Shown: in pieces, positions 1 to 64,000 of the stretch
How the letters are laid out: each line of letters begins with the position of its first letter
Numbering within the stretch: position 1 is the first letter of the stretch
NCBI RefSeq assembly: GCF_055900595.2
Contig: NZ_CM148325.1
Strand: one strand, 5' to 3'
DNA length: 64,000 nt
Translations under genes and position numbers: made by a program
The notes under the pieces: generated by a model
Databases searched by the model: none
Told to the model about the DNA's origin: nothing
Seen by the model: the letters and a program-made list of their open reading frames with translations, nothing else

Positions 1-1
1 T

Positions 2-1036
2 ATAGTTCTGCATGTTCGCGCTGATGGCGATTATCTCTCTATCCGTGTGCGTGATACGGGGGTGGGGATTCCGGCGAAAGAAGTGGTGCGCTTGTTTGAT
101 CCCTTCTTCCAGGTCGGCACGGGCGTACAGCGTAACTTCCAGGGGACCGGTCTGGGGCTGGCGATTTGTGAAAAACTGATCAGCATGATGGACGGCGACA
201 TCTCGGTAGATTCAGAACCGGGAATGGGCAGCCAGTTTACCGTGCGTATTCCGTTGTACGGCGCTCAGTACCCGCAGAAAAAAGGCGTGGAAGGGTTGAG
301 TGGTAAACGCTGCTGGCTGGCGGTCCGCAATGCGTCGCTCTGTCAGTTCCTGGAAACCAGTTTGCAGCGTAGCGGCATCGTCGTTACAACATACGAAGGG
401 CAGGAACCGACTCCCGAAGATGTGTTAATCACTGACGAGGTAGTGAGCAAAAAATGGCAGGGTAGAGCGGTAGTGACCTTCTGTCGTCGCCATATTGGTA
501 TTCCGCTGGAGAAAGCGCCAGGGGAGTGGGTACACAGTGTGGCTGCACCGCATGAGCTACCGGCATTGTTGGCGCGTATTTATTTGATCGAGATGGAGAG
601 CGATGATCCTGCTAACGCTCTGCCGTCGACGGACAAAGCGGTCAGCGATAACGACGATATGATGATTCTGGTCGTGGATGATCATCCGATTAACCGGCGT
701 CTGCTTGCAGATCAGTTGGGATCGTTGGGCTATCAATGTAAAACCGCGAATGATGGCGTCGATGCGCTTAATGTACTTAGCAAGAATCATATTGATATCG
801 TGCTTAGCGACGTCAACATGCCAAATATGGATGGTTACCGCTTGACGCAACGCATTCGTCAGTTGGGGCTGACGTTGCCGGTAATCGGAGTAACTGCTAA
901 TGCGCTGGCTGAAGAGAAGCAGCGGTGTCTGGAGTCCGGTATGGACAGTTGCCTGTCGAAGCCGGTAACGCTGGATGTTATAAAACAGACACTGACGGTA
1001 TATGCCGAGAGGGTCAGGAAATCGCGGGAATCGTAG
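2..1036 (+). CDS. rcsC: Hybrid sensor histidine kinase RcsC, C-terminal part (5' end lies outside the window)
   Basis: Frame continues from window edge (…LHVRADGDYLSIRVRDTGVGIPAKE…); HATPase G-box GTGLGLAICEKLI; C-terminal receiver domain ILVVDDHPINRRLL…DIVLSDVNMPNMDGY; convergent with rcsB as in E. coli. Confidence 0.95.
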   Translation: MVLHVRADGDYLSIRVRDTGVGIPAKEVVRLFDPFFQVGTGVQRNFQGTGLGLAICEKLISMMDGDISVDSEPGMGSQFTVRIPLYGAQYPQKKGVEGLSGKRCWLAVRNASLCQFLETSLQRSGIVVTTYEGQEPTPEDVLITDEVVSKKWQGRAVVTFCRRHIGIPLEKAPGEWVHSVAAPHELPALLARIYLIEMESDDPANALPSTDKAVSDNDDMMILVVDDHPINRRLLADQLGSLGYQCKTANDGVDALNVLSKNHIDIVLSDVNMPNMDGYRLTQRIRQLGLTLPVIGVTANALAEEKQRCLESGMDSCLSKPVTLDVIKQTLTVYAERVRKSRES

Positions 1037-1250
1037 GCTTATAAGACATTTACGCCGCATCTGGCATTCAGTGCAAATGCCAGACGCGACGCTGGTGCGT
1101 CTTATCTGGCCTACTTTGTTGTAATCCATTGAAATAATGGGAATCGTAGGCCGGATGAGGCGTTTACGCCGCATCCGGCATTCAGTGCAAATGCCAGATG
1201 CGACGCTGACGCGTCTTATCTGGCCTACAGATGATTAGTCTTTATCTGCC
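1027..1250. repeat. REP/BIME-type palindromic repeat, about 112-bp unit in two tandem copies; first copy includes the last 10 nt of rcsC
   Basis: gggaatcgtagg…gccgcatc(t/c)ggcattcagtgcaaatgccagacgcgacgctg…cgtcttatctggcctac occurs twice (from about 1027 and 1139); imperfect palindromes typical of REP elements between convergent genes. Confidence 0.8.
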
Positions 1251-1885
1251 GGACTTAAGGTCACAGAAGAGAGATAATTCAGCAGAGCGATATCGTTCTC
1301 GACACCCAGTTTCATCATCGCAGATTTCTTCTGGCTACTGATGGTTTTAATACTGCGGTTCAGCTTTTTAGCGATCTCGGTCACCAGGAAACCTTCCGCA
1401 AACAGGCGCAGAACTTCACTCTCTTTTGGCGAGAGACGCTTGTCACCATAACCGCCAGCACTGATTTTTTCTAACAGGCGAGAAACGCTTTCCGGGGTAA
1501 ATTTCTTCCCTTTCTGCAGCGCGGCGAGAGCTTTCGGCAGATCGGTCGGTGCACCTTGTTTCAGCACGATCCCTTCGATATCCAGATCCAATACCGCACT
1601 AAGAATCGCCGGGTTGTTGTTCATGGTCAGAACGATGATCGACAGGCTTGGGAAATGGCGCTTGATGTACTTGATTAAGGTAATTCCATCGCCGTACTTA
1701 TCGCCGGGCATGGAGAGATCGGTAATCAACACATGCGCATCCAGTTTCGGCAGGTTGTTGATCAGTGCTGTAGAGTCTTCAAATTCGCCGACAACATTCA
1801 CCCACTCAATTTGCTCAAGTGATTTGCGAATACCGAACAAGACTATCGGATGGTCATCGGCAATAATTACGTTCATATTGTTCAT
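1235..1885 (-). CDS. rcsB: Response regulator RcsB (LuxR/FixJ family), 216 aa
   Basis: Start placed at MNNMNVIIADDHPIVLFGIRKSL (receiver domain); C-terminal LuxR HTH LSPKESEVLRLFAEGFLVTEIAKKLNRSIKTISSQKKSAMMKLGV; the ORF track extends 15 aa upstream of the likely start. Confidence 0.96.
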   Translation of the reverse strand: MNNMNVIIADDHPIVLFGIRKSLEQIEWVNVVGEFEDSTALINNLPKLDAHVLITDLSMPGDKYGDGITLIKYIKRHFPSLSIIVLTMNNNPAILSAVLDLDIEGIVLKQGAPTDLPKALAALQKGKKFTPESVSRLLEKISAGGYGDKRLSPKESEVLRLFAEGFLVTEIAKKLNRSIKTISSQKKSAMMKLGVENDIALLNYLSSVTLSPADKD

Positions 1886-1901
1886 GTAATAGGCTACCTT
1901 G

Positions 1902-4574
1902 CTACAGCAAGCTCTTGACATAACTGTCAATGTCGCTGATGTATTTTTCTATTCCTGGAACATCCTTCTCACGAATCAGATGTTCCAGCGTTTCACATAA
2001 CTGCTTGCCGGGTACCAGATTTAGCATGGCAAATACGCCTTTAAGACGATGAGCCGTTTGGGCTAACGCAGCAAAGTCACTGGTTGCTGCTTCAGTATAC
2101 AGCCTCTTAACATCATCCGGTACTGTGTCTACAAAGAGCGCATAATAGCCGCTGGCATGGAGTTGCGCATTTTCATCTCCGCCCAGAGGCGATTCTGTCA
2201 CCTCTTCCTGCGCCAGTTGCACTTCAATTAATTGTAAGACCGCTTCCTGCATAGCGTTGCTCATATTGAAGTTGACGCACAATTGACCAGGCCCAATTTC
2301 CCGTACGCCAGACTCATCATCGCTTAAAAGCAAGCCAGAGGCAGTAAGATTAGACGGATTATCCGTTAAAAAGATATCATAATCTTGACTAATTAATCTT
2401 TCATCGGGTGTGATACAGGTTGCACCCCAATTTTCTAACTGGCGAGTGACAATATTCCGAATTTCTGCCGAAGTAACATCCACCATTATGCAGACATCAT
2501 CCAGTAATCGTTCTTCTTCCTCTTCAACTTCCGGGTCAGCTGCGAGCATTTTGATATGCACAGAGTAGCGTGTACCAAGCCCATCCCGCGTTTTGATGTT
2601 TAAATGACCGCCCAGTTTACGCGCCAGTTGATCGCTCAGCCAGAATGCCAGCGGGTCCGCCTTGCCAAAGCGATCGTTTTGGGTCTGGTTGATAAACGGG
2701 AAGTGCAAATTATCCATTTCATGAATGCTTACGCCTTCTCCGGTGTCCAGAATGCGGAACGTCAGGCGGTCTTCGGAGGACTCATCCTGATCAACCTCAA
2801 GGGTGATTTTTCCCAATTGCGTTGAGGTCACGGCATATTGCATCAGTAGTAGCAAAATACGTCGTAAGGCATCGCGATCGCCGCGGCGCATATCGTGTGC
2901 TTTCAGATGATTGTTAATCAGCAGTTGCAGACCTTTACGCTTGATGGCAGGCAATACTGAAGGCACAACTTCATCAATCAAATCCTGCACGGAGAACAGC
3001 TCCGTCTCACTTTTCCAGCTATCGTCCGCAAGCATATTCGCTAACTGTATTTCATCGACCAGCCGCACCAGCACATCTGCCTGATTCGCCAGTTGTTTGC
3101 CTTCCGGGGCGTTGAGTTTAGCCGCGCTCTCCGCCAGGGACTGTGCGGGTTCTTTCAGCGCATCACCAATGTTTTTCATAAAGGTCATCCGCCCCTGCTG
3201 GTTTTTCTCATACAGACGCTGCGCCTGCTTGAGTTTCTTGTTTACCAGCACTTCGCGATCCTGATCGCGAATAATGAAAATTTGTGTGCGCGGCGCAACC
3301 TGGCTGCGGAACATGCGGATCTCATACAGCTCGTTATTGATCGTCGCCTGAATAATCCCCTGATGCTGTTCCGCCATGGTGGTGATGTTTTGCAGATTCA
3401 AATGCGGCAGCAAATGATCGGCAATTTTGTTACTTATGACAGTGCGGTTCGATTCCTGATCGTGAACCAGCAGGCCGAGCGGCAGCAGTGAGACTATCTC
3501 TTCATTAATTGCCCGTAAAATGCGCAATTCGTTATTGACCGCCGTGCTGGGGACGCTTTCTGTACTGCGGCTGGAGAAATGGCGGAATGTGGTATAGCCA
3601 AATAACGCCAGCGCCAGCAAACCGATGTTCAGCAGCAGTGGCAGCAGAATGTTTTGCAACGTATCCAGCAATAAGGTGCCATAAGGAACCTGCCAGACCA
3701 GGCGCATATCGGTAGAGTTGAGTGCCGAGGAGATTTCAATCTTCGTACTGTTAAAGTGGATACTGACGCTATCCGTCCCTTCTTTCTCATTTTCATTGTT
3801 TCCCGTTGCCGTCGCGTCTGGCTCAAGGCGGAAACTGTCCAGCGGCATACCCGGTGGGATCAAATCATTAATCGGCAGATCAAAAGCAACGACCGTTGCC
3901 AGATGTCCCGGCTGGTTGAACGTGGTACGCAAGGTAAAGTAATGACCGTTCTGCCAGGCCAGGCGGCGCAGGTTAGAAAAACTTTCGCGTTCATCGAGGG
4001 CGTTGGCCTGTTGCAACATCTCTGCACGACGTGAATCAACAATGTCGCTGACGGTCGATTCTTTAAATCCGGAGGTGAGATCTTTGAGGGGCAGGGTCGA
4101 GATCAGCACCAGACTGTTATCCTGACCATTCAGGTAATACATCGACCACGGTATATTTTCTGCGCCCCACAATGTGTCCAGATAGGTGGACATCCGTTGA
4201 GTCATCTCAAGCGTTGAGTTGTCGTGAGAGCCAAAGATTAACGCTTCCGTTTTGCGGCGTGGTTTTTCCAGATAGTAGACATCCTGTTTCAGGCGCGTCT
4301 CTTGTAAACCTTCGCCGGAGGAGGGGGAAGTCGTCGCGGCAATGTTGTCGTAGATCTGCCAGGTCACGTAACGCCAGGTATCGACGCGCTTTTGGATTGC
4401 GTGGGTAATGTCGACAATCTGGTAACTTTTATCTTTCAGCCAGGCGTTAACGGCGCTTTGTACCATTACACCCATCGTCACCAGTAACACAATGATCAAC
4501 AGTAAAAAGAAGCGGGTAATGCTCCCCGGTAGGAGTGAAAAGCGGGTCGTGGCCGTTGTCTCTTTCTGACGCAT
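1902..4574 (-). CDS. rcsD: Phosphotransfer intermediate protein RcsD (YojN), 890 aa
   Basis: 890-aa ORF 16 bp upstream of rcsB on the same strand; N-terminal TM segment, degenerate kinase-like core, C-terminal Hpt region …AQTAHRLKGVFAMLNL…. Confidence 0.95.
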   Translation of the reverse strand: MRQKETTATTRFSLLPGSITRFFLLLIIVLLVTMGVMVQSAVNAWLKDKSYQIVDITHAIQKRVDTWRYVTWQIYDNIAATTSPSSGEGLQETRLKQDVYYLEKPRRKTEALIFGSHDNSTLEMTQRMSTYLDTLWGAENIPWSMYYLNGQDNSLVLISTLPLKDLTSGFKESTVSDIVDSRRAEMLQQANALDERESFSNLRRLAWQNGHYFTLRTTFNQPGHLATVVAFDLPINDLIPPGMPLDSFRLEPDATATGNNENEKEGTDSVSIHFNSTKIEISSALNSTDMRLVWQVPYGTLLLDTLQNILLPLLLNIGLLALALFGYTTFRHFSSRSTESVPSTAVNNELRILRAINEEIVSLLPLGLLVHDQESNRTVISNKIADHLLPHLNLQNITTMAEQHQGIIQATINNELYEIRMFRSQVAPRTQIFIIRDQDREVLVNKKLKQAQRLYEKNQQGRMTFMKNIGDALKEPAQSLAESAAKLNAPEGKQLANQADVLVRLVDEIQLANMLADDSWKSETELFSVQDLIDEVVPSVLPAIKRKGLQLLINNHLKAHDMRRGDRDALRRILLLLMQYAVTSTQLGKITLEVDQDESSEDRLTFRILDTGEGVSIHEMDNLHFPFINQTQNDRFGKADPLAFWLSDQLARKLGGHLNIKTRDGLGTRYSVHIKMLAADPEVEEEEERLLDDVCIMVDVTSAEIRNIVTRQLENWGATCITPDERLISQDYDIFLTDNPSNLTASGLLLSDDESGVREIGPGQLCVNFNMSNAMQEAVLQLIEVQLAQEEVTESPLGGDENAQLHASGYYALFVDTVPDDVKRLYTEAATSDFAALAQTAHRLKGVFAMLNLVPGKQLCETLEHLIREKDVPGIEKYISDIDSYVKSLL

Positions 4575-4886
4575 TCGTGTTTATGACCTGTTAAAACTTC
4601 GCGAAGTGATAGGGCAGTATAAAGGGTACAGTGTGAAATTCCAGACTCTTACCTGATTGATGATTCTCTATTCTCCCGTGATATTTATCATCCTGCATTG
4701 GGGGAAATAGATGTACAAGCGCCATTTTGCTGTACAAATAACCTACAAAAAGCCTAACGAAATTAATTGCAAATAAACGAAGATTGCTGGAAATTATGCT
4801 GATGTTAATTATTTGTGAAATAGTTAACAAGCGTTATAGTTTTTCTGTGGTAGCACAGAATAATGAAAATTGTGTAAAGAAGGGTA

Positions 4887-4979
4887 AAAAAAAACCGGAT
4901 GCGAGGCATCCGGTTGAAATAGGGGTAAACAGACATTCAGAAATGAATGACGGTAATAAATAAAGTTAATGATGATAGC
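4887..4979 (-). ncRNA. micF: MicF antisense sRNA (about 93 nt) divergent from ompC
   Basis: Reverse complement reads GCTATCATCATTAACTTTATTTATTACCGTCATTCATTTCTGAATGTCTGTTTACCCCTATTTCAACCGGATGCCTCGCATCCGGTTTTTTTT, which matches my memory of micF including its terminator hairpin and U-tract. Confidence 0.9.
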
Positions 4980-5134
4980 GGGAGATATTCTAGTTGCGAG
5001 TGAAGGTTTTGTTTTGACATTCAGTGCTGTCAAATACTTAAGAATAAGTTATTGATTTTAACCTTGAATTATTATTGCTTGATGTTAGGTGCTTATTTCG
5101 CCATTCCGCAATAATCTTAAAAAGTTCCCTTGTA

Positions 5135-5195
5135 TTTACATTCTGAAACATCTATAGCGATAAATGAAACATCTTAAAAGTTTTAGTATCATATT
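5135..5195 (+). promoter_or_regulatory. OmpR-binding boxes C1-C2-C3 of the ompC promoter
   Basis: tttacattctgaaacatcta / agcgataaatgaaacatctt / aaaagttttagtatcatatt: three tandem roughly 20-bp sites with the GAAACAT core, about 120 bp upstream of the ompC start. Confidence 0.8.
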
Positions 5196-5298
5196 CGTGT
5201 TGGATTATTCTGCATTTTTGGGGAGAATGGACTTGCCGACTGATTAATGAGGGTTAATCAGTATGCAGTGGCATAAAAAAGCAAATAAAGGCATATAA

Positions 5299-6441
<1,143 letters not shown>

Positions 6442-6459
6442 TCTCGATTGATATCGAAC

Positions 6460-6483
6460 AAAGGGCCTGCGGGCCCTTTTTTC
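6460..6483 (+). terminator. Rho-independent terminator of ompC
   Basis: aagggcctgcgggccc hairpin followed by tttttt immediately after the ompC stop. Confidence 0.85.
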
Positions 6484-6552
6484 ATTGTTTTCAGCGTACA
6501 AACACAGTTTTTTGGTGTACTCTTGCGACCGTTCGCATGAGGATAATCACGT

Positions 6553-7608
6553 ATGGAAATAAGCTTTACCCGCGTGGCACTGCTGGCTGCCGTGCTCTTC
6601 TTTGTTGGTTGCGATCAAAAACCACAACCCGCCAAAACCCACGCTATTGAAGTTACCGTTCTCGAAGGCAAAACCATGGGTACCTTCTGGCGTGCCAGCA
6701 TTCCGGGCATTGACGCCAAACGCAGTGCCGGACTTAAAGAAAAGATTCAGACCCAGCTGGACGCTGACGATCAGCTGCTTTCGACCTATAAAAAAGATTC
6801 CGCGCTGATGCGATTTAACGACTCGCAAAGTTTATCGCCGTGGCCGGTAAGTGAAGCGATGGCCGATATCGTCACTACCTCGCTGCGCATTGGCGCAAGG
6901 ACCGATGGTGCGATGGATATAACCGTCGGGCCGCTGGTGAATCTGTGGGGCTTTGGCCCGGAACAACAGCCGGTTCAAATTCCGAGCCAGGAACAGATCG
7001 ATGCGATGAAAGCCAAAACCGGCTTACAGCACCTGACGGTCATTAATCAGTCGCATCAGCAATATCTGCAAAAAGACCTGCCGGAATTATATGTCGATCT
7101 CTCCACCGTCGGCGAAGGCTATGCGGCGGATCATCTGGCACGCTTGATGGAGCAGGAAGGGATTTCCCGCTATCTGGTGTCGGTGGGCGGCGCGCTGAAC
7201 AGCCGTGGTATGAACGGTGAAGGCCAGCCGTGGCGGGTAGCGATTCAAAAACCAACCGATAAAGAAAACGCGGTTCAGGCCGTGGTGGATATCAACGGTC
7301 ATGGCATTAGCACCTCTGGCAGCTACCGTAACTATTACGAACTGGACGGCAAACGTCTTTCCCATGTTATCGATCCGCAAACCGGGCGTCCCATCGAACA
7401 CAATCTGGTATCCGTGACGGTGATTGCCCCGACGGCGCTGGAAGCCGATGCCTGGGATACTGGCTTAATGGTACTCGGGCCGGAGAAAGCCAAAGAGGTT
7501 GTTCGCCGGGAAGGGCTGGCGGTTTATATGATCACCAAAGAGGGCGATAGCTTTAAAACCTGGATGTCGCCGCAGTTTAAAAGCTTCCTTATCAGCGAAA
7601 AAAATTAA
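6553..7608 (+). CDS. apbE: FAD:protein FMN transferase ApbE (lipoprotein), 351 aa
   Basis: Lipoprotein signal with lipobox LFFVGCDQ; 351-aa ApbE-like sequence; synteny ompC-apbE-ada. Confidence 0.93.
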   Translation: MEISFTRVALLAAVLFFVGCDQKPQPAKTHAIEVTVLEGKTMGTFWRASIPGIDAKRSAGLKEKIQTQLDADDQLLSTYKKDSALMRFNDSQSLSPWPVSEAMADIVTTSLRIGARTDGAMDITVGPLVNLWGFGPEQQPVQIPSQEQIDAMKAKTGLQHLTVINQSHQQYLQKDLPELYVDLSTVGEGYAADHLARLMEQEGISRYLVSVGGALNSRGMNGEGQPWRVAIQKPTDKENAVQAVVDINGHGISTSGSYRNYYELDGKRLSHVIDPQTGRPIEHNLVSVTVIAPTALEADAWDTGLMVLGPEKAKEVVRREGLAVYMITKEGDSFKTWMSPQFKSFLISEKN

Positions 7609-7681
7609 AGCGCAAGATTGTTGGTTTTTGCGTGATGGTGACCGGGCAGACTAAAGGCTATCCTTAACCAGGGAGCTGATT
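7600..7681 (+). promoter_or_regulatory. ada promoter with Ada box (AAANNAAAGCGCA)
   Basis: aaaaattaaagcgcaagattg at 7600-7620 overlapping the apbE stop codon, followed by RBS ggga before the ada ATG; matches the ada-regulon operator consensus. Confidence 0.75.
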
Positions 7682-8746
7682 ATGAAAAACGCCACATGCT
7701 TAACTGACGATCAACGCTGGCAATCTGTCTTAGCCCGCGACCCGAACGCCGACGGCGAATTCGTTTTCGCCGTGCGCACCACGGGTATTTTTTGCCGTCC
7801 GTCTTGCCGAGCCAGACATGCCTTGCGGGAAAATGTCTCCTTCTACGCAAATGCCAGCGAGGCACTCGCCGCCGGATTTCGCCCCTGCAAACGTTGTCAG
7901 CCAGACAAAGCCAATCCCCGGCAACATCGCCTTGATAAAATTACCCACGCCTGCCGACTGCTGGAACAGGAAACGCCTGTAACGCTGGAAGCCTTAGCCG
8001 ACCAGGTGGCGATGAGTCCGTTCCATCTGCATCGGTTGTTTAAAGCGACTACCGGAATGACGCCTAAAGCCTGGCAACAGGCCTGGCGCGCTCGCCGTTT
8101 GCGTGAATCGCTGGCGAAAGGGGAGAGCGTGACGACGTCTATTCTTAACGCCGGATTCCCCGACAGCAGCAGTTACTACCGCAAAGCTGACGAAACGCTG
8201 GGCATGACGGCTAAACAATTCCGTCATGGTGGCGAAAATCTGGCGGTGCGTTACGCGCTGGCTGATTGTGAGCTGGGCCGTTGCCTGGTGGCAGAAAGCG
8301 AGCGGGGGATTTGCGCGATATTGCTGGGCGATGATGACGCGACGCTAATCAGCGAGTTGCAGCAGATGTTTCCCGCTGCCGACAACGCGCCTGCCGATCT
8401 GACGTTTCAGCAACATGTGCGTGAAGTGATCGCCAGTCTCAATCAACGCGATACGCCGCTGACGTTACCGCTGGACATTCGCGGCACTGCTTTTCAGCAA
8501 CAAGTCTGGCAGGCACTGCGCACGATACCTTGTGGTGAAACCGTCAGTTATCAGCAACTGGCGAACGCCATCGGCAAACCGAAAGCGGTACGGGCCGTTG
8601 CCAGCGCCTGTGCAGCCAACAAGCTCGCTATCGTAATACCCTGTCATCGGGTAGTCCATGGTGATGGCACACTTTCCGGTTACCGCTGGGGCGTGTCGCG
8701 CAAAGCGCAACTGCTGCGCCGTGAAGCTGAAAATGAGGAGAGGTAA
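7682..8746 (+). CDS. ada: Bifunctional transcriptional activator / O6-methylguanine-DNA methyltransferase Ada, 354 aa
   Basis: N-terminal zinc Cys cluster CRPSCRARH…FRPCKRC, AraC-type HTH, C-terminal methyl-acceptor motif PCHRVV. Confidence 0.97.
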   Translation: MKNATCLTDDQRWQSVLARDPNADGEFVFAVRTTGIFCRPSCRARHALRENVSFYANASEALAAGFRPCKRCQPDKANPRQHRLDKITHACRLLEQETPVTLEALADQVAMSPFHLHRLFKATTGMTPKAWQQAWRARRLRESLAKGESVTTSILNAGFPDSSSYYRKADETLGMTAKQFRHGGENLAVRYALADCELGRCLVAESERGICAILLGDDDATLISELQQMFPAADNAPADLTFQQHVREVIASLNQRDTPLTLPLDIRGTAFQQQVWQALRTIPCGETVSYQQLANAIGKPKAVRAVASACAANKLAIVIPCHRVVHGDGTLSGYRWGVSRKAQLLRREAENEER

Positions 8747-9396
8747 TGTTGGATCTGTTTGCCGATGCTGAACCGTGGCAAGAGCCACTGGCGGCTGGTG
8801 CGGTGATTTTGCACCGTTTTGCTTTTAACGCTGCGGAGCAACTGATCCGCGATATTAATGACGTTGCCAGCCAGTCGCCGTTTCGCCAGATGGTCACTCC
8901 AGGCGGATATACCATGTCGGTGGCGATGACCAACTGTGGGCATCTGGGCTGGACGACCAATCGGCAAGGTTATCTCTATTCGCCCATTGATCCGCAAACA
9001 AATAAACCGTGGCCCGCCATGCCGCAGAGTTTTCATAATTTATGTCAACGTGCGGCTACGGCGGCGGGCTATCCAGATTTCCAACCTGATGCTTGCCTCA
9101 TCAACCGCTACGCTCCTGGCGCGAAACTGTCGCTGCATCAGGATAAAGACGAACAGGATCTGCGTGCGCCAATAGTTTCTGTTTCTCTGGGCTTACCCGC
9201 GATTTTTCAATTTGGTGGCCTGAAACGAAATGATCCGCTCAAACGTTTATTGCTGGAACATGGCGATGTGGTGGTATGGGGCGGTGAATCGCGGCTGTTT
9301 TATCACGGCATTCAACCGTTGAAAGCGGGCTTTCATCCACTCACCGCCGACTGCCGCTACAACCTGACATTCCGTCAGGCAGGTAAAAAAGAATAA
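8746..9396 (+). CDS. alkB: Fe(II)/2-oxoglutarate-dependent DNA/RNA demethylase AlkB, 216 aa
   Basis: Start overlaps the ada stop (ATGTTGGATCTG…); HxD motif within LSLHQDKDE; conserved ada-alkB operon. Confidence 0.97.
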   Translation: MLDLFADAEPWQEPLAAGAVILHRFAFNAAEQLIRDINDVASQSPFRQMVTPGGYTMSVAMTNCGHLGWTTNRQGYLYSPIDPQTNKPWPAMPQSFHNLCQRAATAAGYPDFQPDACLINRYAPGAKLSLHQDKDEQDLRAPIVSVSLGLPAIFQFGGLKRNDPLKRLLLEHGDVVVWGGESRLFYHGIQPLKAGFHPLTADCRYNLTFRQAGKKE

Positions 9397-9471
9397 AAAT
9401 AAGAATTATTATTGCTGTGCGCGCGGAGATGTTTAAACTGCGGGCTGTAATTCATTGTCCGGGTTTTTTGC

Positions 9472-11115
9472 ATGGAACTTCTTGTACTTGTCTGGCGGCA
9501 GTATCGCTGGCCATTTATCAGTGTGATGGCGCTAAGCCTCGCCAGTGCGGCATTAGGCATTGGCTTAATTGCTTTTATCAATCAGCGCCTTATCGAAACG
9601 GCGGATACCAGTCTGCTGGTGTTGCCGGAGTTTCTCGGTTTATTGCTGCTGCTAATGGCGGTGACGCTAGGTTCGCAACTGGCGCTCACCACTCTGGGGC
9701 ATCATTTCGTTTACCGACTGCGTAGCGAATTTATCAAGCGGATACTGGATACTCACGTCGAGCGTATCGAACAACTTGGTAGCGCCTCGTTGCTGGCGGG
9801 GTTAACCAGCGATGTGCGCAATATCACTATTGCGTTTGTTCGTCTGCCAGAACTGGTGCAGGGGATCATTCTCACTATCGGTTCGGCGGCGTATCTGTGG
9901 ATGCTGTCGGGCAAGATGTTGCTGGTAACGGCTATCTGGATGGCGGTCACCATCTGGGGCGGTTTTGTACTGGTGGCGCGGGTTTACAAACATATGGCGA
10001 CCCTGCGTGAAACCGAAGACAAGCTGTACACGGACTTTCAAACCGTGTTGGAAGGGCGCAAAGAACTGACTCTGAACCGTGAACGCGCCGAGTATGTGTT
10101 TAACAACCTCTACATTCCTGATGCGCAAGAGTATCGCCATCATATCATCCGCGCAGACACCTTCCATCTTAGTGCTGTGAACTGGTCAAACATCATGATG
10201 CTGGGCGCAATCGGCCTGGTGTTCTGGATGGCGAACAGTCTCGGTTGGGCTGATACCAACGTTGCCGCGACCTATTCGCTAACGCTGTTATTTCTGCGTA
10301 CGCCGCTGCTTTCGGCGGTTGGTGCGTTGCCGACGCTGCTGACGGCGCAGGTAGCGTTTAACAAGCTGAATAAATTCGCGCTCGCACCTTTCAAAGCTGA
10401 GTTTCCGCGTCCGCAGACGTTTCTCAACTGGCAAACGCTGGAGCTGCGCAATGTTACGTTTGCTTATCAGGATAACGCGTTTTCCGTTGGGCCGATTAAC
10501 CTCACCATTAAACGTGGCGAACTGCTGTTTCTGATTGGCGGCAACGGTAGCGGAAAATCGACACTGGCGATGTTGCTGACGGGCTTGTATCAACCACAAA
10601 GCGGCGAAATTTTGCTGGATGGCAAACCTGTCAGCGGCGAACAACCGGAAGATTATCGCAAACTGTTTTCGGCAGTGTTTACCGATGTCTGGTTGTTTGA
10701 TCAACTGCTGGGGCCGGAGGGGAAACCTGCTAACCCGCAACTGGTTGAGAAGTGGCTGGCGCAGCTGAAAATGGCTCATAAGCTTGAGTTAAGCAACGGG
10801 CGTATTGTTAACCTGAAGTTATCAAAAGGGCAGAAAAAACGCGTCGCGCTGTTGCTGGCGCTGGCAGAAGAACGCGATATTATCCTGTTGGATGAATGGG
10901 CGGCGGATCAGGACCCACACTTCCGTCGTGAGTTTTATCAGGTGCTGCTGCCGCTGATGCAGGAGATGGGTAAAACGATTTTCGCCATCAGTCATGATGA
11001 TCATTACTTTATCCACGCTGACCGCCTGCTGGAAATGCGCAACGGGCTACTTAGCGAGCTGACAGGTGAAGAGCGCGATGCTGCTTCGCGTGATGCCGTT
11101 GCCCGGACGGCGTAA
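9472..11115 (+). CDS. yojI: ABC transporter, fused permease/ATPase YojI (microcin J25 efflux), 547 aa
   Basis: N-terminal TM domain; Walker [13 protein letters not shown] signature [12 protein letters not shown], Walker [13 protein letters not shown]. Confidence 0.93.
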
Positions 11116-11127
11116 TATTTCGACGCT

Positions 11128-11154
11128 GACCTGGCGGACTGCTGCCGCCAGGTC
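11128..11154 (+). terminator. Hairpin downstream of yojI (possible terminator, weak U-tract)
   Basis: gacctggcggactgctgccgccaggtc perfect stem-loop 12 bp after the yojI stop. Confidence 0.5.
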
Positions 11155-11320
11155 AATATTCTAAATAACCCTTCGTTTCTAATAACCCTATAATTAATCA
11201 ACGAAATTATAATGTTTCTAAAATTGGAATATAATTTATAAACATTATTTAAATGTTGTTACTTAAGTGTTACCGTTGATGCCGCGCAAATCTCACCTGC
11301 AATAAAGCGACTAAAAGTAA

Positions 11321-12979
<1,659 letters not shown>

Positions 12980-12984
12980 TGATG

Positions 12985-13460
12985 TGCCACATCCGGCATG
13001 GTATGCCGGATGTGGCGTATGCTGATAAGACGCGCCAGCGTCGCATCAGTCAACCGGCTCGGGCGTTAGATCGGATGCGGCGTAACCGCCTTATCCGACC
13101 TACGGGGTGGAGCACTTCACAGCGGTGTAGGCCTGATAAGACGCGCCAGCGTCGCATCAGGCTACCGGCTTGGGCGTTAGATGTCGGATGCGGCGTGACC
13201 GCCTTATCCGACCTACGGGGTGGAGCACTTCACAGCGGTGTAGGCCTGATAAGACGCGCCAGCGTCGCATCAGGCAACCGGCTCGGGCGTTAGATGTCGG
13301 ATGCGGCGTGACCGCCTTATCCGACCTACGGGGTGGAGCACTTCACAGCGGTGTAGGCCTGATAAGATGCGTCAGCGTCGCATCAGTCAACCGGCTTGGG
13401 CGTTAGATGTCGGATGCGGCGTGACCGCCTTATCCGACCTACGGGGTGCCACACTTCACG
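12985..13460. repeat. Tandem REP/BIME array, four copies of an about 113-bp unit
   Basis: Unit gcctgataagacgcgccagcgtcgcatcag…gggcgttagatgtcggatgcggcgtgaccgccttatccgacctacggggtggagcacttcacagcggtgtag repeated from about 13017, 13131, 13245 and 13357 with a few substitutions. Confidence 0.9.
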
Positions 13461-13465
13461 GCAGT

Positions 13466-13954
13466 TTAGCGGACTACCGCGTTGTCAATTTTCTCTTCCG
13501 CCTTCCAGATGCGGTATTTCACATCTACATTGTCTGGCGTATACACCACGATCGGCAGCTTGCTGTTGTAACGCAGCATTCCAGCATCGCCCAGATACGC
13601 GGTGACAAATTTCTTCTCTTTCTTGCCATCCGGGCAGGCCATCATCGTGGAAACCGGCGAGCTAACTTTATCAAAGACGTAATAATCATAGCCCCAGCCT
13701 TCCAGCGTTTTGCTTTCCAGCTTCCCGCCGAGACGATGCAAATTGCAATCGACTTCCAGCGTCTGACCGATTAACAGTTCTACTTTCAGGGTAGATTCAT
13801 CTTCTTGCGGGGTTAACTGAATCACCTGACGCTTCATGCCTTTTTCAGCTTGCGGATAAGGCGCGATTTTTTCCAGTGGCTGGACGCTCTCTGCCGCCCA
13901 GGCGGAAGTGGTAGCGAAAGCGGCAAACAATACTGCAGGTAGAATGGTCTTCAT
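13466..13954 (-). CDS. eco: Ecotin (periplasmic serine protease inhibitor), 162 aa
   Basis: Signal peptide [20 protein letters not shown]; ecotin-like sequence …[20 protein letters not shown]…; position between mqo and napF. Confidence 0.95.
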
Positions 13955-14231
13955 TGTTGTATTCCCTTCGTCATTTATAGGTTTTCACCGATGATGTCGC
14001 TGAAGGTTAACATATTCATCAGATTTATTAATTTGCTTTATGAATAACTAAAAGAACATTCAGACAATTTTACCTTCTCTTTTAGTGTTAAATTCTGAGG
14101 AGTGGTAAAGCCTTGAGAAATATCTCTGGCGAATTAATCGCTATATAAATATGTTTATAACCATTTGAAATGTGAGCAAAAGCCCGTTTTTGCCACTCTT
14201 CCCACCACTCTTTTGATCCTGCTACAGGTTT

Positions 14232-14247
14232 TACCCCGATCGGGGTA
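14232..14247 (+). promoter_or_regulatory. NarL/NarP 7-2-7 heptamer pair in the napF control region
   Basis: Perfect inverted repeat TACCCCGATCGGGGTA about 115 bp upstream of napF; matches the NarL/NarP heptamer consensus (TACYYMT) arranged 7-2-7. Confidence 0.7.
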
Positions 14248-14360
14248 TGCATCTTTGACACAACCTTTAATATCTTAGCGGCTATAAAAATAGCTTATTA
14301 GTTGTGTGGTTTATTTGGTCGCTCTCAATTTTCAGAGCGCGTTAATGATGGAAGGTCAAT

Positions 14361-14855
14361 GTGAAGATTGATGCATCCCGTCGGGGCATACTCACTGGTC
14401 GCTGGCGCAAAGCCAGTAACGGTATCCGTCCGCCCTGGTCCGGTGATGAATCTCATTTTCTGACCCATTGCACCCGCTGTGACGCCTGTATTAATGCTTG
14501 TGAAAACAACATTCTGCAACGCGGCGCGGGGGGCTATCCGAGCGTTAATTTCAAAAATAACGAGTGCAGCTTCTGTTATGCCTGCGCGCAAGCTTGCCCC
14601 GAATCGCTATTTTCTCCGCGCCACACCAGGGCCTGGGATTTGCAGTTCACCATTGGGGACGCGTGCCTGGCGTATCAGTCAGTTGAATGCCGCCGCTGTC
14701 AGGATAGCTGTGAGCCAATGGCAATTATCTTTCGCCCGACGCTCTCCGGGATCTACCAGCCGCAACTTAATAGCCAACTTTGCAACGGATGTGGAGCATG
14801 TGCAGCCAGCTGTCCGGTATCAGCCATAACTGCGGAGTATCTCCATGCACACTAA
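14361..14855 (+). CDS. napF: Ferredoxin-type protein NapF, 164 aa (GTG start)
   Basis: Three 4Fe-4S cysteine clusters CTRCDACINAC, CSFCYACAQACP, CNGCGACAASCP. Confidence 0.95.
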   Translation: MKIDASRRGILTGRWRKASNGIRPPWSGDESHFLTHCTRCDACINACENNILQRGAGGYPSVNFKNNECSFCYACAQACPESLFSPRHTRAWDLQFTIGDACLAYQSVECRRCQDSCEPMAIIFRPTLSGIYQPQLNSQLCNGCGACAASCPVSAITAEYLHAH

Positions 14856-15108
14856 CTGGCAAGTTTGCAGCCTGGTCGTGCAGGCCAAAAGCGAACGAAT
14901 TTCAGACATCAGCACCCAACTGAACGCCTTTCCCGGCTGTGAAGTCGCTGTCAGCGACGCGCCGAGCGGTCAGTTGATTGTGGTGGTGGAAGCAGAAGAC
15001 AGCGAAACGCTGATCCAAACCATTGAGTCAGTACGCAACGTAGAGGGCGTGCTGGCGGTGTCGCTGGTTTATCACCAGCAGGAAGAGCAAGGTGAGGAAA
15101 CACCATGA
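14845..15108 (+). CDS. napD: NapA chaperone NapD, 87 aa
   Basis: Small ORF overlapping napF and napA ends (translational coupling); conserved nap operon position. Confidence 0.93.
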
Positions 15109-17591
15109 AACTCAGTCGTCGTAGCTTTATGAAAGCTAACGCCGTTGCGGCCGCTGCGGCGGCTGCCGGTCTCAGCGTGCCGGGCGTTGCCCGCGCCGTT
15201 GTTGGTCAGCAGGAAGCCATTAAATGGGATAAAGCACCATGCCGTTTCTGCGGTACTGGTTGTGGCGTTCTGGTCGGAACGCAGCAGGGGCGTGTGGTGG
15301 CCTGTCAGGGCGACCCGGACGCACCGGTTAACCGTGGTCTGAACTGCATTAAGGGCTATTTCCTGCCCAAAATCATGTACGGTAAAGACCGTTTGACGCA
15401 GCCGCTTCTGCGTATGAAAAACGGTAAATATGACAAAGAAGGCGAGTTCACCCCAATCACCTGGGATCAAGCCTTCGATGTGATGGAAGAAAAATTCAAA
15501 ACTGCCCTGAAAGAAAAAGGGCCGGAATCGATCGGTATGTTCGGTTCTGGTCAGTGGACTATCTGGGAAGGTTATGCCGCGTCCAAGCTGTTCAAAGCGG
15601 GCTTCCGTTCGAACAACATCGACCCGAACGCGCGTCACTGTATGGCGTCGGCGGTAGTTGGCTTTATGCGTACCTTTGGTATGGATGAGCCGATGGGCTG
15701 CTATGACGACATCGAACAGGCTGACGCGTTTGTGCTGTGGGGCGCTAACATGGCGGAGATGCACCCGATTCTCTGGTCGCGCATCACCAACCGTCGTCTC
15801 TCTAACCAGAACGTCACCGTGGCGGTGCTTTCTACCTACCAGCATCGTAGCTTCGAGCTGGCGGATAACGGCATCATCTTTACGCCACAGTCTGACCTGG
15901 TGATCCTGAACTACATCGCCAACTATATCATTCAAAACAACGCGATAAATCAGGACTTCTTTAGCAAACACGTTAACCTGCGCAAAGGGGCGACGGACAT
16001 CGGCTACGGTTTACGTCCGACCCATCCGCTGGAAAAAGCAGCAAAGAATCCAGGTTCTGACGCTTCCGAGCCGATGAACTTTGAAGATTACAAAGCCTTC
16101 GTTGCCGAGTATACGCTGGAAAAAACCGCTGAAATGACCGGCGTGCCGAAAGACCAGCTAGAACAACTGGCGCAGCTGTATGCCGATCCGAACAAGAAAG
16201 TCATCTCCTACTGGACGATGGGCTTTAACCAGCATACCCGTGGCGTGTGGGCCAACAACCTGGTCTACAACCTGCACCTGCTGACTGGCAAAATTTCTCA
16301 GCCGGGTTGCGGTCCGTTCTCCCTGACCGGGCAGCCTTCTGCGTGCGGTACTGCGCGTGAAGTCGGCACCTTTGCTCACCGTCTGCCTGCGGACATGGTG
16401 GTGACTAACGAGAAACACCGTGATATCTGCGAGAAGAAGTGGAATATCCCGAGCGGCACCATTCCGGCGAAAATCGGCCTGCACGCGGTGGCACAGGACC
16501 GTGCGCTGAAAGACGGCAAACTGAATGTTTACTGGACCATGTGTACCAACAACATGCAAGCCGGGCCGAACATTAATGAAGAGCGTATGCCGGGCTGGCG
16601 CGATCCGCGCAACTTTATCATCGTTTCCGATCCGTATCCGACAGTCAGTGCGCTGGCAGCCGACTTGATCCTGCCGACCGCAATGTGGGTAGAAAAAGAG
16701 GGTGCTTACGGTAACGCCGAACGCCGTACTCAATTCTGGCGTCAGCAGGTACAGGCACCGGGCGAAGCGAAATCGGATCTCTGGCAGTTAGTTCAGTTCT
16801 CCCGCCGCTTCAAAACTGAAGAAGTGTGGCCGGAAGAGTTGCTGGCGAAGAAACCGGAACTGCGTGGCAAAACGCTGTATGAGGTTCTGTATGCCACCCC
16901 GGAAGTGAGCAAATTCCCGGTATCCGAACTGGCAGAAGATCAGTTGAACGATGAATCCCGCGAGCTGGGCTTCTATCTGCAAAAAGGGCTGTTCGAAGAG
17001 TATGCATGGTTTGGTCGCGGTCACGGTCACGATCTCGCGCCGTTCGATGACTACCACAAAGCACGCGGTCTGCGCTGGCCGGTGGTGAACGGTAAAGAAA
17101 CGCAGTGGCGTTATAGCGAAGGTAACGACCCATACGTGAAAGCGGGCGAAGGCTACAAGTTCTACGGTAAACCGGATGGCAAAGCGGTGATCTTCGCACT
17201 GCCGTTCGAACCAGCGGCGGAAGCACCGGATGAAGAGTACGATCTGTGGCTCTCTACCGGGCGTGTCCTGGAGCACTGGCACACCGGCAGTATGACTCGC
17301 CGTGTACCGGAACTGCACCGTGCCTTCCCGGAAGCGGTCCTGTTTATTCATCCGCTGGATGCGAAAGCGCGCGATCTGCGTCGTGGCGACAAAGTGAAAG
17401 TGGTTTCTCGCCGTGGCGAAGTCATCTCGATTGTTGAAACGCGCGGTCGTAACCGTCCGCCGCAGGGCCTGGTGTATATGCCGTTCTTCGACGCCGCACA
17501 GCTGGTTAACAAACTGACGCTGGATGCGACCGATCCGCTCTCGAAAGAGACGGACTTCAAGAAGTGTGCGGTCAAACTGGAGAAGGTGTAA
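15105..17591 (+). CDS. napA: Periplasmic nitrate reductase catalytic subunit NapA, 828 aa
   Basis: Twin-arginine signal [28 protein letters not shown]; N-terminal 4Fe-4S motif CRFCGTGCG; molybdopterin oxidoreductase length. Confidence 0.97.
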
Positions 17592-17597
17592 GCCATT

Positions 17598-18293
17598 ATG
17601 TCCCGGTCAGCGAAACCTCAAAATGGTCGCCGCCGCTTTCTGCGCGATGTCGTTCGCACAGCTGGCGGGCTGGCTGCCGTGGGTGTGGCGCTGGGGTTAC
17701 AACAGCAAACCGCACGCGCATCTGGTGTGCGGTTGCGCCCGCCCGGAGCCATAAACGAGAACGCCTTTGCCAGTGCCTGTGTACGTTGCGGTCAGTGTGT
17801 TCAGGCTTGCCCTTACGACACCTTAAAACTGGCGACACTGGCCTCTGGCCTGTCGGCGGGCACGCCATATTTTGTTGCACGGGATATTCCTTGCGAAATG
17901 TGTGAGGACATTCCGTGCGCCAAAGTGTGCCCGAGCGGTGCGCTGGATCGAGAGATCGAATCGATCGACGACGCGCGGATGGGGCTGGCGGTGCTGGTGG
18001 ATCAGGAGAACTGCCTCAACTTTCAGGGGCTGCGCTGCGATGTTTGCTATCGCGAATGCCCGAAAATTGATGAGGCAATCACCCTGGAGCTGGAGCGTAA
18101 CACGCGTACCGGTAAGCACGCCCGTTTTCTGCCGACGGTTCACAGCGACGCCTGTACCGGCTGCGGTAAGTGCGAAAAAGTGTGCGTGCTGGAACAACCC
18201 GCAATCAAGGTGTTACCGCTGTCACTGGCGAAAGGGGAGTTAGGTCACCATTACCGCTTCGGCTGGCTGGAGGGGAACAATGGCAAATCGTAA
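17598..18293 (+). CDS. napG: Ferredoxin-type protein NapG, 231 aa
   Basis: Tat signal GRRRFLRDV; Fe-S clusters [46 protein letters not shown]. Confidence 0.95.
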
Positions 18294-19143
18294 ACGTGAC
18301 GCCGGGCGCGAGGCGCTGGAGAAAAAAGGCTGGTGGCGCAGTCACCGTTGGTTAGTGTTACGTCGCCTTTGTCAGTTCTTCGTGCTGGGGATGTTTTTGA
18401 GCGGCCCGTGGTTTGGTGTGTGGATCTTGCACGGCAACTACAGCAGTAGCTTGTTATTCGACACCGTTCCACTGACCGATCCGCTGATGACGTTGCAAAG
18501 TCTTGCCAGCGGTCATCTGCCTGCCACGGTGGCGCTGACCGGTGCGGTGATTATCACCGTGCTCTACGCCCTGGCAGGAAAGCGATTATTTTGCAGCTGG
18601 GTCTGCCCGCTGAACCCGATTACCGATTTAGCAAACTGGTTACGCAGACGATTTGACCTCAATCAGTCTGCGACGATCCCTCGCCACATTCGCTACGTGC
18701 TGTTGGTGATCATTCTGGTGGGATCGGCCTTAACTGGCACGCTCATCTGGGAATGGATCAACCCCGTTTCCCTGATGGGGCGTAGCCTGGTAATGGGCTT
18801 CGGCAGCGGCGTGCTGCTTATTCTCGCGCTGTTTTTATTTGATCTACTGGTCGTTGAACACGGCTGGTGCGGGCACATTTGTCCGGTTGGTGCACTGTAT
18901 GGCGTGCTGGGTAGTAAAGGTGTGATTACCGTTGCGGCCACCGATCGGCAGAAATGTAACCGCTGTATGGATTGTTTTCATGTTTGCCCGGAACCGCATG
19001 TTCTACGTGCCCCGGTGCTGGATGAACAAAGCCCGGTGCAGGTCACCAGCCGCGATTGCATGACGTGCGGTCGCTGCGTGGATGTCTGTTCTGAGGATGT
19101 ATTTACAATAACTACACGATGGAGTTCGGGAGCGAAATCATGA
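18280..19143 (+). CDS. napH: Membrane ferredoxin-type protein NapH, 287 aa
   Basis: TM segments plus Cys clusters [12 protein letters not shown] and [11 protein letters not shown]; overlaps napG end. Confidence 0.95.
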
Positions 19144-19589
19144 AAAGCCATGACCTGAAGAAAGCGCTGTGTCAATGGACGGCGATGCTGGCCCTGGTGG
19201 TAAGCGGCGCGGTTTGGGCGGCTAATGGCGTCGATTTTAGCCAGTCGCCGGAAGTATCCGGGACGCAGGAAGGGGCCATTCGGATGCCAAAAGAGCAGGA
19301 TCGGATGCCGCTGAACTATGTGAATCAGCCGCCAATGATCCCGCATAGCGTTGAAGGTTATCAGGTAACGACCAATACCAACCGCTGCTTGCAGTGCCAC
19401 GGTGTCGAAAGCTATCGCACCACTGGCGCGCCGCGCATTAGTCCTACTCACTTTATGGACAGCGACGGCAAAGTGGGCGCAGAAGTGGCTCCGCGTCGTT
19501 ATTTCTGTCTGCAATGTCACGTACCGCAGGCTGATACCGCGCCAATCGTGGGGAATACCTTTACCCCATCAAAAGGTTACGGGAAATAA
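19140..19589 (+). CDS. napB: Diheme cytochrome c NapB, 149 aa
   Basis: Signal peptide [27 protein letters not shown]; two CxxCH motifs (CLQCH twice); start chosen at MKSH rather than the upstream MEFGSEI in the ORF track. Confidence 0.92.
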   Translation: MKSHDLKKALCQWTAMLALVVSGAVWAANGVDFSQSPEVSGTQEGAIRMPKEQDRMPLNYVNQPPMIPHSVEGYQVTTNTNRCLQCHGVESYRTTGAPRISPTHFMDSDGKVGAEVAPRRYFCLQCHVPQADTAPIVGNTFTPSKGYGK

Positions 19590-19598
19590 GAGGTTATT

Positions 19599-20201
19599 AT
19601 GGGAAATTCTGACCGTAAGCCTGGTCTGATTAAGCGCCTGTGGAAATGGTGGCGTACCCCCAGCCGTCTGGCGCTAGGGACGCTGCTGTTGATCGGTTTT
19701 GTCGGCGGCATCGTTTTCTGGGGCGGCTTTAACACCGGGATGGAAAAAGCCAATACCGAAGAGTTCTGCATTAGCTGCCACGAAATGCGTAACACGGTGT
19801 ATCAGGAATACATGGATTCCGTGCACTACAACAACCGTAGCGGCGTCCGTGCGACCTGTCCGGATTGTCACGTTCCGCACGAGTTTGTGCCGAAGATGAT
19901 ACGCAAGCTCAAAGCAAGTAAAGAGCTGTATGGTAAAATTTTTGGCGTTATTGACACGCCGCAGAAATTTGAAGCTCATCGCCTGACGATGGCACAGAAT
20001 GAGTGGCGGCGCATGAAGGACAATAACTCGCAGGAGTGTCGTAACTGTCACAACTTCGAGTATATGGATACAACCGCCCAGAAATCAGTTGCCGCTAAGA
20101 TGCACGACCAGGCGGTGAAAGATGGGCAAACCTGTATTGATTGCCATAAAGGGATAGCGCACAAGCTGCCCGATATGCGCGAAGTCGAGCCAGGTTTTTA
20201 A
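19599..20201 (+). CDS. napC: Tetraheme cytochrome c NapC (quinol dehydrogenase), 200 aa
   Basis: Four CxxCH motifs: CISCH, CPDCH, CRNCH, CIDCH; N-terminal membrane anchor. Confidence 0.96.
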   Translation: MGNSDRKPGLIKRLWKWWRTPSRLALGTLLLIGFVGGIVFWGGFNTGMEKANTEEFCISCHEMRNTVYQEYMDSVHYNNRSGVRATCPDCHVPHEFVPKMIRKLKASKELYGKIFGVIDTPQKFEAHRLTMAQNEWRRMKDNNSQECRNCHNFEYMDTTAQKSVAAKMHDQAVKDGQTCIDCHKGIAHKLPDMREVEPGF

Positions 20202-20213
20202 CAGGGTTATTGC

Positions 20214-20837
20214 GTGGGTATGCTTGAAGCCAGAGAGTTACTTTGCGAGCGGGATGAACGAACCTTATTTAGTGGCTTGTCATTTACGCTGAACGCAGGC
20301 GAGTGGGTACAAATCACCGGTAGCAACGGCGCGGGGAAGACAACGCTTCTCCGTTTGCTGACGGGGTTGTCTCGCCCTGACGCAGGCGAGGTTCTCTGGC
20401 AAGGGCAGCCCTTGCATCAGGTACGCGACAGCTACCATCAAAACCTGTTATGGATAGGCCATCAGCCGGGGATCAAAACCCGGCTGACGGCGTTAGAAAA
20501 TCTGCACTTTTATCATCGCGATGGCGATACCGCACAATGTCTGGAAGCCCTGGCGCAGGCCGGGCTTGCCGGATTCGAAGATATTCCTGTAAATCAACTT
20601 TCTGCCGGGCAACAACGCCGCGTCGCTTTAGCGCGTCTGTGGCTGACCCGTGCCACGTTATGGATACTCGACGAGCCTTTTACCGCGATTGACGTTAACG
20701 GCGTCGATCGTCTGACCCAGCGTATGGCGCAGCATACGGAGCAGGGGGGGATTGTGATTCTGACTACCCACCAGCCGCTCAACGTTGCTAAAAGTAAAAT
20801 TCGCCGCATTTCACTGACGCAAACGGGGGCCGCATGA
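20214..20837 (+). CDS. ccmA: Cytochrome c maturation ABC ATPase CcmA, 207 aa (GTG start)
   Basis: Walker [10 protein letters not shown], signature [14 protein letters not shown], Walker B WILDEP. Confidence 0.92.
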
Positions 20838-21496
20838 TGTTCTGGCGCATTTTCCTTCTTGAGCTGCGCGTAGCGTTTCGCCATAGCGCCGAAATCGCCA
20901 ACCCGCTGTGGTTCTTCCTGATTGTAATTACCCTTTTTCCGCTCAGTATCGGTCCGGAGCCGCAACTGCTGGCGCGTATTGCCCCAGGCATTATCTGGGT
21001 TGCAGCGCTGCTTTCATCCTTGCTGGCACTGGAACGACTGTTCCGTGACGATTTGCAGGACGGCAGTCTTGAACAATTGATGTTGTTGCCGTTACCCTTG
21101 CCCGCCGTTGTGCTGGCGAAGGTGATGGCGCACTGGATGGTAACAGGTCTGCCGTTACTCATCCTTTCGCCTCTGGTAGCAATGCTACTGGGAATGGATG
21201 TTTATGGCTGGCAAGTGATGGCGCTGACGCTGCTGCTGGGAACCCCAACGCTTGGTTTTCTCGGTGCACCGGGCGTGGCGCTGACAGTGGGACTTAAGCG
21301 CGGTGGTGTGCTGCTCAGCATACTGGTATTACCGCTGACTATCCCATTACTCATCTTTGCCACCGCCGCGATGGACGCGGCTTCCATGCATTTGCCCGTT
21401 GACGGGTATCTGGCAATTTTAGGCGCGTTGCTGGCAGGCACCGCGACATTAAGTCCTTTTGCGACGGCGGCAGCGTTACGAATCAGCATTCAATAA
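20834..21496 (+). CDS. ccmB: Heme exporter permease CcmB, 220 aa
   Basis: Polytopic membrane protein, start overlaps the ccmA stop. Confidence 0.93.
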
Positions 21497-21537
21497 CGCT
21501 GGATTACTGATTTTTGTTCGAGTCTGGTATCGAAACT

Positions 21538-22275
21538 ATGTGGAAAACACTGCATCAACTGGCGATCCCACCACGGCTGTATCAAATCTGTGGCTGGTTT
21601 ATACCGTGGCTGGCAATTGCCAGTGTGGTCGTGCTTACCGTCGGCTGGATCTGGGGATTCGGCTTTGCTCCGGCTGATTATCAGCAGGGAAATAGCTACC
21701 GCATTATCTACCTGCATGTGCCTGCGGCGATCTGGTCGATGGGCATTTATGCATCAATGGCGGTGGCAGCGTTTATTGGCCTGGTCTGGCAGATGAAAAT
21801 GGCCAACCTGGCGGTGGCGGCGATGGCCCCCATTGGTGCCGTGTTTACCTTTATTGCCCTGGTTACCGGCTCTGCATGGGGAAAACCGATGTGGGGCACC
21901 TGGTGGGTATGGGATGCACGCCTGACTTCTGAACTGGTGCTGCTGTTTTTGTATGTGGGTGTGATTGCCCTGTGGCACGCCTTCGACGACCGCCGTCTGG
22001 CGGGCCGTGCGGCAGGTATTCTGGTGCTAATTGGCGTGGTGAACCTGCCGATTATTCATTACTCCGTGGAGTGGTGGAACACCCTGCATCAGGGATCAAC
22101 GCGGATGCAGCAAAGTATCGATCCGGCGATGCGTTCGCCGCTGCGCTGGTCGATTTTTGGCTTCCTGCTGCTGTCTGCCACGCTGACGCTGATGCGGATG
22201 CGTAATTTAATTTTGCTGATGGAAAAACGCCGTCCGTGGGTGAGTGAACTGATACTGAAAAGAGGCCGTAAATGA
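21538..22275 (+). CDS. ccmC: Heme exporter protein CcmC, 245 aa
   Basis: WWD domain WGTWWVWDARL; start set at MWKTLHQL (ORF track extends 8 aa upstream). Confidence 0.92.
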   Translation: MWKTLHQLAIPPRLYQICGWFIPWLAIASVVVLTVGWIWGFGFAPADYQQGNSYRIIYLHVPAAIWSMGIYASMAVAAFIGLVWQMKMANLAVAAMAPIGAVFTFIALVTGSAWGKPMWGTWWVWDARLTSELVLLFLYVGVIALWHAFDDRRLAGRAAGILVLIGVVNLPIIHYSVEWWNTLHQGSTRMQQSIDPAMRSPLRWSIFGFLLLSATLTLMRMRNLILLMEKRRPWVSELILKRGRK

Positions 22276-22481
22276 CCCCTGCATTTGCTTCCTGGAATGA
22301 ATTTTTCGCAATGGGCGGTTACGCCTTTTTTGTCTGGCTGGCGGTGGTGATGACCGTTATTCCGCTGGTGGTTTTGGTCGTGCATTCGGTGATGCAGCAT
22401 CGCGCAATTCTGCGTGGCGTGGCGCAACAGCGGGCGCGTGAGGCGCGTTTACGTGCTGCGCAACAGCAGGAGGCTGCATGA
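22272..22481 (+). CDS. ccmD: Heme exporter small membrane protein CcmD, 69 aa
   Basis: Small single-TM ORF overlapping ccmC and ccmE (ATGA junctions). Confidence 0.9.
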
Positions 22482-22957
22482 ATATTCGCCGTAAAAACCG
22501 CTTGTGGATTGCCTGTGCCGTGCTGGCGGGGCTGGCGCTGACTATCGGTCTGGTGCTATATGCGCTGCGCTCGAATATCGATCTTTTTTATACGCCGGGG
22601 GAAATTCTCTACGGCAAGCGTGAAACTCAGCAGATGCCGGAAGTCGGGCAGCGTCTGCGCGTTGGCGGGATGGTGATGCCGGGTAGCGTGCAGCGCGATC
22701 CCAATTCGCTGAAAGTAACGTTCACCATTTACGACGCTGAAGGCTCAGTGGATGTCTCTTACGAAGGCATTTTGCCGGATCTGTTCCGTGAAGGGCAGGG
22801 CGTAGTGGTGCAGGGCGAACTGGAAAAAGGTAATCATATCCTCGCGAAAGAAGTACTGGCGAAACACGATGAAAACTACACGCCGCCAGAAGTCGAGAAA
22901 GCGATGGAAGCTAATCACCGTCGCCCGGCGAGTGTTTATAAGGACCCAGCATCATGA
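22478..22957 (+). CDS. ccmE: Heme chaperone CcmE, 159 aa
   Basis: N-terminal anchor, OB-fold domain, conserved His region …[12 protein letters not shown]…. Confidence 0.94.
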
Positions 22958-24897
22958 TGCCAGAAATTGGTAACGGACTGCTGTGCCTGGCGCTAGGAAT
23001 TGCGCTGTTGCTGTCCGTGTATCCGCTATGGGGCGTGGCGCGCGGGGATGCGCGCATGATGGCTTCTTCGCGCTTGTTTGCCTGGCTGCTATTTATGTCT
23101 GTGGCTGGCGCATTTCTGGTGCTGGTCAATGCTTTCGTGGTGAATGACTTTACTGTCACCTATGTTGCCAGCAACTCCAATACCCAGCTTCCGGTGTGGT
23201 ATCGCGTAGCGGCAACCTGGGGTGCGCATGAAGGCTCGCTACTGCTGTGGGTGCTGCTGATGAGCGGCTGGACATTTGCGGTGGCGATTTTTAGTCAGCG
23301 TATTCCGCTGGATATTGTGGCCCGTGTACTGGCGATAATGGGGATGGTCAGTGTCGGCTTTTTGCTGTTCATTCTCTTTACCTCTAACCCGTTCTCACGC
23401 ACGTTGCCGAACTTCCCGATTGAAGGGCGCGATCTTAACCCGCTGTTGCAGGATCCGGGGCTGATCTTCCATCCGCCTCTGCTTTATATGGGGTATGTCG
23501 GTTTCTCGGTGGCGTTTGCTTTCGCCATTGCTTCTTTGTTGAGTGGACGTCTGGACAGCACCTATGCGCGTTTTACCCGTCCGTGGACGCTGGCGGCGTG
23601 GATTTTCCTGACGCTCGGCATTGTGCTCGGTTCCGCATGGGCCTATTACGAACTCGGCTGGGGCGGCTGGTGGTTCTGGGATCCGGTAGAAAACGCCTCG
23701 TTTATGCCGTGGCTGGTGGGGACTGCGCTGATGCACTCACTGGCGGTCACTGAACAACGCGCCAGCTTCAAAGCGTGGACATTACTGCTGGCAATCAGTG
23801 CCTTCTCGCTGTGTCTGCTGGGGACTTTCCTCGTGCGTTCCGGCGTGCTGGTATCGGTACACGCGTTTGCGTCTGATCCGGCGCGCGGTATGTTTATCCT
23901 CGCCTTTATGGTGCTGGTGATTGGCGGTTCGCTGCTGCTGTTTGCCGCGCGTGGACACAAAGTTCGCTCACGCGTAAACAATGCGCTGTGGTCGCGGGAA
24001 TCTTTGCTGTTAGCGAACAACGTTTTGCTGGTCGCCGCGATGCTGGTGGTGTTGCTGGGGACGCTGCTGCCGCTGGTGCACAAGCAACTGGGACTGGGCA
24101 GCATTTCGATTGGCGAACCGTTCTTCAACACCATGTTTACCTGGCTGATGGTGCCGTTTGCGCTACTGCTGGGTGTCGGTCCACTGGTGCGCTGGGGGCG
24201 CGATCGCCCACGTAAAATCCGCAATTTATTGATTATCGCCTTCATCTCTACGCTGGTGCTGTCTCTGCTGTTGCCGTGGCTGTTCGAAAGCAAAGTTGTG
24301 GCGATGACGGTGCTCGGCCTGGCAATGGCCTGCTGGATTGCAGTGCTGGCGATTGCGGAAGCTGCGCTGCGTATTTCACGCGGCATGAAAACCACCTTCA
24401 GTTATTGGGGCATGGTGGCGGCTCACCTGGGGCTGGCGGTAACAATTGTTGGTATTGCCTTTAGCCAGAACTATAGCGTTGAGCGTGATGTGCGCATGAA
24501 GTCCGGCGATAGCGTCGATATTCATGAATATCGCTTCACCTTCCGTGATGTCAAAGAAGTGACTGGTCCGAACTGGCGCGGCGGTGTGGCGACTATCGGC
24601 GTAACGCGCGATGGCAAGCCGGAAACGGTGCTGTATGCGGAAAAACGTTATTACAACACTGCAGGGTCGATGATGACCGAAGCGGCGATTGACGGCGGTA
24701 TCACGCGTGATCTGTACGCCGCGCTCGGTGAAGAGCTGGAAAACGGCGCGTGGGCCGTGCGTCTTTACTACAAACCGTTTGTTCGCTGGATTTGGGCGGG
24801 CGGGCTGATGATGGCATTGGGCGGGCTGCTGTGCCTGTTTGATCCTCGCTATCGTAAGCGCGTGAACCCGCAGAAAACTGCGCCGGAGGCTGTATGA
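22954..24897 (+). CDS. ccmF: Cytochrome c-type biogenesis heme lyase CcmF, 647 aa
   Basis: WWD motif [12 protein letters not shown]; polytopic membrane protein. Confidence 0.96.
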
Positions 24898-25451
24898 AGC
24901 GCAAAGTATTGTTAATTCCTTTGATTATCTTCCTGGCGATTGCCGCGGCGCTGCTGTGGCAGCTGGCACGTAATGCCGAAGGGGATGATCCGACCAATCT
25001 GGAATCGGCGCTCATTGGCAAGCCGGTGCCAAAGTTTCGCCTCGAATCACTGGACAATCCGGGGCAGTTTTATCAGGCGGATGTGCTGACTCAGGGCAAA
25101 CCAGTGCTGCTTAACGTCTGGGCGACCTGGTGTCCGACCTGCCGCGCGGAACATCAATATCTGAATCAGCTTTCTGCGCAGGGCATCCGCGTAGTTGGCA
25201 TGAACTATAAAGACGATCGCCAGAAAGCGATCAGCTGGCTGAAAGAGCTGGGCAATCCTTACGCGTTAAGCCTGTTTGATGGCGACGGCATGTTAGGGCT
25301 GGATCTCGGTGTCTATGGCGCGCCAGAAACGTTCCTCATCGACGGCAACGGCATCATTCGCTATCGCCATGCGGGTGATCTCAATCCCCGCGTCTGGCAA
25401 GAAGAGATCAAGCCGCTGTGGGAGAAATACAGTAAGGAGGCCGCACAATGA
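24894..25451 (+). CDS. ccmG: Thiol:disulfide interchange protein CcmG/DsbE, 185 aa
   Basis: Thioredoxin active site WATWCPTC. Confidence 0.96.
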   Translation: MKRKVLLIPLIIFLAIAAALLWQLARNAEGDDPTNLESALIGKPVPKFRLESLDNPGQFYQADVLTQGKPVLLNVWATWCPTCRAEHQYLNQLSAQGIRVVGMNYKDDRQKAISWLKELGNPYALSLFDGDGMLGLDLGVYGAPETFLIDGNGIIRYRHAGDLNPRVWQEEIKPLWEKYSKEAAQ

Positions 25452-26500
25452 GGTTTTTATTGGGCGTGCTGATGCTGATGATCTCCGGCTCAGCGCTGGC
25501 GACCATCGACGTGTTGCAGTTTAAAGATGAAGCACAGGAACAACAGTTTCGTCAGCTTACTGAAGAACTGCGCTGCCCGAAATGCCAGAATAACAGCATT
25601 GCCGATTCCAACTCGATGATTGCCACCGACCTGCGCCAGAAAGTGTACGAACTGATGCAGGAAGGTAAAAGTAAGAAAGAGATTGTCGATTATATGGTGG
25701 CGCGTTACGGCAACTTCGTCACTTACGACCCGCCGTTAACGCCGCTGACCGTTCTGCTGTGGGTGCTACCGGTGGTGGCTATTGGCATTGGCGGTTGGGT
25801 TATTTACTCCCGCTCACGGCGTCGGGTACGCGTGGTGCTGGAAGAGTTTCCTGAACAAAGCGTGCCGGAAGGTAAGCGTGCCGGATATGTTGTTTATCTG
25901 CCGGGTATTGTGGTGGCGTTAATTGTGGCTGGCGTCAGCTACTACCAGACCGGCAATTATCAGCAGGTGAAAATTTGGCAGCAGGCCACGGCACAGGCGC
26001 CGGCGTTATTGGACAGGGCGCTGGATCCGAAAGCCGATCCGCTCAACGAAGAAGAGATGTCCCGCCTTGCGCTGGGGATGCGTACTCAACTGCAAAAAAA
26101 TCCGGGAGATATAGAAGGCTGGATTATGTTGGGCCGCGTTGGCATGGCGCTGGGTAACGCCAGTATTGCCACCGATGCATACGCCACTGCGTATCGCCTC
26201 GATCCGAAGAACAGCGATGCTGCACTGGGATACGCTGAAGCGTTGACACGTTCATCTGATCCCAACGACAACCGCCTGGGTGGTGAACTGCTACGCCAGT
26301 TGGTGAGAACGGACCATAGCAATATCCGTGTGTTAAGCATGTATGCGTTTAATGCCTTTGAGCAGCAGCGATTTGGCGAAGCCGTTGCCGCGTGGGAGAT
26401 GATGTTGAAACTCTTACCTGCCAACGATACTCGCCGTGCGGTGATTGAACGTAGTATCGCGCAGGCGATGCAACACTTATCACCACAGGAGAGTAAATAA
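25448..26500 (+). CDS. ccmH: Cytochrome c-type biogenesis protein CcmH (fused CcmH/CcmI), 350 aa
   Basis: LRCPKCQN motif in the N-terminal domain, C-terminal TPR-like region. Confidence 0.94.
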   Translation: MRFLLGVLMLMISGSALATIDVLQFKDEAQEQQFRQLTEELRCPKCQNNSIADSNSMIATDLRQKVYELMQEGKSKKEIVDYMVARYGNFVTYDPPLTPLTVLLWVLPVVAIGIGGWVIYSRSRRRVRVVLEEFPEQSVPEGKRAGYVVYLPGIVVALIVAGVSYYQTGNYQQVKIWQQATAQAPALLDRALDPKADPLNEEEMSRLALGMRTQLQKNPGDIEGWIMLGRVGMALGNASIATDAYATAYRLDPKNSDAALGYAEALTRSSDPNDNRLGGELLRQLVRTDHSNIRVLSMYAFNAFEQQRFGEAVAAWEMMLKLLPANDTRRAVIERSIAQAMQHLSPQESK

Positions 26501-26544
26501 GAACAAGCCCGATGGTGATGCCATCGGGCCAGACTGATGGCAAA

Positions 26545-26670
26545 GTGCGCTTTGTTTATACCAGATGCGGCGTAAACGCCTTATTCAGCCTACAAAATCG
26601 TGCGAACTCAATACATTGCTCGATCCGCGTAGGCCTGATAAGCGTAGCGCATCGGGCAGTTTTGCGTTTG
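26545..26670. repeat. REP elements between ccmH and narP
   Basis: …ccagatgcggcgtaaacgccttattcagcctac… and …cgcgtaggcctgataagcgtagcgcatcgggc… REP-like imperfect palindromes. Confidence 0.75.
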
Positions 26671-26681
26671 TCATCAATATC

Positions 26682-26714
26682 AGCCCGAGGGTAAATCCAT
26701 CGGGCTATTTTTTT
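26682..26714 (+). terminator. Rho-independent terminator closing the nap-ccm transcription unit
   Basis: agcccgagggtaaatccatcgggct hairpin followed by attttttt; abuts the narP stop. Confidence 0.6.
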
Positions 26715-27360
26715 ATTGCGCCCCACGTTGTTGCAGGAACAGAATAGTGGCCGCCACGCGTGAGCGGACATTGAGTTTACGCAGCAGATTACGAATGTGT
26801 ACTTTTACTGTCTGCTCGGAAATATTCAACACCGAGGCAATCTGTTTATTTGACAGTCCCTGTGCCAGCTCGTGCAGAACATCCAGCTCGCGCTCCGTCA
26901 GCACGCTGAAGGGATCTTCTTCCGCGCCAAACATTTCACGTTCACGTAAGTACTGATTGACGCGTTCGCTAAAGACTTTGCTGCCTTTCGCTCCGGCACG
27001 AATCGCTTCCAGCAACACTTCCGGGTCGCTGTCTTTCAACAGATAACCGTCTGCGCCTGCGTCTATCAGCGCAAAGACATCGCTGGAGGCATCTGATACG
27101 GTCAGGATAATAATTTGCGCGGTAACGCCATCCCTGCGCAAGGCATTGAGGGTATCCAGGCCACTCATACCTTTCATATTGAGATCCAGCAAGATCACGT
27201 CAATATCCAGTCTATTCGCCAGATCGATAGCACTTGCGCCGTCGCCCGCTTCGGCGACCACTTCAAAGCCAGGATCAAGCTCCAGTAACTGACGAACACC
27301 GCGTCGCATAAGTGGATGATCATCCACAATCATCACCTGAAAAGGCGTTGCTTCAGGCAT
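26713..27360 (-). CDS. narP: Nitrate/nitrite response regulator NarP, 215 aa
   Basis: Start at MPEATPFQVMIVDDHPLMRRG (receiver); LuxR HTH …LSNKQIASVLNISEQTVKVHIRNLLRKL…; ORF track start is 10 aa upstream. Confidence 0.95.
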   Translation of the reverse strand: MPEATPFQVMIVDDHPLMRRGVRQLLELDPGFEVVAEAGDGASAIDLANRLDIDVILLDLNMKGMSGLDTLNALRRDGVTAQIIILTVSDASSDVFALIDAGADGYLLKDSDPEVLLEAIRAGAKGSKVFSERVNQYLREREMFGAEEDPFSVLTERELDVLHELAQGLSNKQIASVLNISEQTVKVHIRNLLRKLNVRSRVAATILFLQQRGAQ

Positions 27361-27679
27361 AGTAGTCTCCTGAGGTTTTATTAGAATCATTATGTTTGAG
27401 CGTAGCGTTGGAAACGCTACCAGGCGCGTGAATGTTACCCCATTTTATGTATGGACATGTAGTGAAAAGTACAGCTCAGTAGTTCATCCTCGCATCATTT
27501 TCATTATAAATATGGAATTTTGCATCAACTTCCCATCAAGAAAAACAACTAAAAAATCAATCACAATACTTGTGCATTTCTTTAAACAGTTTTTAAAAAC
27601 TGACTCCGGGTATGGCGCTATGGGTATTTTCAGTACCCAATGCTTTTGACAGCAATTAATTTCATAGGATGAAAGATTA

Positions 27680-30274
27680 ATGCATCACTCTGGTTCTGTT
27701 TCTCTTTGTCGTTCCGCAATATCTGTTCTGGTGGCTACAGCGTTATATTCACCCATAGCATTGGCATCAACTGTTGAGTATGGTGAGACAGTTGATGGTG
27801 TTGTCCTGGAAAAAGATATCCAGCTGGTTTATGGGACCGCCAATAATACGAAAATCAATCCTGGCGGAGAACAGCATATAAAAGAATTTGGTGTAAGTAG
27901 TAATACTGAAATTAACGGAGGGTATCAGTACATTGAAATGAATGGCACCGCAGAATACTCAGTATTAAATGACGGTTATCAAATTGTTCAAATGGGTGGC
28001 GCGGCAAACCAGACAACCCTCAATAATGGTGTGCTACAGGTTTATGGCGCAGCGAATAATACTACCATTAAAGGCGGGCGCTTAATTATTGAAAAAGATG
28101 GGATTACCGTCTTTGCCGCTATCGAAAAGGGAGGATTACTGGAGGTTAAAGAGGGGGGATTAGCATTTGCGGTAGATCAGAAAGCAGGCGGTGCGATTAA
28201 AACAACCACGCGGGCCATGGAGGTATTCGGAACAAACCGTCTCGGTCAGTTCGATATCAAGGATGGTATTGCTAATAATATGTTGTTGGAAAACGGTGGA
28301 AGTTTGCGAGTTGAAGAAAATGACTTCGCTTATAATACTACTGTGGATAACGGCGGTTTACTGGAGGTTATGGATGGCGGGACTGCAACTGGCGTTGATA
28401 AAAAAGCAGGCGGAAAATTAATTGTCTCAACGAATGCGCTGGAAGTGAGTGGTACAAACAGTAAAGGCCAATTTAGTATAAAAGATGGTGTGTCAAAAAA
28501 TTATGAACTGGATGATGGTTCCGGGCTCATTGTTATGGAGGGCACTCAGGCAATTGACACTATCCTTGATGAGCATGCAACCATGCAATCGTTGGGAAGA
28601 GATACTGGTACGAGAGTGCAGGCACATGCAGTTTATGATCTTGGTCGGTCAGTGCAGAATGGAAGCATAAAATATTCCTCAAATGCCATATCTGAAAATA
28701 TGGTTATCGATAATGGTCGCGCTAATGTCTGGACTGGCACAATGGTTAACGTAACAGTCAGAGGAAATGAGGGCATTATTGATGCAATGGCGCTGGAATT
28801 AAATTTTTATACACCGGCTACATTTTTAGGTGACGTGGTGGTTTCTGATGGTGCATCTTTAAGAACGCATGGCGCAGTGGATACCAGTAAAGCAGATGTT
28901 TCTATCGAAGAGAGTTTTTGGGCTATTATTGCCGATATCAATAATATAAACCAAAACACCCGTCTCAATTTAGCAAACCTGGTGATGTCAGACGGAACTG
29001 TCGTTATGATGGCTGAGCCAGTGACTCGTTCATCTGTGACGGCAAGTGCGGAAAATTTCACTACGTTGACCACCAATACCCTATCGGGAAACGGCAATTT
29101 TTATATGCGTACCGATATGGCTAATCATCAGAGCGATCAGCTTAACGTCACCGGTCAGGCTACAGGTGATTTCAAAATATTCGTGACGGACACCGGTGCC
29201 AGCCCGGCAGCAGGAGATAGCCTTACACTGGTAACAACGGGCGGCGGTGATGCTGCATTTACGTTGGGCAATGCCGGAGGCGTTGTTGATATCGGTACGT
29301 ATGAATATACCTTGCTGGATAATGGCAACCATAGCTGGAGTCTGGCAGAGAATCGCGCGCAAATTACCCCTTCAACCACTGATGTGTTGAATATGGCGGC
29401 AGCACAACCGCTGGTATTTGATGCAGAACTGGACACCGTGCGTGAGCGTCTTGGTAGCGTAAAAGGCGTTAATTACGATACGGCGATGTGGAGTTCGGCA
29501 ATTAACACCCGCAACAACGTGACCACTGATGCGGGAGCTGGCTTTGAGCAAACATTGACGGGGCTGACGCTCGGTATCGATAGCCGTTTCTCCCGTGAAG
29601 AAAGCAGTACAATTCGCGGCTTGTTCTTTGGTTACTCTCATTCTGATATTGGTTTTGATCGCGGCGGCAAAGGCAATGTCGATAGCTATACCCTGGGGGC
29701 TTATGCCGGTTGGGAGCATCAGAACGGTGCCTATGTTGATGGGGTGGTGAAAGTTGACCGTTTTGCCAACACCATCCATGGCAAGATGAGTAATGGGGCA
29801 ACAGCGTTTGGCGATTACAGTAGTAACGGCGCGGGTGCTCATGTCGAGAGCGGGTTCCGTTGGGTTGACGGATTGTGGAGTGTTAGACCTTATCTGGCCT
29901 TTACCGGCTTTACCACAGATGGTCAGGACTACACGTTATCAAACGGCATGCGCGCGGATGTGGGAAATACCCGCATATTACGCGCTGAAGCGGGAACGGC
30001 GGTAAGCTATCACATGGACCTGCAAAACGGTACGACGCTGGAACCCTGGCTGAAAGCCGCCGTACGTCAGGAATACGCCGATTCTAACCAGGTGAATGTT
30101 AATGACGACGGCAAATTTAATAACGATGTGGCTGGAACCCGTGGCGTTTATCAGGCTGGGATAAGGTCATCGTTTACCCCGACGTTAAGCGGTCATTTGT
30201 CAGTCAGCTATGGCAATGGCGCGGGGGTAGAATCAGCGTGGAATACCCAGGCGGGTGTGGTCTGGACGTTCTGA
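27680..30274 (+). CDS. yejO: Autotransporter (type Va) outer-membrane protein, adhesin-like, intact 864 aa
   Basis: N-terminal signal peptide (…ATALYSPIALAS…), passenger with degenerate repeats (VYGTANNTKINPGG…, VYGAANNTTIKGGRLII…), C-terminal beta-barrel ending in the OMP signature …QAGVVWTF; passenger region visibly AT-rich. Confidence 0.85.
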   Translation: MHHSGSVSLCRSAISVLVATALYSPIALASTVEYGETVDGVVLEKDIQLVYGTANNTKINPGGEQHIKEFGVSSNTEINGGYQYIEMNGTAEYSVLNDGYQIVQMGGAANQTTLNNGVLQVYGAANNTTIKGGRLIIEKDGITVFAAIEKGGLLEVKEGGLAFAVDQKAGGAIKTTTRAMEVFGTNRLGQFDIKDGIANNMLLENGGSLRVEENDFAYNTTVDNGGLLEVMDGGTATGVDKKAGGKLIVSTNALEVSGTNSKGQFSIKDGVSKNYELDDGSGLIVMEGTQAIDTILDEHATMQSLGRDTGTRVQAHAVYDLGRSVQNGSIKYSSNAISENMVIDNGRANVWTGTMVNVTVRGNEGIIDAMALELNFYTPATFLGDVVVSDGASLRTHGAVDTSKADVSIEESFWAIIADINNINQNTRLNLANLVMSDGTVVMMAEPVTRSSVTASAENFTTLTTNTLSGNGNFYMRTDMANHQSDQLNVTGQATGDFKIFVTDTGASPAAGDSLTLVTTGGGDAAFTLGNAGGVVDIGTYEYTLLDNGNHSWSLAENRAQITPSTTDVLNMAAAQPLVFDAELDTVRERLGSVKGVNYDTAMWSSAINTRNNVTTDAGAGFEQTLTGLTLGIDSRFSREESSTIRGLFFGYSHSDIGFDRGGKGNVDSYTLGAYAGWEHQNGAYVDGVVKVDRFANTIHGKMSNGATAFGDYSSNGAGAHVESGFRWVDGLWSVRPYLAFTGFTTDGQDYTLSNGMRADVGNTRILRAEAGTAVSYHMDLQNGTTLEPWLKAAVRQEYADSNQVNVNDDGKFNNDVAGTRGVYQAGIRSSFTPTLSGHLSVSYGNGAGVESAWNTQAGVVWTF

Positions 30275-30339
30275 TAACAGAAAATAAACAGGCCGTAATG
30301 TGTCGCGGTCTGTTTATCAAATTAATCGCAGATATAAAA

Positions 30340-30372
30340 AAACCAACCGCAATAGGTTGGTTTTCTTGGGAT
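30340..30372 (-). terminator. Terminator of proL (minus strand); may also stop yejO on the plus strand
   Basis: aaccaaccgcaataggttggtt hairpin flanked by A-run on one side and T-run on the other. Confidence 0.7.
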
Positions 30373-30375
30373 TTT

Positions 30376-30452
30376 TGGTCGGCACGAGAGGATTTGAACC
30401 TCCGACCCCCGACACCCCATGACGGTGCGCTACCAGGCTGCGCTACGTGCCG
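30376..30452 (-). tRNA. proL: tRNA-Pro (anticodon GGG)
   Basis: Reverse complement reads CGGCACGTAGCGCAGCCTGGTAGCGCACCGTCATGGGGTGTCGGGGGTCGGAGGTTCAAATCCTCTCGTGCCGACCA; cloverleaf with anticodon loop CATGGGGTG and 3' CCA. Confidence 0.95.
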
Positions 30453-30526
30453 ACTCGTGGCTGCTAATACTACCGTTTTCCACACCGATTGCAAGTAAGA
30501 TATTTTGCTAACTGATTTATAATTAA

Positions 30527-32287
30527 TCAGTTAGCGATAAAACGCTTCTCTTCTGTCAGTACTTGTAATAACAAACTTAACTGTGGTTTTTCATCTTTCA
30601 CTCTTTCACCACGTAAGTTGTAAGTACGGTATTTACCGTTATTGTTCAGCACCAGCGTCTTTTTCGGGGTGGTAATTGCCAGCGTATCGTTATCCGCGGC
30701 GGTAACCCAGTAATGACGGCGTTGAGGGTTGAACAAATCCTGACCTTGCGAATATTCGCTGGCAGGTGTGCTGACATGTAGCAGGCGTTGCATCAGCGTC
30801 GTCATCAGATCGGTATGATCAGTCAGCGCATTAATACGCTGCGCCGGCGTGCCTGGCCAGTGAATCACTAATGGTACCTGCAGATGACCGTGGGACCAGT
30901 CAAAGGTTTCTTCCTCTTCGCTCAGCGGAATACCCCGGCCGGCAGTGATAATCACCACCGTATTGTCCAGTTTGCCAGAATCACGCAGTGCATTGAGCAC
31001 GCGGTTGATCTGGTCATCGACATTGCCTGCCGCCCGGCTATATTTCCGTGCAAATGCCTGCTGATTGCTGTCGTCAATGTTAGTGCCATTGAAAGAGACC
31101 CACGAGAACCAGCGGTTATCTTCTTGTGCGTAGCGGCCCAGCCAGTTGATCCACTGCGTGGCGGTCTGCTCGTCGGATTGGGTACGTACGCTCGGCATCG
31201 AGAAATCTGACAACAATGCCTGGCGATACAGCGGGCTGGTAAAGCCATCTGACGAGAATAACCCCAGCTGATAGCCTTGCTGGTTAAGCGCAGTAATTAA
31301 CGCCGCAGGCGTACGGGTCGACAGAATGCCGTCCATATAGCTTGGCGAGATGCCATAGAACAGGCCAAAGATGCCGTTGTCTGTAGTGTTGCCGGAACTC
31401 ATATGACGTGTGAACGAAATATTTTGCTCAGCAAAACCTGCCAGTGCAGGCATCTGTTTCTCGAAGCGTGAGTAATTCAGGCCATCGACAGTGATCAACA
31501 GCACATTCTGCCCGGTGCCCATATCGCGATAGCGCAGCTCGCTTAACGGATACTGAACGGAAACAGCGTCTGGGTTACCTTGCTCAATGAGACGGCGTTG
31601 ATACTCTTGTGCATCAAGCAAACCATGCTTCTCAAGAAAACGTCGTGCCGTCATCGGGTACGAAAGCGGCAGGTTAGCGCGCTGCATGGTGATCGGGCGA
31701 TAGAAGTTGGCATCGGCCCAGATATACACCACATGCGAGGCAATAAAAGCGATAAATAAGAATGCGGCCAGCGGGCGCGCGAAGCGCCGACGACGCGTCA
31801 GGCTGCGAAGCTTTTGCCAGCTCCACGTCGCAAACACCAGTTCAAGCAATAAAATAACCGGCACGCTAATGAACATCAGCTGCCAGTCGCGCGCCATCTC
31901 ATTTTCGTCTGGGTTGATAACCAACTGCCAGACGATGGGATTAAGATGGAGATGGAAACGAGTAAAGACTTCGCTATCGATCAGTAATAGCGTCATTCCC
32001 GCCGTTGCTAAAATGACGGACAAAAACCTCATCAGCCTCTGGGAGCCGACGATAAAAGTCAGCGGGAAGAGGATCAGCAAGTAGGTGGCAAACACCAGGA
32101 AGCTGAAATGGCCGATAATGCTTACGTAGGAATAAATACGACCAGCAAGCGTTGTCGGCCAGTCGGCGATAAACAGGTAACGGCTGCCAATGACGAGCGA
32201 AAGCAGAATATTGAACAGTGCAAACCAGTGCCCCCAACTGACCATCTGGGAGACTTTTTCACGGTAGCGCTGACGATGAGTTACCAT
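30527..32287 (-). CDS. yejM: Inner-membrane protein YejM (PbgA/LapC), sulfatase-like periplasmic domain, 586 aa
   Basis: Five N-terminal TM helices followed by alkaline-phosphatase/sulfatase-like domain; 586 aa; synteny with yejL and proL. Confidence 0.93.
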   Translation of the reverse strand: MVTHRQRYREKVSQMVSWGHWFALFNILLSLVIGSRYLFIADWPTTLAGRIYSYVSIIGHFSFLVFATYLLILFPLTFIVGSQRLMRFLSVILATAGMTLLLIDSEVFTRFHLHLNPIVWQLVINPDENEMARDWQLMFISVPVILLLELVFATWSWQKLRSLTRRRRFARPLAAFLFIAFIASHVVYIWADANFYRPITMQRANLPLSYPMTARRFLEKHGLLDAQEYQRRLIEQGNPDAVSVQYPLSELRYRDMGTGQNVLLITVDGLNYSRFEKQMPALAGFAEQNISFTRHMSSGNTTDNGIFGLFYGISPSYMDGILSTRTPAALITALNQQGYQLGLFSSDGFTSPLYRQALLSDFSMPSVRTQSDEQTATQWINWLGRYAQEDNRWFSWVSFNGTNIDDSNQQAFARKYSRAAGNVDDQINRVLNALRDSGKLDNTVVIITAGRGIPLSEEEETFDWSHGHLQVPLVIHWPGTPAQRINALTDHTDLMTTLMQRLLHVSTPASEYSQGQDLFNPQRRHYWVTAADNDTLAITTPKKTLVLNNNGKYRTYNLRGERVKDEKPQLSLLLQVLTEEKRFIAN

Positions 32288-32306
32288 AACCTGTTATCTG
32301 TTTCCC

Positions 32307-32534
32307 TTAGTGCGCTTTGTCTTCGTTGATAGAGGACTGTAAGGCGCGGGCAAAAGAGTTGGCAATTGCCTGGCGTTGGGCCGGGGCAATGCTGGTGTTG
32401 ATAAGGTTAGTGACCATGTTGCCTAACACCATCAGGGAAAGGTCGGTCGGAGCCTTATGTTTTTCCAGTACGTTGAGCAGCTCTGCGAGCAATTGTTCAA
32501 CCTGTTCATCACTGTAGCGGGAAATTTGTGGCAT
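32307..32534 (-). CDS. yejL: UPF0352 small protein YejL, 75 aa
   Basis: 75-aa ORF immediately upstream of yejM on the same strand. Confidence 0.9.
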
Positions 32535-32715
32535 AAATCGAAATCAGTTAGTTGATGAAAGGGCAACATATTACCGTAGCAACGGTTTTTTTTCTGCTTT
32601 TTTATGCTTTAAATCATTCTCGTTACGCCGCCTTCTGTAAAATGACCGCCATCTTTTATTGCGTCGCTTTACCGGCGGTGGTTGAATACCGGCCGGTCTT
32701 AAAGGAGAGTTTATC

Positions 32716-33723
32716 ATGAGTCTGGATATCAACCAGATTGCTCTGCACCAGCTTATCAAGCGTGATGAGCAGAACCTTGAGCTGGTGTTGCGCGATTCAT
32801 TGCTGGAACCGACAGAAACCGTCGTTGAGATGGTGGCAGAACTGCATCGGGTCTATAGCGCCAAAAATAAAGCATACGGCTTGTTCAGCGAAGAGAGTGA
32901 ACTGGCGCAGACGCTACGCTTACAGCGTCAGGGCGAAGAGGACTTTCTGGCCTTTAGCCGCGCGGCAACCGGTCGCCTGCGTGACGAATTAGCGAAATAT
33001 CCTTTTGCTGACGGTGGCTTCGTGCTGTTTTGTCACTACCGTTATTTAGCTGTCGAATATCTGCTGGTGGCGGTTCTGAGCAACCTGAGCAGTATGCGCG
33101 TTAACGAAAATCTCGACATCAACCCGACCCATTATCTTGATATCAATCATGCGGATATTGTTGCGCGTATTGATTTAACCGAATGGGAAACCAATCCAGA
33201 GTCGACCCGGTATCTCACTTTCCTGAAAGGGCGAGTCGGGCGCAAAGTGGCCGATTTCTTCATGGACTTCCTCGGTGCCAGCGAAGGGTTGAACGCGAAA
33301 GCGCAAAACCGCGGATTATTGCAGGCGGTTGATGATTTCACTGCCGAAGCACAACTGGATAAAGCAGAACGGCAGAACGTGCGTCAGCAGGTCTACAGCT
33401 ACTGTAATGAGCAATTGCAGGCGGGTGAAGAGATCGAGCTTGAATCGCTGTCGAAAGAGCTGGCGGGCGTCAGCGAAGTGAGCTTCACGGAATTTGCGGC
33501 TGAAAAAGGCTACGAACTTGAAGAGAGCTTCCCGGCAGACCGTAGCACGTTGCGTCAGTTGACGAAGTTTGCCGGTAGCGGTGGTGGCTTGACCATTAAC
33601 TTTGATGCGATGCTGTTAGGTGAGCGCATTTTCTGGGACCCGGCGACCGATACCCTGACCATTAAAGGCACGCCGCCGAACTTGCGCGATCAATTGCAGC
33701 GCCGGACGTCTGGCGGCAATTAA
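32716..33723 (+). CDS. yejK: Nucleoid-associated protein YejK (NdpA), 335 aa
   Basis: 335-aa ORF with RBS aaggagag; sequence [19 protein letters not shown]… typical of NdpA. Confidence 0.94.
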
Positions 33724-33737
33724 TCGGTTTGGTGTTA

Positions 33738-33778
33738 TGAATGCCAGATGCGGCGTGAACGCCTTATCTGGCCTACAA
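33738..33778. repeat. REP element
   Basis: atgccagatgcggcgtgaacgccttatctggcctac. Confidence 0.75.
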
Positions 33779-33816
33779 AAAATAGCAATACCGTAATCAG
33801 GCATAATTTGCAGATA

Positions 33817-33848
33817 CAAAAAACCCCGCCGGAGCGGGGTTTTTTTTA
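33817..33848. terminator. Bidirectional rho-independent terminator between yejK and rplY
   Basis: aaaaaaccccgccggagcggggtttttttt: GC stem flanked by A-run and T-run. Confidence 0.85.
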
Positions 33849-33863
33849 CAACTTATTCAGCGA

Positions 33864-34256
<393 letters not shown>

Positions 34257-34272
34257 TCAATTAAAACTACCA

Positions 34273-36033
34273 TTAACCGCGTAATTCGTGTGCCCGACGA
34301 AAACGACCTTCGTAATCAAACACTTTTTCGCGCACTTGCCAGTACTGGCCTTTCATTCGTGCGACGACGAAATCCGGATGGCGCAGCAACGCTTGTTGGG
34401 CGAGGATATCAGCAGCGGTGATCCAGCGCAGAGGGATGCCCGGTGTACGCGTATGCGGGCGGATAAAAAGCTGCTCGAAGGCGGTACGCTGGGCGGGCGT
34501 TTGCAGACGGAAACGCTCACTCACATCCGCGCCGTCTTCATCGTAATAGGTGATTTTCAGCCATTCGCCTTTCTCGTCGTGCCCATGTTGCAAAGACATG
34601 CCGCTACAGCGTAATACCAGCGCGTCTTTCAGTCGTAGCGCCGCTTTTAACATATCGTCCGGATCAACCAGAATGGTGTCACATTCGCGGCAGCGGCGGG
34701 CGGCTATATCATTTTCTGCGTTACATTGTGGGCAATTCTTAAAACGGAAGCGGAAGTCACACTGTTCGCGATGACCGTCGTCATCTTCAAACCATCCCTG
34801 ACAACGACGACCAAAGTGTTCAATCAATGTCCCGTCGGCGGTCGTTTTCCCCCAAAAGGTGTTGGCAAAACCGCAGGCAGGGCAGAAAACCTGTACCGGA
34901 ACGTTGTCACTTTTGCCTTTAGGTGTACCAACTTCCGGCGCGTAGAGATCGTGAGGATTACCCGCATAATCAAGAATTAAGCAATCAGTCTTGCCGGGAG
35001 CCAGACGCAGACCGCGCCCGACAATTTGTTGGTAAAGACTCACTGATTCGGTAGGGCGCAGAATAGCGATAAGATCGACGTGCGGGGCGTCAAATCCGGT
35101 GGTCAGTACCGCGACGTTGACCAGATAGCGAAAACGCTGGGCTTTAAAATCTTCAATTAATACATCGCGTTCAGCGCCTGGCGTGTCGCCAGTAATAAGT
35201 GCTGCATCCTCAGCGGGCAGCAAGCCGACAATCTCTTTTGCGTGTTCGACTGTCGCAGCGAAAATCATCACCCCTTTGCGCGTTGCGGCGAACTCCATAA
35301 TCTGGCTGATGATGTGCGGGGTAATACGTTGCTGTTTTTTCAGCTCGCGGTTGAGATCGGCTTCGCTGAACAGCCCGTTACTCTGTGCCTGCAATCGGCT
35401 GAAATCGTATTGCACTACTGGCATATCCAGTCGTTCTGGCGGCGTCAGATAGCCGTGTTTAATCATATAACGCAGCGGCAGCTCATAAATACAGTCGCGG
35501 AAAAGGGCTTTCTCATCGCCGCGTACCATGCCGTGATAATGAAACTGATAAATCCAGCCTTTGCCCAACCGAAAAGGCGTGGCAGTCAGCCCTAACAGGC
35601 GTAAGCGGGGATTCACTTTTGTCAGGTGAGTGAGGATTTGCTGATACTGGCTCTCTTCATCGTCACCAATACGATGGCATTCATCGACAATCAACAGTGA
35701 AAATTCACCCTGAAAGGCATCAAGGTTACGGGCGACCGATTGCACGCTGCCAAATACTACTTTACCGTGGCTCTCTTTACGCTTTAGCCCAGCGGCAAAG
35801 ATATCGGCTTCCAGTCCCAGTGCCTGATATTTTGCATGGTTTTGCGCCACCAGTTCTTTAACGTGTGCCAGCACCAGCACGCGACCACGCGCCAGCCGCG
35901 CCAGTTCCGCTATCACCAGGCTTTTACCGGCACCGGTGGGCAGCACGATAACGGCAGGGGTTTTATGACGACGAAAATGGTTGAGCGTGGCATCCACGGC
36001 TTCTTGCTGATATGGACGAAGTGTAAAAATCAT
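34273..36033 (-). CDS. radD: ATP-dependent DNA repair helicase RadD (YejH), 586 aa
   Basis: Walker [11 protein letters not shown], DEcH box LIVDECHR, C-terminal zinc-finger Cys pairs (CPACG…CPQCN…CREC). Confidence 0.94.
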
Positions 36034-36181
36034 GGTCTCGCGTAGGTAGATTATTCTGCCAATAGTATGCCATGGATCTTTTTCCCTTGAGGGATGTTAT
36101 TAGACCGCTATACTGGGCAGACAACAGTTCAGATTTTCGGGTCAATGCCCGACCTCCGTTTTTACAGGCAAAATCACACAC

Positions 36182-36877
36182 ATGCGACTTGATAAATTTA
36201 TCGCACAGCAACTCGGCGTTAGCCGTGCTATTGCCGGGCGTGAAATCCGCGGCAATCGTGTCACCGTCGATGGCGAAATCGTCCGTAACGCAGCGTTCAA
36301 ACTGCTACCTGAACATGAAGTCGCCTACGATGGCAACCCGCTGGCGCAGCAACACGGTCCTCGTTACTTCATGCTCAATAAGCCTCAGGGCTATGTTTGC
36401 TCAACTGATGACCCGGATCACCCAACGGTGCTCTATTTTCTTGATGAACCGGTAGCGTGGAAACTGCACGCCGCAGGGCGTCTGGATATCGATACCACTG
36501 GTCTGGTGCTGATGACTGACGACGGTCAGTGGTCGCATCGCATTACTTCTCCACGTCATCATTGCGAGAAGACCTATCTGGTGACGCTGGAATCACCCGT
36601 AGCTGACGATACGGCAGAGCAATTTGCTAAAGGCGTGCAGCTGCATAACGAAAAAGATCTCACTAAGCCGGCGATGCTGGAAGTGATTACCCCAACGCAG
36701 GTTCGTCTGACCATCAGCGAAGGGCGTTATCATCAGGTGAAACGCATGTTCGCCGCCGTGGGTAACCACGTGGTTGAGCTGCATCGTGAACGTATTGGTG
36801 GCATTACGCTGGATGCTGATTTAGCCCCCGGTGAATATCGTCCGTTAACTGAAGAAGAAATTGCCAGCGTCGTCTAA
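36182..36877 (+). CDS. rsuA: 16S rRNA pseudouridine(516) synthase RsuA, 231 aa
   Basis: S4 domain at N-terminus; catalytic motif [17 protein letters not shown]. Confidence 0.95.
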
Positions 36878-36904
36878 CTTTTTAATGACTTTCAGGAGCC
36901 CGTT

Positions 36905-38095
36905 GTGACCACCCGACAGCATTCGTCGTTTGCTATTGTTTTTATCCTTGGCCTGCTGGCCATGTTGATGCCGCTGTCGATTGATATGTATCTGCCCGCG
37001 CTACCGGTAATTTCAGCGCAATTTGGCGTACCTGCGGGCAGTACGCAGATGACCCTCAGTACTTATATTCTGGGCTTTGCGTTGGGGCAGTTAATCTACG
37101 GGCCGATGGCAGACAGTTTTGGGCGTAAGCCGGTGGTTCTTGGCGGTACGCTGGTGTTTGCCGCCGCCGCGGTGGCGTGTGCGTTGGCACAAACCATCGA
37201 TCAGCTGATTGTGATGCGTTTCTTCCACGGTCTGGCTGCGGCTGCGGCCAGCGTGGTTATCAACGCTTTAATGCGTGATATCTACCCGAAGGAAGAGTTC
37301 TCACGGATGATGTCGTTTGTCATGCTGGTGACGACCATTGCACCGCTGATGGCACCGATAGTTGGCGGCTGGGTGCTGGTGTGGCTGAGCTGGCATTACA
37401 TCTTCTGGATCCTCGCCGTAGCGGCGATTCTGGCTTCGGCAATGATCTTCTTTCTGATCAAAGAAACCTTACCACCGGAGCGTCGCCAGCCTTTTCACAT
37501 TCGTACCACTATTGGTAACTTTGCGGCGCTGTTTCGTCATAAGCGTGTCCTGAGTTATATGCTGGCCAGCGGTTTCAGCTTTGCCGGAATGTTCTCGTTC
37601 CTGAGCGCCGGACCGTTTGTCTACATTGAAATTAACCACGTCGCGCCGGAAAACTTTGGTTATTACTTTGCGCTAAACATTGTTTTCCTGTTCGTGATGA
37701 CCATCTTTAACAGTCGCTTCGTCCGCCGTATTGGCGCGTTAAATATGTTCCGCTCGGGGTTGTGGATACAGTTTATTATGGCGGCGTGGATGGTCATCAG
37801 TGCGCTGCTGGGGCTGGGATTCTGGTCGCTGGTAGTTGGCGTTGCGGCGTTTGTGGGCTGCGTGTCGATGGTGTCATCTAATGCGATGGCGGTCATTCTT
37901 GATGAGTTTCCCCATATGGCGGGAACGGCATCTTCGCTGGCAGGAACCTTCCGTTTTGGCATAGGGGCAATTGTTGGCGCATTGCTTTCTCTTGCGACCT
38001 TTAACTCTGCATGGCCGATGATTTGGTCAATTGCATTCTGCGCAACCAGCTCCATTCTCTTCTGTCTGTACGCCAGTCGGCCGAAAAAACGGTGA
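36905..38095 (+). CDS. bcr: MFS multidrug efflux transporter Bcr (bicyclomycin resistance), 396 aa (GTG start)
   Basis: 12-TM MFS profile, motif GRKPVVLGG; follows rsuA as in E. coli. Confidence 0.93.
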
Positions 38096-38427
38096 TCTAT
38101 TGCACAACGAGGAAGCTAAAAGGCTTCCTTTGTTGATGCATGTCAACCACAAATCCATCATTCCCCCGATATATGTTTATTTTATGTAAAATCAATTTAT
38201 GTAAAAAGTCACATCATTGTAGTTAAAAAGGTTGAGTTAGATCGCAGAAACGGGTACATATAGCCCCGCAAACGTGACCACGCCCGCAGATATTATTTAA
38301 ATCAGAGCCATAGAGGCCACGCTGGCGAGGCATCAATCTTTACGATCTGTATAAAGACGGATTGTTGATGATGTGTTAAAATTGATGTAAACAAATTGTG
38401 AAGTAAATGTGCTTCCGGGGAAAATAA

Positions 38428-38772
38428 GTGACTTCATTACAACTCTCAATCGTCCATCGACTGCCGCAGAACTATCGCTGGTCTGCTGGTTTCGCAGGTT
38501 CGAAGGTTGAACCGATTCCGCAAAATGGACCGTGCGGTGACAACAGCCTGGTGGCGCTTAAATTGCTTAGCCCGGATGGTGATAATGCATGGTCGGTGAT
38601 GTACAAACTAAGCCAGGCGTTAAGCGACATCGAAGTTCCATGCTCGGTACTGGAGTGTGAAGGTGAGCCGTGCCTGTTTGTAAATCGCCAGGACGAGTTT
38701 GCTGCAACATGCCGATTGAAAAATTTTGGTGTGGCAATTGCCGAACCCTTCTCAAACTACAATCCTTTTTAA
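38428..38772 (+). CDS. yejG: Uncharacterized protein YejG, 114 aa
   Basis: 114-aa ORF convergent with yejF; matches conserved enterobacterial YejG position. Confidence 0.85.
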
Positions 38773-38775
38773 GCG

Positions 38776-40365
38776 TCAGCTCAACGCCAGTAGCTGACGC
38801 GTATACTCCTGCTGCGGTGCGGCAAACACGCGCGCGCACGGTCCTTGTTCCACTACTTCCCCTTGTCGCAGTACGATAACCTGATGACATAACGCGCGGA
38901 CAACGTGCAAATCGTGACTGATAAACAAATAGGCCAATTGATGCTTTTGTTGCAATGATTTCAATAGCGTCAATATTTGCGCCTGTACCGTTTTGTCGAG
39001 CGATGATGTTGGTTCATCAAGAATGATCAGCGAGGGCTTAAGAATTAACGCCCTGGCAATCGCAATACGTTGCCGCTGACCACCAGAGAACTCCGCCGGA
39101 TAACGGTGGCGTGTTTCAGGATCTAATCCCACTTCATGCATCACGGCTATCACTTGTTGTTCGCGTTGCACGGCAGAAAGCATCGGCTGGTGAACCCGTA
39201 AACCTTCCTCGATAATTTGCAAAACGTTGAGTCGTGGGTTGAGCGAGGAGTTAGGATCCTGAAATACCACCTGAATGCGATGGCGAATAGGTAATAGCTG
39301 ACGGCGGTTTAAATTTTGCAATGGCTGACCGTCAAAAATGATGCTGCCCTGAGAGTTAATCAGTCGCAGCAGCGCCAGTCCCGTCGTGCTTTTCCCGGAA
39401 CCGGACTCGCCCACTAAACCCAGTGTTTCACCCGCCCGTAGCGTAAAACTGATGTTTTTCACCACCACATTATGATCCACAATGCGCTTCAAAATCCCTT
39501 TGCGAATGGGGAAGGCAACCTGAAGCTGTTCAACATCTAGCAACGTTGAGGCAGGTTCTGGCAATGGGACCGGGTCGCCTGACGGTTCACTGTTGAGTAG
39601 CTTTTGTGTGTAAGGATGAGTGGGTGAGGCAAATAGCGTAGCAGCGTCATTTTGCTCGACACAGCGACCGTTTTGCATTACCGCCACGCGGTGAGCCAGT
39701 TTTCTGACAATACTGAGGTTATGAGTAATAAACAGCATGCCCATATTCAGCTCGCCTTGCAGTTCGCGCAACAGCTGTAAAATCTGCGCCTGGACAGAGA
39801 CGTCCAGCGCGGTGGTCGGTTCATCGGCAATTAATAATTCCGGTCGCGTTAACAGCGCCATCGCAATCATCACCCGCTGGCGTTCGCCGCCGGAGAGCTG
39901 ATGTGGATAATCTGTCAGCCGTTTTGCCGCCTGGCGGATACCGACGCGATCAAGGCAGTTAAGAATTTCGCCACGAGCCGCTTCCCGACGCATCCCGCGG
40001 TGGAGTGAAAGCACTTCATAAAGCTGTTTTTCCAGGGTATGCAATGGATTTAACGACACCATCGGTTCCTGAAAAATCATGGCAATCTTATTACCGCGTA
40101 CACCGCGTAACGTTTGATCGCTGGCATGAAGCAGCGATTCGCCATGAAAACGAATATCGCCGGAGAGATATTCAACCGGCGGGGAAGGGAGCAGGCGTAA
40201 AATTGACAGCGCGGTAACGCTCTTACCTGAACCAGACTCACCCACCAGCGCCAGCGTTTCGCCAGCCGCAATCTGTAGTGAAACATCATTGACTACTGTG
40301 CGTACGGTTTGCTGATGGCGAAAACCCACCGACAAATTTTCAATCGCTAACAGAGTTTGCGTCAT
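38776..40365 (-). CDS. yejF: Peptide ABC transporter ATPase YejF (two fused ABC domains), 529 aa
   Basis: Two Walker A motifs ([13 protein letters not shown] and [13 protein letters not shown]), two signature motifs ([18 protein letters not shown]); start at [11 protein letters not shown]. Confidence 0.94.
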
Positions 40366-40366
40366 G

Positions 40367-41392
40367 CTACACCGCCTTATTAGGATCAAATGCGTCGCGG
40401 ACGGCTTCACCAATAAAGATCAGCAAAGACAACAATATCGCCACCGACAAGAAGGCGGTGATCCCAAGCCACGGGGCCTGAAGGTTATTTTTCCCTTGTA
40501 ACAGCAGTTCGCCGAGTGACGGTGAACCGAGCGGCAGACCGAAGCCGAGGAAATCGAGTGAGGTCAGGGTGGTGATCGAACTACATAAAATAAACGGTAA
40601 AAAGGTGAGGGTAGCGACCATGGCATTTGGCAACATATGACGCAGGATGATACTGCGATCGCTGACGCCAAGCGCCTGCGCCGCACGGATGTAGTCGAAA
40701 TTACGGGTACGTAAAAACTCCGCCCGCACCACGCCGACCAGACTCATCCAGCCAAACAAGACGGTAATTGCCAACAGCCACCAGAAGTTAGGCTGTACGA
40801 CGCTGGAAAGTAAAATAATCAAAAACAGCGTCGGCATCCCCGACCATACTTCAATAAAACGTTGCCCCCAGAGATCGACTTTACCGCCGTAATAGCCTTG
40901 TAGCGCCCCCGCCAACACGCCCATCACGCTGGAGCAGAGGGTCAGCATCAGGCCAAACAGAACTGAGATCCGCGTGCCATAGAGAATGCGCGCCAGCACA
41001 TCGCCGCCATTGGCATCCGTTCCCAGCCAGTTTTGCCGGGAGGGTGGAGAAGGGAAGGGCTTATCGGTAGCAAAGTTGATACTGGTAGCACCAAAGCGAA
41101 TCGGTGCCCACAGTACCCAGCCTTTATCTTCCAACCGCTGTTTCAGCCACGGGTCCTGATAATCAGCCTGGCTTGCCAGCGGACCGCCAAAATCGCTTTC
41201 GCTGTAGTTTTTCAACAACGGGAAATACCAACTGCCGTCATAACGTACCAGCAACGGTTTATCGTTGGCGATAAGTTCAGAACACAAACTCAAACCAAAT
41301 AAGACGAGGAACATCCATAACGACCAGTAGCCGCGACGGTTATGACGAAAACGCGCCCAACGGGCCTGATTGACGGGGCTGAGTCGCGACAT
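40367..41392 (-). CDS. yejE: Peptide ABC transporter permease YejE, 341 aa
   Basis: Polytopic permease; ends 1 bp before the yejF start. Confidence 0.93.
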   Translation of the reverse strand: MSRLSPVNQARWARFRHNRRGYWSLWMFLVLFGLSLCSELIANDKPLLVRYDGSWYFPLLKNYSESDFGGPLASQADYQDPWLKQRLEDKGWVLWAPIRFGATSINFATDKPFPSPPSRQNWLGTDANGGDVLARILYGTRISVLFGLMLTLCSSVMGVLAGALQGYYGGKVDLWGQRFIEVWSGMPTLFLIILLSSVVQPNFWWLLAITVLFGWMSLVGVVRAEFLRTRNFDYIRAAQALGVSDRSIILRHMLPNAMVATLTFLPFILCSSITTLTSLDFLGFGLPLGSPSLGELLLQGKNNLQAPWLGITAFLSVAILLSLLIFIGEAVRDAFDPNKAV

Positions 41393-42486
41393 TAACGTCC
41401 CTCAAAATCTATACGCGGATCGACCAGCGTATAGCTGATATCACTGACAATATTCAGCAGCAGGCCAATCAGGGTGAAAATATACAAGGTACCAAACATT
41501 ACAGGATAATCGCGCGAGACGGTCGCTTCGTAGCCCAGTAAGCCAAGACCATTGAGTGAAAACATCACCTCAATCAGCAGCGAGCCGGTAAAAAACATGC
41601 TGATAAACGTCGCCGGAAAACCGGCAATCACCAGCAGCATGGCGTTGCGGAACACATGTTTCCAGAGAATATTTTTTTCACTTACCCCTTTCGCACGGGC
41701 GGTCACCACGTACTGCTTGCGCACTTCATCAAGGAATGAGTTTTTTGTCAGCATGGTCAGCGCCGCAAAGCCGCCAATCACCGTCGCCAGCACCGGCAGC
41801 GTGATATGCCACAGATAATCGGTGATTTTCTGATACCACGGCAGCGAATCAAAGTTAGCGGAAACCAGGCCGCGCAGAGGGAACAGGTCGAAATAGCTGC
41901 CGCCCGCGAAGAAGACTATCAGCAGGATGGCAAACAAAAAGGCCGGAATGGCGTAGCCGATGATGATAAATGCGCTACTCCAGACGTCAAAGCGGCTACC
42001 ATTATAAACAGCTTTGCGAATACCCAGCGGAATCGACACCAGATAGATAATCAGCGTGCTCCACAATCCGAGGGTGATGGAAACCGGCAGACTGTCTTTA
42101 ATCAGCGTCAGCACCGAGGCGCTGCGAAACAGGCTATCGCCAAAATCAAAGCGGATGTAGTCCCAGAGCATTTTGAAGTAACGTTCGTGGATCGGCTTAT
42201 CGAAACCGTAGCGATGAGTGATCTCGGCGATCACTTCTGGATCTAATCCGCGTCCACCACGGTAATTACTGTCGCTGATATTGCCGACGCCCGTTTGCGC
42301 ATGGCTGGCGCGAACACCTTCACCGCCTGCGCCGGGTAATACTCCGGCATTACCAAACTCAATGGCGGCGATGGCCTGGTCGACCGGACCGCCAGGCGCA
42401 ATTTGCACGATGAAAAAGTTGATAGTGATAATCGCCCATAACGTTGGGATCACCAGCAACAGACGGCGAATCAGATAAGCGCCCAT
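41392..42486 (-). CDS. yejB: Peptide ABC transporter permease YejB, 364 aa
   Basis: Polytopic permease with the binding-protein-dependent transport motif; overlaps the yejE start. Confidence 0.93.
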
Positions 42487-44307
42487 CTACTCTCCCTGTT
42501 GTCTGGCTGACGGCAGTTTCGTCGCTTTATTAACGTCATACCACCAGGTATCGATACCCAGGCTGTAAACAGGGCGCACTGCGGGTTGAGAGAATTTATC
42601 CCACCAGGCGAGACGGTCTTCCGCCATATACCACATTGGCAGCATGTAATAATTCCACGTTAATACGCGATCCAGTGCTCGCCCCAACGGCAGTAATTTT
42701 TCTTTATTTCCCTGCGCGGCAATAATTTTGTTGATCAGCGAGTCGATAACCGGACTTTGCACGCCGGGGGCATTATAAGTGGAGTTGATATATTCCGATG
42801 ACCAGGAAATCTGTAAATCGGAACTGGGCCACGGCATCGCCCGCCATACGCGCGGCATCATGTCATAGTCGCGACTGCGCATGCGGTTGGTGATTTGCGA
42901 GTTATCCACCTTGCGAATGTCCATGTTGATACCCAGCCGTTGCAGGCTGTGCTGGAACGGTAATACCCACTGACTATTGCTGCTTGCGGGAAGCAATAAT
43001 TCAAAGCTGAGAGGCTGACCCGTTGTGGCATTAACGCGTTGCTGACCCTTCAGCACCCAGCCCGCTTCATTGAGAAGTTTGTCGGCTTTTAACAGGTTGT
43101 TACGATCGTAGCCATCGCCTTTCGATACCGGCGGCTGGTAGATTTGTGTGAAGACTTCTGGCGGAAGATCTTTTTTCATTGGTGCCAGAAGCACCAGCTC
43201 CGCGGCGTCGGGGTAATTTCTGGCTGCGTATTCGGTATTCTGAAAATAACTGTTCGTGCGACTCCAGGCATTGTAAAACAACGCCTTGTTCATCCATTCA
43301 AAGTCAAAGGCAAGAGTGATCGCTTCCCGGACCCGGCGATCGCTGAATACCGGACGTTGGATATTAAACGCCAGCCAGCGCGTATCCTGGGCTGATTCGT
43401 TCTTTTGCTCATCTTTGATGATGTATTTCTTATCGAAATTTTTACCGGTATAGCGCGTGGCCCAGTTTTTGGCGTCGTTTTCCATACGCAAATCAAAGGC
43501 ACCGGCTTTAAACGCTTCAAAGGCGACATTATCATCGAGGTAGTAATCGTAGCGAATGGTGTCGAAATTCCAGCGTCCACGGTTTACCGGTAAGTTTGCT
43601 GCCCAGTAATCTTTCACGCGGGAATAGACAATATTTTGCCCCATTTTCCAGGACGTAATGCGGTACGGATCACTGGCAAGCGGAGGCGTGGCGAGCGGAT
43701 CGCTAAGTTTGTGATCCTTCCAGTACTTTTCTGGAAAGACCGGCAGCGAAAACAGGCTCAGCATATCTTCTTTGCCGGGTTTCGCTAACTCAATACGCAC
43801 GGTTAATGGTGCAATGGCTTTGACGGTGGTGCCTTTGTAGACCAGACGAAATTGCGGTACGCCTTCGGTCATAAATTTTTGAAAAGTGAATTCGACATCG
43901 CGGGCAGTAATGGGGGAACCATCATGAAAACGGGCGCGCGGATTAATTGCGACCTCCACCCAGGAATAATCGTCAGCATAGCGCGCACTTTCGGCAATCA
44001 GCGGATAATAACTACCTGGCTCGTCATCGGAAGTAGTAAATAGCGTGTCGTACAACTGCTCGGTGCGTGCGCCTGGGTTGCCGCGCAGTGCATAACGGTT
44101 GAAATTATCGAAGGTGCCGAGGGCTGACAACGTTATCTGCCCCCCTTTTGGCGCGGCGGGGTTCACATAATCAAAATGGTTGAAATTAAACGCGTACCGG
44201 GGTTCGCCCAGCACGGCAAAGGCATAGCTTTCCTTGATAGCCTGCGCCTGCGCACCAAAGGTGAACAGAGCGATAAACAGCAGCAGTATGCGCACAATCA
44301 TCTGCAA
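42487..44307 (-). CDS. yejA: Periplasmic oligopeptide-binding protein YejA (SBP family 5); start could be 2 codons downstream
   Basis: Signal peptide [21 protein letters not shown]; about 600 aa substrate-binding protein heading the yejABEF operon. Confidence 0.92.
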
Positions 44308-44382
44308 CAGATTTCCTTTTACTCATCATTAGCCGCAAACCGGCATGCTTTCACTATGAATAATAAGGGACGTAAGCACGCC

Positions 44383-45939
44383 TTACCACTGCGGCGTATA
44401 CGGTTTCTTCAGCCAGCGGACAAAATCGTCCAGCGGTAATGGGCGACTGATCCAGTAGCCTTGCATGAAATTAACGCCGCGTTCGCTTAGCCATCGCGCC
44501 TGTTCCGGCGTTTCAACCCCTTCAGCAACCGTCAGCATATTGAGACGTTTCGCCAGCGTCAGCACCGCGTCAAGTACGGGTGAAGTGATCGTTTCCGTAC
44601 CGATGGCGTTGATAAATCCACGATCAATTTTCAGATAATCGAGCGTAAAACGCTCAAGATAGATAAGCGCGCTGTGCCCGGTGCCAAAGTCATCAATAGC
44701 AATTTCAACGCCGACTGAATGCAGCCAGGCGAAGAGTTGCGTGGCTTCTTGCTCTTTCAACATATCGCGCTCGGTAATTTCCAGCACAATCTGGAAATGA
44801 TGTGCGGGCAGGGAAGTGAGCAATTTTTGGATATCAGCTTTAAAGCTTTCGCTATGCAGATGGTCCGGCGCAATGTTAATGCCAAATTTGACGCCTACCG
44901 GCAGTACTTTTTCTAATTCTGCGGCATCACGGGCAATCAACTCAAACAGGTGCTGAGTCAGCGGCACAATCATCTTTTGCGATTCGGCAAAGTTGATGAA
45001 GGCATCCGGGGGAATTTCTCCCGCTACAGGATGCCGCCAGCGTAGTAGTACTTCCAGGCCTGTTACCCGCAAAGCTTGTGTATCAACCACCGGTTGATAT
45101 ACCACGTAAAATTGTTCGCGCTTGATGGCGGTCATGATTTCTCTGCCCGGTCGCATACGCACGCTCATCAGGCAATAGCAGAGAAGTCCAACCATTGTTC
45201 CACTCATGCCGCCCAGTAAAAATGCGTACCACACATCGTTCCATGTCCAGTCATCCGCATAAAGCCGAACGGTCAGAGGAATGCCCGCAATTTTAGTTTC
45301 ACGGACCGGCATGTCGGTTAATTCATTAACGTTCATCAAACGTGAAGAAAAGGTAGATAGCGCAGTATTGCCAATAATGAGGGCGACGCCATCGTAATCT
45401 TCCTGCCGTGAACTATAAAAGAGAGAAGGCGTCAGGTTGAGATTCAGAGCGGCAAACACGCCGCTATTTTTCAGCAAAGGGTTGCGATACCAGATGACGA
45501 TTGCGGGTTTGTTCGGCACCATCGGCGTGCCGGGTAAGATCGCCATATCGACGTTTTTATTAATGTCGAGCGCCGGAATCAATTCATTGAGTGGAATGTC
45601 CATCTCACCGGTCGCAGATGAACAGAATGTTTTTTTATCTTTTACCAGCACAAACGTACGGACATTCATACTAAACGCCGCGCGGGCAGTCAGTTCGGGG
45701 TTAGCTTGCTGACAAGTATCTAAGGTCAGCGGCTGGAGCCGGTCAGTAGTGGATTTCAGGTCGGCAAAATAGGTATCGAGATACTTTTGTACGTCGGTAA
45801 TCAGTGTGTCGTATTTGACTTCGTGCTTATGCCAGGCCACTAAAAACTGAAGGCAGCTCACCAGTATCGCAATCATCACGCCTGCAACGATGCAGGTAAG
45901 CATAAGCTTACGTCCAGAATTGGGAGCGCGTATGAACAT
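44383..45939 (-). CDS. rtn: Membrane-anchored EAL-domain (c-di-GMP phosphodiesterase-type) protein Rtn, 518 aa
   Basis: Two TM segments flanking a periplasmic domain, then EAL domain with EVLLRW, …EITE…, DDFGTGHS motifs. Confidence 0.9.
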   Translation of the reverse strand: MFIRAPNSGRKLMLTCIVAGVMIAILVSCLQFLVAWHKHEVKYDTLITDVQKYLDTYFADLKSTTDRLQPLTLDTCQQANPELTARAAFSMNVRTFVLVKDKKTFCSSATGEMDIPLNELIPALDINKNVDMAILPGTPMVPNKPAIVIWYRNPLLKNSGVFAALNLNLTPSLFYSSRQEDYDGVALIIGNTALSTFSSRLMNVNELTDMPVRETKIAGIPLTVRLYADDWTWNDVWYAFLLGGMSGTMVGLLCYCLMSVRMRPGREIMTAIKREQFYVVYQPVVDTQALRVTGLEVLLRWRHPVAGEIPPDAFINFAESQKMIVPLTQHLFELIARDAAELEKVLPVGVKFGINIAPDHLHSESFKADIQKLLTSLPAHHFQIVLEITERDMLKEQEATQLFAWLHSVGVEIAIDDFGTGHSALIYLERFTLDYLKIDRGFINAIGTETITSPVLDAVLTLAKRLNMLTVAEGVETPEQARWLSERGVNFMQGYWISRPLPLDDFVRWLKKPYTPQW

Positions 45940-46119
45940 GATTCCGTTAATTTCCTGAAATTACGACAACATTTAAAAGATAACAATGACCGGACTATAG
46001 CCTGGATCAAGACGCGGAAACATCATTTTCTCTGATGAATGAAAACAAAAAAGCACTGCTTAAGCAGTGCTTTCAGTTAACTCGTCAGGATAGCCAAGGG
46101 ATTGCATCCAAACGGTTTA

Positions 46120-46686
46120 TTAGCTGCGGCTGAGAACCCGGCGTGCTTCGTTGTAACGCTTCTTCCAGTACGGTTCATTCATGCTGGAAATAATAACACC
46201 ACTGCTGGTGGAAGCATGGACAAACTGATTGTTGCCGATATAAATACCGACATGGCGTCCCGTTGAACCGGCGCGGAACAGAACTAAATCACCCGTACGC
46301 AAATTACTGCGGGAAACAGATTTACCCATTTCCTGCTGTTCGTAAGTCGAACGCGGAAGTTCTAAGCCAAATTGCTCGCGGAATGTACGCTGTACGAAAC
46401 CAGAACAATCGATACCTTTTTTAGTGCTGCCGCCCAGACGATAGCGTACGCCTTTCCAGTCAGCATACTGATCCATAATTCGCGATTTTACGTCGACATT
46501 ACGAACCAGGTTTTCAAATTCATCCTGAGAAGCTTGCAGTGATGATGTTTCACTACCCACTGCACGTGTCTCAGGATGCATATTCTTTGCGGTGTTATTT
46601 GCACTACATGCAGAAAGCAGAACCGCTACTGCAATCGCGGGGATCCCGCGCAAGATATATCTCAAAATCGGTTGAGATTTGACCAT
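46120..46686 (-). CDS. mepS: Peptidoglycan DD-endopeptidase/LD-carboxypeptidase MepS (Spr), NlpC/P60 lipoprotein, 188 aa
   Basis: Lipobox LLSACSAN; NlpC/P60 catalytic Cys in GIDCSGFV and His in GRHVGIYIG. Confidence 0.95.
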
Positions 46687-47098
46687 GTTGTTTGTTTTCC
46701 CTTGAAGTCCTTAACGACAAATATCGTTATAAAAAAATGCCAAGCGACACGAGACTAATTACCTGGGCATGTTGAAACAATTCCTTAAGGCCAAATCTGT
46801 GGACTAACGCACAAAATTATATGCTGTGAGGATAATCTACCGCCGAGGCAAAACGAGTTCGAGATTACCCGATTGGTGCGGTCTTGGCGAGTGGTTTTAC
46901 ATGATTTTTTATAAGAAAAAGTGATACAGAAAGTTAATAAGCGGGATTGGTCAATTAAAGTACGATTGAGTGAAACGCATACAATCCATTCATTTACTTA
47001 GGGAATGATTTTTGTGTTCGATGAAAGAAAGCAAAGGCGCACATCATCAGGAATATCCTTACTATAAAAATAAACCTGATGATGTTAATTACCGTGAG

Positions 47099-47812
47099 TT
47101 ATTTGTTTTGGAAATGTTTGTTTTTTCCCGGTAGTGATTTGTCAAAAAAGGTGATTAATCGATCACTTAATGGCGTCAGCAACATCCAGGGCAAACCAAT
47201 CAATATCACGGTCATCGAACCAACAATGATGTCAGTAAACCAGTGTGCACCAATCATTACTCTGGGAAATGCAAAAACCACAAAAATAATAAGGGCGATA
47301 AGGCCTGCGACTTTGCCGAAATAACGCCACATGAATGCCGAAAAAATAAGCAGCATCATGCCGTGATCGCCGGGAAAGCTGTCTCGTGAGGCATCTTTCG
47401 TGGGGATAGGGAGCAGTTCGCTGACGCGGTTAATATTGGCAAAAGTTAATGTTGGGCTGGCCCGTTTTACAGGAATTAATGCCTGTCCCAGTTGGTTTAA
47501 GACCACTGCAGTTAATAGCATGACGAGGCCAATAATCACGATACGTCGTCGGCCTGGGGCGTTTTCTTTCAGCCAGAAACTCAGCATCAACATTCCCATT
47601 GCCAGCAGTGAACAACCGTCGAAGGCACGATTATTGGTCAATGCAACCAGCCACAAAAAGGCCTTACTTTCGACCAGTTTCTGATTAAAGAAATAAAAAA
47701 TATCCGCATCAATCGGCAACCAGAATCCATGATTAACGGGAATATACCAGGAAAGAAACAGCGCGAGGCCGACAATATTCAACAACACTATTTGCGGCAA
47801 ATTTTTAATCAT
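47099..47812 (-). CDS. lpxT: Lipid A 1-diphosphate synthase LpxT (YeiU), PAP2 family, 237 aa
   Basis: PAP2 motifs (…SFPGDHGMM…, …IGAHWFTD…); start set at MIKNLPQIVLL (ORF track starts 12 aa upstream). Confidence 0.88.
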   Translation of the reverse strand: MIKNLPQIVLLNIVGLALFLSWYIPVNHGFWLPIDADIFYFFNQKLVESKAFLWLVALTNNRAFDGCSLLAMGMLMLSFWLKENAPGRRRIVIIGLVMLLTAVVLNQLGQALIPVKRASPTLTFANINRVSELLPIPTKDASRDSFPGDHGMMLLIFSAFMWRYFGKVAGLIALIIFVVFAFPRVMIGAHWFTDIIVGSMTVILIGLPWMLLTPLSDRLITFFDKSLPGKNKHFQNK

Positions 47813-47850
47813 ATTTTCTCTAATTATCTTACTGAAAAACGCAGGCAACC

Positions 47851-48837
47851 TTACGCGGTAGTCGCTAAACGAAGCTTCAACAGCGCGCTCTGCAAAGCAT
47901 TCCAGTCAGCTTCGCTGCTGGAAATCAGCTCAATACGACTGTCCGGTGGCGCAACGTTTTGCGTTTCAATGTGCAGGTCATCGCCCTGACGGTTGATTCG
48001 CACCAGCCCTTCGGGAATACGCATCACGCCTTTGACGCGTTCCACCGGTGCAAGTCGCGCCCATTCCAGAATGCCAATGGTGTCGAATACCGTATCAGCG
48101 TCGAATATCCAGCCACAGGCCTGATGCCCTTGTCCACTGTTCAGACTGCGACGCCAGCGTTGATGCTCTGGCAGGCTTAACGCTGCTAATCCTTTTTTCA
48201 CGCTATGCTGATGAGAATGCGCCGCGCTGGCGGGCAACTCGGCTAAATTGCGACGTGGCAAATCCAGAAGATGACCGTCAATTTTCCCATGCTTGCTGTG
48301 AATTAATTGCCGATCGCCACCATTTTGCTGCCACCAGCGCTGTAGCGCTTGCTCACTTTCGGGCGTCGCACGGTCGGATTTATTGGCGACAATAATGTCT
48401 GCGGCAGCCAGCTGGTCACGGAAGTTTTCATTGCTGGCGCTTTTTTCGTCCAGCAGCAGGCGTGGATCGAGAATGCACAACGTGGCGCGCAGATCTATCC
48501 ACGGTTCATACACGGGCGCGGTTAAGAGATCGAGGATCTGTTTCGGATGGCCCAGCCCGGTCGGCTCTATCAACAAGCGGTCTGGTTTTCCCTGACGCAG
48601 TAAGGTATTCAACCCTACCTGCATGGGTAAACCATTAACGCAGCACATACAGCCGCCGGGGATCTCTTTCAACAATGCGCCGCTATCGGCGAGCAAAGCA
48701 CCATCAATTCCGACTTCCCCAAATTCATTAACCAGTACCGCCCATTTTTCGTTGGGATCTTTATGGGCTAACAGATGAAGAATCGACGTAGTTTTCCCGC
48801 TGCCGAGAAAACCGGTGATGAGGTTGGTCCTGGTCAC
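47851..48837 (-). CDS. yeiR: CobW/P47K-family zinc-binding GTPase YeiR, 328 aa
   Basis: P-loop GFLGSGKTT, metal-binding GGCMCC motif, C-terminal CobW domain. Confidence 0.93.
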   Translation of the reverse strand: MTRTNLITGFLGSGKTTSILHLLAHKDPNEKWAVLVNEFGEVGIDGALLADSGALLKEIPGGCMCCVNGLPMQVGLNTLLRQGKPDRLLIEPTGLGHPKQILDLLTAPVYEPWIDLRATLCILDPRLLLDEKSASNENFRDQLAAADIIVANKSDRATPESEQALQRWWQQNGGDRQLIHSKHGKIDGHLLDLPRRNLAELPASAAHSHQHSVKKGLAALSLPEHQRWRRSLNSGQGHQACGWIFDADTVFDTIGILEWARLAPVERVKGVMRIPEGLVRINRQGDDLHIETQNVAPPDSRIELISSSEADWNALQSALLKLRLATTA

Positions 48838-48954
48838 AACGGCTCCGCAATACTCTTAAAAGTTAACTGAGCGTTAATCCTGGCTAAAAAAGGCAGAAAA
48901 GAGAAGGGGAGAGCGGACGAAGGCGAGCTTCATCCGCTTTAACCGCAGAAATCG

Positions 48955-50421
48955 TTAAATTTTGAGGGTGTTTAATAGCGCCTGATGCGCGCCGAATTGT
49001 GCGATTTGTTGCCAGGCTTGTTCGATAGCTTGTACAAAATGCGGGTTATCTGGCAGATCATCACCGAAAACTTCACGCAGAGAAAGCAGGGCGGTTACGC
49101 GTTGTTCACTGCTACTGCCCGCAACAAGTTCGCAAATTTTATCGCTAAGCGGATCGCGAACATCAATGGCATTTCCGGCATCATCAACGCCGCTGACGTA
49201 ACGCATCCAGCCTGCAACGCCTAATGCCAGCAACGACCAGTCCGTTTCGCGCGCCAGATGTATGCGAATACCAGCCAGCATACGTTGCGGTAATTTCTGG
49301 CTACCATCCATTGCGATTTGCCAGGTCTTATGTTTCAGCGCCGGGTTAGCAAAACGTGCAATTAACTTATCCGCATATTGTGTTAAATCGACATCTTTAA
49401 TTCGCAGTGTCGGCGCTTGCTCATCCAGCATTAATGCTCTGGCGGCATGGCGAAATGCGCGATCCTGCATGCAATCACTGATGTGCGCGAATCCTGAGAG
49501 GTAACCCAGATAAGCGAGAAAAGAGTGGCTGCCATTAAGCATACGCAGTTTCATCTCTTCCCATGGCAGGACATCATTCACCATTTGTACACCTGCGACT
49601 TCCCAGGCAGGACGCCCAGCGACGAAGTTATCTTCCACCACCCACTGGATAAACGGTTCGCAGCTAATCGCGCAGGGATCATTCACCCCCAGATGTTGGC
49701 TGATTTCCGCCAGTGATTCGTCGGTTGCTGCCGGAACAATACGGTCGACCATGGTTCCCGGAAAACTGACGTGTTCTTTTATCCACCCGGCGAGTTCTGG
49801 TGAACGTTTTTCCGCCATCCCCTGCACCGCATTTTTCACCACATGGCCATTGTCGGGAATATTGTCGCAGGAGAGTACGGTAAACGGTGCAAGGCCGCGT
49901 TCACGGCGTCGTTTCAGTGCTTCGACGAGAATACCCGGCGCGGAGTGAGGTTCTTCAGGATTTTGAAGATCGTGAATAATCCGCGGATTGCTGGTGTCGA
50001 GTGCACCGGTGGCCGGGTCAATACAATAGCCTTTTTCGGTAATCGTCAGGGAAACAATTGCCACCTGTGGCTCGCAAAATTTCTCAATAATTGCCGCTAA
50101 GGAATCCAGTTTTGCATTCAGGCATTCGTGAACGGCACCGACAATTATCGCCTGATTGCCGTCCGCACCTTTCTCCAGCACGGTATATAAATGGTTCTGT
50201 GCGCGGAGCTGGCTCATCAGTTGATCGCCGCTGAACAAGCTGATCTCACAGATCCCCCAGTCGCCGCCCTGGGCATTCAGCACACGATCGGTCAGTAACG
50301 CCTGATGTGCGCGGTGAAAGGCTCCGAAGCCAAAATGAACGATACGTGATTGCAACTGCTGGCGATCGTAGCGTGGAGCGTGTACCTGAGGCGGGAGCGT
50401 AGCGGAGGCGATTGTATTCAT
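48955..50421 (-). CDS. yeiQ: Mannitol dehydrogenase-family oxidoreductase YeiQ, 488 aa
   Basis: N-terminal Rossmann region HFGFGAFHRAHQ; long-chain mannitol/fructuronate reductase family length; start at MNTIASA. Confidence 0.9.
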   Translation of the reverse strand: MNTIASATLPPQVHAPRYDRQQLQSRIVHFGFGAFHRAHQALLTDRVLNAQGGDWGICEISLFSGDQLMSQLRAQNHLYTVLEKGADGNQAIIVGAVHECLNAKLDSLAAIIEKFCEPQVAIVSLTITEKGYCIDPATGALDTSNPRIIHDLQNPEEPHSAPGILVEALKRRRERGLAPFTVLSCDNIPDNGHVVKNAVQGMAEKRSPELAGWIKEHVSFPGTMVDRIVPAATDESLAEISQHLGVNDPCAISCEPFIQWVVEDNFVAGRPAWEVAGVQMVNDVLPWEEMKLRMLNGSHSFLAYLGYLSGFAHISDCMQDRAFRHAARALMLDEQAPTLRIKDVDLTQYADKLIARFANPALKHKTWQIAMDGSQKLPQRMLAGIRIHLARETDWSLLALGVAGWMRYVSGVDDAGNAIDVRDPLSDKICELVAGSSSEQRVTALLSLREVFGDDLPDNPHFVQAIEQAWQQIAQFGAHQALLNTLKI

Positions 50422-50642
50422 AGGAATCACGTCTTAGTAACGATTGATTAACAATGACAGTGTAAAGTTATATGACAGAAATTGAAATTGGTCTGGATTG
50501 TTAATGCGATGAAGTGTGAGGGCGATCAATGAACTGGTGAATATTACGGGAGAACTATATTCAGGAAGCGCAAAATAGAAGATTGGTATAATAAATTAAA
50601 AAGGGACAGCCTGAGCTATCCCTTTTCTGCATGCGGCTGAAG

Positions 50643-51215
50643 TTAGTCAGCACGACCCATATAACGGCGTTCTTCGATATGGATACGAATTTTTTCGCCC
50701 GGGCTTAAGTATTCTGGTACCTGAATCACCAGACCAGTGCTCAATGTCGCCGGTTTGTTACGGGCGCTGGCAGATGCCCCTTTGATGCCTGGTGCGGTTT
50801 CAACGATTTCCAGATCAACGGTCTGCGGCAGCTCAAGCGCCAGCAGTTGACCGTCCCAGGTCAGCACCTGCATGTCCGGCATGCCGCCCTCTGGCATAAA
50901 CAGCAACTCTTCTTCAATCTGATCTTTGGTGAAGGTATACGGGGTATAGTCTTCTTTATCCATAAAGACATATTCGTTGCCATCGACATAGGAGAAGTCA
51001 ACGTAACGGCGGGTCAGCGTCACGGTGTCAACGATATCATCTCCTTTGAAACGCTCTTCTACTTTCAGCCCGGTACGGACATCAGAAAAACGCATTTTGT
51101 ACAGCGTAGCGGCACCGCGGGCAGTGGGCGACTGAATATCAATGTCCTTAACCAGCAGCAGTTTGCCGTTGTAATTCAGTACCATACCTTTTTTAATTTC
51201 GTTCGCTCTTGGCAT
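50643..51215 (-). CDS. yeiP: Elongation factor P-like protein YeiP (EfpL), 190 aa
   Basis: EF-P-like fold starting [20 protein letters not shown]; the ORF track's 275-aa frame has an 85-aa upstream extension with no EF-P similarity. Confidence 0.9.
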
Positions 51216-51369
51216 CGAAAAATTCCTGTAGTCGAAAATGTCAAAAATATCGCGACAAAGTACTCGCGACGGGCCTTTCGGGCAAGTGGTATTCGCACTT
51301 TTGCTGGTGCAAAAAAGGTGGTACTGTGCGCGCTCATCAATCCGGTGGTTAACCTTAAGAGAACAACGT

Positions 51370-51624
51370 ATGGAATGCCGTCCGGGTTGCGGGGCGTGTT
51401 GCACTGCCCCTTCAATTTCCAGCCCTATTCCCGGTATGCCCGATGGCAAGCCCGCCAATACGCCCTGCATTCAGCTTGATGAACAGCAACGCTGTAAAAT
51501 TTTCACCTCGCCACTGCGACCGAAAGTCTGTGCAGGCTTACAAGCCAGCGCTGAAATGTGCGGTAACTCGCGTCAGCAGGCCATGACCTGGCTTATCGAT
51601 CTGGAAATCCTGACCGCGCCTTAA
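51370..51624 (+). CDS. yeiW: UPF0153 small Cys-rich protein YeiW, 84 aa
   Basis: [14 protein letters not shown]…[14 protein letters not shown]…PKVCAGL; start at internal ATG (51370); 3' end overlaps the setB stop by 4 bp (convergent). Confidence 0.8.
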
Positions 51625-52802
51625 ACATCTTTAATCCGCAGTAAGCAAAACAGAGTGGCGATAATCATCACCATCGCAAACCAGAACACAGCGTGATAAT
51701 TCCAGATCTCGGCGACGATGCCCGCCACTGATCCTGCGATGATCCAGCCCACGCGCGAAGTGTTGGTATAGAGCGTGGTGGCTGAACCTGCCTGACCGGG
51801 CATCAAATCCTGAAAATAGAGCATCCCGATGCCGCCCAGAATGCCAATAAAAATAGCATTTAGCAGCTGCAAGCCCAACAGAATGACAGGTGAATGCGCC
51901 ATCAGCATTCCTGCGTAAAAACAGACGCCACCCACGGCAGCAACGCGCATTAAGAAACGCTTACCCAGACGTTTGGCGAAATATCCGGCAATCAACATGG
52001 TCGGGATTTCCAGCCCGGCGGCGGTCCCCATCATCACACCGGCCAGTTTCTCGGGAAGATGCAGTTCGTTGATAATAAATAGCGGCATGTTGATGATGTA
52101 CAGGCTGTTCGAGCCCCACATCAATGTACAAATGACAAACAGCAGCAGCGTATCGCGACGGTTACGGCGCGGCGCTTCAACCGTGCCGGTCGCCAGTGGA
52201 AGCTCTTTTTGCATCGACGGTAAAAACAGCCACACCATCACGCCGCAAACAATAAACGCTACCGCTGCGCTCAGATACATTACCGTAAAGCTGAAACCCA
52301 TCGCTAAGGCATAAGCCAGCGGCGGGCCAATGACCCATGCCAGTGAAACCTGAGCGCGTAAAAAAGAGCTGAACATCACCGCTTCACGTCCGGTTTTGTC
52401 AGCATGTTCACGGGCGAGGGCAAACATTTGCGGGTTAGCAGTCGAGCCAAAGCTGCTAAGAAAGACGCCAACGAATAGCAAAACAAAGTAGTTGCGATTC
52501 CAGGCAAAAAGAGTGCAGGCCAGCACGCCTAACAGGCAGCAAAAGACAATCAGCGATTTGCGATCGCCGCGCTTATCAGAGAGCCCGGCGAGAAACTGAC
52601 TTACCAGAATCCCAATGACAGCGCTGCCGGTAAAGAAGAATCCCACCATCGCCGGGCGGGCATGTACTTCATCAGTAAGAAAAATACTGAGTGTCGGGGT
52701 TTGCAGAGCGCCCGCAATACCGGTGAGAAAGGCAACGATTAAAAACGCCGTCGAGGTCAGATCAAACGATTTCGCGCTGGAGACTGCGGGGGAGTTATGC
52801 AT
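51621..52802 (-). CDS. setB: MFS sugar efflux transporter SetB, 393 aa
   Basis: 12-TM MFS transporter; divergent from fruB. Confidence 0.92.
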
Positions 52803-53067
52803 GCTGGTCGATCACTGGAAGAGGAAGACGCGGAGTTTACGCTGCTTGTCAGAAAATAAACAGACAGCGAAATCAAAAGCGCCACGAATAATCAAAATGC
52901 CATTTCACTGTTGCTGATTGGCTGCTGACGCTGCTGAAATGAAATTGCTGATAACGGATTTTCCCATCAGCAATTAGGAAAAATGACAAAAAATTGTGCA
53001 GCACATCAAACTTTTGCTCATAACTTTACGGCTTTCCTTGCGTGCTGAAACAGAAGTATTATGCTTT

Positions 53068-53155
53068 CTTGAAACGTTTCAGCGCGATCTTGTCTTTAAC
53101 CCTAAGCCAGGTTGGCGCTTTTTTTCTCATAGAAGCTGAATCGTTTCAATTCAGC
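53068..53155 (+). promoter_or_regulatory. fruBKA promoter region with two Cra (FruR) operators
   Basis: TTGAAACGTTTCAGC (53069-53083) and GCTGAATCGTTTCAATTCAGC (53135-53155) match the Cra consensus GCTGAAnCGnTTCA; sited just upstream of fruB. Confidence 0.85.
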
Positions 53156-53169
53156 AAGAGAGGAGAACT

Positions 53170-54300
53170 ATGTTCCAGTTATCCGTACAGGACATCCATC
53201 CGGGCGAAAAGGCCGGAGACAAAGAAGAGGCGATTCGCCAGGTCGCTGCGGCGCTGGTGCAGGCCGGTAATGTAGCTGAAGGCTACGTCAATGGCATGCT
53301 GGCGCGCGAACAGCAAACCTCTACGTTCCTCGGCAATGGTATTGCTATTCCACACGGCACTACCGACACCCGCGATCAGGTGCTGAAAACCGGCGTTCAG
53401 GTATTTCAGTTCCCGGAAGGCGTCACCTGGGGTGACGGCCAGGTAGCGTACGTGGCGATCGGTATTGCTGCCAGCTCGGATGAACATCTGGGTCTGTTAC
53501 GCCAGCTGACCCATGTACTGAGCGATGATTCCGTTGCTGAACAGCTGAAGTCAGCAACGACAGCAGAAGAACTTCGCGCATTGCTGATGGGCGAAAAGCA
53601 GAGTGAGCAGCTGAAGCTCGATAACGAAATGCTGACGCTGGATATTGTCGCCAGCGATCTGCTGACGCTTCAGGCGCTTAACGCTGCGCGTCTGAAAGAA
53701 GCAGGGGCAGTTGACGCCACCTTCGTCACTAAAGCCATCAATGAACAACCGCTGAACCTCGGACAGGGCATCTGGCTGAGCGATAGCGCTGAAGGCAATT
53801 TGCGTAGCGCGATTGCGGTAAGCCGTGCGGCAAATGCTTTTGATGTGGACGGCGAAACGGCAGCCATGCTGGTGAGTGTGGCGATGAATGACGATCAGCC
53901 CGTCGCGGTTCTTAAGCGTCTCGCTGATTTGTTGCTCGACAATAAAGCTGACCGTTTGCTGAAAGCGGATGCGGCAACGTTGCTGGCGCTGCTGACCAGC
54001 GATGATGCGCCGACCGACGACGTGTTAAGCGCGGAGTTTGTGGTGCGCAATGAACACGGCCTGCATGCTCGTCCAGGTACCATGCTGGTCAATACTATTA
54101 AACAATTTAACAGTGATATTACCGTGACAAACCTTGATGGCACCGGCAAACCGGCAAACGGACGTAGTCTGATGAAAGTTGTGGCACTTGGCGTTAAGAA
54201 AGGTCATCGCCTACGCTTTACCGCCCAGGGTGCAGATGCTGAGCAGGCGCTGAAAGCCATTGGCGACGCTATCGCTGCCGGTCTTGGGGAGGGCGCATAA
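53170..54300 (+). CDS. fruB: Fructose PTS multiphosphoryl transfer protein FruB (EIIA-FPr), 376 aa
   Basis: N-terminal EIIA(Fru)-like domain, C-terminal HPr-like domain with phosphorylatable His in [10 protein letters not shown]. Confidence 0.96.
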
Positions 54301-55238
54301 TGAGCAGACGTGTTGCTACTATCACCCTTAATCCGGCTTATGACCTTGTTGGTTTCTGCCCGGAAATTGAACGCGGCGAAGTGAACCTGGTGAAAACCAC
54401 CGGTCTGCATGCGGCGGGTAAAGGCATCAACGTGGCCAAAGTATTAAAAGACCTGGGAATTGATGTCACCGTTGGCGGCTTCCTCGGTAAAGACAATCAG
54501 GATGGTTTTCAGCAACTGTTCAGCGAGCTGGGCATTGCCAACCGTTTCCAGGTTGTACAGGGGCGCACCCGAATTAACGTTAAGCTGACGGAAAAAGACG
54601 GCGAAGTGACCGACTTCAACTTCTCGGGTTTTGAGGTTACCCCCGCCGACTGGGAACGCTTTGTGACTGATTCTCTGAGCTGGCTCGGTCAGTTCGATAT
54701 GGTCTGTGTCAGCGGAAGCTTACCGTCAGGCGTCAGCCCGGAAGCGTTCACCGACTGGATGACTCGCCTGCGTAGTCAGTGTCCTTGCATTATCTTTGAT
54801 AGTAGCCGTGAAGCGTTAGTGGCAGGTTTGAAAGCGGCACCGTGGCTGGTGAAACCTAACCGCCGCGAGCTGGAAATCTGGGCGGGCCGTAAACTGCCTG
54901 AAATGAAAGATGTGATTGAAGCTGCGCATGCGCTGCGTGAACAAGGTATCGCGCATGTCGTTATTTCACTGGGTGCCGAAGGCGCGCTTTGGGTTAATGC
55001 CTCCGGCGAATGGATCGCCAAACCACCGTCAGTCGATGTCGTAAGCACCGTTGGCGCAGGGGATTCTATGGTTGGTGGCCTGATTTATGGCTTGCTGATG
55101 CGTGAATCCAGTGAACACACACTGCGTCTGGCGACAGCTGTTGCAGCCCTGGCGGTAAGTCAAAGCAATGTGGGTATTACCGATCGTCCGCAGTTGGCCG
55201 CAATGATGGCGCGCGTCGACTTACAACCTTTTAACTGA
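54300..55238 (+). CDS. fruK: 1-phosphofructokinase FruK, 312 aa
   Basis: PfkB family, ATP-site motif GAGDSMVGG; start overlaps the fruB stop. Confidence 0.96.
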   Translation: MSRRVATITLNPAYDLVGFCPEIERGEVNLVKTTGLHAAGKGINVAKVLKDLGIDVTVGGFLGKDNQDGFQQLFSELGIANRFQVVQGRTRINVKLTEKDGEVTDFNFSGFEVTPADWERFVTDSLSWLGQFDMVCVSGSLPSGVSPEAFTDWMTRLRSQCPCIIFDSSREALVAGLKAAPWLVKPNRRELEIWAGRKLPEMKDVIEAAHALREQGIAHVVISLGAEGALWVNASGEWIAKPPSVDVVSTVGAGDSMVGGLIYGLLMRESSEHTLRLATAVAALAVSQSNVGITDRPQLAAMMARVDLQPFN

Positions 55239-55254
55239 CAGCAGGAGAGGCATA

Positions 55255-56946
55255 ATGAAAACGCTGCTGATTATTGACGCTAATCTCGGTCAGGCACGCG
55301 CCTATATGGCGAAGACCCTGCTGGGCGCGGCGGCGCGAAAAGCAAAACTGGAAATCATCGACAATCCGAACGACGCTGAAATGGCGATTGTTCTCGGTGA
55401 TTCCATCCCGAACGACAGCGCGCTGAACGGTAAAAATGTCTGGCTGGGCGATATTTCCCGGGCAGTTGCGCACCCTGAGCTGTTCCTGAGTGAAGCCAAA
55501 GGCCATGCGAAACCTTACACTGCACCGGTCGCTGCAACAGCACCAGTTGCCACCAGCGGTCCGAAACGCGTAGTTGCGGTGACAGCTTGCCCGACTGGCG
55601 TAGCACACACATTTATGGCGGCTGAAGCCATTGAAACCGAAGCGAAAAAACGTGGCTGGTGGGTGAAAGTTGAAACCCGTGGTTCTGTTGGCGCGGGTAA
55701 TGCGATCACCCCTGAAGAAGTCGCAGCAGCGGATCTGGTGATTGTGGCGGCAGATATCGAAGTGGATCTGGCGAAATTTGCTGGTAAACCGATGTATCGC
55801 ACCTCTACCGGTCTGGCGCTGAAGAAAACCGCGCAGGAACTGGATAAAGCGGTTGCTGAAGCAACGCCGTATGAACCGGCGGGCAAAGCTCAAACAGCGA
55901 CCACTGAAGGTAAGAAAGAGGGTGCAGGCGCTTACCGTCACTTGCTGACGGGCGTCTCTTACATGCTGCCGATGGTCGTTGCAGGTGGTCTGTGTATCGC
56001 GCTTTCTTTTGCTTTTGGTATCGAAGCGTTTAAAGAGCCGGGTACGTTGGCAGCGGCGCTGATGCAGATTGGTGGTGGTTCAGCCTTTGCGCTGATGGTG
56101 CCGGTACTGGCAGGTTACATTGCCTTCTCCATTGCCGATCGTCCGGGTCTCACGCCGGGTCTGATTGGCGGTATGCTGGCGGTCAGCACCGGTTCTGGCT
56201 TCATTGGGGGTATTATTGCGGGCTTCCTGGCTGGTTACATTGCGAAGTTAATCAGTACGCAACTGAAACTGCCACAGAGTATGGAGGCGCTGAAACCGAT
56301 CCTGATCATTCCGCTAATTTCCAGTCTGGTGGTCGGTCTGGCGATGATCTACCTGATCGGTAAACCGGTTGCTGGCATTCTCGAAGGGTTGACTCACTGG
56401 CTGCAGACCATGGGGACTGCGAATGCGGTTCTGCTGGGGGCGATCCTCGGTGGCATGATGTGTACTGACATGGGCGGTCCGGTAAATAAAGCAGCGTACG
56501 CATTCGGTGTGGGTCTGCTGAGTACTCAAACCTATGGCCCGATGGCGGCGATTATGGCGGCAGGTATGGTGCCACCGCTGGCAATGGGTCTGGCAACAAT
56601 GGTGGCGCGTCGCAAATTCGACAAAGCGCAGCAGGAAGGTGGCAAAGCCGCTCTGGTTCTTGGTCTGTGCTTTATTTCGGAAGGTGCAATTCCGTTTGCT
56701 GCTCGTGATCCGATGCGTGTGCTGCCGTGTTGTATCGTTGGTGGGGCGCTGACTGGCGCAATCTCAATGGCGATTGGTGCGAAACTGATGGCACCGCACG
56801 GTGGTCTGTTTGTTCTGCTGATCCCTGGCGCTATTACGCCGGTACTGGGTTACCTGGTAGCAATTATTGCCGGTACGCTGGTGGCGGGTTTGGCCTATGC
56901 CTTCCTGAAACGTCCGGAAGTGGACGCAGTAGCGAAAGCAGCGTAA
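55255..56946 (+). CDS. fruA: Fructose PTS EIIB'BC component FruA, 563 aa
   Basis: IIB domain with phospho-Cys in VTACPTGVAHTFMAAE, C-terminal polytopic IIC domain. Confidence 0.96.
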   Translation: MKTLLIIDANLGQARAYMAKTLLGAAARKAKLEIIDNPNDAEMAIVLGDSIPNDSALNGKNVWLGDISRAVAHPELFLSEAKGHAKPYTAPVAATAPVATSGPKRVVAVTACPTGVAHTFMAAEAIETEAKKRGWWVKVETRGSVGAGNAITPEEVAAADLVIVAADIEVDLAKFAGKPMYRTSTGLALKKTAQELDKAVAEATPYEPAGKAQTATTEGKKEGAGAYRHLLTGVSYMLPMVVAGGLCIALSFAFGIEAFKEPGTLAAALMQIGGGSAFALMVPVLAGYIAFSIADRPGLTPGLIGGMLAVSTGSGFIGGIIAGFLAGYIAKLISTQLKLPQSMEALKPILIIPLISSLVVGLAMIYLIGKPVAGILEGLTHWLQTMGTANAVLLGAILGGMMCTDMGGPVNKAAYAFGVGLLSTQTYGPMAAIMAAGMVPPLAMGLATMVARRKFDKAQQEGGKAALVLGLCFISEGAIPFAARDPMRVLPCCIVGGALTGAISMAIGAKLMAPHGGLFVLLIPGAITPVLGYLVAIIAGTLVAGLAYAFLKRPEVDAVAKAA

Positions 56947-56956
56947 TAAAAGGTGT

Positions 56957-56987
56957 GTTACAGGGCAGAAATTTCCTGCCCTGTAAC
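56957..56987 (+). terminator. Hairpin after fruA (terminator-like, weak U-tract)
   Basis: gttacagggcagaaatttcctgccctgtaac perfect 12-bp stem. Confidence 0.6.
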
Positions 56988-57101
56988 ATTTGATGAGCGC
57001 AAAGGGAATGACCAGTTTGTGAATATAATTTTATGAATTTAAATGGTTTTATCTTTCAGTAGAAACCTGAAATGTTCATCAAACACTAAGGTTATTTCCT
57101 T

Positions 57102-57131
57102 AAGGGCAGATTATTTTCTGCCCTTTTTTAG
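57102..57131 (+). terminator. Second rho-independent terminator in the fruA-psuK spacer
   Basis: aagggcagattattttctgccctt hairpin followed by tttta; lies about 115 bp after the first hairpin. Confidence 0.7.
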
Positions 57132-57369
57132 TGTTCCTGTTCTGTGCATCCCGTCACAAATTCCTCACTTTTGTAATTCAGGCATTTAATCGCATTTTGT
57201 GAGCCTGCTCAAATCTGCCCATTTTGCCTCTCTGGCGGCAATTTACTTTACGTAAAACATGCATACTATGAGCACATGTTTAAATATGAACACATGTTTA
57301 AACCGTCTTTGCAGTATCTATATTCTTGTGGATTGACAGGGTTGGTAATTTTTTACCAGAGGACGTGCT

Positions 57370-58311
57370 ATGCGCGAAAAGGATTATGTCGTAATTATAG
57401 GCTCGGCGAATATTGATGTCGCCGGATATTCACATGAATCATTAAATTATGCGGATTCAAATCCAGGTAAAATAAAATTTACGCCTGGTGGGGTAGGGCG
57501 CAATATTGCACAAAACCTGGCGTTGCTGGGTAATAAAGCCTGGCTACTGAGCGCCGTAGGCAGTGATTTTTATGGTCAATCGCTGCTAACGCAAACCAAT
57601 CAATCTGGCGTTTATGTCGATAAATGCCTGATTGTGCCGGGAGAAAATACGTCGAGCTATTTATCATTACTCGATAATACCGGTGAAATGCTGGTTGCTA
57701 TAAATGACATGAATATTAGCAACGCTATTACAGCTGAATATCTCGCACAGCACCGTGAATTTATTCAGAGGGCAAAGGTCATTGTCGCGGACTGTAATAT
57801 CAGTGAAGAGGCACTGGCATGGATTCTGGATAATGCCGCCAACGTACCCGTATTTGTCGATCCTGTTTCTGCGTGGAAATGTGTCAAAGTGCGCGACCGT
57901 CTAAATCTGATCCACACTCTCAAGCCAAACCGCCTTGAAGCGGAAACCCTGAGTGGGATTGCGCTGTCAGGGCGTGAAGATGTGGCAAAGGTTGCCGCCT
58001 GGTTCCATCAACATGGCCTGAACCGACTGGTATTGAGCATGGGCGGCGACGGCGTTTATTACAGTGATATCAGCGGTGAAAGTGGTTGGTCTGCGCCGAT
58101 TAAAACCAATGTCATTAATGTTACCGGAGCGGGCGATGCCATGATGGCGGGACTTGCTTCGTGTTGGGTAGACGGAATGCCGTTTGCCGAATCTGTTCGT
58201 TTCGCACAGGGATGTTCGTCAATGGCGCTCTCCTGTGAATACACCAATAACCCCGATTTATCGATTGCCAACGTTATATCGTTAGTGGAGAACGCAGAAT
58301 GTCTGAATTAA
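57370..58311 (+). CDS. psuK: Pseudouridine kinase PsuK (YeiC), PfkB family, 313 aa
   Basis: PfkB motifs including GAGDAMMAGL; precedes psuG with 13-bp overlap. Confidence 0.93.
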   Translation: MREKDYVVIIGSANIDVAGYSHESLNYADSNPGKIKFTPGGVGRNIAQNLALLGNKAWLLSAVGSDFYGQSLLTQTNQSGVYVDKCLIVPGENTSSYLSLLDNTGEMLVAINDMNISNAITAEYLAQHREFIQRAKVIVADCNISEEALAWILDNAANVPVFVDPVSAWKCVKVRDRLNLIHTLKPNRLEAETLSGIALSGREDVAKVAAWFHQHGLNRLVLSMGGDGVYYSDISGESGWSAPIKTNVINVTGAGDAMMAGLASCWVDGMPFAESVRFAQGCSSMALSCEYTNNPDLSIANVISLVENAECLN

Positions 58312-59237
58312 AAATTTCCCCTGAATTATTACAAATTTCCCCGGAAGTGCAGGACGCTTTAAAAAACAAAAAACCGGTTGTGGCACTGGAATCGACCATT
58401 ATTTCTCACGGGATGCCATTCCCGCAAAATGCTGAGACGGCAATTGAAGTAGAAGACACAATTCGTAAGCACGGTGCAGTACCTGCAACAATCGCCATTA
58501 TTGGTGGTGTCATGAAAGTAGGTTTGAGCAAAGAAGAAATTGAATTGTTAGGCCGTGAAGGACATAACGTGACGAAAGTCAGTCGCCGTGATTTACCTTT
58601 TGTCGTTGCCGCAGGAAAAAATGGCGCGACCACCGTTGCTTCAACGATGATTATCGCGGCACTGGCAGGAATTAAAGTATTTGCAACGGGGGGGATTGGT
58701 GGTGTGCATCGCGGTGCGGAACATACATTCGATATTTCTGCCGATTTACAGGAACTGGCAAATACTAATGTCACCGTTGTTTGTGCCGGTGCAAAATCTA
58801 TTCTCGATTTAGGATTAACAACAGAATATTTAGAAACCTTCGGTGTACCGTTAATTGGCTATCAGACAAAAGCGCTGCCTGCGTTTTTCTGCCGTACCAG
58901 TCCATTTGAAGTCAGTATTCGCCTTGATAGTGCCACGGAAATCGCTCGTGCAATGGCAGTGAAATGGCAAACCGGTTTGAACGGCGGCCTGGTAGTGGCG
59001 AATCCGATCCCGGAGCAGTTTGCGATGCCGGAGGAATCTATCAATGCAGCCATAGATCAAGCCGTCGCCGAAGCCGAAGAGCAGGGCGTTATTGGTAAAG
59101 AAAGTACACCGTTCCTGTTGGCGCGTGTTGCTGAACTGACCGGTGGTGACAGTCTGAAATCCAACATCCAACTGGTGTTCAATAACGCCATTCTGGCGAG
59201 CGAAATTGCCAAAGAATACCAGCGTCTCGCGGGTTAA
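58299..59237 (+). CDS. psuG: Pseudouridine-5'-phosphate glycosidase PsuG (YeiN), 312 aa
   Basis: Indigoidine synthase A-like family sequence; operon position between psuK and psuT. Confidence 0.93.
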   Translation: MSELKISPELLQISPEVQDALKNKKPVVALESTIISHGMPFPQNAETAIEVEDTIRKHGAVPATIAIIGGVMKVGLSKEEIELLGREGHNVTKVSRRDLPFVVAAGKNGATTVASTMIIAALAGIKVFATGGIGGVHRGAEHTFDISADLQELANTNVTVVCAGAKSILDLGLTTEYLETFGVPLIGYQTKALPAFFCRTSPFEVSIRLDSATEIARAMAVKWQTGLNGGLVVANPIPEQFAMPEESINAAIDQAVAEAEEQGVIGKESTPFLLARVAELTGGDSLKSNIQLVFNNAILASEIAKEYQRLAG

Positions 59238-59330
59238 TTTCTGACGGGCAGAAAGCCGTCGCCCGTACTGATCATACATACCAAAACCTGGCGCTTGCGC
59301 CGGGTTTACTGGCATGAAAGGAAAATCATT

Positions 59331-60581
59331 ATGGATATAATGAGAAGTTTGGTGGGTATGGTGGTATTGCTGGCAATTGCATTCTTATTGTCAGTGAATA
59401 AAAAGCGTATCAGCGTACGCACGGTCGGAGCTGCATTGCTGCTGCAAATCGCTATTGGTGGCATTATGCTCTACTTCCCACCGGGAAAATGGGCAGTAGA
59501 GCAGGCGGCATTAGGCGTTCATAAAGTGATGTCTTACAGTGATGCCGGTAGCGCCTTCATTTTTGGTTCGCTGGTTGGGCCGAAAATGGATGTCCTGTTT
59601 GATGGCGCGGGCTTTATCTTCGCCTTTCGCGTACTTCCGGCAATTATTTTCGTCACAGCGCTCATCAGCCTGCTGTACTACATTGGCGTGATGGGGCTGC
59701 TAATCCGCATTCTTGGCAGTATTTTTCAGAAAGCCCTCAACATCAGCAAAATCGAATCTTTTGTTGCGGTTACCACTATTTTCCTCGGGCAAAATGAGAT
59801 CCCGGCGATCGTTAAACCGTTTATCGATCGCATGAATCGCAACGAGCTATTTACGGCAATTTGTAGCGGGATGGCGTCCATTGCCGGTTCGATGATGATT
59901 GGTTATGCCGGAATGGGCGTACCAATTGACTACCTGTTAGCGGCATCGCTGATGGCGATCCCTGGTGGTATTTTGTTTGCACGTATTCTTAGCCCAGCCA
60001 CCGAGCCTTCGCAGGTGACATTTGAAAATCTGTCGTTCAGCGAAACGCCGCCAAAAAGTTTTATCGAAGCGGCGGCGAGCGGTGCGATGACCGGGTTGAA
60101 AATCGCCGCTGGTGTGGCGACGGTGGTAATGGCGTTTGTGGCAATTATTGCGCTGATCAACGGCATAATCGGCGGAATTGGTGGCTGGTTTGGTTTTTCC
60201 AATGCCTCTCTGGAAAGTATTTTTGGCTATGTGCTGGCACCGCTGGCGTGGATCATGGGCGTGGACTGGAGTGATGCCAACCTTGCGGGTAGCCTGATTG
60301 GGCAGAAACTGGCGATTAACGAATTCGTCGCTTACCTGAGTTTCTCCCCATACCTGCAAACGGGCGGCACGCTGGAAGTGAAAACCATTGCGATTATCTC
60401 CTTTGCGCTTTGTGGTTTTGCTAACTTTGGTTCTATCGGTGTTGTCGTTGGGGCGTTTTCGGCTATTTCGCCAAAACGCGCGCCGGAAATCGCTCAGCTT
60501 GGGTTACGGGCGTTGGCAGCAGCAACGCTTTCCAACCTGATGAGCGCGACCATTGCCGGGTTCTTTATTGGTTTAGCTTGA
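59331..60581 (+). CDS. psuT: Nucleoside (putative pseudouridine) transporter PsuT (YeiM), NupC family, 416 aa
   Basis: NupC/CNT-family polytopic transporter; start at MDIMRSLVGMVVLL (ORF track extends 12 aa upstream); about 88% aa identity to NupX in this window. Confidence 0.92.
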   Translation: MDIMRSLVGMVVLLAIAFLLSVNKKRISVRTVGAALLLQIAIGGIMLYFPPGKWAVEQAALGVHKVMSYSDAGSAFIFGSLVGPKMDVLFDGAGFIFAFRVLPAIIFVTALISLLYYIGVMGLLIRILGSIFQKALNISKIESFVAVTTIFLGQNEIPAIVKPFIDRMNRNELFTAICSGMASIAGSMMIGYAGMGVPIDYLLAASLMAIPGGILFARILSPATEPSQVTFENLSFSETPPKSFIEAAASGAMTGLKIAAGVATVVMAFVAIIALINGIIGGIGGWFGFSNASLESIFGYVLAPLAWIMGVDWSDANLAGSLIGQKLAINEFVAYLSFSPYLQTGGTLEVKTIAIISFALCGFANFGSIGVVVGAFSAISPKRAPEIAQLGLRALAAATLSNLMSATIAGFFIGLA

Positions 60582-60587
60582 GTTTCA

Positions 60588-60633
60588 TTACCGGATGTAC
60601 GCGCTTATTAAGCGTTGCATCCGGCAATCGCGC
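60588..60633. repeat. REP element
   Basis: ttaccggatgtacgcgcttattaagcgttgcatccggcaatcgcgc. Confidence 0.7.
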
Positions 60634-60649
60634 TATTCCAGATTATTTT

Positions 60650-61309
60650 TTACTGCATCATCCCGGAGAATTTATTCTCCGGATCCATCTCCAGCGCCAG
60701 CCCTAACAACTGCTTTCTGTTTTTAATTAAATACCCTTTCTTACTTTTAATTAATAAACCGTCGTGAATGAGTTGAGCGATCACATATAGCAAGTGACGA
60801 TAAGTAACACCTAAATACTCTGCCGCCTGGGTATGTTTTTCGTGATAAAGATCACCTTCTTGCGAGAGTAATATAAATGCTGCCAGGCGATTCACTAACG
60901 GAAATGATTGATTCTGAGTTAAAGAAACAATATTACGATAATTTTTATGACTTAAGGTGACGCAGAGTTTTCGTAAAAATAGCGTATCGTTTAATAACAG
61001 CGGGCGGTAATGTTTCATAGGGAGCGCAAGGCACCAACACTCTTCAATCGCCTGTACCGCTCGTGGTTCATGATCTTTATCGATTAACTCAATCTCGCCA
61101 ATAAAACAGGGTGCAGCAAAGAAATCAATCAGCGACACGCGACCATTGGCAAGCGTGGCGTAAAGCCTGGCGCGGCCTCGCGTCAGGTAAAACAGCCATG
61201 ACGGCTGTTGCCCTTCCTGCACAATGTAGTCACGCGCTAAAAAATGAAACAGCCGTGTATCGGCTGAAACATCCGTTGAAAAGCAATTCTTATACGCGGA
61301 CTCACTCAT
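60650..61309 (-). CDS. yeiL: CRP/FNR-family transcriptional regulator YeiL (Nsr), 219 aa
   Basis: cNMP-binding-like fold and C-terminal HTH (…[19 protein letters not shown]…); start at [10 protein letters not shown]. Confidence 0.88.
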
Positions 61310-61477
61310 CAATTGCTGCTTAAGATCATTATTGTGGATTTCTTTCACGATGTTTATCCGCTATGAGATTTCTCATATTTAGCATACGTACGCTGTTGTT
61401 AAGATTCAATCATCGGCCCGGTCGAATTTTCTTTGCTGTAGAAAAAATAACGCAACTGGAAACAGAGGAAATAAACA

Positions 61478-62419
61478 ATGGAAAAGAGAAAAATTATTCT
61501 GGATTGTGATCCGGGTCATGATGATGCTATTGCCATAATGATGGCCGCGAAACATCCGGCGATTGATTTATTAGGTATCACTATTGTGGCGGGGAATCAA
61601 ACCCTCGATAAAACATTAATTAATGGCCTGAATGTTTGCCAGAAACTGGAGATTAATGTTCCGGTTTATGCGGGGATGCCGCAACCCATTATGCGTCAAC
61701 AAATCGTTGCCGATAATATTCACGGTGAAACCGGACTTGATGGCCCGGTATTCGAGCCGCTGACCCGCCAGGCAGAAAGTACCCATGCGGTGAAATATAT
61801 CATCGATACCCTGATGGCAAGCGATGGCGATATCACTCTGGTGCCGGTTGGTCCGCTTTCAAATATCGCGGTGGCAATGCGTATGCAGCCCGCAATCCTG
61901 CCGAAAATCCGTGAAATTGTACTGATGGGCGGCGCTTACGGTACTGGCAACTTCACCCCATCTGCCGAGTTCAACATCTTTGCTGACCCGGAAGCGGCGC
62001 GAGTGGTGTTCACCTCCGGCGTTCCATTAGTGATGATGGGCCTCGATCTCACCAACCAGACCGTTTGCACTCCGGACGTGATTGCTCGGATGGAAAGGGC
62101 AGGCGGCCCTGCCGGAGAGTTGTTCAGCGACATCATGAACTTCACTCTGAAAACCCAGTTCGAAAACTACGGTCTGGCTGGCGGCCCGGTACATGACGCC
62201 ACCTGTATCGGTTATCTGATTAACCCCGATGGCATTAAAACCCAGGAGATGTACGTCGAAGTGGACGTCAACAGTGGCCCTTGTTACGGGCGTACCGTCT
62301 GCGACGAGCTGGGCGTTCTTGGCAAGCCCGCCAATACCAAAGTCGGCATCACTATTGATACCGACTGGTTCTGGGGATTAGTTGAAGAGTGCGTGCGCGG
62401 CTACATCAAAACCCATTAA
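61478..62419 (+). CDS. rihB: Pyrimidine-specific ribonucleoside hydrolase RihB (YeiK), 313 aa
   Basis: Nucleoside hydrolase fingerprint [15 protein letters not shown] at the N-terminus. Confidence 0.95.
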
Positions 62420-62432
62420 GTGTTGATAACAA

Positions 62433-62470
62433 GCCGGGACAGTATCGCAAGATGCAGGCCCGGCTATTTC
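62433..62470 (+). terminator. Stem-loop after rihB (possible terminator/attenuator)
   Basis: gccggg…(20-nt loop)…cccggc followed by tatttctg. Confidence 0.45.
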
Positions 62471-62518
62471 TGATGGGCAGAAAGCCGTCGCCCAAAATGA
62501 CATGAAGAGATAATAACT

Positions 62519-63769
62519 ATGGATGTCATGAGAAGTGTTCTGGGAATGGTGGTACTGCTGGCAATTGCGTTTTTGCTGTCAGTAAACAAGAAGAAGATCA
62601 GCCTGCGTACCGTTGGCGCGGCGTTAGTGTTACAGGTCGTGATTGGCGGCATTATGCTTTGGTTACCGCCAGGGCGTTGGGTCGCAGAAAAAGTCGCTTT
62701 TGGCGTGCATAAAGTGATGGCGTACAGCGACGCAGGTAGCGCATTTATCTTCGGTTCTCTGGTTGGACCGAAAATGGACACCTTATTTGATGGCGCAGGA
62801 TTTATCTTTGGTTTCAGGGTATTACCGGCAATTATCTTCGTTACAGCACTGGTGAGTATTCTCTACTACATCGGTGTGATGGGGATCTTAATTCGCATTC
62901 TCGGCGGTATCTTCCAGAAAGCTTTAAATATCAGCAAGATCGAGTCATTCGTCGCGGTCACTACCATTTTCCTCGGGCAAAACGAAATTCCGGCAATCGT
63001 CAAACCCTTTATCGATCGTCTGAATCGCAATGAATTATTTACGGCTATTTGTAGTGGCATGGCCTCGATTGCTGGTTCGACAATGATTGGTTACGCCGCA
63101 CTGGGCGTGCCTGTGGAATATCTGCTGGCGGCATCGTTAATGGCTATCCCTGGCGGGATCTTGTTTGCCCGCATGTTAAGTCCGGCTACGGAATCTTCGC
63201 AGGTTTCCTTTAATAACCTCTCTTTCACCGAAACAGCGCCAAAAAGCATTATTGAAGCCGCTGCTACAGGGGCAATGACCGGGCTGAAAATCGCTGCGGG
63301 TGTGGCGACAGTGGTGATGGCATTTGTCGCCATCATTGCGTTGATCAACGGTGTTATCGGCGGCGTTGGTGGCTGGTTTGGTTTTGAACATGCCTCGCTG
63401 GAGTCCATTTTAGGTTACCTGCTGGCCCCGCTGGCGTGGGTGATGGGTGTTGACTGGAGTGATGCGAATCTTGCCGGAAGTTTGATTGGACAGAAGCTGG
63501 CGATTAATGAATTTGTCGCTTACCTCAATTTCTCACCCTATCTGCAAACGGCTGGCACTCTCGATGCTAAAACCGTGGCGATTATTTCCTTCGCGTTGTG
63601 TGGCTTCGCTAACTTCGGCTCTATCGGGGTGGTGGTTGGCGCATTTTCTGCGGTTGCGCCACACCGTGCACCGGAAATCGCCCAGCTTGGGTTACGGGCG
63701 TTGGCAGCAGCAACGCTTTCCAACCTGATGAGCGCGACCATTGCCGGGTTCTTTATTGGTTTAGCGTAG
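62519..63769 (+). CDS. nupX: Nucleoside permease NupX (YeiJ), NupC family, 416 aa
   Basis: NupC/CNT-family transporter, paralog of psuT within this window. Confidence 0.93.
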   Translation: MDVMRSVLGMVVLLAIAFLLSVNKKKISLRTVGAALVLQVVIGGIMLWLPPGRWVAEKVAFGVHKVMAYSDAGSAFIFGSLVGPKMDTLFDGAGFIFGFRVLPAIIFVTALVSILYYIGVMGILIRILGGIFQKALNISKIESFVAVTTIFLGQNEIPAIVKPFIDRLNRNELFTAICSGMASIAGSTMIGYAALGVPVEYLLAASLMAIPGGILFARMLSPATESSQVSFNNLSFTETAPKSIIEAAATGAMTGLKIAAGVATVVMAFVAIIALINGVIGGVGGWFGFEHASLESILGYLLAPLAWVMGVDWSDANLAGSLIGQKLAINEFVAYLNFSPYLQTAGTLDAKTVAIISFALCGFANFGSIGVVVGAFSAVAPHRAPEIAQLGLRALAAATLSNLMSATIAGFFIGLA

Positions 63770-63781
63770 TGCGCGATTTAT

Positions 63782-63820
63782 GAGCCGGATAAGACGCGGT
63801 CAAGCGTCGAATCCGGCAAG
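63782..63820. repeat. REP element
   Basis: gagccggataagacgcggtcaagcgtcgaatccggcaag. Confidence 0.7.
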
Positions 63821-63824
63821 ATTG

Positions 63825-64000
63825 TTACACCATCGGCACTAATGAAAGCGCGTTATCGGCAGACAGGGTAGGGTTGTTTAAGCTGCCGCTGGCGCGTGAA
63901 ATTGCCGCGCAGGCCATCGCAAAACGGGCACTATCACGGAAACTGCTTCCTTCCAGAAAGCTATACACCAGGCCCGCCATAAAACCATCGTCAGCACCAA
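63825..64000 (-). CDS. yeiI: PfkB-family sugar kinase YeiI, C-terminal 58 codons only (gene runs off the window end)
   Basis: Minus-strand frame reads …GADDGFMAGLVYSFLEGSSFRDSARFAMACAAISRASGSLNNPTLSADNALSLVPMV-stop, typical of a ribokinase-family C-terminus; the adjacent gene in E. coli synteny. Confidence 0.7.
   Translation of the reverse strand, partial: GADDGFMAGLVYSFLEGSSFRDSARFAMACAAISRASGSLNNPTLSADNALSLVPMV

Follow-up and report, generated by a model that had tools for sequence, protein, structure and literature searches.

The 64,000-nt stretch of DNA analysed here (the window) carries two paralogous genes on its plus strand: psuT (59331–60581), a NupC/CNT family transporter gene and the last gene of psuK-psuG-psuT, and nupX (62519–63769), located downstream of rihB. 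Both coding sequences were delimited from the open reading frame list and by translation and alignment, and the naming of genes also drew on RefSeq, where an identical strain, Z0117EC0005, is annotated. The genes are direct repeats 3.2 kb apart, each of 1251 nt, and align without gaps, with 988 of 1251 nucleotides alike (79.0%). At the protein level, 365 of 417 positions are identical when the aligned stop codon is counted (87.5%), in agreement with the approximately 88% given by an earlier sequence-only reading of this DNA. About half of the synonymous codons differ throughout, the last ~100 bp excepted. The nupX proteins of different genera form a single clade in a protein tree; the duplication is older than the divergence of Escherichia, Salmonella, Kluyvera, Leclercia, and Buttiauxella, and it arose within the Enterobacteriaceae. 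The unit that was duplicated comprised leader, coding sequence, and 3′ REP.

Divergence between the two genes is not uniform, with synonymous differences dropping only towards the 3′ end. The sequence-only reading had reported two or three mismatches between 60481–60577 and 63669–63765, and we count two. The genes are identical over 83 nt (gene positions 1165–1247, i.e. 60495–60577 in psuT and 63683–63765 in nupX), a run flanked by mismatches at 1152 and 1164 before it and at 1248, 1250, and 1251 after it; allowing one mismatch, the identity reaches 95 bp (1153–1247, i.e. 60483–60577 and 63671–63765). The longest exact match elsewhere between the genes is 20 nt. The observed run was matched in none of 20,000 permutations of match/mismatch states over all sites, and the 26 consecutive identical synonymous codons were likewise matched in 0/20,000 permutations (analytic P ~1.6e-6), against a background outside the tract of 21% divergence and ~48% identical synonymous codons.

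Apart from 3′ patches, 163 diagnostic sites mark each gene as psuT-type or nupX-type. Nine psuT-type states (1179, 1188, 1191, 1194, 1197, 1203, 1218, 1227, and 1230) are shared by the two genes of the window, and since psuT keeps its own states at these sites, the transfer was non-reciprocal, with nupX as recipient and psuT as donor for most of the tract. The minimum converted span in nupX is 63683–63748 (gene positions 1165–1230); the direction and borders were drawn from a sample of 13 nupX alleles rather than from a population phylogeny. Both paralogs of the window additionally carry 1173G and 1183T, two states absent from every other E. coli allele sampled. At gene positions 1122 and 1125, the psuT and nupX states of the window look swapped relative to K-12.

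Comparison among strains indicates that the tract is lineage-specific and recurs elsewhere with other borders. Of 5426 complete E. coli genomes, 8 carry the nupX tail allele of the window at 100% identity, the next best match being at 92.9%. The longest exact psuT/nupX run is 137 bp (1078–1214) in SCPM-O-B-8794, which has its own private alleles common to both paralogs, 38 bp (1150–1187) in K-12, and 36 bp (1216–1251) in KE40; strains A5, 44, Z1322, and O104:H4 have no tract, their two genes differing at 12–17 sites between position 1141 and the stop codon. Transfer in the opposite direction is seen in psuT of EcN, ECTO75, and Ec-042, which has nupX-type states at 1188–1194. In CFSAN004176, the two genes form a psuT::nupX chimera, for which one breakpoint between 964 and 978 fits 263 of 267 informative sites. 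The pairs at loci L094, L097, and L098 (labelled Enterobacter hormaechei, Kluyvera, and Entomohabitans) are 79–82% identical and have no 3′ tract. With the canonical nupX tail as query, BLAST gave a second place in 66 candidate genomes; a count of ~2670 genomes from a psuT-tail query was dropped, as it is confounded by a 29-bp block that many unconverted pairs share.

Strain specificity, varying borders, both directions of transfer, and private alleles in both paralogs bear out the suggestion of the sequence-only reading, and they strongly support recent gene conversion as the source of the 3′ identity in the lineage of the window. Selection on the nucleotide sequence itself, e.g. on an RNA or regulatory element embedded in the last 100 bp, would accord with the C-terminal segment being the most conserved at the protein level and with unconverted pairs also being closer in the tail (~87% versus 79%). 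However, many E. coli strains carry 12–17 synonymous differences in that very segment, the tract is absent in other genera that have both genes, its borders vary from strain to strain, and strain-private alleles sit in both paralogs; we consider this reading exceedingly improbable and refuted by the polymorphism among E. coli strains. A further possibility is that both tails were replaced independently by imported allelic DNA or that the identity is an assembly artefact. The psuG–yeiI segment of this lineage is unusually far from K-12 (88–97% in 500-bp bins, versus 97–100% over the fru operon), a pattern suggestive of imported alleles, and 1173G and 1183T are also found in a Citrobacter psuT. 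Yet the psuT-type states of the window nupX are identical to psuT of the same genome, the sampled nupX tails of other genera differ at many of these positions, and SCPM-O-B-8794 repeats the pattern with different private alleles; moreover, eight independent complete genomes with an identical allele rule out an assembly error. Independent replacement or artefact is thus very unlikely.

In the window's rare lineage, a short-patch, non-reciprocal transfer from psuT to nupX covered at least positions 1165–1230 and at most 1153–1247; it erased ~10 paralog-specific synonymous differences and left both copies with alleles private to the lineage. Comparable events, with other borders and also in the reverse direction, took place in other E. 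coli lineages, and in one strain a reciprocal (unequal) crossover between psuT and nupX gave rise to the fusion gene, with yeiL-rihB lost. As to mechanism, we infer that RecA-type strand invasion may have been seeded at the 29-bp block (1150–1178), which would be the longest stretch over which the genes match without a break. Conversion at the 3′ end is presumably selectively neutral, and tracts may persist there because the amino-acid sequence of the C-terminal helix is the same in both proteins. There is no Chi site in or near psuT/nupX, the nearest being in fruA.

Interlocus gene conversion in enterobacteria is known from tufA/tufB and from rRNA operons. The psuT/nupX pair resembles these systems in having short non-reciprocal tracts between dispersed direct repeats, in that paralogs of one genome are closer within a tract than orthologs are, and in that recombination also gives deletions or fusions. 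Whereas tufA/tufB evolve in concert over the whole gene, psuT/nupX do so in 3′ patches only, the other ~90% staying 21% diverged, and their tracts are rare and vary among strains of the species (8/5426 genomes for the window tract). In the literature searched, no paper names psuT/nupX (yeiM/yeiJ) for gene conversion or describes their leaders. As an instance of gene conversion, the tract is clear though ordinary, and the leader is a small uncharacterised motif; both are of known kinds, and neither changes current concepts. This 4.5-kb locus is a natural case in which short-patch conversion within a species can be seen cleanly—one with unconverted alleles, several tracts with different borders, both directions, and a reciprocal-crossover chimera—and could be used to calibrate tract lengths, seed-identity needs, and the balance of conversion and purifying selection in bacteria. 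Annotators and phylogeneticists should treat the 3′ ends of psuT and nupX with caution, as they are mosaics.

The leaders of the two genes share a 27-nt element, TTTCTGA(C/T)GGGCAGAAAGCCGTCGCCC, located at 59238–59264 and 62467–62493 (0 matches in 100 shuffles); the copies differ at the C/T position and at the base after GCCC (G versus A). The sequence-only reading was right about the existence of this element and misplaced it by 1–4 nt (59241–59268 and 62468–62495). There are two places for it in the 64-kb window and a median of 2 (maximum 3) per E. coli genome. With only ~2 copies per genome, a REP/BIME or dispersed repeat was rejected as its identity. Between the window and K-12, the 93-nt psuT leader has seven differences, none of which falls in the 27-nt element or in the stem of a second hairpin (H4) described below.

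Overlapping each copy of the element is a plus-strand hairpin, here called H3, of the form CGGGC-AGAAAGCCGTC-GCCCG in the psuT leader (59245–59265) and TGGGC-AGAAAGCCGTC-GCCCA in the nupX leader (62474–62494), so that the closing pair is C-G in the former and U-A in the latter. H3 of psuT begins 8 nt past the psuG stop codon (59235–59237), and in psuT leaders generally the stop codon of the upstream enzyme gene lies 8–10 nt before H3 in all cases. Across 25 distinct sequences, which represent 12 named genera plus an unclassified isolate, H3 conforms to YGGGY-N11-GCCCR, a 5-bp stem with an 11-nt loop, and 124 of 125 cells are paired (99.2%), a figure to be read with the relatedness of the sequences and with a collection pattern that favoured GGG/CCC cores; slid controls reach at most 60%. 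The closing pair is CG in 15 sequences, UA in 6, and UG in 3, and elsewhere there are one GC-to-AU and two CG-to-UG exchanges. Double changes with wobble intermediates are found at two of the five pairs, and the covariation comes mainly from the closing pair because three of the five never or almost never vary. In one E. coli allele, nupX of ECTO75, the closing position is a G-A mismatch.

The hairpin is thus kept across genera in orthologous loci, and RNAalifold recovers H3 and H4 independently. A covariance model of H3, run on the window, on locus L098, and on 74 loci holding more distantly related NupC-family genes, returned psuT/nupX leaders only. The fold proposed by the sequence-only reading, GACGG-N8-CCGTC, did not hold up as the conserved one: it pairs in 76% of cells, no better than shuffles, with one pair broken in 14 of the 25 sequences, and it persists only in Escherichia, as an alternative predicted to be equal in energy. 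Another hairpin, TTTCTG-N5-CAGAAA, is 68% paired on the same alignment, whose 5′ flank has indels between genera.

These comparisons identify the leader as an ancestral sense-strand RNA stem-loop kept before both transporter cistrons; in Escherichia, the two copies also look homogenised. The same element might instead be a DNA site, i.e. an operator for YeiL or another dimeric regulator or a part of an internal promoter, that coordinates the transporters transcriptionally. YeiL is a CRP/FNR-family regulator encoded between the two operons. The core GGGC-N11-GCCC is palindromic as DNA too, symmetric changes (T...A, CAGGC...GCCTG) keep the palindrome, and yeiL is linked to rihB-nupX in each genus sampled, all of which fits a DNA site. 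However, all five one-sided changes are T-G, which pairs only as sense RNA, with none of the antisense type, and Leclercia and Entomohabitans retain a hairpin despite changed sequence: the H3 loop is replaced wholesale in the former, and psuT of the latter has a different, longer hairpin. Furthermore, CRP/FNR sites have a 5-N4/6-5 geometry, of which an 11-bp spacing is atypical; the yeiL-rihB and psuK promoter regions have no related site; and no sigma-70-like promoter was called at the element. The literature searched had no description of a YeiL target motif. On balance, a DNA site is unlikely.

Alternatively, the likeness of the leaders could be a functionless remnant of duplication, with the copies alike in E. 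coli only through conversion. Consistent with this, the Escherichia copies share a derived flank, ATTTCTGA, and loop, AGAAAGCC, which their orthologs lack, a sign of homogenisation in the past. The closing pair (C-G versus U-A) is nonetheless stable across E. coli strains ~5% apart, which argues that the copies are not continually overwritten, and the hairpin occurs in all of the genera collected and in both paralog lineages, retained while the flanking leader diverges and takes indels; we regard a mere remnant as quite improbable. The joint explanation, namely paralog gene conversion at the 3′ ends together with an ancestral leader RNA stem-loop, has in our estimate a probability of about 0.8.

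This stem-loop is most likely a cis-acting intercistronic element, putative at present, on a polycistronic mRNA. With it, two nucleoside-transport operons that are poorly understood gain a small candidate RNA motif. H3 may serve as a barrier or as a determinant of mRNA processing or stability, and the effect would be transporter expression set apart from that of the upstream enzyme gene. The REP hairpins of malE-malF are intercistronic stem-loops that give segmental stability or polarity in operons. H3 is like them in being GC-rich, in having no U-tract, in lying between a soluble-enzyme gene upstream and a membrane-transporter gene downstream in the same orientation, and in that structure is conserved above sequence. 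It is unlike them in having two copies per genome and a moderately conserved 11-nt loop.

The psuT leader has an additional hairpin, H4 (59284–59307, plus strand), AAACCTGGCG-CTTG-CGCCGGGTTT, which is terminator-like with three U only and is not present in the E. coli nupX leader. H4 is predicted both in a single-sequence fold and by RNAalifold on 13 psuT-type leaders, among which its loop varies and U-G/C-G exchange occurs; it is preceded by AAA and followed by UUU(A/C/U). A consensus promoter/terminator scan called nothing at the leader element and did not call H4. In psuT-type leaders, H3 and H4 together are a candidate weak attenuator, and these leaders resemble nucleoside-transporter attenuators and riboswitches in lying before a transporter cistron and in the succession of a sensor-like hairpin, ~20 nt, and a terminator-like hairpin. 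Unlike riboswitches, H3 is a 21-nt hairpin with a replaceable loop, too small and variable for a typical aptamer, and the leader lies inside an operon rather than at its 5′ end. A more elaborate version, in which the two hairpins gate the transporter cistron, would take a nucleoside-related ligand or protein, or the translation of the upstream enzyme gene, as its signal; a GA insertion and a G-to-C change in Escherichia would have created the iso-energetic GACGG/CCGUC alternative, and gene conversion would then have passed this bistable variant to both paralogs. We hold this version to be unlikely.

A search of 57000–64000 against Rfam (E ≤ 10) gave noise only, with no family near its gathering score; the sole match overlapping a leader was isrJ, which scored 19.5 bits (E = 4.7) where its gathering score is 37. 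In the E. coli Term-seq supplements searched, no 3′ end or processing site is listed for these intergenic regions, an absence that is uninformative because expression of the genes in the laboratory is minimal. Their only entries here are a Rho-dependent region lying downstream of psuT and an antisense signal in nupX.

Upstream of H3 in the nupX leader, after the rihB stop codon, lies a hairpin (H0) of the form GCCGGG...CCCGGC (62432–62465, plus strand), the sequence of which is not conserved between genera; a hairpin is found at the same position in most of them, as judged by eye. Finally, REP-type palindromes recognised from their sequence are located just downstream of psuT (60591–60625) and of nupX (63784–63817; GCCGGATAAGACGC...GCGTCGAATCCGGC). 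The two are homologous, the one after psuT is polymorphic between strains, and the one after nupX matches the REP-derived naRNA4 of Rfam weakly, below threshold.

The E. coli psuK-to-yeiI locus fills the last 7 kb of the window, where it is 100% identical to that of strain Z0117EC0005, and comprises psuK (57370-58311), psuG (58299-59237), psuT (59331-60581; 1251 nt), yeiL (60650-61348; minus strand), rihB (61478-62419), nupX (62519-63769; 1251 nt), and, downstream of nupX, yeiI (minus strand). psuT and nupX align without gaps at 79.0% nucleotide identity, and their products are identical at 87.5% of aligned positions (365/417, stop codon counted); third-codon identity is about 0.3-0.6 over the gene and 0.8 at the 3' end. 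There, after mismatches at gene positions 1152 and 1164, the two genes are identical for 83 nt (1165-1247), against 20 nt for the next-longest run, which confirms the near-identical 3' terminus noticed in the sequence-only reading. The observed runs were reached 0 times in 20000 permutations (of all sites, third positions, and synonymous codons), with an analytic P of about 1.6e-6. The start codon of each gene lies in a small predicted hairpin with codons 2-5 (59326-59343; 62497-62531), and codon 4 is a second in-frame ATG in both (MDIM and MDVM).

We compared the pair in 13 E. coli strains that have both genes (both intact in 11) and inspected more strains with one gene. Judged from these alignments, the 3' tract does not belong to the pair as such: from 1141 to the stop codon, the genes differ at 12-17 sites in A5, 44, Z1322, and O104:H4; the K-12 genes share a run of only 38 nt (1150-1187); those of SCPM-O-B-8794 share 137 nt with other borders (1078-1214), a tract in which four nupX codons have even been turned to psuT residues; and KE40 psuT equals nupX over 1216-1251. 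At 163 sites diagnostic of psuT type or nupX type, each gene is cleanly of one type, save for patches at the 3' end. The 201-nt tail allele of window nupX is found at 100% identity in only 8 of 5426 complete genomes (next best, 92.9%); as eight assemblies carry it independently, the tail identity cannot be an assembly artefact. Three within-genome pairs from other genera, which are 79-82% identical, have longest runs of 26-41 nt, and show no 3' tract, rule out that the tails were kept alike by selection on their nucleotides.

Window nupX appears to be the recipient because it has psuT-type states at 1179, 1188, 1191, 1194, 1197, 1203, 1218, 1227, and 1230; the span read as converted covers at least 1165-1230 and at most 1153-1247. 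Both window genes have 1173G and 1183T, which are absent from every other sampled E. coli allele, and SCPM-O-B-8794 has private alleles of its own common to psuT and nupX; such sharing within one genome is the signature of within-genome transfer. nupX-type states at 1188-1194 in psuT of EcN, ECTO75, and Ec-042 indicate that transfer has gone in both directions. With a strain-specific tract, private alleles in both genes, and two directions of transfer, the 3' identity of psuT and nupX is, as far as sequence comparison can tell, gene conversion, and the main claim of the earlier reading was correct. Gene conversion between bacterial paralogs is a known phenomenon to which this tract belongs, and the case, though informative as a within-species snapshot of short-patch conversion, will not surprise the specialist; our literature search returned no paper naming the psuT/nupX pair in connection with gene conversion and none describing the leaders of these genes.

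Relative to K-12 and most strains, the states at 1122/1125 are swapped in the window, psuT being of nupX type (GG) and nupX of psuT type (CA) (60449-60455 and 63637-63643; gene positions 1119-1125), and KE40 nupX has the same psuT-type patch as window nupX. This apparently reciprocal micro-exchange is not accounted for by one non-reciprocal event. In CFSAN004176, a single gene lies between psuG and yeiI, and yeiL-rihB is missing; the gene is of psuT type to 964 and of nupX type from 978 (263/267 informative sites) and is an unequal-crossover product of the two.

A 29-nt block at 1150-1178 is the longest stretch free of mismatches in several pairs with little or no conversion; the maximum elsewhere is about 23 nt. 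Because homologous recombination in E. coli requires a perfectly identical stretch of some 20-30 nt to begin, the block would be a natural recombination seed; the tracts that touch it (window, K-12, and SCPM-O-B-8794) begin within it or span it. The C-terminal helix has the same amino-acid sequence in PsuT and NupX, so conversion there would be neutral and able to persist. Conversion elsewhere would exchange residues between transporters of different substrate. NupX transports uridine and cytidine, and transport of uridine, cytidine, or xanthosine by PsuT was not detected (PMC11241209).

In a neighbour-joining tree of the proteins, all nupX sequences group in a single clade that branches from within psuT, which places the duplication before the split of the genera compared. 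Both modules occur in the E. coli order in Kluyvera and Entomohabitans and in the opposite order in an assembly labelled Enterobacter hormaechei; psuKGT-yeiI alone occurs in E. albertii and three Citrobacter species, and yeiL-rihB-nupX alone in Buttiauxella, Leclercia, one Salmonella enterica assembly, Klebsiella spallanzanii, Superficieibacter, Dryocola, and isolate H11S18. Since Kluyvera and Entomohabitans have the same two-gene order, E. albertii may have lost yeiL-rihB-nupX by a crossover in the gene tails, like CFSAN004176, and Citrobacter perhaps did so too. The last codons and REP flank of E. albertii psuT (locus L005, 2203-3530) match those of E. coli nupX (GCGTAG tgcgcgatttatgagccggataagacgc; window 63700-63830).

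A REP-type palindrome lies within 10-15 nt 3' of both psuT and nupX, and the downstream flanks of some alleles are homologous, which suggests that the REP was part of the unit first duplicated. Gene ends with their flanks fall into three types, namely CTGGCGTAA with tgctcgatt, TTAGCTTGA with gt(t/g)tcatt, and TTAGCGTAG with tgcgcgatt (window 60570-60632 and 63758-63830); the TTAGCTTGA type is on psuT in the window, O157, and EcN and on nupX in K-12, KE40, and SCPM-O-B-8794. An extra REP is inserted after the stop codon of K-12 nupX, and in ECTO75 and Ec-042 about 127 nt more separate psuT from yeiL. A supplement that we take to be the Rho-dependent (bicyclomycin-sensitive) set of its paper lists a significant minus-strand position at K-12 2255991, about 94 nt past the psuT stop codon and antisense to yeiL, and a plus-strand position at K-12 2253044, antisense to nupX (PMC7815308).

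The 27-nt leader element proposed earlier does precede both genes, at coordinates a few bases from those first reported: the string is present at 59238-59264 and 62467-62493 and nowhere else in the window, where chance would give none. A dispersed repeat is rejected by a median of 2 and a maximum of 3 places per E. coli genome (36-nt query), and the element matches no Rfam family. Leaders orthologous to that of psuT or of nupX conserve it in 12 named genera plus an unclassified isolate, and it always lies between an enzyme gene and a transporter gene in the same orientation.

The proposed GACGG-N8-CCGTC fold, in contrast, is not the conserved feature, as 76% of its cells are paired, equal to shuffles, and one pair is broken in 14/25 sequences. 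Conserved instead is hairpin H3, an 11-nt loop closed by the 5-bp stem YGGGY/GCCCR and paired in 124/125 cells over 25 distinct sequences, which are related, were gathered by a pattern centred on the GGG/CCC core, and hardly vary at three of the pairs; slid controls reach at most 60%. The closing pair is C-G (n=15), U-A (n=6), or U-G (n=3), other exchanges are G-C to A-U in one sequence and C-G to U-G in two, and all five one-sided changes are pairing-compatible in sense-strand RNA only. RNAalifold, run on 13 psuT-type leaders, independently returned H3 together with a second helix, AAACCUGGC...GCCGGGUUU, which has a variable loop and no more than three or four U after it. The E. coli nupX leader, in which deletions have occurred, lacks this second helix. 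Predicted energies in Escherichia are -8.5 kcal/mol for the GACGG helix versus -8.4 for H3 in psuT and -6.7 versus -7.3 in nupX; the former, predicted to be weak in other genera, is possibly an Escherichia-specific alternative.

In Leclercia the H3 stem is extended and its loop sequence is new, and in Entomohabitans psuT another, longer hairpin occupies this position, which argues for a structural rather than sequence-specific role. Searched with an H3 covariance model, the upstream regions of 74 more distantly related NupC-family genes gave no such hairpin. The flank ATTTCTGA and loop AGAAAGCC, common to both E. coli copies and absent from orthologs, suggest an older conversion of the leader too; the paralog-specific closing pair is nonetheless stable across E. 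coli. The SCPM-O-B-8794 nupX leader has a 12-nt segment, ataacgggatcagacctgacatg (locus L004, 8165-8201, versus window 62495-62518), like Salmonella and Buttiauxella leaders; it is deleted in the window, K-12, and the other sampled strains, so that nupX leaders differ in length among E. coli strains. Hairpins after fruA (56957-56987, ACAGGGCAGAAATTTCCTGCCCTGT; 57104-57124, GGGCAGattattttCTGCCC plus a T-run) start with the leader's GGGCAG(AAA), probably a coincidence of GC-rich hairpins.

The element has no U-tract, and no promoter-like site was called at it. Our best inference is a putative cis-acting intercistronic mRNA hairpin that would make expression of the transporter independent of the upstream cistron, perhaps as a barrier affecting mRNA stability or processing; in the psuT leader, H3 and the second hairpin together might give weak attenuation. 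A minority reading, a DNA operator, for example for YeiL, is disfavoured by the absence of a similar palindrome from the yeiL-rihB and psuK promoter regions. As an intercistronic mRNA hairpin, the leader belongs to a known kind, and its claim to be a new small RNA motif is a modest one. Some 60-100 nt before the psuK start codon, at about 57271-57303, lie two tandem copies of (G/A)(C/A)ACATGTTTAAA; unrelated to the leader, they form a candidate operator for a psu operon regulator.

The psuG-yeiI locus (58000-64000) is hyper-polymorphic in E. coli, possibly from imported alleles. Window identity to K-12 is 88-89% at 58500-59499 (psuG 3' half, leader, and first ~110 nt of psuT), 91-97% over the rest of psuG-yeiI, and 97-100% in the adjoining fru operon; only 8/5426 genomes reach at least 99% over 59150-63850, the bulk lying at 90-95%. 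Across the E. coli population and loci from other genomes (L002, L105 (EcN, THO-003), L090, L086, L102, and L106), the psuT/nupX locus has repeatedly decayed. About 949/5411 genomes (B2-type) have a nupX with an internal deletion (gene positions ~67-1204), and in strain 150 an IS1203-family insertion replaces the gene. Frameshifts disrupt nupX in O157:H7 TR01 and psuT in OW1E2, and an IS1-associated deletion in EC17CM6 takes out psuKGT-yeiL and the 5' end of rihB. The leader element of the EcN nupX remnant has two mutations.
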